Source: Patescibacteria group bacterium (GTDB taxonomy: Bacteria; Patescibacteriota; Patescibacteriia; JAACEG01). Taken from it: DNA of 32,193 nt. The position numbers were made by a program, and so were the translations under genes. Shown here one piece after another: positions 1 to 32,193 of this stretch. How positions within the stretch are numbered: the stretch's first letter is position 1; each line of letters opens with the position of its first letter. The stretch spans positions 1 to 32,193 of the forward strand of contig JAYEJQ010000073.1 in assembly GCA_034660735.1 (NCBI GenBank), written 5' to 3'. The notes below the pieces were generated by a model, which worked only from the letters and a program-made list of their open reading frames with translations, did not search any database and was not told the origin of the DNA.

Positions 1-97
1 GCGAGCAGCGGGGTAAAAAGACCGCTTTTGTGTTTATGGATTTCAACCATACCTCAAACAAAAAATTCAAGGGTTAGGTTTTTGAATTGTTGGCTGT

Positions 98-125
98 AGC
101 ATAACAAAAAATGTAAAAAAGTCAA
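98..125 (-). promoter_or_regulatory. Sigma70-type promoter firing towards the left window edge
   Basis: Minus strand TTGACT (125-120), 16-nt spacer, extended -10 TGtTATGCT (hexamer 103-98). Lies within the 34-bp direct repeat shared with 734-767. Confidence 0.6.
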
Positions 126-138
126 TAAAAAAACCGCT
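105..138. repeat. 34-bp direct repeat, copy 1
   Basis: CAAAAAATGTAAAAAAGTCAATAAAAAAACCGCT, identical to 734-767. Confidence 0.95.
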
Positions 139-166
139 TCGTGATATCGCGAAACGATTTTATTTT
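127..166 (-). terminator. Probable intrinsic terminator downstream of hicA
   Basis: Imperfect stem AAACCGCTTCGTGA-TA-TCGCGAAACGATTT followed by a T7 run on the minus strand. Confidence 0.5.
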
Positions 167-223
167 CAACTACAAAAATTAACAATTAAATTTTTAATGT
201 GTTTTAATTATTCAAAAACAACT

Positions 224-445
224 TTATAAATTTAAAAAATCGTCTCTGTTTATCCCTAACTGTTTTAGAATTTCTTTAATAATGGGAATTCCGATATCTT
301 TATTGCCATGCGTATTTGGAATAAATATTTTATGGTTTGCTTTCATTAAATATTCGTGCCTTGTCGCTGGAAACGGACCCGTAAATCCTAATTTTCTTAA
401 TTTTTTTATTAGTATTTTGCGTTGCAATGGAATAATCCTAGACAT
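224..445 (-). CDS. hicA: HicA-family mRNA interferase toxin
   Basis: 73 aa, basic. Pattern LIKKLRKLGF...TRHEYL...IPNTHGNKDIG...IKEILKQLGI with the conserved His retained. Overlaps the hicB stop. Confidence 0.85.
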   Translation of the reverse strand: MSRIIPLQRKILIKKLRKLGFTGPFPATRHEYLMKANHKIFIPNTHGNKDIGIPIIKEILKQLGINRDDFLNL

Positions 446-695
446 AGGATAATTTATTTATATGAACCATTTTGTTAAAATCCGGCAATTTATGATTTTT
501 TTGCAAACTAACAATTAAATAATCTTCAATTACTTCGGCTACTTGCTGTCTTGCTTCTTCAACAGTATCAGCCTGCGCGAATACGCCCGGAAGTTCTTTC
601 AATATCGCGCACCAACTTTTTGTTTCTTGGTCGTATTCATATCTGACTTTTTTTAACATTTGCTCTATATAATTGTTAATAAATAGATTAAGCAT
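438..695 (-). CDS. hicB: HicB-family antitoxin (short form, no obvious DNA-binding domain)
   Basis: ELPGVFAQADTVEEARQQVAEVIEDYL matches the HicB P-G-x-x-x-Q-G/A-x-T-x-E-E-A motif. Upstream of hicA. Confidence 0.85.
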   Translation of the reverse strand: MLNLFINNYIEQMLKKVRYEYDQETKSWCAILKELPGVFAQADTVEEARQQVAEVIEDYLIVSLQKNHKLPDFNKMVHINKLSYV

Positions 696-726
696 AATTT
701 TAATTATTTTTTTAATTATTAATTTT

Positions 727-754
727 AGAATAGCAAAAAATGTAAAAAAGTCAA
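727..754 (-). promoter_or_regulatory. Sigma70-type promoter of hicBA
   Basis: Minus strand TTGACT (754-749), 16-nt spacer, TGcTATTCT (hexamer 732-727), about 30 nt upstream of the hicB ATG. Confidence 0.6.
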
Positions 755-767
755 TAAAAAAACCGCT
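734..767. repeat. 34-bp direct repeat, copy 2
   Basis: Identical to 105-138. Confidence 0.95.
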
Positions 768-788
768 GGATAAAATCAGCGGTATTTT
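756..788 (-). terminator. Intrinsic terminator after the zeta-like operon
   Basis: ACCGCTG-GATAAAAT-CAGCGGT stem followed by T7 on the minus strand. Confidence 0.65.
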
Positions 789-818
789 AAATTTTTTTTG
801 TTATTTACAATCACAACA

Positions 819-986
819 CTAACAACAATTATTAGCCGTTGCCTTTCCAAACTTCTTATTATATTTTTTAACTAAATCCAATTGATCCTTATTAGCCTTA
901 GCGGCAACCCCGCTAACTATATCTTCCTGTTCTCTAACTGGTAATTTAAAAAAATCATTCAAACTTATTTTTTTATTATTTTTCAT
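819..986 (-). CDS. Small protein (55 aa), putative partner/antitoxin of the zeta-like kinase; absent from the ORF track
   Basis: Hand-translated: MKNNKKISLNDFFKLPVREQEDIVSGVAAKANKDQLDLVKKYNKKFGKATANNCC*. Its ATG overlaps the last 11 nt of the zeta gene and a terminator follows. Confidence 0.7.
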   Translation of the reverse strand: MKNNKKISLNDFFKLPVREQEDIVSGVAAKANKDQLDLVKKYNKKFGKATANNCC

Positions 987-1689
987 ATTTTGTATTTTCT
1001 AATATTTTGTTTAATTTTTCTTCAGAATACTTCATTTTTAAGTAACTGTCAATATGAACATCCAAATAGGATTCCTTAATATTATTACTATAATCTTTAA
1101 TTACTAAATAAACTTTTACTTTATCTTTAAAAATGGATTTAATTTTTATAACATTGTTTTTAGCGTCAAGAAATGATTTAATAAACACTTCTTTGGGAAC
1201 ATTTCTGCCTTCTATTTTTTCCCTTTTTTTGGTAAATTCCCAAGCGACTAACGGATTTTGATAAATATAATGTATTGCAACTTCCCTGTTTTTATTGACT
1301 GATCTCTCAATATTGCGATAAACAATATCAAATTTCGCGAAAGTGCCGTCTAATAATAAATTGTATCTTTTTTTTAAAACATAACTGTAAAGTATATCAA
1401 CTCCTATGGAAGCCGCTCCTTGCACCACGAAAGAATTCGCCCCATTATATTGCGGGATTATTTCCCTAATATCATCAGCGTCAATTCTTATTATATCGCT
1501 ATCAAATTCTTCAATAAATCTTTTAGAATATTCCGTTTTCCCAGCGCCAGGTGAACCAGCCATAAATAATGAAATCGGTTTTTTATTTGGCTTGAAAATT
1601 TTCTCGCTTGCAAATTTTTCACACAGCAAACTTTTATTCTTTTTTATAAATTTTTTAGCGTCTTCGCTGTCTTTTAATAATTTGCTCAT
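976..1689 (-). CDS. Zeta toxin/PezT-like P-loop kinase
   Basis: MAGSPGAGKT Walker A, RIDADDIR, LLLDGTF and REKIEGRNVP motifs typical of the Zeta_toxin family. TGaTATAAT lies 6 nt upstream of the ATG. Confidence 0.85.
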   Translation of the reverse strand: MSKLLKDSEDAKKFIKKNKSLLCEKFASEKIFKPNKKPISLFMAGSPGAGKTEYSKRFIEEFDSDIIRIDADDIREIIPQYNGANSFVVQGAASIGVDILYSYVLKKRYNLLLDGTFAKFDIVYRNIERSVNKNREVAIHYIYQNPLVAWEFTKKREKIEGRNVPKEVFIKSFLDAKNNVIKIKSIFKDKVKVYLVIKDYSNNIKESYLDVHIDSYLKMKYSEEKLNKILENTKYEK

Positions 1690-1809
1690 ATAAATATTAT
1701 ATCACAAATTATTATAAAATAAAATTAAAAATAATTTTTATTACTAATAAAATCTTGATAATATTTTTTTGTTTGCTCTAATATTTAAAGTATTTAATAA
1801 AAAATTTAA

Positions 1810-3255
1810 TTACTGAAAAATGATTTCCCATTTTACAGAATCAGAAGAATCTTGAATTGATACCCCCTTTAATTTTAACTCCTCCTTTATACTGTCGGCT
1901 TTTTTATAATCCTTAACTTTTTTAGCGGATTGACGTTCTTCTAATTTTAAACTAATAAAATCCTCAGTTAGATTCCTTTCTGTTAAAATTTTTTCTTTTA
2001 ACTTTGAAAGATATTCATTTGGGCTATCTTCAAATAGTCTTAAAACAGAAGAAATTTTGTTAAAAATTTGAAAAAAGAATTTAAAGATGTCGCTCTTTTC
2101 TTCAGTAGAATATTTATTGGAATCAATAACCTTATTTAACTCTTTGAATATTTCCGTAATTTCTGAAATTACCCTGGGAGTATTAAAATTATCATCCATT
2201 AACTCATTAAACTTTCCCTCAAAATTAGTAATAATTATAGGAACTTTATCTGAGTCAACTTTATCATCCGCGCCATTGGCAAATTCTTCCATTCGCAAAA
2301 GAGTTGTATAAAAATAATAAAGTCTCTTTCTGGCATTCAAAAATAGATCATCTGAAAAATCTATATCGGAACTATAATTATGGGTCAATATTACATACCT
2401 GATTTCTTCTGGAAAATATTTTTTCAAAGCATCCTTAACTGTCAAAAAATTTCCCAAACTTTTACTCATCTTAGTTCCGTTAATCATTACAAGACCGTTA
2501 TGAACCCAGTATTTTGCAAAAGTTTTGCCCGAATATGCTTCGCTTTGGGCAAGTTCATTTTCATGATGAGGAAATATTAAGTCCAATCCGCCCCCATGAA
2601 TATCTATTTCATCGCCAAGATATTTATGAGCCATTACCGAACATTCAATATGCCACCCAGGCCTGCCTTTTGACCAAGGAGAATCCCAATATGGTTCATC
2701 TGGCTTGCGAGGCTTCCACAAAACAAAATCATTATTATTCTTTTTATTTATAGATTCTTCAGAGTTTATCAAATCTTCTCTTTTTCTATTAGACAACTTA
2801 CCGTATTCAGTAAACTTATCAATATCAAAAAATACTTCACCTTTAATAACATAGGCAAAGCCTTTATTGATAAGAACCTGGATGTACTCTATTATATCAG
2901 TAATACAGTCAGTAACTTTCGGCTCATAGGTAGCGTGCTTTACTTTAAGTTTTTCCAAATCTCCTAAATTTTCCTTGATATAATGCTCGCTTACATCCAT
3001 ACTCTCTATACCCTCCTTGTTCGCTCTTTTAATTATCTTGTCATCCACATCCGTCCAGTTTCTTACATATATAATCTTATATCCAAGATACTCAAAATAA
3101 GCTCTTATAACATCATAAACAACTGCTTGCCTAGCATGTCCGATATGAATTTCATCATAAGGAGTTATGCCACAAGCATACATTTTCAACTCACCTTCTG
3201 AAAGTGGTACAAAATATTCCTTTTTCCTTGTTAAAGAACTGTATATTTTTATCAT
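1810..3255 (-). CDS. cysS: Cysteine--tRNA ligase
   Basis: YACGITPYDEIHIGH (HIGH), GRPGWHIECS, HGGGLDLIFPHHENE, KMSKS. Confidence 0.98.
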   Translation of the reverse strand: MIKIYSSLTRKKEYFVPLSEGELKMYACGITPYDEIHIGHARQAVVYDVIRAYFEYLGYKIIYVRNWTDVDDKIIKRANKEGIESMDVSEHYIKENLGDLEKLKVKHATYEPKVTDCITDIIEYIQVLINKGFAYVIKGEVFFDIDKFTEYGKLSNRKREDLINSEESINKKNNNDFVLWKPRKPDEPYWDSPWSKGRPGWHIECSVMAHKYLGDEIDIHGGGLDLIFPHHENELAQSEAYSGKTFAKYWVHNGLVMINGTKMSKSLGNFLTVKDALKKYFPEEIRYVILTHNYSSDIDFSDDLFLNARKRLYYFYTTLLRMEEFANGADDKVDSDKVPIIITNFEGKFNELMDDNFNTPRVISEITEIFKELNKVIDSNKYSTEEKSDIFKFFFQIFNKISSVLRLFEDSPNEYLSKLKEKILTERNLTEDFISLKLEERQSAKKVKDYKKADSIKEELKLKGVSIQDSSDSVKWEIIFQ

Positions 3256-3347
3256 AATTCTTATTCTTAATTTTTATTTATTATAACTACAATTTAAGAG
3301 ATTTCTCGCCTATTGATTCAAAATGACAAAAAATAAGCATTTCTAAT

Positions 3348-4262
3348 TTAAGCTTTTAGGTATTTTTTCATAGCTACAAAAGATGATAAAGCGTTTATAA
3401 TTATAATCGCTAAAAATTCCAACCCAAAAATAAAAACGAAATTTACTTTAAAATAATTTATTAAATCAAAATCATATTCTAAAAAATAATTAAGATGCGG
3501 CTGCAAAAAATCTATTACTGGGTAAAAAACAGCTATTAAAAGAAAGAAACTTATAATCGCATAAAATAATTCCTCCACTAAAAATGGCGCTCGTATAAAC
3601 CAGTTGCTTGCTCCAACCAATCTCATAATTTTTATCTCATTGCGATGCGTATAGATAGCGATACGAACTGTGTTAAATACGATTAAAGCTGCGATTAACG
3701 CGAAAAAAGCAATAATAAATATTCCTATTTTTTCAATTTTTGTTTTTATTACTGAAATTTTATTGATAATTATTTTGTGATCTGAAAAATCTTTTTTTTC
3801 AATTATTTTATTGTATTCTTCTTTGTCTAAAATTTTTAAAATCTCTGAATAGTCTTCGCTATTTTTTGCTTTGATCACCAAAACACTATTAAAAATATCC
3901 TCTTCTTTTAAAATTTCTATGGATTCTAAAATAGTTAAATCATCTTTATGTCTTTCTTTAAAAAAAGCCAATGACTGATCGCGATCAATTAAATTTACTT
4001 TTTCAACCTTTTCTAAACTTAACAGTTCGGAACGAATTTTAATAATCTGCATATCTTCGGCTTCTGTTTTAAAATATACGCTTATATCAATTTTATCCTC
4101 TATGGATTTAACCGCCTGCGCTGAAATAACATTCAAAATTATCAAAGTTGTTATTGAAAACAACGTAACGACTAATATCGTAATTGTAACAACCGCAAGC
4201 CAAAAATTACGGTAAAAATTCTGAAAAGCGAATTTGATAATTCTAAAAAATGATGAAAACAT
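3348..4262 (-). CDS. ftsX: Cell division permease FtsX
   Basis: N-terminal TM, extracellular domain, NTVRIAIYTHRNEIKIMRLVGASNWFIRAPFLVE signature. Downstream of ftsE. Confidence 0.93.
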   Translation of the reverse strand: MFSSFFRIIKFAFQNFYRNFWLAVVTITILVVTLFSITTLIILNVISAQAVKSIEDKIDISVYFKTEAEDMQIIKIRSELLSLEKVEKVNLIDRDQSLAFFKERHKDDLTILESIEILKEEDIFNSVLVIKAKNSEDYSEILKILDKEEYNKIIEKKDFSDHKIIINKISVIKTKIEKIGIFIIAFFALIAALIVFNTVRIAIYTHRNEIKIMRLVGASNWFIRAPFLVEELFYAIISFFLLIAVFYPVIDFLQPHLNYFLEYDFDLINYFKVNFVFIFGLEFLAIIIINALSSFVAMKKYLKA

Positions 4263-4264
4263 AA

Positions 4265-4330
4265 TGTAAATTTACAATTACCAATTTGGCAATTATCAAT
4301 CAATTTCTAATTCTCTAATTTTCAATTATT
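4265..4330. repeat. Degenerate 7-mer tandem tract (YAATTWY)n
   Basis: CAATTAC CAATTTG GCAATTAT CAAT CAATTTC TAATTCT CTAATTT TCAATT. 4268-4287 is a 19/20 inverted match to 5568-5587. Confidence 0.65.
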
Positions 4331-4341
4331 TAAAATAAATT

Positions 4342-4380
4342 TGTCACCCCGCTGCTCGCGAGCGGCGGGGCAGAATGACA
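4342..4380. repeat. REP-like palindrome, type A (TGTCA...CCCCGCTGCTCGCGAGCRGCGGGG...GAATGACA)
   Basis: GC-rich 24-bp near-perfect palindrome at 4347-4370. Other copies at 1-13 (partial), 6625-6668, 10262-10306 and 28652-28695. Confidence 0.9.
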
Positions 4381-4436
4381 ATATTTTTTGGTATTATTTA
4401 ATCTAAAAAAACTATCACCACTCGCAAAGACAAAAA

Positions 4437-5117
4437 TTAAAGTATATATTTCCCGCGTTTTTTATCGCTTATTATTTCTCCTTTATCAAGGGTGATCACT
4501 CGTTTCTTTAAAGAATTTACAATCTCATGATTATGCGTCACTAAAACAACAGTCGTCCCAAAATCATTTATCCGCAAAAGCATATCAACAATCTCTTGCG
4601 CATTAAAAGAATCTAAATTTCCAGTCGGCTCGTCGGCCAATAAAAGTTTTGGGCGATGAATTAAAGAGCGCGCGATAACAACCCTCTGCTGTTCTCCGCC
4701 TGAAAGATGCCTCGGATATCTGTCCTCTTTATCTTCTAAATCAACAATTCTTAATGCGCTCGGAACAATATGTTTAATTTTTCTATTTGAATCTCCGCAA
4801 ACTTGAGCGGCAAATGCCACATTTTCAAAAACAGTTTTTTGCGGAAGAAGTTTGAAATCCTGAAAAACAACCCCTATTTGCCGTCGCAAAACTGGAATCT
4901 GGCTTCTTTTAATATTCGTAATGTCCCAGCCGCCGATTGTTATCTGCCCTTCCGTAGGACGTTCTTCGGCGATCAACATCTTAATTAAAGTGCTTTTTCC
5001 TGTTCCACTCTGTCCGACAATAGAAACAAATTCCCTCGGTTTAATATGTAAATTAATATTTCTCAGCCCAGTTATATCTCCTAAATAAATTTTTGACAAA
5101 TTTTCTAACTTAACCAT
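4437..5117 (-). CDS. ftsE: Cell division ATP-binding protein FtsE
   Basis: GQSGTGKS Walker A, LRRQIGVVFQDFKLL, LSGGEQQRV, LLLADEPTGNLD. Confidence 0.95.
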   Translation of the reverse strand: MVKLENLSKIYLGDITGLRNINLHIKPREFVSIVGQSGTGKSTLIKMLIAEERPTEGQITIGGWDITNIKRSQIPVLRRQIGVVFQDFKLLPQKTVFENVAFAAQVCGDSNRKIKHIVPSALRIVDLEDKEDRYPRHLSGGEQQRVVIARSLIHRPKLLLADEPTGNLDSFNAQEIVDMLLRINDFGTTVVLVTHNHEIVNSLKKRVITLDKGEIISDKKRGKYIL

Positions 5118-5150
5118 TTATTTAAAATTTTTAATTTTTAATTTTTAATT

Positions 5151-5535
5151 TTAAACTTTAAACTTTTTTTTATCGCCTTGTAGAGTATGAGCTTGAAATG
5201 CATATTCTATGCCTTTTTCATAATTTGTAAAAAGATAATATCCGCTGGATAATAATCCAGAAAAAACAGTAAATTCTATAAAATAAGAATCATCTTTAAA
5301 AATTTTATCAATACCTAAATAATCATCATATACTATTTTTTCAACTTTAAAAGGGCTAAAATTTTGAGTTTTTACTTTAATATCAATATAATTATACCCG
5401 TATTTTTCTTTATCTTGAACCATCTTTATTCCAATAGTTATTTTTAATGGATTATTTTTAACATATAAATAACAAAAAAATATTACTACAAATAATAGCA
5501 AAAAACTAAAAATAATAATTTTTTTTAGAAAGCAT
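5151..5535 (-). CDS. Hypothetical membrane-anchored protein; likely true ATG at 5535 is out of frame because of an A8 tract (in-frame TTG at 5501)
   Basis: ORF 5151-5501. Removing one base from the T8 run at 5519-5526 gives MLSKKIIIFSFLLLFVVIFFCYLYVK..., a typical basic-plus-hydrophobic anchor. Confidence 0.55.
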
Positions 5536-5589
5536 AATTTAAAATTTAAAAATTAATTGCAAATTGAAAATTGGTAATTGAAAATTTAG

Positions 5590-6594
5590 TTACAGTCCTT
5601 TAAACATCGGCATTCCTGACTGTGGGTTCACTGGAACATAAATTGTGCCTTCGCGGTCTTTTAATTCTTTAATATAAAGATAATTAAGATAATTTGAACT
5701 TAAACTCTCATTGATAATTTTCTGCGCGTCTTTCTGCCCTGCTGCTTCTATTCTTTTTCTTTCCGCTTCTTTTTCCTCTTTCTGTAAAATAAATTCGTAT
5801 CTCTGCGATTCCTGTTCAGCTGTCAATTTTTCCTGAATAGCGTTTGAAAGTTTTGCCGGCAACTTTATATTCCTCAGTAAAACTTCCTCAACAATAATTC
5901 CGCGTGTGTCAATATCCTTTTTTAATCTTTCTAAAATTTTGATTGACGCTTCCTGCCTTTTTTCTGAATAAATATCTCTTGCTTTATAGTTCGCAACTAC
6001 TTCCCTAATTCCGCTCCTAATTCCTGGGCGGATTATTTTTTCTTCATAATTCAGCCCTAAATCTTTAAAAACATTTGACGCTTTGTTTTCATCTAAATGA
6101 TATAAAACCGTAATGTCTAAATCAACTTCCAACCCTTCTTCAGTTAATGCCCTAATCGCGTCCGCTGACTTTATCTTGCCTTCGCCTTTTACAATACTCA
6201 TTGTGTATTCTTCTGTGCGGATGCTCATTTTGGTGATTTTCGCAATCGGGTTTTTAAGATGAATTCCTGAACTAAATTCTTTCTCCTTGACTTTTCCAAA
6301 AAGATGATAGACGCCTGTTTCGCCTGCTGGAATAACCACTATTGATATCGCTAAAATAATTATTAGTAAAACCGCCGCAGCGATAATCCTTCCAGCGTTT
6401 TTAAATTTTCCCAAATCTATATTCGGGTTGATATTTATTGTTTGATTATCCATAGTATGTTTTTTAATGCTCTTAAAAATAGCAAAAACAACTGCGCCAA
6501 TAATAATTATTGGCAGTATATTTTTACCAAAAAGAGGCATAATTAAAAAAAATAAAAATATTAAAGGTATTAATTTTGATAATTTATCCTGCAT
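5590..6594 (-). CDS. SPFH/prohibitin (band 7) family membrane protein
   Basis: TM segments then VVIPAGETGVYHLFG, LDITVLY, IIRPGIRSGIREVVA, VLLRNIKLP and coiled coil EKEAERKRIEAAG. Confidence 0.9.
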   Translation of the reverse strand: MQDKLSKLIPLIFLFFLIMPLFGKNILPIIIIGAVVFAIFKSIKKHTMDNQTININPNIDLGKFKNAGRIIAAAVLLIIILAISIVVIPAGETGVYHLFGKVKEKEFSSGIHLKNPIAKITKMSIRTEEYTMSIVKGEGKIKSADAIRALTEEGLEVDLDITVLYHLDENKASNVFKDLGLNYEEKIIRPGIRSGIREVVANYKARDIYSEKRQEASIKILERLKKDIDTRGIIVEEVLLRNIKLPAKLSNAIQEKLTAEQESQRYEFILQKEEKEAERKRIEAAGQKDAQKIINESLSSNYLNYLYIKELKDREGTIYVPVNPQSGMPMFKGL

Positions 6595-6624
6595 ATTAAA
6601 CTTTTTCTATTCTATATTAAATTT

Positions 6625-6668
6625 TGTCACCCTACCCCGCTGCTCGCGAGCGGCGGGGCGGAATGACA
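6625..6668. repeat. REP-like palindrome, type A
   Basis: TGTCACCCTA-CCCCGCTGCTCGCGAGCGGCGGGG-CGGAATGACA. Confidence 0.9.
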
Positions 6669-6698
6669 AATTTTTTATATAAATATATTTAATTAAAA

Positions 6699-7763
6699 TT
6701 ATTCTCCCGCCTTTTTTTCTAATAAAATAGTCTGGGTTGGAAACGCTATTTCAATCCCTTCTTGATTGAATTTCTCTATAATCTTTAAATTTATGCTTTG
6801 TTGCGTATCCATAAAAACAGTGTAATCGCCAGACAAAATATAATAAACAATTTGAAATGTTAAACTATAATCCCCAAAACTATTAAAATGGACCCTGCTA
6901 TATTCCGCGTTCTCTTGTTTCTCAATAATCTCTTTAATCATCTTTGGAATATTTTTTAACTTTTCAGGCGAAGTGCTATAACTTACTCCTATGTGGTGCA
7001 AATTTCGCCTCTTTTCCATAACTCCAAAATTTCTTATCTGCGATTTTGTTAATTCGCTGTTTGAAACAACAAGTTCTTCGCCTTGCGGAGTCTGAATTCT
7101 CGTTGTTTTAATTCCAATTTTTTTCACGCTTCCCATTTTGTCGCCTAAAACAATAAAATCTCCTACTTTAAACGGTTTGTCAAAATAGATTGAAAAAGAG
7201 CTAAAAAGATCGCCTAAAATATTTTGAAGCGCTAAAGCAACCGCAATTCCGCCAATTCCCATTCCAGCTATCAATGAACTAACATTTACGCCAAGATTAG
7301 AAAGAATAAACAAAAATCCAACTACCCAAAGAATTACTTTAAAAACGCCGCTTAACATTTGCGCCGCGGATTTTGTTGCTTCATCTTCTTCATCTCCCAT
7401 CTTTTTGCGGACAATATAATTTATTAAAATCTGAACAGCAATCATTATCTGATAAATCACCCAAACTAAAAGGGCTATATATAAAACTTTTGAGGCAATC
7501 TCGCTTAAAGTTAAAAATTGCAAAGCAAAATAAAAGGCTAAAAAAGAATAGAATGGCGGTTTCAGAGTATTCACAATTTCAATCAAAGTGTCGTCAATAT
7601 CTGTTTTGGTTTTTAGCGCTAATTTCTTTAATTTTTTTAAAATAATTGTCTGAAATAATTTTAGAATTATTAAAAACACGAAAAACGCAAAAATAGCGAT
7701 CAAAAAATCCTGAATAATATTTCCTAAAAATTCTACTTGTAAAAAATTTTGCTGATTATCCAT
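6699..7763 (-). CDS. mscS: Small-conductance mechanosensitive channel family protein
   Basis: AGMGIGGIAVALALQNILGDLFSS, DKPFKVGDFI, GSVKKIGIKTTRI, GIEIAFPTQ. Confidence 0.93.
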   Translation of the reverse strand: MDNQQNFLQVEFLGNIIQDFLIAIFAFFVFLIILKLFQTIILKKLKKLALKTKTDIDDTLIEIVNTLKPPFYSFLAFYFALQFLTLSEIASKVLYIALLVWVIYQIMIAVQILINYIVRKKMGDEEDEATKSAAQMLSGVFKVILWVVGFLFILSNLGVNVSSLIAGMGIGGIAVALALQNILGDLFSSFSIYFDKPFKVGDFIVLGDKMGSVKKIGIKTTRIQTPQGEELVVSNSELTKSQIRNFGVMEKRRNLHHIGVSYSTSPEKLKNIPKMIKEIIEKQENAEYSRVHFNSFGDYSLTFQIVYYILSGDYTVFMDTQQSINLKIIEKFNQEGIEIAFPTQTILLEKKAGE

Positions 7764-7811
7764 AAGTTTTACGATTATTTATATAATAACAAACTTTAAA
7801 AAAATGGCAAA

Positions 7812-8777
7812 TTACCGCAAGCCAACTAATTTTCTAACTTTTTTCATTGTTTCGCGCGAGATCTCCCGCGCTTTTTTTCCGCCGTCTCCTAACACTTTTT
7901 GGACATAATTTTCATCTGCGTCAAACTCTTTTTTCTTTTCTCTGATCTGTTTTAATTCTTTATTTATATTTTCCGCTAAAATTTCTTTTGATTCTTTGTA
8001 ACTAATTTTTCCACTTATGTATCTCTCCGCAATTTCGTCTAAACCGCTTTTTGAAAAATGCTTATGCAAAGCGAAAATAGCGCATTCATTAGGATTTTTT
8101 GGCTCTTCAGGGCGGCGAGAATCTGTCTTAATTGACATCACCTTTTTTATAGTCTGCTCTTCGCTTTCAAATAAACCAATAACATTATTATAACTTTTGC
8201 TCATTTTTCTTCCGTCCAATCCGATTATCGTCTCAACCTCCTTGCGAATTATCTCCTGCGGCTCAATAAAAATCTTACCAAACTTGCTATTAAACTTTTG
8301 CGCGATTATTCGCGCCATCTCAATATGCTGTTTTTGGTCTTTTCCAACTGGGACAACATTTATTTTGTAAATCAAAATATCAGCCGCCATTAAAAGCGGA
8401 TAATTAAAAACTCCCGCGTTTATGCTCTTGTTTTTATCTCTCGCGTCTTTATACGCGTGCGCTCTTTCCAATATCGGCATCGGCATCAAAGATCCGAAAA
8501 TCCATGAAAGTTCGCAAACTTCTGGAACATCTGACTGCTTGAAAATAATCGTTTTTTCTGGATTTAACCCAAGCGCTAAAATCGCTTTTCCTGCGTCTAA
8601 ACTTAATCGCGATAATTTTTCAGCGTCCTGAACACTATTTAAAGCATGATAATCTGGGATAAAAATAAATGACTCGTATTTTTCTTCCAACTCTAAAAGA
8701 TGCTTCATTGCTCCAAGATAATTGCCAAGATGAATATCCCCTGAGGGCTTAAAACCAGTAATCAATCTCTGTTTCAT
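7812..8777 (-). CDS. trpS: Tryptophan--tRNA ligase
   Basis: TGFKPSGDIHLGNYLGA, YPLLMAADIL, VPVGKDQKQH, KMSKSYNN. Confidence 0.98.
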   Translation of the reverse strand: MKQRLITGFKPSGDIHLGNYLGAMKHLLELEEKYESFIFIPDYHALNSVQDAEKLSRLSLDAGKAILALGLNPEKTIIFKQSDVPEVCELSWIFGSLMPMPILERAHAYKDARDKNKSINAGVFNYPLLMAADILIYKINVVPVGKDQKQHIEMARIIAQKFNSKFGKIFIEPQEIIRKEVETIIGLDGRKMSKSYNNVIGLFESEEQTIKKVMSIKTDSRRPEEPKNPNECAIFALHKHFSKSGLDEIAERYISGKISYKESKEILAENINKELKQIREKKKEFDADENYVQKVLGDGGKKAREISRETMKKVRKLVGLR

Positions 8778-8879
8778 AAAATTATACTTTATATTCTTAT
8801 TATTTTATTTTAAACTTTATTTAATTATATTGCAAATAAAAATTTTGTTAAGTAAAAATTTTTTGCTATAATAAATTTT

Positions 8880-10226
8880 ATGTTTATAAAAAATAAAAAG
8901 GAACTTTCAACAACTAAATATAGAAAAATAATTTTAGAATTAATTGAAACAGCCGTTAAAAGTGTCGCACCTAAAAATTTAATGCGCGGCGCGATTAGTT
9001 ATAACGACAAAAAACGAATATTAAAAATCAGAAAAGATAATTACGCGCTTTCGCTGACGGGGCGAATTTTTGTTGTCGGCGGCGGAAAAGCAGTTGGCGC
9101 GATGGCAGAAGAATTAGAAAAAATTATCAAAATTAAAAATATAACAGCAGGCATAGTTAATTGCAACAGCGATAGCGCTAATCCTAAAAAAATTAAAGTT
9201 ATTAAAGCAAACCATCCACTTCCAAGTCAAAAAGGCGTTTTGGGCGTTAAGAATATGCTTGCTTTAAAAAACAGATACGCGATTGGAAAAAACGATATTG
9301 TAATCTGTTTAATCTCTGGCGGCGGATCAGCTTTAATGCCATATCCCGCGGACGAAATCAGTCTGAAAGACAAACAAAAAATAACTGAATTATTATTAAA
9401 TTCAGGCGCGGATATAAAAGAAATAAATACCGTTAGGAAACATTTATCTAAAATTAAAGGAGGACAATTTGGAAAATTCTTTTCTCCAGCAATGGTTATG
9501 TCAATTATTATATCTGATGTTATTGGAGACGATTTAAAAACAATCGCCTCTGGAATTACCGCTCCTGATTATTCAACTTTTAAGCATACTTTGCGGATTA
9601 TTAAAAAATATAATTTACATCGCGATATTCCGCAAACAGCAATAAAACATTTAAAAAATGGAATTGCTGAAAAAATCGCGGATACTCCAAAAACTTTAAA
9701 TAATTGTAAAAACTATATTATTGGAAATAATAAATTCGCGTTGAAAGCAATTTTCAAAAAAGCAAAAAATTTAAATCTTAAGCCTCTAATCATTACTGAC
9801 AAACAGATTGGCGATCCGGCTAAAATAGCAAACCAGCGAGCGAAAGAAATTCTTAAAAAAAAATACAAAAACTATAATTGCCTTATAATCGGCGGCGAAA
9901 CAACACCGAAGCTCCCGCTAAAACACGGCAAAGGAGGCAGAAATCAACATTATGCCGCGAGCTCTATTCTGTCTATGAAACGATATAAAGAAAATTGGAC
10001 TCTTGTGAGTTTCAATAGCGACGGATCTGATTTTTTGCCAAATATTGCGGGAGCCGTCATTGATAATAATTCTCTTAAAACCGCAAGAAATAAAAAAATT
10101 AATATTACGCAGAATATTAAAAATTACGACAGCAACCCTATGTTGAAAAAAATTAAAAATTCTATTATAATAACAAAAGAGACAGAAACAAATGTAGGAG
10201 ATATAATAATATATATTTTAAAATAA
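8880..10226 (+). CDS. Glycerate 2-kinase (DUF4147/MOFRL, TtuD/GckA type)
   Basis: VVGGGKA, ANHPLP, LISGGGSAL, EINTVRKHLSKIKGG, IISDVIGDD, GGETT, GKGGRNQ, ETNVGD. TGcTATAAT lies 7 nt before the ATG. Confidence 0.9.
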   Translation: MFIKNKKELSTTKYRKIILELIETAVKSVAPKNLMRGAISYNDKKRILKIRKDNYALSLTGRIFVVGGGKAVGAMAEELEKIIKIKNITAGIVNCNSDSANPKKIKVIKANHPLPSQKGVLGVKNMLALKNRYAIGKNDIVICLISGGGSALMPYPADEISLKDKQKITELLLNSGADIKEINTVRKHLSKIKGGQFGKFFSPAMVMSIIISDVIGDDLKTIASGITAPDYSTFKHTLRIIKKYNLHRDIPQTAIKHLKNGIAEKIADTPKTLNNCKNYIIGNNKFALKAIFKKAKNLNLKPLIITDKQIGDPAKIANQRAKEILKKKYKNYNCLIIGGETTPKLPLKHGKGGRNQHYAASSILSMKRYKENWTLVSFNSDGSDFLPNIAGAVIDNNSLKTARNKKINITQNIKNYDSNPMLKKIKNSIIITKETETNVGDIIIYILK

Positions 10227-10261
10227 ATATGCTTATTTTGAATTATAAAATATAAAAATAC

Positions 10262-10306
10262 TGTCATTTCGACCCCGTCGCTCGCGAGCAGCGGGGCAGA
10301 ATGACA
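10262..10306. repeat. REP-like palindrome, type A, with degenerate outer arms (10237-10330)
   Basis: TGTCATTTCGA-CCCCGTCGCTCGCGAGCAGCGGGG-CAGAATGACA. 10297-10314 is the exact reverse complement of 30861-30878. Confidence 0.9.
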
Positions 10307-10339
10307 TGATTTTTTACTTTTCATAATTCATAGATAATT

Positions 10340-10714
10340 ATGTCATTTCGCTCTTATATCTTGCTAATATTATTTTCAACTATTATTTGCGTATCGGTGT
10401 TTGCGATAATAATTTTTTCAATAAACCCAAACGAAGCGAGTGGCTTGATTTTCGCGTTTTTTTATTTAAGTTTATTTCTATCTTTAGTTGGAATAATCAC
10501 TATTATCAATTCAATAATAAGAAAAATTTTCGTAAAAAACAAAATTCTTTTTCGTCAAATTGTTATCTCTTTTCGTCAAGCTATTTTATTCGCGCTGTTA
10601 ATAACAATATGCGCGGCACTGCAAAGCCAAAGAATTTTAGAATGGTGGAATATGCTGCTCTTAATAGCCACACTCTCAACAATAGAACTATTTGCTATTT
10701 CTAAAAAAACTTAG
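10340..10714 (+). CDS. Hypothetical integral membrane protein (about 4 TM)
   Basis: Four hydrophobic segments. ISFRQAILF...LQSQRILEWWN pattern resembles conserved CPR membrane proteins (recollection, not searched). Confidence 0.75.
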   Translation: MSFRSYILLILFSTIICVSVFAIIIFSINPNEASGLIFAFFYLSLFLSLVGIITIINSIIRKIFVKNKILFRQIVISFRQAILFALLITICAALQSQRILEWWNMLLLIATLSTIELFAISKKT

Positions 10715-10775
10715 TATAATAAATTTGCGTGTGCAAATCTAATAAAATTAAAATTATTTTTAATATAAATATTTT

Positions 10776-10895
10776 ATGTCTATCTTTAACAAGAAAAAAG
10801 AAACAGCCGCTGAAAAAGATATGAACTTGATATTCTGTGTCGGAATAGGAATTATTATTTTTGTGGCTATTTCAATATTTTTATTCTTTAAATAA
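10776..10895 (+). CDS. Small single-TM protein (39 aa); absent from the ORF track
   Basis: MSIFNKKKETAAEKDMNLIFCVGIGIIIFVAISIFLFFK*. Co-oriented with neighbours, with an AT-rich TTTTATG start context like other genes here. Confidence 0.55.
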   Translation: MSIFNKKKETAAEKDMNLIFCVGIGIIIFVAISIFLFFK

Positions 10896-10902
10896 AAATA
10901 AA

Positions 10903-10937
10903 TTAAAATCAAAACAATATTATTGTTTTGATTTTAA
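10903..10937. repeat. Perfect 17-bp AT-rich inverted repeat
   Basis: TTAAAATCAAAACAATA-T-TATTGTTTTGATTTTAA. Confidence 0.85.
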
Positions 10938-10954
10938 CTATTTTTTAAAAATAT

Positions 10955-11257
10955 ATGTTAGAAACAAGTAAAGATTTTTTGTTTATAATTTTGTCTTTTT
11001 CTGTTTTATTGCTAACATTCTGTTTTTTATGGCTATTTTATTATCTTATTAAAATCATACGAGATATTAGCGCTTCTATTGATAGAATAAACGATATAAC
11101 AAAAAAAATTGACAATTTGACAAAATCAATTAAAGATAAATTGGAAAGTTCAACTTCGCATCTATTTATGATTGGAGAACTGATCAAATATGCTATGAAT
11201 CATTTTAGCGAAAAACAAGATAAAAAAAATAATAAAAAAGTAAAAAATAATAAATAA
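10955..11257 (+). CDS. Hypothetical protein, N-terminal TM plus coiled coil (DUF948-like architecture)
   Basis: Hydrophobic residues 8-33 followed by a heptad-like amphipathic segment. Confidence 0.75.
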   Translation: MLETSKDFLFIILSFSVLLLTFCFLWLFYYLIKIIRDISASIDRINDITKKIDNLTKSIKDKLESSTSHLFMIGELIKYAMNHFSEKQDKKNNKKVKNNK

Positions 11258-11287
11258 ATTTATATTTCATAATCCATAAAAAATTAT

Positions 11288-11659
11288 ATGGCAAAAAAAA
11301 TTCTTTTAATTGAGGACGACGAAATGATAGCGGAAATATACTCTTTAAAATTCACTAATGCCGGTCATAAAGTTACGCAAGCGAATAGTGGATTGTCTGG
11401 ATATAAACTTGCGATAAAAAGCAAACCTGATATTATTATGCTTGACATAATCTTGCCTGAAATGGACGGTTTTTCAGTATTAAAAAAATTAAAAAGCAAT
11501 AAAATCACTAAGGATATCCCTGTATTCTTTTTAACAAATCTTAAGCAGGAAGAAGATATTATTAGGGGTAAAAAAGAAGGAGCCATTGACTATTTAGTAA
11601 AAGCTGACTTAACTCCAACTCAAGTTTTAGAAAAAATAAATAAATTTTTCAAAAAATAA
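11288..11659 (+). CDS. Stand-alone response regulator receiver domain
   Basis: ILLIEDD, IIMLDIILPEMDG (phospho-acceptor Asp), FLTNL, YLVKA. No output domain. Confidence 0.92.
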   Translation: MAKKILLIEDDEMIAEIYSLKFTNAGHKVTQANSGLSGYKLAIKSKPDIIMLDIILPEMDGFSVLKKLKSNKITKDIPVFFLTNLKQEEDIIRGKKEGAIDYLVKADLTPTQVLEKINKFFKK

Positions 11660-11663
11660 ATAT

Positions 11664-11881
11664 ATGGGTAAAATAAATTTAAAAAATGCGGTTTGGAAAG
11701 AAGAAAATATTATGTGGCATGGAATTTAAACACTGCGATATCCAGTTTTGGCGATACTAAAAAAGAAGCATTGGAAAGTTTACAAGAAACGCTGGAACTC
11801 TATTTTGAAGATATGCCGATATCAAAAGCAGGAAAAGTAGAACGTCCTGACATTATTACATCCGCATTTGAATATGCCTAG
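11664..11881 (+). pseudogene. hicB: Frameshifted HicB-family antitoxin
   Basis: ATG 11664 gives MGKINLKNAVWKE, then a 1-nt loss near 11703; the other frame continues KYYVAWNLNTAISSFGDTKKEALESLQETLELYFED (HicB motif). Confidence 0.75.
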
Positions 11882-12095
11882 CCCAATTAAACTAAAACTT
11901 GTAATTAAAACTCTTAATTCTAATGTTTTTATTCTTGTTTCCCAAAAAGGAAGCCCTACTAAATTCCGCAAAACAGGAAATCCAACAAAATCGGTTATCA
12001 TAAAAATGAGCAAAAAAGAAATTCCGCATGGAACTTTTAGATCTATTTTATTGCATTCAGGGCTTTCAGAAAATAATTTTAGAAAAAATAAATAA
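11874..12095 (+). pseudogene. hicA: HicA-family toxin, open frame but catalytic His replaced by Pro
   Basis: LVSQKGSPTKFRK instead of the canonical GSH (codon CCT at 11955-11957), then KEIPHGTFRSILLHSGL. The start overlaps the hicB stop. Confidence 0.7.
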
Positions 12096-12128
12096 ATTTT
12101 TAATAAAAAAATTTAATAAAAAAATTTT

Positions 12129-12734
12129 ATGGAACATCCAAAAAAAGAAAAAACTTTAGTCGTTATCAAACCAGACGGAATTCAAAGAACTTTAATAGGC
12201 GAAATCATTAAAAGATATGAAAAAATGGGCTTAAAATTAGTAGGTATAAAATTAATGAATCTTACAAAAAATTTTGTTGAAGAACACTACACACTTGATC
12301 CAGATTGGAAAAGAATAAACGGAGAAAAAACAATACAAGGATATAAAGATAAAGGATTACAACCTCCGTCCGAAGATCCATTAGAGGTTAATGCCGCGAC
12401 TTTAAAAAATTTAAAAATATACATGTCAAGCGGTCCTGTAGTGGCAATGATTTGGCAAGGAATGAATTCTGTAAAAATAGTAAGAAAAATCACAGGTGGA
12501 ACCGAGCCGCTAACTTCAGATGTCGGCACTATTCGCGGAGATCTTGTCTTGGATTCCTACCAAGTGTCAGACAATGACAACAGATCCATTAGAAATTTAA
12601 TCCACGCTTCTGGTTCTACGGAAGAAGCTGAAATGGAAATTAAGCATTGGTTTAATGACAATGAAATTATAGATTATAGATTAGTTCAAGAACAAATTTT
12701 ATACGATGTTAATTTAGACGGAATCAAGGAATAA
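12129..12734 (+). CDS. ndk: Nucleoside diphosphate kinase (long form)
   Basis: EKTLVVIKPDG, SGPVVAM, GTIRGD, RNLIHASGS (catalytic His). Has an internal insertion and a C-terminal extension. Confidence 0.95.
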   Translation: MEHPKKEKTLVVIKPDGIQRTLIGEIIKRYEKMGLKLVGIKLMNLTKNFVEEHYTLDPDWKRINGEKTIQGYKDKGLQPPSEDPLEVNAATLKNLKIYMSSGPVVAMIWQGMNSVKIVRKITGGTEPLTSDVGTIRGDLVLDSYQVSDNDNRSIRNLIHASGSTEEAEMEIKHWFNDNEIIDYRLVQEQILYDVNLDGIKE

Positions 12735-12747
12735 AAAAAATAAATAG

Positions 12748-12790
12748 AATATAAAAACAGCAAAATTTTTACTCTTGCTGTTTTTATATT
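12748..12790. terminator. Bidirectional terminator between convergent ndk and lepA
   Basis: 16-bp perfect inverted repeat AATATAAAAACAGCAA...TTGCTGTTTTTATATT with A/T tails. Confidence 0.8.
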
Positions 12791-12795
12791 TTATC

Positions 12796-14577
12796 TTATC
12801 TTTTTAACACTGAAATAAAAGCTTCTGTTGGAATATCAACTTTTCCCTTGCCTAAAGCCATCATTTTCTTCTTTCCTTTTTTCTGCTTTTCTAAAAGTTT
12901 GCGTTTTCTTGTCACATCTCCGCCGTATAATTTTGCGGTCACATCTTTTCGCATAGCTGACAATCTTTCAGAAGCGATGATTTTCCCGCCAACGCACGCC
13001 TGTAATTTTATCACAAACATCTGTTTTGGAATACTCTTTTTTAAAGCCTCAACTATTTTTTTTCCAACTTTAAACGATTCATCCTTATAAACAATAGATG
13101 CGAGCGCTTCCGTATTTTCTTCGGCGATTAAAATATCAAGTTTCACTACTTCTGTTAAGCGGTATTCTAAAAATTCATAATTCAAAGAAGCGTAACCAGA
13201 AGACACGCCTTTTAACTTGTCGTAAAAATCAACCAACAGCGATGTGAGAGGCATCTCGTAATGCAATACAGCCCTATTCTCATCTAAATATTCAGTTGTT
13301 TTGTAAACCCCGCGCTGCTGCTGGGTCAACTGCATTACCGCGCCTAAATAATCTTTTGGCGTAACAATATCAACAGCCATTATCGGCTCTTCAATATATT
13401 CCAACTGTGTCGGGTCTGGTAAATTTTCTGGATTTCTCACTTCAATTATTTCTCCATTCTTTTTTTTCGCTTGATAAGCTACAGACGGAACTGTAATCAT
13501 CAAATCCAAGTTATACTCCCGTTTTAACCGCTCCTGAAACACATCTAAATGCAACATACCAAGAAAACCGCAACGAAAACCATATCCGAGCGCTGGTGAA
13601 TGTTCTGGTTCGTAAATAAGGGAAGCGTCGCTTAATTTCAACTTTTCAATCGCTTCGCGAAGTTTTGCATAGTCGCTTCCGTCTTTACAAAAAATTCCTG
13701 AAAATACCATCGGCTTAACCTCCTGATAACCAGTTAAAGGCTCTGCTTCTGGATTTGACGCAATAGTGTCGCCAACCCTGCATTCTGAAACATTTTTAAA
13801 CCCGCCGACTAAATATCCAATTTCTCCCGCTGATAATCTGTCCGACTTTCTTAAATCTGGTTTAAAATAGCCGATATCTATTGCTTCGCCTCTATTTTTT
13901 GTCGCCAGCAATTTTACTTTATCCCCTATTTTCAACTCCCCGCTCACAACTCTGATATAAGCGATCACGCCTTTATATTCATCAAACACGGAATCAAATA
14001 TAAGCGCTTTAAAATCCTCGCTTTCGGATTTAGGCGGCGAAATTTTATCAACAATTTCCTGTAAAACTCTTTCCACACCTTCGCCTGTTTTTGCTGAAAC
14101 AGCTAAAATTTCATCTTCTTTGCATCCGATTAAATTTATAATCTCCTTTTTTACTTTTTCAACTTGCGCGTTTGGAAGATCTATTTTATTAATAACAGGA
14201 ATAATAGTTAAATCCTGCTCAAGCGCTAAATACAAATTTGCCAATGTCTGCGCTTGTATTCCCTGTGTGGCGTCAACTAATAAAATCGCGCCTTCAACCG
14301 CCGCCAAACTTCGGGAAACTTCATAGGCAAAATCAACATGTCCAGGCGTGTCAATTAAATTAAGAATATATTTTTTATTATTAAATTCGTAATTCATCCT
14401 CACGGGCTGCAGTTTTATTGTAATGCCTCGCTCGCGCTCTAAATCCATCTGGTCAAGCAACTGTTTTTTCATTTTTCTTTTTTCAACCGTTTCAGTAATT
14501 TCCAAAAAACGATCAGCTAAAGTTGACTTGCCGTGATCAATATGCGCGATAATGCAAAAATTTCTAATATTTTCCAT
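12796..14577 (-). CDS. lepA: Elongation factor 4 (LepA)
   Basis: IRNFCIIAHIDHGKSTLADR, LNLIDTPGHVDF, GFRCGFLGMLH, RKDVTAKLYGGDVTRKRKLLEKQKKGKK. Confidence 0.98.
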   Translation of the reverse strand: MENIRNFCIIAHIDHGKSTLADRFLEITETVEKRKMKKQLLDQMDLERERGITIKLQPVRMNYEFNNKKYILNLIDTPGHVDFAYEVSRSLAAVEGAILLVDATQGIQAQTLANLYLALEQDLTIIPVINKIDLPNAQVEKVKKEIINLIGCKEDEILAVSAKTGEGVERVLQEIVDKISPPKSESEDFKALIFDSVFDEYKGVIAYIRVVSGELKIGDKVKLLATKNRGEAIDIGYFKPDLRKSDRLSAGEIGYLVGGFKNVSECRVGDTIASNPEAEPLTGYQEVKPMVFSGIFCKDGSDYAKLREAIEKLKLSDASLIYEPEHSPALGYGFRCGFLGMLHLDVFQERLKREYNLDLMITVPSVAYQAKKKNGEIIEVRNPENLPDPTQLEYIEEPIMAVDIVTPKDYLGAVMQLTQQQRGVYKTTEYLDENRAVLHYEMPLTSLLVDFYDKLKGVSSGYASLNYEFLEYRLTEVVKLDILIAEENTEALASIVYKDESFKVGKKIVEALKKSIPKQMFVIKLQACVGGKIIASERLSAMRKDVTAKLYGGDVTRKRKLLEKQKKGKKKMMALGKGKVDIPTEAFISVLKR

Positions 14578-14595
14578 AATTATTTTTAATAATTT

Positions 14596-14664
14596 CTATA
14601 CCGCTTTTTGTGTCTTTAATAATATATCCACTTTTCCCCTGCCCAATGTGAATAATTTTGTCAT
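14596..14664 (-). other. 22-codon ORF upstream of lepA resembling the LepA C-terminus
   Basis: MTKLFTLGRGKVDILLKTQKAV*. ATGA overlap with the upstream gene. 14624-14646 is 20/23 identical to 12833-12855. Confidence 0.4.
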
Positions 14665-15227
14665 ATCTTAATTTTATCTTCTCCTTTTAATATCTTTTTA
14701 AAACGTTTAGACTCTTTTACTAATGCCAACACCTTCTTTCGCGTGTCAGCAGGGTGAGGAATTTTTCTAAATCTAAACCTCTCTTTTGTCCCAGCGGTCT
14801 GAATATGCACATCACCGTAATCTAAAAAAGTCGGAATTATACCATGCACCTCAGAGGTGACGTCTTGTATTTTTTCTATCTTCTGCTCAGAAATCACCCT
14901 AGAAAAAAGCCCTTTCTGCTCTATATTCAAAATTCTTATATTCGTCACTATCCAAACATCCAAATGATAATCTATAAAATTTGCGAATAAAAAAAGCCAA
15001 ATCCCCAAATAATACGCGCTAAACAACAACAACAAAAAAGGCGCTAAAAAATGATGCTCTAAAATTCCAGTGACAGAATTGTTAATCGCAATAAAAAAAA
15101 TAATCGGTATAACAGCTAAAAACACAAAAAGCAGGATTGATTTGAAAAACATAAACCAATGCCTTCTTAAAATTAAAATCGCTTTTTCGTCGTCTAACTG
15201 GTTTGGAAGTTTATTTGGGCTAAACAT
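14661..15227 (-). CDS. Membrane protein with bacterial PH domain (bPH_2/YdbS-like)
   Basis: LRRHW, two TMs, DVWIVTNIRILNIEQKGLFSR, IQDVT, LDYGDVHIQTAG. Confidence 0.85.
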   Translation of the reverse strand: MFSPNKLPNQLDDEKAILILRRHWFMFFKSILLFVFLAVIPIIFFIAINNSVTGILEHHFLAPFLLLLFSAYYLGIWLFLFANFIDYHLDVWIVTNIRILNIEQKGLFSRVISEQKIEKIQDVTSEVHGIIPTFLDYGDVHIQTAGTKERFRFRKIPHPADTRKKVLALVKESKRFKKILKGEDKIKI

Positions 15228-15339
15228 ATTTTATTTTAGAATTTATTCCCGAATTAAATTCAGGACAGGCTCTTTAGGATTTTATTTAAAATTTTATTTA
15301 AAATAAAACTCTAAAGGGTGAATTCCGTTTTATTTTTAA

Positions 15340-15485
15340 TAGACTTGTTGCGTAATAAATTTTGTAGCGCCCCGTAGGACTACGGGGTTAGGCAAATTTT
15401 TCATCCCCCCTCTCGCGAGAAGGGGGATGGAAAATTTGGCAAAAAGATTAAAATCGCAGTAGAAATTTATTACGCAACAAGTCTA
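15340..15485. mobile_element. 146-bp MITE-like element with perfect 23-bp terminal inverted repeats
   Basis: TAGACTTGTTGCGTAATAAATTT (15340-15362) and its exact reverse complement (15463-15485). TA at both ends, two internal GC hairpins, no ORF. Confidence 0.8.
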
Positions 15486-15489
15486 ATAT

Positions 15490-15714
15490 TTAAAAAATTT
15501 CTATTATCGCGTTCCAATTAATTTTCGCAATATTTAAAAAAGATACAATTAAAATCGCGAATGTTCCGATGCAAAACAATGCGACCATAAAATCACCGAA
15601 CAAATTCCTAAATCCAAAACGGAAAAGATGATAAAAACTAAAAAACACAAATATAAAAAATATTATTAAAAAAATAAAATATGGAAATAATAAAATTGAT
15701 AAAGAAAAAGACAT
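15490..15714 (-). CDS. Small 2-TM hypothetical membrane protein
   Basis: 74 aa, two hydrophobic helices flanking YHLFRFG. Its stop lies 4 nt from the MITE end. Confidence 0.7.
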   Translation of the reverse strand: MSFSLSILLFPYFIFLIIFFIFVFFSFYHLFRFGFRNLFGDFMVALFCIGTFAILIVSFLNIAKINWNAIIEIF

Positions 15715-15947
15715 AATGGGATTATTAACAAAAATTTAATTATTGTTTATTTTTCAATAAAATTTAATTTTTAGTTTGCTATTATAGAAATTTTAAATTT
15801 ACAATTTTAAATTTTAAATGATTAAAATAAAAAATTTTCATTCAGATAAGTCTAATAAACAATAATTTAAAATTAAAAAATTAAAGAATAAACTAAAAAA
15901 CAAATTCATTTTATTATTTAATCTTAAAAAACGGCGATGTTCAGTCA

Positions 15948-16982
15948 TTAAAACAGCTTTTTTGCGAATTTAATGCCTAAATGCTCATAAGCGGCTTCGG
16001 TTGCGACCCGTCCGCGCGGGGTTCTGTGCAGAAAGCCGATCTGCATTAAAAACGGCTCGTAAATCTCTTCAATTGTTCCAACTTCCTCAAAAGTCGCCGC
16101 AGCCAAAGTGTTAACCCCGATCGGTCCGCCATTGAATTTTTCAATGATAACTTGTAAAATTCTGCGGTCAACTTCGTCAAGTCCAAGCTCGTCAACTTCT
16201 AACGCGTTTAGTGAATATCTACTCACATCTTCAGTGACTCTTCCGTTAAATTTGACTTCGGCAAAATCGCGAACCCTTTTTAACAGACGATTAGCAACGC
16301 GCGGGGTTTTGCGAGATCGCTTGGCAATTTCACTCACGGCTCTATTTTCGGTTTCAATATTCAAAATATTAGCGCTTCGCGCAACGATTTTTTCAACCTC
16401 TTGATTATTATAAAAATTTAGATGGTGCGTATCTCCAAAACGATCTCGCAGCGGCGAAGAGATCAGCCCTATTCTTGTTGTCGCTCCGATAATCGTAAAT
16501 TTTGGCAGATCAAGCCGAAGCGTGCGAGCCGATGGTCCCTGTCCGATGATGATATCCAGCGCGTAATCTTCCATCGCGGGATAAAGTATCTCTTCAATTG
16601 TCTTATTTAAGCGGTGAATCTCATCAATAAAAAGAATATCACCTTCTTGTAAATTAGTCAAAATAGCCGCTAAATCGCCTGTCTTTTCAATAACTGGGCC
16701 AGAAGTCACCTTAATATTCACACTTATCTCGTTCGCTATAATATGCGCCAATGTCGTTTTTCCAAGCCCGGGAGGACCGTATAAAAGCAGGTGTTCAATT
16801 GGCTCCTTACGTTTCAATGCTGCCTGCATAAAAATTTCCAAATTATTTTTTATCTTTTCCTGCCCGATATATTCTTTTAAATTTTTCGGACGCAAAGATA
16901 AGTCAAACGATCTGTCTTCGTCTTTTTCACCGCTTGAAACAATACGATTGTCATCATCTGTTTTTTTCATTGATTTTTTCAT
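15948..16982 (-). CDS. ruvB: Holliday junction branch migration helicase RuvB
   Basis: [52 protein letters not shown]. Confidence 0.98.
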
Positions 16983-16999
16983 TATTTTCTATTAAAATC

Positions 17000-17144
17000 T
17001 GTCACCCTGAATTTATTTCAGGGTCTGTGTCTGTTTTTAGCTATATTATAATTAAGAGCGACTAAACATAAATTCAAAACTTACTAATCTGATTATAATG
17101 TAGCGACAATCAATGACAGATCCTGAAATAAATTCAGGATGACA
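17000..17144. mobile_element. 145-bp non-autonomous palindromic element, type B, copy 1
   Basis: 29-bp TIRs (27/29): TGTCACCCTGAATTTATTTCAGGGTCTGT / ACAGATCCTGAAATAAATTCAGGATGACA. Each TIR is itself a hairpin. Homologous to 24487-24634. Confidence 0.8.
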
Positions 17145-17200
17145 AAAAATAAAATATTCCGCCCCGCAACAGTCTCTAATAGGGAATACTATAAAAAATA

Positions 17201-17470
17201 TTATTTTATTATTTTTACTAATTTTAATTTACTGCTTTTTCCGCTTATAATTTTAATTTTATCTTTATCCACTTTAAACTCGCCAGCCAATAATTTTATC
17301 AGTTCTTTATTCGCCTTGCCTTTTTCAGGAACCGCCGCAATATTAACCTTGATTATTTCGCTCTCTGGCAATGTCCCACAAAACTCCGATTTCACGGCAT
17401 TTGTTTTAACCTTAATTTTTAAATGAATACTCCCCTCTTTTTTTAATTCCTGAATTTTTTTAATAAGCAT
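17201..17470 (-). CDS. DUF167/YggU family protein
   Basis: LKIKVKTNA, KVNIAAVPEKGKANKELIKLLA, IISGKSSKLK. Confidence 0.9.
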   Translation of the reverse strand: MLIKKIQELKKEGSIHLKIKVKTNAVKSEFCGTLPESEIIKVNIAAVPEKGKANKELIKLLAGEFKVDKDKIKIISGKSSKLKLVKIIK

Positions 17471-17473
17471 TGT

Positions 17474-18061
17474 TTAGTTAAATTTTAATGCGTTAATTCC
17501 TATATTTTTTAATGCGCAATAAAGCTTATTAATTGGCAAACCAACAATTGAATAAAAATCACCATTAATACTTTCAATTAAAACAGTTGCTCTATCTTGT
17601 AATCCATAACCGCCTGCTTTATCTAAAAATTCATTTATATTAAGATAATCCTCTATCTCATTATCGCTTAAATTTTTAAATTTAATTTTTGCCTCGCCAA
17701 AATCATTAATAATAATTTTATTTTTTATATCAATAACTGCAAAACCGCTCACGACCTTATGTTCATTTCCTGAAAATTTTTCTAACATTTTTTTTGCGTC
17801 TTCTCTATTCTTTGGCTTACCTATAAATTTATTTTTATAAATTATAAAAGTGTCAGCGCCTATAATAATAGCGTCATCATAATAACTCGCCACTTTTTCT
17901 GCTTTTTTTAGCGCTAAAAACTTTGCTAATTCATACGGATTACTGCATGCTTGCATATCTTCTTTATATTTACTCTCTCTAATCTTAAAACGCAAACCCA
18001 TCTGTTTTAATAGTTGTTTTCGTCTAAAAGACTTTGACGCTAAAATTATTTTTTTTGACAT
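17474..18061 (-). CDS. maf: Maf family nucleoside triphosphate pyrophosphatase
   Basis: IILASKSFRRKQLL, IIGADT, GKP, DKAGGYGLQ, GDFYSIVGLP. Confidence 0.93.
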   Translation of the reverse strand: MSKKIILASKSFRRKQLLKQMGLRFKIRESKYKEDMQACSNPYELAKFLALKKAEKVASYYDDAIIIGADTFIIYKNKFIGKPKNREDAKKMLEKFSGNEHKVVSGFAVIDIKNKIIINDFGEAKIKFKNLSDNEIEDYLNINEFLDKAGGYGLQDRATVLIESINGDFYSIVGLPINKLYCALKNIGINALKFN

Positions 18062-18079
18062 AATTATCTTATTAATTGA

Positions 18080-19150
18080 TTAAACTTTGTTATATTTCCC
18101 AAGCTCTTTTTTGAAAAAATCAACAAAAGGTATCGGCGACGGGTTGATATTATTCAGCATTGCTAAATAAAAACTGATATAACTTCCCAAAATCAACATT
18201 TCAAAAGACTGTAAAAATTTTGTTTTAGACGAAAGATTATATTCTATAAATTTTATCTTATTTTTTTTTAAAACTTGTTGCATAACTTTATACCTTATCT
18301 GATTTCGCTTATCGTATAATTTAGAATTAAAAAAAACAAAAAACAAATTTTTATGGTTTGATTTCGGATTTGGCAATCCCTCTAATAGATGATGACAAAT
18401 TTCAGGAATACTAAACCATTTAGAAAAATTTTTAGCGTTTTCATTTATCTGATTACTAAAAGCGTGCGCGTTGCCTGATAAAAATTCCGAAGCGATAATA
18501 ACTGAAATTTTTTGTTCAATTTTCTTGCTTATTTTTAAAGCCGCGCTATTTTTATTGTTAAAGCTGAATTTTTCGCTAAAATCCTCCAAATTTTTTATAA
18601 TCTGCTTAACTTCAATATCTTTAATGCTAATTATTCCTATTTTCCGCAATAAAAGTAACTGGCTAAAAATTGAATACCCAAGCCCAATTCTTGGCTCGTT
18701 GCAAGAATTATGCTCTGGATTAAAAATATAAGATGGAATATTATATTTTTTAGATATTTCTTTTAATTTACCTCCCGAAGCGATAATAAACATTTTCGCG
18801 TTTCTTTTTCTGCCTTCCTCAAAAGCTGACAAAGTCTCTTCAGTGTTCCCAGAATAACTTGAAATAATTAAAAACGTCCTTTTATCAATGTAAGCAGGAA
18901 GATGATAACTGTTTACTATTTCAACTGGAAATTTTAATTCATTTTTAAAAATTGACTTAATAATATGCGCGCCTAACCCAGACCCGCCCATTCCGCTAAC
19001 AACGATATTCTGAATTTTTTTATAATCAGCCGCTATTTTTATATTTTTCCATTCATTAAAAACCTGTTCGCACTGCAAAGAAAGCTTTTTTATAGAACTA
19101 TGCATATCCTGCTTGTCTAAATTCTTGATGATTTTTAAATTTATGCTCAT
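18080..19150 (-). CDS. Bifunctional phosphoglucose/phosphomannose isomerase (SIS domain, archaeal-type PGI/PMI)
   Basis: SGMGGSG, SSYSGNTEETL, ASGGKL, PR, QINENAK, PEICHHLLEG, final K helix. Confidence 0.88.
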   Translation of the reverse strand: MSINLKIIKNLDKQDMHSSIKKLSLQCEQVFNEWKNIKIAADYKKIQNIVVSGMGGSGLGAHIIKSIFKNELKFPVEIVNSYHLPAYIDKRTFLIISSYSGNTEETLSAFEEGRKRNAKMFIIASGGKLKEISKKYNIPSYIFNPEHNSCNEPRIGLGYSIFSQLLLLRKIGIISIKDIEVKQIIKNLEDFSEKFSFNNKNSAALKISKKIEQKISVIIASEFLSGNAHAFSNQINENAKNFSKWFSIPEICHHLLEGLPNPKSNHKNLFFVFFNSKLYDKRNQIRYKVMQQVLKKNKIKFIEYNLSSKTKFLQSFEMLILGSYISFYLAMLNNINPSPIPFVDFFKKELGKYNKV

Positions 19151-19169
19151 AAATTTTAAAAATAAAAAG

Positions 19170-20741
19170 TTAAAAAATAATATTAGTAGGATAATCTAAA
19201 ATTATCTCGCCATTTTCATAAAAATTATTTTTATCTCTAGCATATCGGTAATCCTTATTTTTTGGTACTTCAAATGTATCAATATCTGCGTCCTTAATAA
19301 TATTTGTTTTATAATAAACATTGTTTTTATCTTTAGTGTAATAGATCCCAACCACCTCAAAAGAACCAGGATCAGCTTCTGGAATTAAAATTTCTTTATG
19401 AAAAACAGAATTATAATTTTTTGAATATCTATTTGGCAAAAATTGAAACCCAGTTATATCAATATGCTCTAATTTCAATTCATTTTTATATACATAATGC
19501 TTATCCTTGCTAAAATCCCCGCCTAAATAAATTATAGTTTCTGGATCAGCGCCATTAATAATTTTCTCACGATAATAAACATTATTATTATCTTTCATTA
19601 AAGAATAACCAAAAAAAGTTTGTTTATAATACCCAAAAAGTTGAGAGCGAATATCACATATTATCGGAACAAATGAATCTTCGTCGGCTTCTTTAATTAA
19701 AATACTATTAAAAAAAACATCGTCTTTATCTTTGGAATAAGGATAACAATTTGGAATTGCCGTAATAGTATTCGGGTCTGCCATAGATACAATCTTGCCA
19801 AAAATATCATACACATTTTTTTGATCAATAAAATAATAAAAAATATAATAAGAATCATCTCTTATGGACATAATTAAATCAAAAGTTTTACTGTCAATAT
19901 TCTTATAAACAATTTTTCCTTTGTCGTATATGTGATTATCATCCTTTGCGTAACGATAATGGATAACTTCAAAACTATCTAAATCTGGATTCTCTAATTC
20001 AATATTAACTTTTTCTTTATAGATTATTTTATCCCCAATTTTTTTATACCCTAAGTCTCCATATCTCTCCTGATAATCATTATACCTCCAATCCAAACTT
20101 ACTAAATCTTCTTTAATAAAATCTTTTGCAATATTATCAATATCTCTATTACTAATCCCAAGTCCTAAAAATCTCATAACATTAAAAGCGGACATAGGAA
20201 AACCTAAAAAATATCTTTTATTATTATCAGGATTAACATACCATGCTTCTCCAGCATTCTCAACTTGCAGTAATATCTTTCCTGCTTGTTTTTTCGCAAA
20301 ATCCGTATCCCAATTTAATTTACCAGCGCCAATAGGATTATACCCGTTTAATATTTCGCTTTTATCACTAATGCCATCGCCATCAGAATCGCTTAAATTT
20401 CTATTCGTGCCAAAGGCAGATTCAAAATAAAACGATAATCCGTCGTTATCGTCGTCGCAACAAGTAGACATATTCATTTCCGCTACTGGAATTTTTTCTA
20501 AATCGCTATTGCTAATTCCCAATCCAAGCGTTTGCATTAAATTAAAAGCGTCTTTGGGGCGACCCAAATAATGGCGTTTCAATGTATTAGGATTGACATA
20601 CCATGCTTCGCCAGCCTTTTCAACTTCAAGTAAAATTTTACCCTTTAATGAATTTGCTAAATCTTCCGCTCTAACAATGTTACAATTTGCTAAAACACAC
20701 ATAACAATAAAACAAACAAAAAATGATTTTTTGTTGAACAT
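19170..20741 (-). CDS. Secreted/surface protein: duplicated GKILLxVE..GEAWYVNP domain, DxDxDG Ca-binding-like motifs, C-terminal DKNYY-type repeats
   Basis: Signal peptide (VRA-ED), two ~55-aa internal repeats, DDDNDG and DSDGDG motifs, and repeated AD..SF.....Y.KDKNNVY units. Confidence 0.75.
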   Translation of the reverse strand: MFNKKSFFVCFIVMCVLANCNIVRAEDLANSLKGKILLEVEKAGEAWYVNPNTLKRHYLGRPKDAFNLMQTLGLGISNSDLEKIPVAEMNMSTCCDDDNDGLSFYFESAFGTNRNLSDSDGDGISDKSEILNGYNPIGAGKLNWDTDFAKKQAGKILLQVENAGEAWYVNPDNNKRYFLGFPMSAFNVMRFLGLGISNRDIDNIAKDFIKEDLVSLDWRYNDYQERYGDLGYKKIGDKIIYKEKVNIELENPDLDSFEVIHYRYAKDDNHIYDKGKIVYKNIDSKTFDLIMSIRDDSYYIFYYFIDQKNVYDIFGKIVSMADPNTITAIPNCYPYSKDKDDVFFNSILIKEADEDSFVPIICDIRSQLFGYYKQTFFGYSLMKDNNNVYYREKIINGADPETIIYLGGDFSKDKHYVYKNELKLEHIDITGFQFLPNRYSKNYNSVFHKEILIPEADPGSFEVVGIYYTKDKNNVYYKTNIIKDADIDTFEVPKNKDYRYARDKNNFYENGEIILDYPTNIIF

Positions 20742-20862
20742 ATTTTTATCTTTAAAATAATTATTTTAATAATAACATACAATCCATAACGTTGTCCAGC
20801 ATAATAATTAGTAAATTTTAATTATTGCTGATATAATAATAAAGTAATAAACTTAAAAAATT

Positions 20863-21975
20863 ATGAAAAAAATTTTACTATTAGTATTACTAACGAATTT
20901 ATTATTTTTGCCAGCAATAGCGTCAGATAAAAAAAATCCGATTACTTCTTACGAAAAAGCTAAGATATTAAAAATTAAAAACGAAACAATAAAAACAGAT
21001 AAAAACAGCGACGAGCCGACAAGCGGAAATATTATTTTTACTGATATTCAAAAAATAAAAATAGAAATATTAAGCGGAAAACACAAAAACGAAATAAAAA
21101 TTATAGAAAACAGTCTATCTAATAATCCGATGGACATTAAAATCGCGGAAGGCGATAAAATTTTGGTATATTTGGAAGAATACGGTCAAAACGAATATTC
21201 GGTTCAAATCCAAGGATTTTATGTTTTTAATAAACTTATCTTTTTTATTGCGCTATTTTTCTGTTTTTTGATAATAATAGGCGGAAAGCAAGGGCTTAAA
21301 GCGATCGTGAGTTTGATTATCTCTGTTTGGATTATTCTAAAAATTTTTATTCCGCAAGCGCTAACAGGATTTAACCCTATCTCGCTCGCTTTAATTACCG
21401 CGATTGCTATAACATTTATATCGCTTACATTAATAAGCGGATTTAAGAAAAAGACTTTTTCTGCTATTTCGGGAACAATAAGCGGGTTGATTATAGCTGC
21501 CATATTCGCGATAATTGCTGGAAAATTAACTCATCTAAACGGATTGTCTAATGAAAACGCCAGAACCTTATTTTCGCAATTCCCTAATCTTAATTTCAGC
21601 GGACTGCTGTTTGCGGGGATTATTATCGGAGCGCTAGGCGCTGTGATGGATGTTGCTATGTCTATCTCTTCGTCAATTTCTGAAGTTAAAAAAGCTCATC
21701 CTGAAATCGGTAAATACAAACTTATAAAATCTGGAATGACTGTTGGAAAAGATATTATGGGAACAATGTCTAACACTCTTATTTTTGCCTACACTGGATC
21801 TTCTATTTTTTTACTGCTCCTTTTTAGCCAATACGGCGAATCCTATATGAAATTTTTAAACTTTAATTTTGTAGCTGAAGAAATTATTAGATCAATCGCT
21901 GGCAGTATTGGGCTTATTCTAACTGTCCCGCTAACAGCAATTATCGCTGGGTATTTAGAGAACAAAACAAAATAA
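20863..21975 (+). CDS. YibE/F family membrane protein
   Basis: Signal peptide, soluble N-domain, many TMs. GIIIGALGAVMDVAMSISS, GKDIMGTMSNTLIFAYTG, EEIIRSIAGSIGL. Confidence 0.92.
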   Translation: MKKILLLVLLTNLLFLPAIASDKKNPITSYEKAKILKIKNETIKTDKNSDEPTSGNIIFTDIQKIKIEILSGKHKNEIKIIENSLSNNPMDIKIAEGDKILVYLEEYGQNEYSVQIQGFYVFNKLIFFIALFFCFLIIIGGKQGLKAIVSLIISVWIILKIFIPQALTGFNPISLALITAIAITFISLTLISGFKKKTFSAISGTISGLIIAAIFAIIAGKLTHLNGLSNENARTLFSQFPNLNFSGLLFAGIIIGALGAVMDVAMSISSSISEVKKAHPEIGKYKLIKSGMTVGKDIMGTMSNTLIFAYTGSSIFLLLLFSQYGESYMKFLNFNFVAEEIIRSIAGSIGLILTVPLTAIIAGYLENKTK

Positions 21976-22023
21976 TTGACAAAAACAGTTTATTAATATA
22001 TTATGAAATTATTAAATTCATAA
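21976..22023 (+). promoter_or_regulatory. Promoter and candidate operator of the AbrB-toxin operon
   Basis: TTGACA (21976-21981), 17 nt, TATTAT (21999-22004). Inverted repeat TTATGAA-N9-TTCATAA at 22001-22023 covers the predicted start site. Confidence 0.65.
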
Positions 22024-22035
22024 TTTAAAAAATTT

Positions 22036-22329
22036 ATGAGCAAAAATATAAATAAAAATTTAGTTAAATTAAAGAGGCATCATCAAATCACTATGCCGAG
22101 CAATCTATGTAAAAAATTTAATATTGGCGTTGGAGATTATATGGAAATTATAGACAAAGGCAGCGAAATTGTTATTAAACCAGTTAAAATAGTTAATCCT
22201 AATCAAGCGTATTTTTACACTAAAGAATGGCAGAAAGAAAAAGCTGAAATTGATAGAGAAATTGCCAACGGCGAGGTTGTCGGTCCTTTTAAATGCGCTG
22301 ATGATTTAATTAAAGAATTAGAAAACTAA
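22036..22329 (+). CDS. AbrB/MazE/SpoVT family antitoxin
   Basis: QITMPSNLCKKFNIGVGDYMEI...IVIKP swapped-hairpin motif and acidic tail (QAYFYTKEWQ...GPFKCADDLIKEL). Confidence 0.88.
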   Translation: MSKNINKNLVKLKRHHQITMPSNLCKKFNIGVGDYMEIIDKGSEIVIKPVKIVNPNQAYFYTKEWQKEKAEIDREIANGEVVGPFKCADDLIKELEN

Positions 22330-22337
22330 ATTTTTAT

Positions 22338-22595
22338 ATGAATTTTTACAGAACTGAAAAATTTAAAAAAAAATATAAAAAATTGCCAAAACGAATAAGA
22401 GAAGCAACAAAAAAACAACTAATATTTTTATCATCTAACTCGCGCCATCCGTCTTTAAATATAAAAAAAATGAATAATTCTCGCGATATTTGGGAAAGAC
22501 GGATTACAGAATCTTACCGCTTTACTTTTCAAATAAAACAAAACTTATGTATTTTAAGAAATATAGGCTCTCATAATATTTTAAAAAAACCTTAA
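22338..22595 (+). CDS. RelE/ParE-superfamily toxin
   Basis: Basic 85 aa. TEKFKKKYKKL, HPSLNIKKM, IWERRIT..YRFTF, LRNIGSH. Directly follows the antitoxin. Confidence 0.85.
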   Translation: MNFYRTEKFKKKYKKLPKRIREATKKQLIFLSSNSRHPSLNIKKMNNSRDIWERRITESYRFTFQIKQNLCILRNIGSHNILKKP

Positions 22596-22597
22596 TA

Positions 22598-22620
22598 TAG
22601 ACTTGTTGCGTAATAAATTT
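22598..22620 (+). mobile_element. Solo copy of the 23-bp MITE terminal repeat
   Basis: TAGACTTGTTGCGTAATAAATTT, identical to 15340-15362. No partner TIR nearby. Confidence 0.85.
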
Positions 22621-22629
22621 TTGCTTTAA

Positions 22630-22792
22630 TTTTATGGCGATTATTTTAAGGGACTAAAATATTATAATAATTTATCAAACGGCAATAGTAAAAATTCTCT
22701 TGTAATCTACGGCGGAAATTTAAAACAAAAAAAGAAGCGAGGGAAATGTCTTGGGCTGGAAATATTTGCGCGATGAAATTGAAAAAATATAA
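22630..22792 (+). pseudogene. 3' remnant of a probable AAA_14/DUF4143-type ATP-binding protein gene
   Basis: Reads DYFKGLKYYNNLSNGNSKNSLVIYGGNLKQK, then (after a +1 slip in A7 at 22727-22733) RSEGNVLGWKYLRDEIEKI*. No start codon. Family assignment is from motif recollection. Confidence 0.55.
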
Positions 22793-22883
22793 TTTTTATA
22801 TTTTAAATATGGATAATAATTTTAATGAACAACTAAAAAAAGCGCTAAAATTTTTATCTAAATAACTTAAAATAAACAACTCT

Positions 22884-24407
22884 ATGCAATACGACATTAT
22901 TATTGGGATGGAGATTCATGCCCAGTTAAAAACAAAATCTAAAATGTTCTGCTCTTGCGCTAACGACGGCGAAAATAAAAAGCCGAACACTACAATTTGC
23001 GAAATCTGCACAGCGCAGCCGGGAACATTGCCTGTTATAAATAAAAAGGCTGTTGAATGGACAATTTTGACAGGGCTTGCTGTTAATTGTGAAATTTCTG
23101 ATTTCACAAAATTTGACCGCAAAAATTATTTTTATCCAGACCTGCCGAAAGGATACCAAATTTCACAATACGATCTTCCAATTTCGCTAAACGGATTTTT
23201 AAACATAAACGAAAAAAAAATCAAGATCATACGAATTCATTTAGAGGAAGATACTGGAAAACTGCTGCATCCTCAAAACGCGAATTACAGTTTAGTGGAT
23301 TATAACCGCGCTGGAACGCCTTTAATGGAACTTGTAACAGCGCCTGATATTACAAACGCGGAAGACGCTAAAAATTTCTGCCAAGAATACCAAAAAATCC
23401 TCCGCTATCTTAATGTTTCAGACGCTAATATGGAAAAAGGACAGATGCGATGTGAAGCAAATATTTCACTTCAAGAAAAAGGCAGATGGAAAAAATCAAA
23501 AGATGAGATCAAACCGCTTGGCGATTATAAATTAAACCCAAAAATTGAATTAAAAAACATTAATTCTTTTAAAGCAATGGAGCGAGCCGTAAACTATGAA
23601 ATAAAAAGGCAGACAAAAATATTAAATGAAAGCGGAAAACTAATACAGGAAACGCGAGGATGGAATGACAGCAGCGGACGGACTTATCATCAGCGTGAGA
23701 AAGAGTCAGCCCACGATTACCGCTATTTCCCAGAACCAGATCTGCCTCCGCTCACTTTAACTGAATTAAAAGAAAAAATGCGCGCGAAAATTCCCGAACT
23801 TCCGCAAAAAAAATCAGAAAGATTTATGGCGGAATACGGCTTTAATAAAATTGACGCCGATTTTATTGTTATTGATGAAAATTTAGCGAATTATATTGAA
23901 CAGGTTATTTCTGAATTTAGAGCGTGGATAAAAACCGCGAATAATGCTAAAAAAATTCAAGGCGACATTTGGGAAACTCAGCGAAAAGATATAATCAAAT
24001 CAATCTCTAACTGGCTTATTAATAGATTGGGAGGGATGATGAAAACAGATAATATCACTATTTCAGAAATAAAAATCACTCCTGAAAATTTCGCTGAATT
24101 CCTCGCTCTTATTTTTCAAAACAAAATTAACGGCGCGTCTGGAATGAAAATTTTAGAAATAATGCTCAAACAAGGCAAAGACCCTTCTGATATTCTTGAC
24201 AGCGGAGATTTTGAGCAAATACAGGACAAATCTGGATTAAATAAAATTATTGAAAAAATCATCAGCGAAAATCCAAAAATTGTTGAGCAATACAAAGGAG
24301 GAAAAACTAATGTAATACAATTCTTAATCGGACAAGCGATGAGAGAGACAAAAGGAAAAGCAGATCCAGCGATTATTAAGGAAATATTAACTAATTGTCT
24401 TTCATAA
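22884..24407 (+). CDS. gatB: Asp-tRNA(Asn)/Glu-tRNA(Gln) amidotransferase subunit B
   Basis: IGMEIHAQL, FDRKNYFYPDLPKGYQISQ, IHLEEDTGK, DYNRAGTPLMELVT, DYRYFPEPDLPP, GKADP. Confidence 0.98.
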   Translation: MQYDIIIGMEIHAQLKTKSKMFCSCANDGENKKPNTTICEICTAQPGTLPVINKKAVEWTILTGLAVNCEISDFTKFDRKNYFYPDLPKGYQISQYDLPISLNGFLNINEKKIKIIRIHLEEDTGKLLHPQNANYSLVDYNRAGTPLMELVTAPDITNAEDAKNFCQEYQKILRYLNVSDANMEKGQMRCEANISLQEKGRWKKSKDEIKPLGDYKLNPKIELKNINSFKAMERAVNYEIKRQTKILNESGKLIQETRGWNDSSGRTYHQREKESAHDYRYFPEPDLPPLTLTELKEKMRAKIPELPQKKSERFMAEYGFNKIDADFIVIDENLANYIEQVISEFRAWIKTANNAKKIQGDIWETQRKDIIKSISNWLINRLGGMMKTDNITISEIKITPENFAEFLALIFQNKINGASGMKILEIMLKQGKDPSDILDSGDFEQIQDKSGLNKIIEKIISENPKIVEQYKGGKTNVIQFLIGQAMRETKGKADPAIIKEILTNCLS

Positions 24408-24486
24408 CAATAATTATAATAAACATAATTACTTTAAATTGAGAAATACAAAATATTGTCATCTATATGGAAGCCGACTAATTCGT

Positions 24487-24634
24487 TGTCATCCCGAACT
24501 TATTTCTGGATCTGTGTTTGACTGCTAACTAAATATTATTTAACAAAACAAACTATAAAATTTAAAGTTTTATTAGTCTTAATCATAATGTAGCGAATAG
24601 TAGCGACAGATCCTGAACTAAATTCAGGATGATA
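24487..24634. mobile_element. 148-bp non-autonomous palindromic element, type B, copy 2, nested in outer arms 24431-24688
   Basis: TGTCATCCCGAACTTATTTCTGGATCTGT...ACAGATCCTGAACTAAATTCAGGATGATA. Shares internal ATAATGTAGCGA with 17000-17144. Confidence 0.78.
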
Positions 24635-24689
24635 ATTTTAAAAATTCGGAATAACAGGCTATTTTAGAGTAATGTTTCGTAATTCAAAA

Positions 24690-24822
24690 TCAAATAATCA
24701 AAAATATAAAAATACAAAAAACAAAAAAATCTCAAATCCCAATATTCAAATCTCAAATGGTTTGTTTTTTGGAATTTGTAATTTTGAATTTGTTTGTACC
24801 TTGTCTCTTGTTTCTTGTCTTT
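24690..24822. repeat. Inverted pair of 7-mer tandem tracts
   Basis: Left AAATCTC AAATCCC AATATTC AAATCTC; right TTGGAAT TTGTAAT TTTGAAT ... TTGTCTC TTGTTTC TTGTCTT. 24768-24792 is a 24/25 inverted match to 30990-31014. Confidence 0.75.
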
Positions 24823-24832
24823 TAATTACATT

Positions 24833-26119
24833 ATGTCTATTATTCCTACAATAAAAACCGCGGTTGCCGCGATAATAACAAATAAAGTCAGGACCGCGCT
24901 GTCTGTTTTAGGTATAGTAATTGGAATCACAAGCGTTATTGTTGTATTTTCAGCTGGAGAAGGAATAAGTGGACTGGTAACTGGGCAGATTGAATCTTTC
25001 GGCGGATCTGATATAATTGAAACCGAAATTAAAGTTCCGAGTTCTAAAAAAGGCGGCAGCAGTGAAACGCAATCAGGCTTAAATTTAACCATGGGAGTTC
25101 AGATCACCACATTAACGCTTGATGATATGGATGACATAAACCGATTGCCGAATATAAAACGAAGTTATGCCGGAATTATGGGGCAAGAACAAATTTCATA
25201 CGGAAACGAATTGCGCAAAGCCATTCTATTCGGATCAACTTCCGATTTTATCAATATTGACCAAAGCGAAATAGATTACGGGAGATTTTTTACCAACACT
25301 GAAGATAAATCCTTGTCGCGCGTAGTAGTGCTCGGATATAAAATAAAAGAAAAATTGTTCGGCGATTCTGATCCAATAGGCCGTTACATAAAAATCCGAA
25401 AAAAAAAATTTAGGGTTATAGGAACTCTAAAAGAAAGGGGCGCGATAATGACTCTTGATTTTGACGATTTTGTTTATGTCCCAACCCGAACTTTGCAAAA
25501 AAAAATAATGGGCATAGACCATGTTCTCTTTATGATGCATCAAGTTAAAGATAAAGACTTAATCAGTAGCACTCAAGAACAGATGCGGTATCTTTTGCGA
25601 GAAAATCATAATCTTCCAAGCCAAAAAAAATTAACGGATTTTATGGGCGCGCCAAAGGATGATTTTCGCGTAGTTTCAATGACAGAATCAATGGAAATTA
25701 TGGACACAGTGACTAATGTTATAACTCTTTTATTATTAGCCATTGTCGCTATTTCTCTGATTGTCGGAGGGGTCGGGATTATGAATATTATGTATGTTAT
25801 CGTGAGCGAGCGGACGCCAGAAATCGGATTGCGAAAAGCGGTCGGAGCGAAATACTCAGACATAATGATTCAGTTTTTATTTGAATCAATTTTAATAACA
25901 GCTATCGGCGGAATTATTGGAATTATATTAGGAATTATTATCTCATTTTTAATATCTGTCGGCGCCAATTCATTCGGGCTTGACTGGGAGTTTAAAGTAC
26001 CGCTCAAAGCTTTTATAGTCGCTCTTGGATTTTCCGCTATATTTGGAATATCATTCGGCGTTTATCCAGCAAAAAAAGCGGCTAAATTAGATCCGATTAC
26101 CGCTCTAAGAAAGGAGTGA
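24833..26119 (+). CDS. MacB/FtsX-family ABC transporter permease
   Basis: NKVRTALSVLGIVIG, GRFF, VVVLG, ISLIVGGVGIMNIMYVIVSERTPEIGLRKAVGA, YPAKKAAKLDPITALR. Start moved to ATG 24833 because the upstream TTG lies in the repeat tract. Confidence 0.92.
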   Translation: MSIIPTIKTAVAAIITNKVRTALSVLGIVIGITSVIVVFSAGEGISGLVTGQIESFGGSDIIETEIKVPSSKKGGSSETQSGLNLTMGVQITTLTLDDMDDINRLPNIKRSYAGIMGQEQISYGNELRKAILFGSTSDFINIDQSEIDYGRFFTNTEDKSLSRVVVLGYKIKEKLFGDSDPIGRYIKIRKKKFRVIGTLKERGAIMTLDFDDFVYVPTRTLQKKIMGIDHVLFMMHQVKDKDLISSTQEQMRYLLRENHNLPSQKKLTDFMGAPKDDFRVVSMTESMEIMDTVTNVITLLLLAIVAISLIVGGVGIMNIMYVIVSERTPEIGLRKAVGAKYSDIMIQFLFESILITAIGGIIGIILGIIISFLISVGANSFGLDWEFKVPLKAFIVALGFSAIFGISFGVYPAKKAAKLDPITALRKE

Positions 26120-26127
26120 TTTATAAT

Positions 26128-28602
26128 TCATATAAAATTCAAATATTTTTTATCAATAAAATCTATAAAACAGCTTCTATTTATTGATTTGCCACTGTTG
26201 TCAAAATTACTATAAGAAATAAAAATTTTTTCTTTAGCCCGCGTCATCGCTACATAAAACAGCCGCTTTTCTTCCTCTATATCAGATTTATAAATCGGGA
26301 ACCTGTATTCATTCATACCGACAATAAAAACAAAATCAAACTCAAGCCCTTTTACCTGATGCGCGGTTACTATCGGAATTTTGCCGTTGTCCAATCCTAA
26401 AAAATCAATATCGCGATTCAGAGATCCGAAATTTATCAATTCTCTTAAAACTGTGTCCGACGGCTTGTTATTATTATCTTTTTGCTCAAAAACTTTAATA
26501 AGAGTATCTATTGATTTCGCTCTTCTATCTTTTTCAACATCTTGCTCGTAAAATTTTTTCAGTCCTGATTCTTCCCAGACCCGTTTTAAAAACTTTGACG
26601 GCCGCTCTTCTAATACTTTTTTCTCCCATGAATTTATCAACACGCTTAATTGGACGAATTTTTTGGAAAATTTTTTAAAAAGTTTATTTCTCTGTTTTTG
26701 TCCAACTTCTAATTTTTTAATTAAAATTCCTAAAAGTTCCGCTGTTGCCAGCACATCATCTTTCGCATCATGTGTCGCCTCTTTTAATTCTAACAATTCA
26801 GCTAAAGTCGTGAGTTTGTAATTTTCAGAATCAATCAAACGTCTTGAAAGGTCAAGCGTATCGTAATATTCCTTAAATTCAAAATCTATCTCTCTCCGTT
26901 TTGAATTTTCAACAATCATTGAAAGGTCAAAATTGATATTATGCCCAACAACAATATCTCCGTTAATAAATTCTTTCAATTCCATTAAAACATCTTTTGA
27001 ATTCCGTCCGCTCTTTTGCAAAAATTCATCAGTAATTCCGTGAATTTCATAAGAGCCTCCGACTGGAATGCTGTTTTTGAGATAAAAATGAAAATCTTTT
27101 CCTGACTTTCCGTTAATCAATTCAATGGCATAAATTTGGATAATATCGTCTCTTAAAACATTAACTCCTGTTGTTTCAGTGTCTAAAACAATAATCCTCC
27201 CCTTATTCCATTTATCAGTCAAATTAAAAAACGGCTCGGGAAAATTATAATTCTTAAAATTAAGAAAATCAGAAATTTTCAAGCCAGATTTATTTCCTTG
27301 TTCCATAATAGTTTTCATAGTATCCGCGCTGATATTTCTTGATTGGCGCAAAATCAACCTGTGAGCGCTTTTTAAGTCAAATTTATTAAAAATAATTTTT
27401 AGATAAGCGTAAATATCTTTAATCTCTTGACGGCGAAAAAAATTATATTTGTCAACAGTAATGTGGGCAATTTTTTTTTGCGTAAAAATATCAGCAATGT
27501 TGCTGATTAAATAATTAGCGCGGCTTAAAATCGCTATTTTCGCGATAGAATTATCAGTTCGTATATTTTTAATATTTTGAATTACCCAGCTTATCTCTTC
27601 ATTAAAATTAGTTCCGCCAAAAACATCAATGCATTGCAAACTCTTTTCCTTATTTGATCCGCCGCTTATCATCTCTTCTGTATGCGCGCTGTCAAAACTT
27701 TTTAAAAAAGATTTAATGGCTTCAAGATTATTTTGATTAAAGCGATAATTTACTTTTAAGCGCATTTCTCTAACTGGAGCGAAATGAGTTTTAAAAATTT
27801 TAGCGATTTTATAAGGCTCAGAACCTCGCCAACCGTAGATTGTCTGATCTAAATCGCCGATAAAAGATATATTTTTATGCGTCTTTGCTAATTCTTTTAC
27901 AACTAAATATTCCGCTATATGAGTATCCTGAAACTCGTCCAACTGGATAAATTTATATCTTAGCGCCCATCTATTTCTTAATTTTTTATCTAAATACAGG
28001 CTTTTAATCGTTAAAATTACCAGCTCATTAAAATCAAGAGCATTTTGATTTTTTAAAACATTAAAATATTTCTCGCTGATTTTAATAAATGTTTTGCTGA
28101 TTTTTATATCCTCAATTTTATGCCCCAGCTGTTTTCTTAAGTTATTTAGCCGATATTGGTATATCCGTTTTATTAAATCCAAAATTTCATAACGGGTGTT
28201 TTGAGACCCGACCGCGAATCCTTGATAATTATAATCCGCTAAAATATTCTTCATTATTTCCAATTGCTCAATTTCATCAAAGATAACAAAATCTGAATTT
28301 ACTCCAATTCTTTTCGCTTCACTTTTCACAAAATAGGAACAAAATCCATGAAATGTGCTTATAGTTAAACTGTTAATCGCGTCTCTGTCCTTAATCCTTT
28401 TTTTTATTCTCTGCGATATTTCTTCCGCAGAACGATTCGTAAAAGTAAGGCATAATATCTCGTCTGGCTTAATTCCAGATTCTAAAGCTTTTATAATTCT
28501 TTCTATTAAAACCGTTGTTTTTCCTGTTCCGACTGGAGCCGAAACCAAATAAGCGCCGAATATATTGTTAATAATTTCCTGCTGTTCCTTGTTAAAATTC
28601 AT
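26128..28602 (-). CDS. UvrD/PcrA-type SF1 helicase with inserted DEDDh 3'-5' exonuclease domain
   Basis: APVGTGKT, LTFTNR, STFHG, LDEFQDT, GDLDQTIYGWRG, TAHQVKGLEFD, EEKRLFYVAMTRAK. Insert has VLDTETTG, VGHNINFD and HDAKDDV. Confidence 0.9.
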   Translation of the reverse strand: MNFNKEQQEIINNIFGAYLVSAPVGTGKTTVLIERIIKALESGIKPDEILCLTFTNRSAEEISQRIKKRIKDRDAINSLTISTFHGFCSYFVKSEAKRIGVNSDFVIFDEIEQLEIMKNILADYNYQGFAVGSQNTRYEILDLIKRIYQYRLNNLRKQLGHKIEDIKISKTFIKISEKYFNVLKNQNALDFNELVILTIKSLYLDKKLRNRWALRYKFIQLDEFQDTHIAEYLVVKELAKTHKNISFIGDLDQTIYGWRGSEPYKIAKIFKTHFAPVREMRLKVNYRFNQNNLEAIKSFLKSFDSAHTEEMISGGSNKEKSLQCIDVFGGTNFNEEISWVIQNIKNIRTDNSIAKIAILSRANYLISNIADIFTQKKIAHITVDKYNFFRRQEIKDIYAYLKIIFNKFDLKSAHRLILRQSRNISADTMKTIMEQGNKSGLKISDFLNFKNYNFPEPFFNLTDKWNKGRIIVLDTETTGVNVLRDDIIQIYAIELINGKSGKDFHFYLKNSIPVGGSYEIHGITDEFLQKSGRNSKDVLMELKEFINGDIVVGHNINFDLSMIVENSKRREIDFEFKEYYDTLDLSRRLIDSENYKLTTLAELLELKEATHDAKDDVLATAELLGILIKKLEVGQKQRNKLFKKFSKKFVQLSVLINSWEKKVLEERPSKFLKRVWEESGLKKFYEQDVEKDRRAKSIDTLIKVFEQKDNNNKPSDTVLRELINFGSLNRDIDFLGLDNGKIPIVTAHQVKGLEFDFVFIVGMNEYRFPIYKSDIEEEKRLFYVAMTRAKEKIFISYSNFDNSGKSINRSCFIDFIDKKYLNFI

Positions 28603-28651
28603 AATGCAAAAATTAAAATAATTTCTATAAATTACGAAATATATAAAATGC

Positions 28652-28695
28652 TATCACTCTGCCCCGCTGCTCGCGAGCAGCGGGGCAGGATGACA
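28652..28695. repeat. REP-like palindrome, type A
   Basis: Perfect 30-bp palindrome CTGCCCCGCTGCTCGCGAGCAGCGGGGCAG (28659-28688) then GATGACA. Preceded by outer arm TAAATTACGAAATATA (28628-28643). Confidence 0.92.
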
Positions 28696-28705
28696 ATAGT
28701 AAACA

Positions 28706-29941
28706 TTATTCTAAAATTACAAATCTATCAACCTTTCGCCCTAACATAAACTCCCGCCCGCTCATCTCCTTTTTTCCCTCTAATTGAACTCTTTCTAAAA
28801 CCAAACTCCCATGTCCGCATAAAACACCCATTTTTTTATCATCTGTTAAAAATATTTCGCCAACATTTTTATGCGCGCCGACTATTCTTAATAATGAAAC
28901 TTGAATGATTTTTAATTTTTTATTATTAGACAAAAAAGACCAGCTGCCTGGCCATGGATAAAAAGCGCGAACTTGCCTTTCTATCTCTATCGCTTTTTTT
29001 CGCCAATCAACCTGCCCGTCAGCGCGCTGTAAAATTTTAGTAAAAATCGCGTTTTTATGGTTCTGCGGCTTTGCTTTTATTTTTTCCACTAAATAATCCG
29101 GCAAAACTTTGACTAATAAATCCGCCCCAAGTTCAGACAATTCATCGCGCAACTGCGTGTAATTTTGATCAATAATTTTTAATCTTTTTTTCGCGATTAT
29201 ATCGCCATGATCCATTTTTGCGTCCATTATCATTATGGAAACGGCTGTCTGTCTGTCTCCGTTTAAAATAGCATTCTGAATTGGAGAAGATCCGCGATAT
29301 TTCGGCAAAAGCGATGGATGAATATTTAAGCATTTATGCTTTGGAATATCTAAAATCGCCTGCGGGACAATCTGCCCGTAAGCAGCTGTAATAATTAAAT
29401 CTGGATTTAACTTTTTAATTTTATTCTTTATTAGCGATATTTTCAGCGGCTGCAAAATAGTTAATCTGCGTTCTTGAGCAAACTTTTTAATCGGCGTGGC
29501 GGTTAATATTTTTTTTCTGCCAACAGGTCTATCTATCTGCGTGATAACCGCTATAATCCTTAAATCGCGATTCAGCAACTCTTGTAAAATCGGAACGGCA
29601 AATTCAGAAGATCCTATAAAAATAATTTTCACTTTTTTAACTTTTTCCATTCTCTCCTCCTTATTTATATTCCTTAATATTGCTAAAAAATAAGCCATTT
29701 TATTACTAATCTCTTTTTCTTTCACGATCCCCCATATTCTCATTATCCGAGCATTGCTCTGTTTCTTGCACAAATTCATTAAAATCGCCACATCTCTCCT
29801 ACTTTTTAATTTTCCAAATGATTCAGCGATATCAACCGCCAAGAGCTGATGTTTTGTGGTCGGACCGCGCTTGTCTTTCTTTTTTCGCTTGTTTGCGGCT
29901 GTTATTCGGCTTTTGATCGCATCTTTTAATCTGCTTGTCAT
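28706..29941 (-). CDS. fmt: Methionyl-tRNA formyltransferase with ~97-aa N-terminal extra domain
   Basis: IIFIGSSEFA, VITQIDRPVGR, AAYGQIVP, LNIHPSLLPKYRGSSPIQ, MDHGDI, VRAFYPWPG. ATGA overlap with the upstream gene. Confidence 0.93.
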   Translation of the reverse strand: MTSRLKDAIKSRITAANKRKKKDKRGPTTKHQLLAVDIAESFGKLKSRRDVAILMNLCKKQSNARIMRIWGIVKEKEISNKMAYFLAILRNINKEERMEKVKKVKIIFIGSSEFAVPILQELLNRDLRIIAVITQIDRPVGRKKILTATPIKKFAQERRLTILQPLKISLIKNKIKKLNPDLIITAAYGQIVPQAILDIPKHKCLNIHPSLLPKYRGSSPIQNAILNGDRQTAVSIMIMDAKMDHGDIIAKKRLKIIDQNYTQLRDELSELGADLLVKVLPDYLVEKIKAKPQNHKNAIFTKILQRADGQVDWRKKAIEIERQVRAFYPWPGSWSFLSNNKKLKIIQVSLLRIVGAHKNVGEIFLTDDKKMGVLCGHGSLVLERVQLEGKKEMSGREFMLGRKVDRFVILE

Positions 29942-30729
29942 ACAATTTTAAAATTCATCACTAAATATCCTACTCCGAAAGGATATTCATAAGATAAAAG
30001 CTGTGGCTCGCAATTAAGCTTGCTTAACGCTCCAGCTAAAATCATAAAAGATCGCAAACCGCATTCTTTCGCCTCGCCTGCCAGCTCTTCATTAAAATTT
30101 AACAACTGCTCATAATCCATTTTTTCCAATATAGAAATTAATTTTTTATCAAACACTTCGCCTTTAGACGAATATCCAGCAGGCGCGTCTTTGGTTAAAC
30201 AATGCGATAAATCCCCAGAAGCGATTATGGCAACCCTTTTATTGCTCCTTGTTATAACCTGTTTTAAATACTTGCCAAATTCAAAATGCTCTTGATACCC
30301 CAAAAACGAATATGCCATCGGCACAATTTTTACTTTCGGAAGATTTTTAGTTAAATAATAGAGCGGAACCAAAACTCCGTGATCCAAAGATAATTCGTTA
30401 GCTAAAACAATTGGCTGATCACTTGTTTCTGCCCTTATTTTAATCTTGTTTATAAGACTAATATCAGAGCCAAATTCAAATTTATCGTCTATGGAGCCAA
30501 AATTTTTAAAATCTCCTTGATAACTGTCGCTAACCTGTATGGTAAAAAACTCAGCGTTAATCAATCCGTGCGGAGAAATAATAATAATCGTCTCTGGCTG
30601 AGCCGCGTAAAGCGCGCCTGATAAATCCTCCATCGCCTCTTTTGTTTTGGTAATCTGATTGATATTATCCTTGCCGATACTCGGAATGAGTATAGGTGGA
30701 TGAGGCGTTATAGCCGCGAATACTAACAT
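29938..30729 (-). CDS. AmmeMemoRadiSam system protein B / Memo-LigB-like dioxygenase-fold protein
   Basis: TPHPPILIP, IISPHG, LDHGVLVPL, IASGDLSH, ECGLRS, YEYPFGVGY. Confidence 0.85.
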   Translation of the reverse strand: MLVFAAITPHPPILIPSIGKDNINQITKTKEAMEDLSGALYAAQPETIIIISPHGLINAEFFTIQVSDSYQGDFKNFGSIDDKFEFGSDISLINKIKIRAETSDQPIVLANELSLDHGVLVPLYYLTKNLPKVKIVPMAYSFLGYQEHFEFGKYLKQVITRSNKRVAIIASGDLSHCLTKDAPAGYSSKGEVFDKKLISILEKMDYEQLLNFNEELAGEAKECGLRSFMILAGALSKLNCEPQLLSYEYPFGVGYLVMNFKIV

Positions 30730-30761
30730 AAAATATTTTATTATTTAATTATTTTATTTTA

Positions 30762-30789
30762 ATTATACCAAACAGCAAATTAGTGTCAA
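30762..30789 (-). promoter_or_regulatory. Consensus sigma70 promoter for the Memo-like/fmt operon
   Basis: Minus strand TTGACA (30789-30784), 16 nt, TGgTATAAT (hexamer 30767-30762). Confidence 0.8.
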
Positions 30790-30841
30790 TGAAAGATAGC
30801 AGTTAGTAAATAGTAATTAGCAACTAATAAAAAAATCAATA

Positions 30842-31156
30842 ACTTTAAATTACGAAATATAAAAATCATGTCATTCTGAGCGACCATCGGGAGCGAAGAA
30901 TCTGCTTTAATGCCAGTTAGATTATTTTAAAATCATTTAATCGCTGAATTTAAGGCATTATTAAATTATCTTAAACAAATTTTAAATTCCAAATCCAAAA
31001 TTACAAATTCCAAATAAATTACAAATTCAAATTTTCAAATTCCAAAAATAAGTTAGAAGGATACAAGATATCACCCTTACGGGTGATCACCCGCGAGGCG
31101 TGGCTTCGGCTATCGCCTCAGAATGACAAAATTTTTTGTGTTTCGTAATTCAAAGT
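30842..31156. mobile_element. 315-bp composite palindromic element, type C (most complete family member)
   Basis: Outer inverted repeat 21/24 (30842-30865 / 31133-31156). Inner perfect 12-bp IR TGTCATTCTGAG / CTCAGAATGACA (30869-30880 / 31117-31128). Contains a 7-mer tract (30984-31046) and hairpin ATCACCC-TTAC-GGGTGAT. Confidence 0.75.
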
Positions 31157-31176
31157 AATAAAAAAATTAATAAAAA

Positions 31177-31217
31177 TTTTTAGCAAAATGCGCGATCGCG
31201 TAAAATGCTAAAAAAAA
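31177..31217. terminator. Hairpin, possible terminator downstream of the surface-protein gene
   Basis: TTTTTAGCA-AAA-TGCGCGATCGCGTA-AAA-TGCTAAAAA interrupted stem. Confidence 0.4.
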
Positions 31218-31218
31218 G

Positions 31219-31254
31219 AAATACCTATTTAAATAGGTATTTAAATAGGTATTT
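31219..31254. repeat. 24-bp perfect palindrome with a duplicated right arm
   Basis: AAATACCTATTT / AAATAGGTATTT / AAATAGGTATTT. Confidence 0.85.
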
Positions 31255-31336
31255 AATTTTTAAAAAATTATTCTAAATTATTTACGCTTTATTTAATCTA
31301 TTTTTAAAGTAATTTAAAAAGCATAAAATTTGACAT

Positions 31337-32191
31337 TTATTCCTTGCCGATCCACGGATCAAAATCAACATTATCACTAACAGAACTATTGTTGTTGCCT
31401 TCTGGATTTGGTCCTGCGTTGCTTCCCCACCAATTATTACGCGCGTCAACAGTTGAAGACGCATTGTTAATTACTGATTTAAAAAAATTATCAAAAAGCT
31501 GCGAATCAGAAATATAAACTTCTGAATCATCTCCTTTAACCTCTACTCCGATATAATTATTGCTAATAATTGAATTTGTAGTTGTCGCGCTTCCATTATT
31601 AACTGTTATCGCTCCTCCTGTCTCAAAAGTAACCATCATCATAGCTATATATACAAAATTCGTTGAAGCGAAATAATCATAGTTTCCTGCATAATTCACA
31701 ATCGCGTAATCCATTTCTAAACTTCCGCCCTCTGAAACAATAATCGCTCCCCAGTCTCCAATTTGAGGATTACTATTTGAACTCGGAATATATCCGCCTT
31801 TTTCATCGTCATTATAAGAAGTAAAAACGGCATATTGTCCAGGCAAGCCATTTACTATCAATTCTCCTTTGATATTTAACCCTGCATAATTAACATTATT
31901 AACATTATTAACATTATTAACATTATTAAATTTTATCACAACTCCTGGATCAATGGTTAAAATATTGCCCTTCTCTACTGTTAAAAATTTGCCAGAAACG
32001 CAATACGGACTCTTTTTTAATTTAAGGGTTTGAGTATAAATATTCCCGTCCTCGTCTAATAATATATCTTGGCAATATCTGATTTTTGTTGATTTTATAT
32101 TCCATTCGCCGATATTCCCCGCTTTGTCTGTTGCGCGTAAACGAAAATAGATAAGATCCCAATCATTAACACTGAAATTAAAAACTGTGCT
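31337..32191 (-). CDS. C-terminal part of a large secreted/surface protein (Ig/FN3-like end plus right-handed beta-helix), 5'-truncated by the window
   Basis: Frame stays open to the window edge: YFRLRATDKAGNIGEW...SPYCV...LTIDPGVVIKF...VFTSYNDDEKGG...GDWGAI...VDARNNWWGSNAGP...VDFDPW. Confidence 0.8.
   Translation of the reverse strand, partial: STVFNFSVNDWDLIYFRLRATDKAGNIGEWNIKSTKIRYCQDILLDEDGNIYTQTLKLKKSPYCVSGKFLTVEKGNILTIDPGVVIKFNNVNNVNNVNNVNYAGLNIKGELIVNGLPGQYAVFTSYNDDEKGGYIPSSNSNPQIGDWGAIIVSEGGSLEMDYAIVNYAGNYDYFASTNFVYIAMMMVTFETGGAITVNNGSATTTNSIISNNYIGVEVKGDDSEVYISDSQLFDNFFKSVINNASSTVDARNNWWGSNAGPNPEGNNNSSVSDNVDFDPWIGKE
31891..31926. repeat. In-frame 9-bp tandem repeat x4
   Basis: (TAACATTAT)4 encoding (NNV)4. 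Confidence 0.95.
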
Positions 32192-32193
32192 TG

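Follow-up and report, generated by a model that had tools for sequence, protein, structure and literature searches.

The intergenic repeats in a stretch of 32,193 nucleotides from a Patescibacteria group bacterium (NCBI GenBank assembly GCA_034660735.1, contig JAYEJQ010000073.1, positions 1 to 32,193; the whole stretch is referred to as the window) are probably hairpin repeats of the SRM class, related to those of the Ssn nucleases. Their hairpin end recurs across phyla and flanks genes for small GIY-YIG proteins in other genomes, and whole elements are present or absent at orthologous positions in close relatives. The source assembly (G000; 815,712 bp in 77 contigs, 31.5% G+C, 94% complete), of which the window is contig C73, has contig ends that often lie in repeats; genome sizes among its relatives range from 0.6 to 1.6 Mb. 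For comparison, we used two relatives of the same genus (G001, G002), a further member of the same family (G004), a genome from another genus of that family (G007), 41 relatives for the search for outer arms, and a class-wide sample of 401 genomes (301 genera). The window carries housekeeping genes (cysS, lepA, gatB, fmt and that of a UvrD-like helicase), a tRNA/tmRNA scan of it found none, and the nine repeat loci in it are all intergenic according to the ORF map.

The type C element at 30842-31156 begins with a left outer arm (ACTTTAAATTACGAAA followed by an A-rich spacer; 30842-30865, plus strand), which has no mismatch to the arm pattern and whose inverted partner, equally without mismatch, is the right outer arm (31133-31156, minus strand). 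Between the arms, a left SRM-like end of type C1 (TGTCATTCTGAGCG..AAGAATC; 30869-30905, plus strand; five copies genome-wide by approximate typing) and a right SRM-like end of type C2 with two hairpins (TGTCATTCTGAGGCGATAGCC..; 31062-31128, minus strand; the same end is found at C56:7648) enclose an AT-rich interior with a 7-mer tract (30906-31061), the tract being present also in contig C66 and similar to 24741-24792. In an alignment of four copies, the element corresponds to the 167-nt copy at C56:7620-7786 with about 150 nt of added interior, the 7-mer tract included. Folded as DNA, the C2 end reaches -14.1 kcal/mol (z -3.0) and the C1 end -3.5 kcal/mol (z 0.30), the latter no better than shuffles, so that the preliminary description of this locus holds for the element and its right end but not for its left 'hairpin'. 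Three exact links to other loci had also been reported and are all true: 28628-28643 equals 30846-30861 (16 nt), 24673-24688 equals 31139-31154 within the right arm (16 nt), and 10297-10314 is the reverse complement of 30861-30878 (18 nt).

Searched with up to three mismatches, the outer-arm pattern matches the window five times (30842+, 31133-, 28624+, 24431+ and 10235+) versus a mean of 0.01 in 100 shuffles; the idea of one chassis behind repeats that look like separate families is supported, and the weaker arms suspected at 24431 and about 10237 are both among the matches. At 10235-10333, two arms enclose a GC-palindrome singlet (10262-10306). At 28624-28695, a left arm precedes a GC-palindrome singlet (fold z -5.45), but the right arm is absent and the left TGTCA has decayed to TATCA. 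The unit at 24431-24693 consists of a decayed arm, a half-site, a B-type doublet (24487-24635), a second half-site and an arm, the arms of this locus having three mismatches to the pattern. A B-type doublet without arms, with TGTCAYCCTGAA-loop-TTCAGGRT at each end and a core of about 90 nt, lies at 17000-17144 and is 94% identical to C7:2684-2828. Further GC-palindrome singlets lie at 4342-4380, from TGTCA to TGACA, and at 6625-6668, and the minus-strand remnant at 3299-3328, previously described as a decayed right half at 3299-3330, is indeed the right end of a TGTCATTTCGA-type doublet, of which G001 and G002 have full copies between arms.

Two of the earlier copy counts had to be trimmed. 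The CCCCGC..GCGGGG palindrome (type A) is present in four copies in the window, but the supposed fifth at 15400-15431, which is likewise centred on CTCGCGAG (5 occurrences versus 0.14 expected), has different arms and lacks TGTCA. For type B, the doublets at 17000-17144 and 24487-24635 stand, but the 'half' at 15248-15265, a solitary CCCGAA..TTCAGG hairpin without TGTCA, is weak. Relative to shuffles, DNA folds of the B hairpin gave a z of -4.28, and those of GC palindromes -2.35 and -5.45.

Across the 816 kb of the source genome, the pattern TGTYAYYYYR has 263 sites, of which 133 share 11-mers with other sites and fall into 73 clusters; these 133 repeat-supported ends all begin with TGTYAY by design of the search, and five of them belong to an unrelated TTTTGATTTTTG satellite. 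The more restricted TGTCAYYCYG occurs 123 times. Elements take three forms: singlets of 29-45 nt with a single hairpin, TGTCA on one side and TGACA on the other; inverted doublets of 145-165 nt, the commonest complete form, in which TGTCAY, a hairpin, CTGTG/C and a conserved core of about 90 nt are followed by the mirror image; and composites in which arms frame a singlet or a doublet. Inverted ends more than 100 nt apart are found in 26 clusters, and at C45:548-832 one doublet is nested within another. The hairpin is variable and the frame constant, the B, GC-palindrome and GTAGT hairpins all being followed by CTGTG or CTGTC. All counts of hairpin types are approximate, as the typing keeps the longest stem: the AT-looped B hairpin numbers 28 by the strict rule, with about 17 more B-type ends classed as 'other'; the 24-nt GC palindrome is found 35 times straight after TGTCAY and 13 times within an AYYCYG..CRGRRT stem, where it replaces the loop; and the rarer types comprise GTAGT (n=3), C1 (n=5) and C2-like hairpins (n of about 8). 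Since the hairpin tip varies and TGTCAY, the stem base and CTGTG/C are fixed, recognition would need only the flank and the base of the stem. Pairs of ends 1-2 kb apart in the source genome enclose only housekeeping ORFs (thrS, infC-like and others) and no element enzyme.

The outer-arm pattern has 20 matches in the source genome, with a TGTYAY end at most 40 nt downstream in 19 of them, as read by eye from the flanks. The arm core TGAATTAYRAAA occurs 44 times versus about four estimated from base composition; 26 of these cores are followed by a family end within 60 nt and 18 are not, so that the tie between arms and TGTCA/TGACA elements drawn in the preliminary description holds for the former but not for the latter. 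Ten arm pairs were found, nine of which enclose family ends and one of which is empty (C71:7407-7442). An arm with TGTYAY is present in six of the seven other genomes of the family and is rare outside it among the 41 relatives searched. The same arms are found in G007, where they adjoin TGTCAT directly and surround a doublet whose hairpin differs; a further arm of G007 precedes, on the upstream side, the cluster of hairpins next to its ssn gene. In G001 and G002, arms frame further doublets, one of them nearly the Neisseria NTS. The same arms thus enclose at least six hairpin types within the genus and another type in G007, and interchangeable hairpins within constant arms, as had been described, hold as a description. 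An arms-only copy in G001 (C120, about 12280-12340) equals the full G001/G002 element minus its TGTCAT..ATGACA doublet, with the boundary flanked by the direct repeat AAAYGACA; arms-only copies carry hairpin-less TGTCAT half-sites.

The full 145-nt doublet was found within the genus only (G002, 77-80% identity), and its terminal 25-27 nt are 100% identical in other families, with 39 of 301 genomes matching at E<=1e-5. The 25-mer pattern TGTCAYCCTGAAWTWRWTTCAGGRT, with covariation between Y and R at the base of its stem, is present in 36 of the 401 genomes and 32 of the 301 genera, the reversed control giving 0 matches everywhere. Named records spanning many phyla contain the exact 25-mer in at least 120 stretches; among the matches listed, the closest outside the genus are from Parcubacteria, and the 25-mer is there usually paired with a second inverted hairpin ending in ..CATGACA, with 5-40 variable bases between the two. 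The 25-mer is also found in 13 IMG/VR stretches, which may indicate a link to phages. A literature search by sequence gave no match to hairpin 15-17-mers, and no literature on such repeats in the candidate phyla radiation or Patescibacteria was found. The TGTCAY end with the base of its hairpin is therefore the more widely conserved part, and the assumption that the arm is what is conserved and recognised is not supported: an arm lies within 75 nt of only 27 of the 133 ends, and the arms are largely confined to one family among the 41 relatives searched, in contrast to the cross-phylum hairpin.

In Neisseria, the NTS (dRS3) has the sequence CGTCATTCCCGCGMAVGCGGGAATCYRG (Chenal et al., 2025, Nat Commun 16:2388, PMC11893778). 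SsnA, a 94-aa single-domain GIY-YIG protein, binds the NTS solely as single-stranded DNA, with cleavage upstream of the motif; both activities were demonstrated for four homologues, and an SRM was reported nearby in 71% of ssnA homologues (PMC11893778). The same paper terms the NTS-ssnA-NTS layout IS-like as a hypothesis, the mobility of this unit being proposed and untested, and its main text makes no mention of Patescibacteria, candidate phyla or MITEs; in a later preprint, the SsnA repeats appear only as a benchmark.

When the 696 ORFs lying no more than 1.5 kb from the hairpin were clustered, a small GIY-YIG protein formed the largest group (8 ORFs, 6 of 120 loci). These ORFs lie 0-106 nt from a B hairpin and have 53-60% identity to a 94-aa ORF of G004, whose gene is crowded on both sides by TGTCAT hairpins. 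By its size, its match to Pfam GIY-YIG (E 1.5e-19) and its flanking motifs, the G004 protein is a likely member of the Ssn family; searched against NCBIfam, the Ssn-like ORF hit no specific model and matched only a group I intron endonuclease below threshold (25 bits versus a cut-off of 56), and a PDB sequence search with it gave no relative. Homologues of the 94-aa ORF are present in 233 of the 401 genomes of the class, namely in 30 of 36 genomes with the hairpin versus 203 of 365 without, kinship between genomes being ignored in this comparison. Around the 30 best Ssn-like loci, GTC followed by a hairpin in the expected orientation was found within 150 nt at 28, versus 6 of 30 control windows (upstream at 22 loci, downstream at 21, on both sides at 15). 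The exact 24-nt NTS core is present at 3 and the published SRM string at 9 of these 30 loci, matches which tie the protein group to the published Ssn family. GIY-YIG enzymes were already among the candidates named for mobilisation, and the bracketing of Ssn-like genes by hairpins in other genomes points to them.

The repeats thus resemble the NTS/dRS3/SRM-SsnA system in their oriented GTCAY flank with a hairpin of 20-50 nt directly after it, in their hundreds of intergenic copies and cross-phylum distribution, and in the inverted copies that bracket a nuclease gene (product of about 94 aa). They differ in three respects. The hairpins in the source genome are AT-rich or long GC palindromes and fall outside the published degenerate SRM search string, which has 0 matches in that genome (0 of the 133 ends; shuffle mean 0.2) but, as checked by hand, does match the canonical NTS. 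The copies in the source genome form doublets around a conserved core of roughly 90 nt, some of them framed by family-specific arms, and the genome as assembled is without an ssn gene. By analogy with SsnA, each end, an oriented (T)GTCAY flank with the hairpin immediately after it, would be a binding site for an Ssn-family protein when single-stranded, and would be cut just upstream. The doublets have the appearance of having derived from the hairpin-ssn-hairpin unit of relatives by loss of the ORF, and some singlets and doublets are framed by the lineage-specific inverted arm pair TAATTACYTTGAATTACGAAA.

A homologue search found no Ssn-like gene (cd10448-type GIY-YIG, about 94 aa) in G000 or G001, the G000 assembly being 94% complete with many contig ends in repeats; the Ssn-like gene of G002 has an in-frame TAG. 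By tblastn, the source genome has a single GIY-YIG match (C59:2548-2751; 29-36% identity, E of about 1e-3), which is of a different subtype and without TGTCA hairpins. Since the assembled source genome has no Ssn gene, its copies would be either relics or under the action of a nuclease whose gene escaped assembly or that comes from outside, in agreement with the earlier view that they were spread by something outside the window. A point against the Ssn reading is that hydrolytic GIY-YIG nucleases are not known to perform strand transfer.

Comparison of orthologous gaps in close relatives, which had been suggested as a check on mobility, revealed empty, filled and differently filled states. The gap of 10227-10339 is empty in G002 (16 nt versus 110 nt), the whole arm-to-arm unit being missing, as are those of 24408-24793 (2 nt versus about 410 nt) and 30730-31336 (about 10 nt versus about 547 nt); that of 28603-28705 measures 0 nt in both G001 and G002. 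Elsewhere in the genome, the element at C28:7970-8183 and the doublet on C7 are absent from G001 and G002, and the copy at C56:7620-7786 is absent from G002, where two tRNA genes lie 15 nt apart. Some gaps have other contents in the relatives: in G002, a different repeat family occupies those of 4263-4436 and 16983-17138, the former lacking such an element in G001 too, and a TGTCTTTGCGAG-type doublet occupies that of 6595-6698; a gap on C67 holds three different doublets in three species. One gap exists in three states, being empty in G002 (2 nt), arms-only in G001, and filled with arms and a B doublet in the window (24431-24693). At all six arm-bearing loci of the source genome that have an empty orthologue, the arms are gone together with the interior.

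The arm-framed unit is accordingly gained or lost in one piece, and the arms probably mark the ends of an outer element which is specific to the lineage and can carry doublets or exist without them. Arms-only copies with their TGTCAT half-sites may be favoured insertion sites for doublets, from which composites would then have spread. Combined, these steps suggest a system of two layers, in which an arm-bounded dock has Ssn-type doublets inserted, lost or exchanged, and the loaded composite moves as a unit. We put this forward tentatively, as a conceivable reading with the odds against it, based on the three-state series, on shared arms that enclose at least seven hairpin types across two genera, and on the three doublets in one gap. 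If true, it would provide the first comparative evidence for Ssn hairpin units as transposable cassettes with a preferred dock, and a new class of mobile DNA in prokaryotes would be driven by GIY-YIG nucleases.

The same observations can be read as a landing pad with cassette exchange, in which a resident arm pair is recognised and only the interior swapped. The three-state gap, the arms-only copy that equals a full element minus its doublet, the enclosure by the same arms of at least six hairpin types within the genus plus another in G007, and the finding of three different doublets in a single orthologous gap are all in line with this. Against a resident pad, however, stands the loss of the arms along with the interior at six of six empty orthologues, and arms accompany only 27 of the 133 ends. 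The three-state series comes from a single locus, at which the arms of the source genome are decayed; the AAAYGACA direct repeat means that a simple deletion would yield the arms-only state; and the scarcity of permissive gaps in compact genomes would also explain the repeated use of one gap. The resident landing pad is thus not upheld, and cassette exchange is a minority possibility, supported by one three-state locus and on the whole unlikely.

If the repeats were ordinary MITEs mobilised by a DDE transposase, with either the TGTCA..TGACA ends or the arms serving as terminal inverted repeats and the resemblance to SRMs a coincidence, their inverted termini and miniature size would be accounted for. 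Correia elements of Neisseria are an example of bacterial MITEs. With these, the repeats share a length of 100-300 nt, inverted termini, intergenic location and presence or absence between close relatives. At C28, the indel corresponds to the arm-to-arm unit and has TAATTAT on both sides in the source genome and a single TAATTAT in both empty genomes, as expected of a target duplication; the word, however, overlaps the conserved outer part of the arm, so that possibly nothing was duplicated. No target duplication is evident at other loci, arm-less copies included, the doublet boundaries being blurred by diverged flanks, and this one ambiguous case sets the repeats apart from known MITEs. A further difference is that no cognate transposase was found in the source genome among seven families: PF01609, PF13358, PF00872, PF01548 and PF00665 (DDE/DEDD) and PF07282 (TnpB) gave no match over cut-off in G000, G001 or G002, and PF01797 (Y1_Tnp) none in G000 and only a partial one in G001. 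The hairpin termini, moreover, are common to the flanks of Ssn nuclease genes across phyla. We regard this explanation as quite improbable.

That the repeats are structural hairpins selected in the host, such as bidirectional intrinsic terminators, and not mobile DNA, is very improbable, although the nine window loci all lie between ORFs and, in several copies, a GC-rich stem is preceded by an A-run and followed by a T-run. A terminator scan flagged one of the nine loci (24610-24630), its rule of a 3-8 nt loop missing loopless palindromes, and an Rfam scan of the window returned no family at gathering score. The elements are missing from orthologous gaps of close relatives, and local selection would not be expected to yield an identical 25-mer in different phyla.

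A REP/REPIN system spread by a RAYT (Y1 HUH) transposase, to which the repeats had been likened and which they resemble in having hairpin repeats, REPIN-like inverted doublets, dispersal in trans and an enzyme gene flanked by copies of the repeat, is largely refuted, as the analogy fails on the enzyme (Y1 HUH there, GIY-YIG here) and on the flank (REPs carry GTAG, the present repeats TGTCAY): Y1_Tnp is absent from the source genome and partial in G001, the Y1_Tnp (IS200-like) gene of G002 (E 1e-33) is flanked by CCCCGCCAGCTTGCTGCGGGG hairpins that lack TGTCA, and no Y1 cluster emerged from the ORFs near the hairpin at 120 loci.

For the Ssn-related repeats themselves, the empty sites, ORF-less doublets and arms-only state in close relatives make the mobility of Ssn units testable by comparison. 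As the hairpins of the source genome escape the published search string, the class is probably wider than reported and includes very small genomes. For a 25-nt hairpin to be identical across many phyla, it must either have spread very widely by horizontal transfer or be very tightly recognised, and either answer would be informative on these nucleases, which are of interest as tools for single-stranded DNA.

Two gaps of the window, 4263-4436 and 16983-17138, hold SRM elements (Ssn-related hairpin repeats with TGTCAY ends), whereas the orthologous gaps in the same-genus genome G002 are occupied by a different repeat family of about 150 nt with the inverted ends GGCTCCATAGTCC..GGACTATGGAGCC. The latter family is also found at positions 2040-2200 of stretch L066 (contig C8 of G002), adjoining an IS200-like Y1 transposase gene (1414-1920, E 1e-33), which is flanked on either side by a CCCCGCCAGCTTGCTGCGGGG hairpin of one kind. 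This G002 transposase gene is absent from G000, the genome of the window.

Further arm words were observed in G000. An inverted arm pair of a second kind (35 nt, 86% complementary) is located at window 15328-15497 and encloses two GC hairpins lacking TGTCA; its arm word also adjoins TGTCAT ends on contigs C71 (position 35117) and C27 (position 10483). A third arm word (..TTTACGAGTTGCGCTAATTAAACAT) adjoins ends at C7:2828 and C68:4948.

Inside the arm-framed type C element (window 30842-31156), 7-mer-like units (AAATTCC, CAAATCC or AAATTAC) make up an AT-rich satellite at 30975-31045, and the satellite recurs at window 24741-24792 and C66:1250-1800, being found repeatedly close to gene starts. 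At window 31178-31218, a hairpin is centred on GCGATCGC, with an A/T-rich run on either side, and is terminator-like in both directions. GCGATCGC occurs 50 times in the genome, counting both strands. On the minus strand at 30762-30789, upstream of a LigB-like gene, lies a perfect match (12/12) to a sigma-70-type promoter (TTGACA, 16 nt, TG, TATAAT), the TTGACA of which is kept in G002 and in G001, another genome of the genus. In the UvrD-like helicase encoded at window 26128-28602, the C-terminal domain is interrupted by an inserted RNase_T exonuclease domain (residues 471-624).

Small GIY-YIG ORFs of a subtype different from that of the Ssn-like nucleases were found in G001 and G002 (L192, L196, L197) and in the same-family genome G004 (L194, contig C136). 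They are situated between tRNA genes; one lies within a 16S rRNA gene and in this resembles a free-standing or intron homing endonuclease.

The B hairpin, the AT-looped 25-nt type at SRM ends, is also found elsewhere. A Mesonia sediminis record (L130, 3666-4868) carries three 423-nt units in tandem, in each of which a B hairpin lies 8 nt downstream of a 108-aa Ssn-like ORF. Among predicted viral contigs of IMG/VR, the exact 25-nt hairpin is present in 13 stretches (L265-L277), with at most three copies per stretch, and such contigs are a possible vehicle for its spread between hosts.
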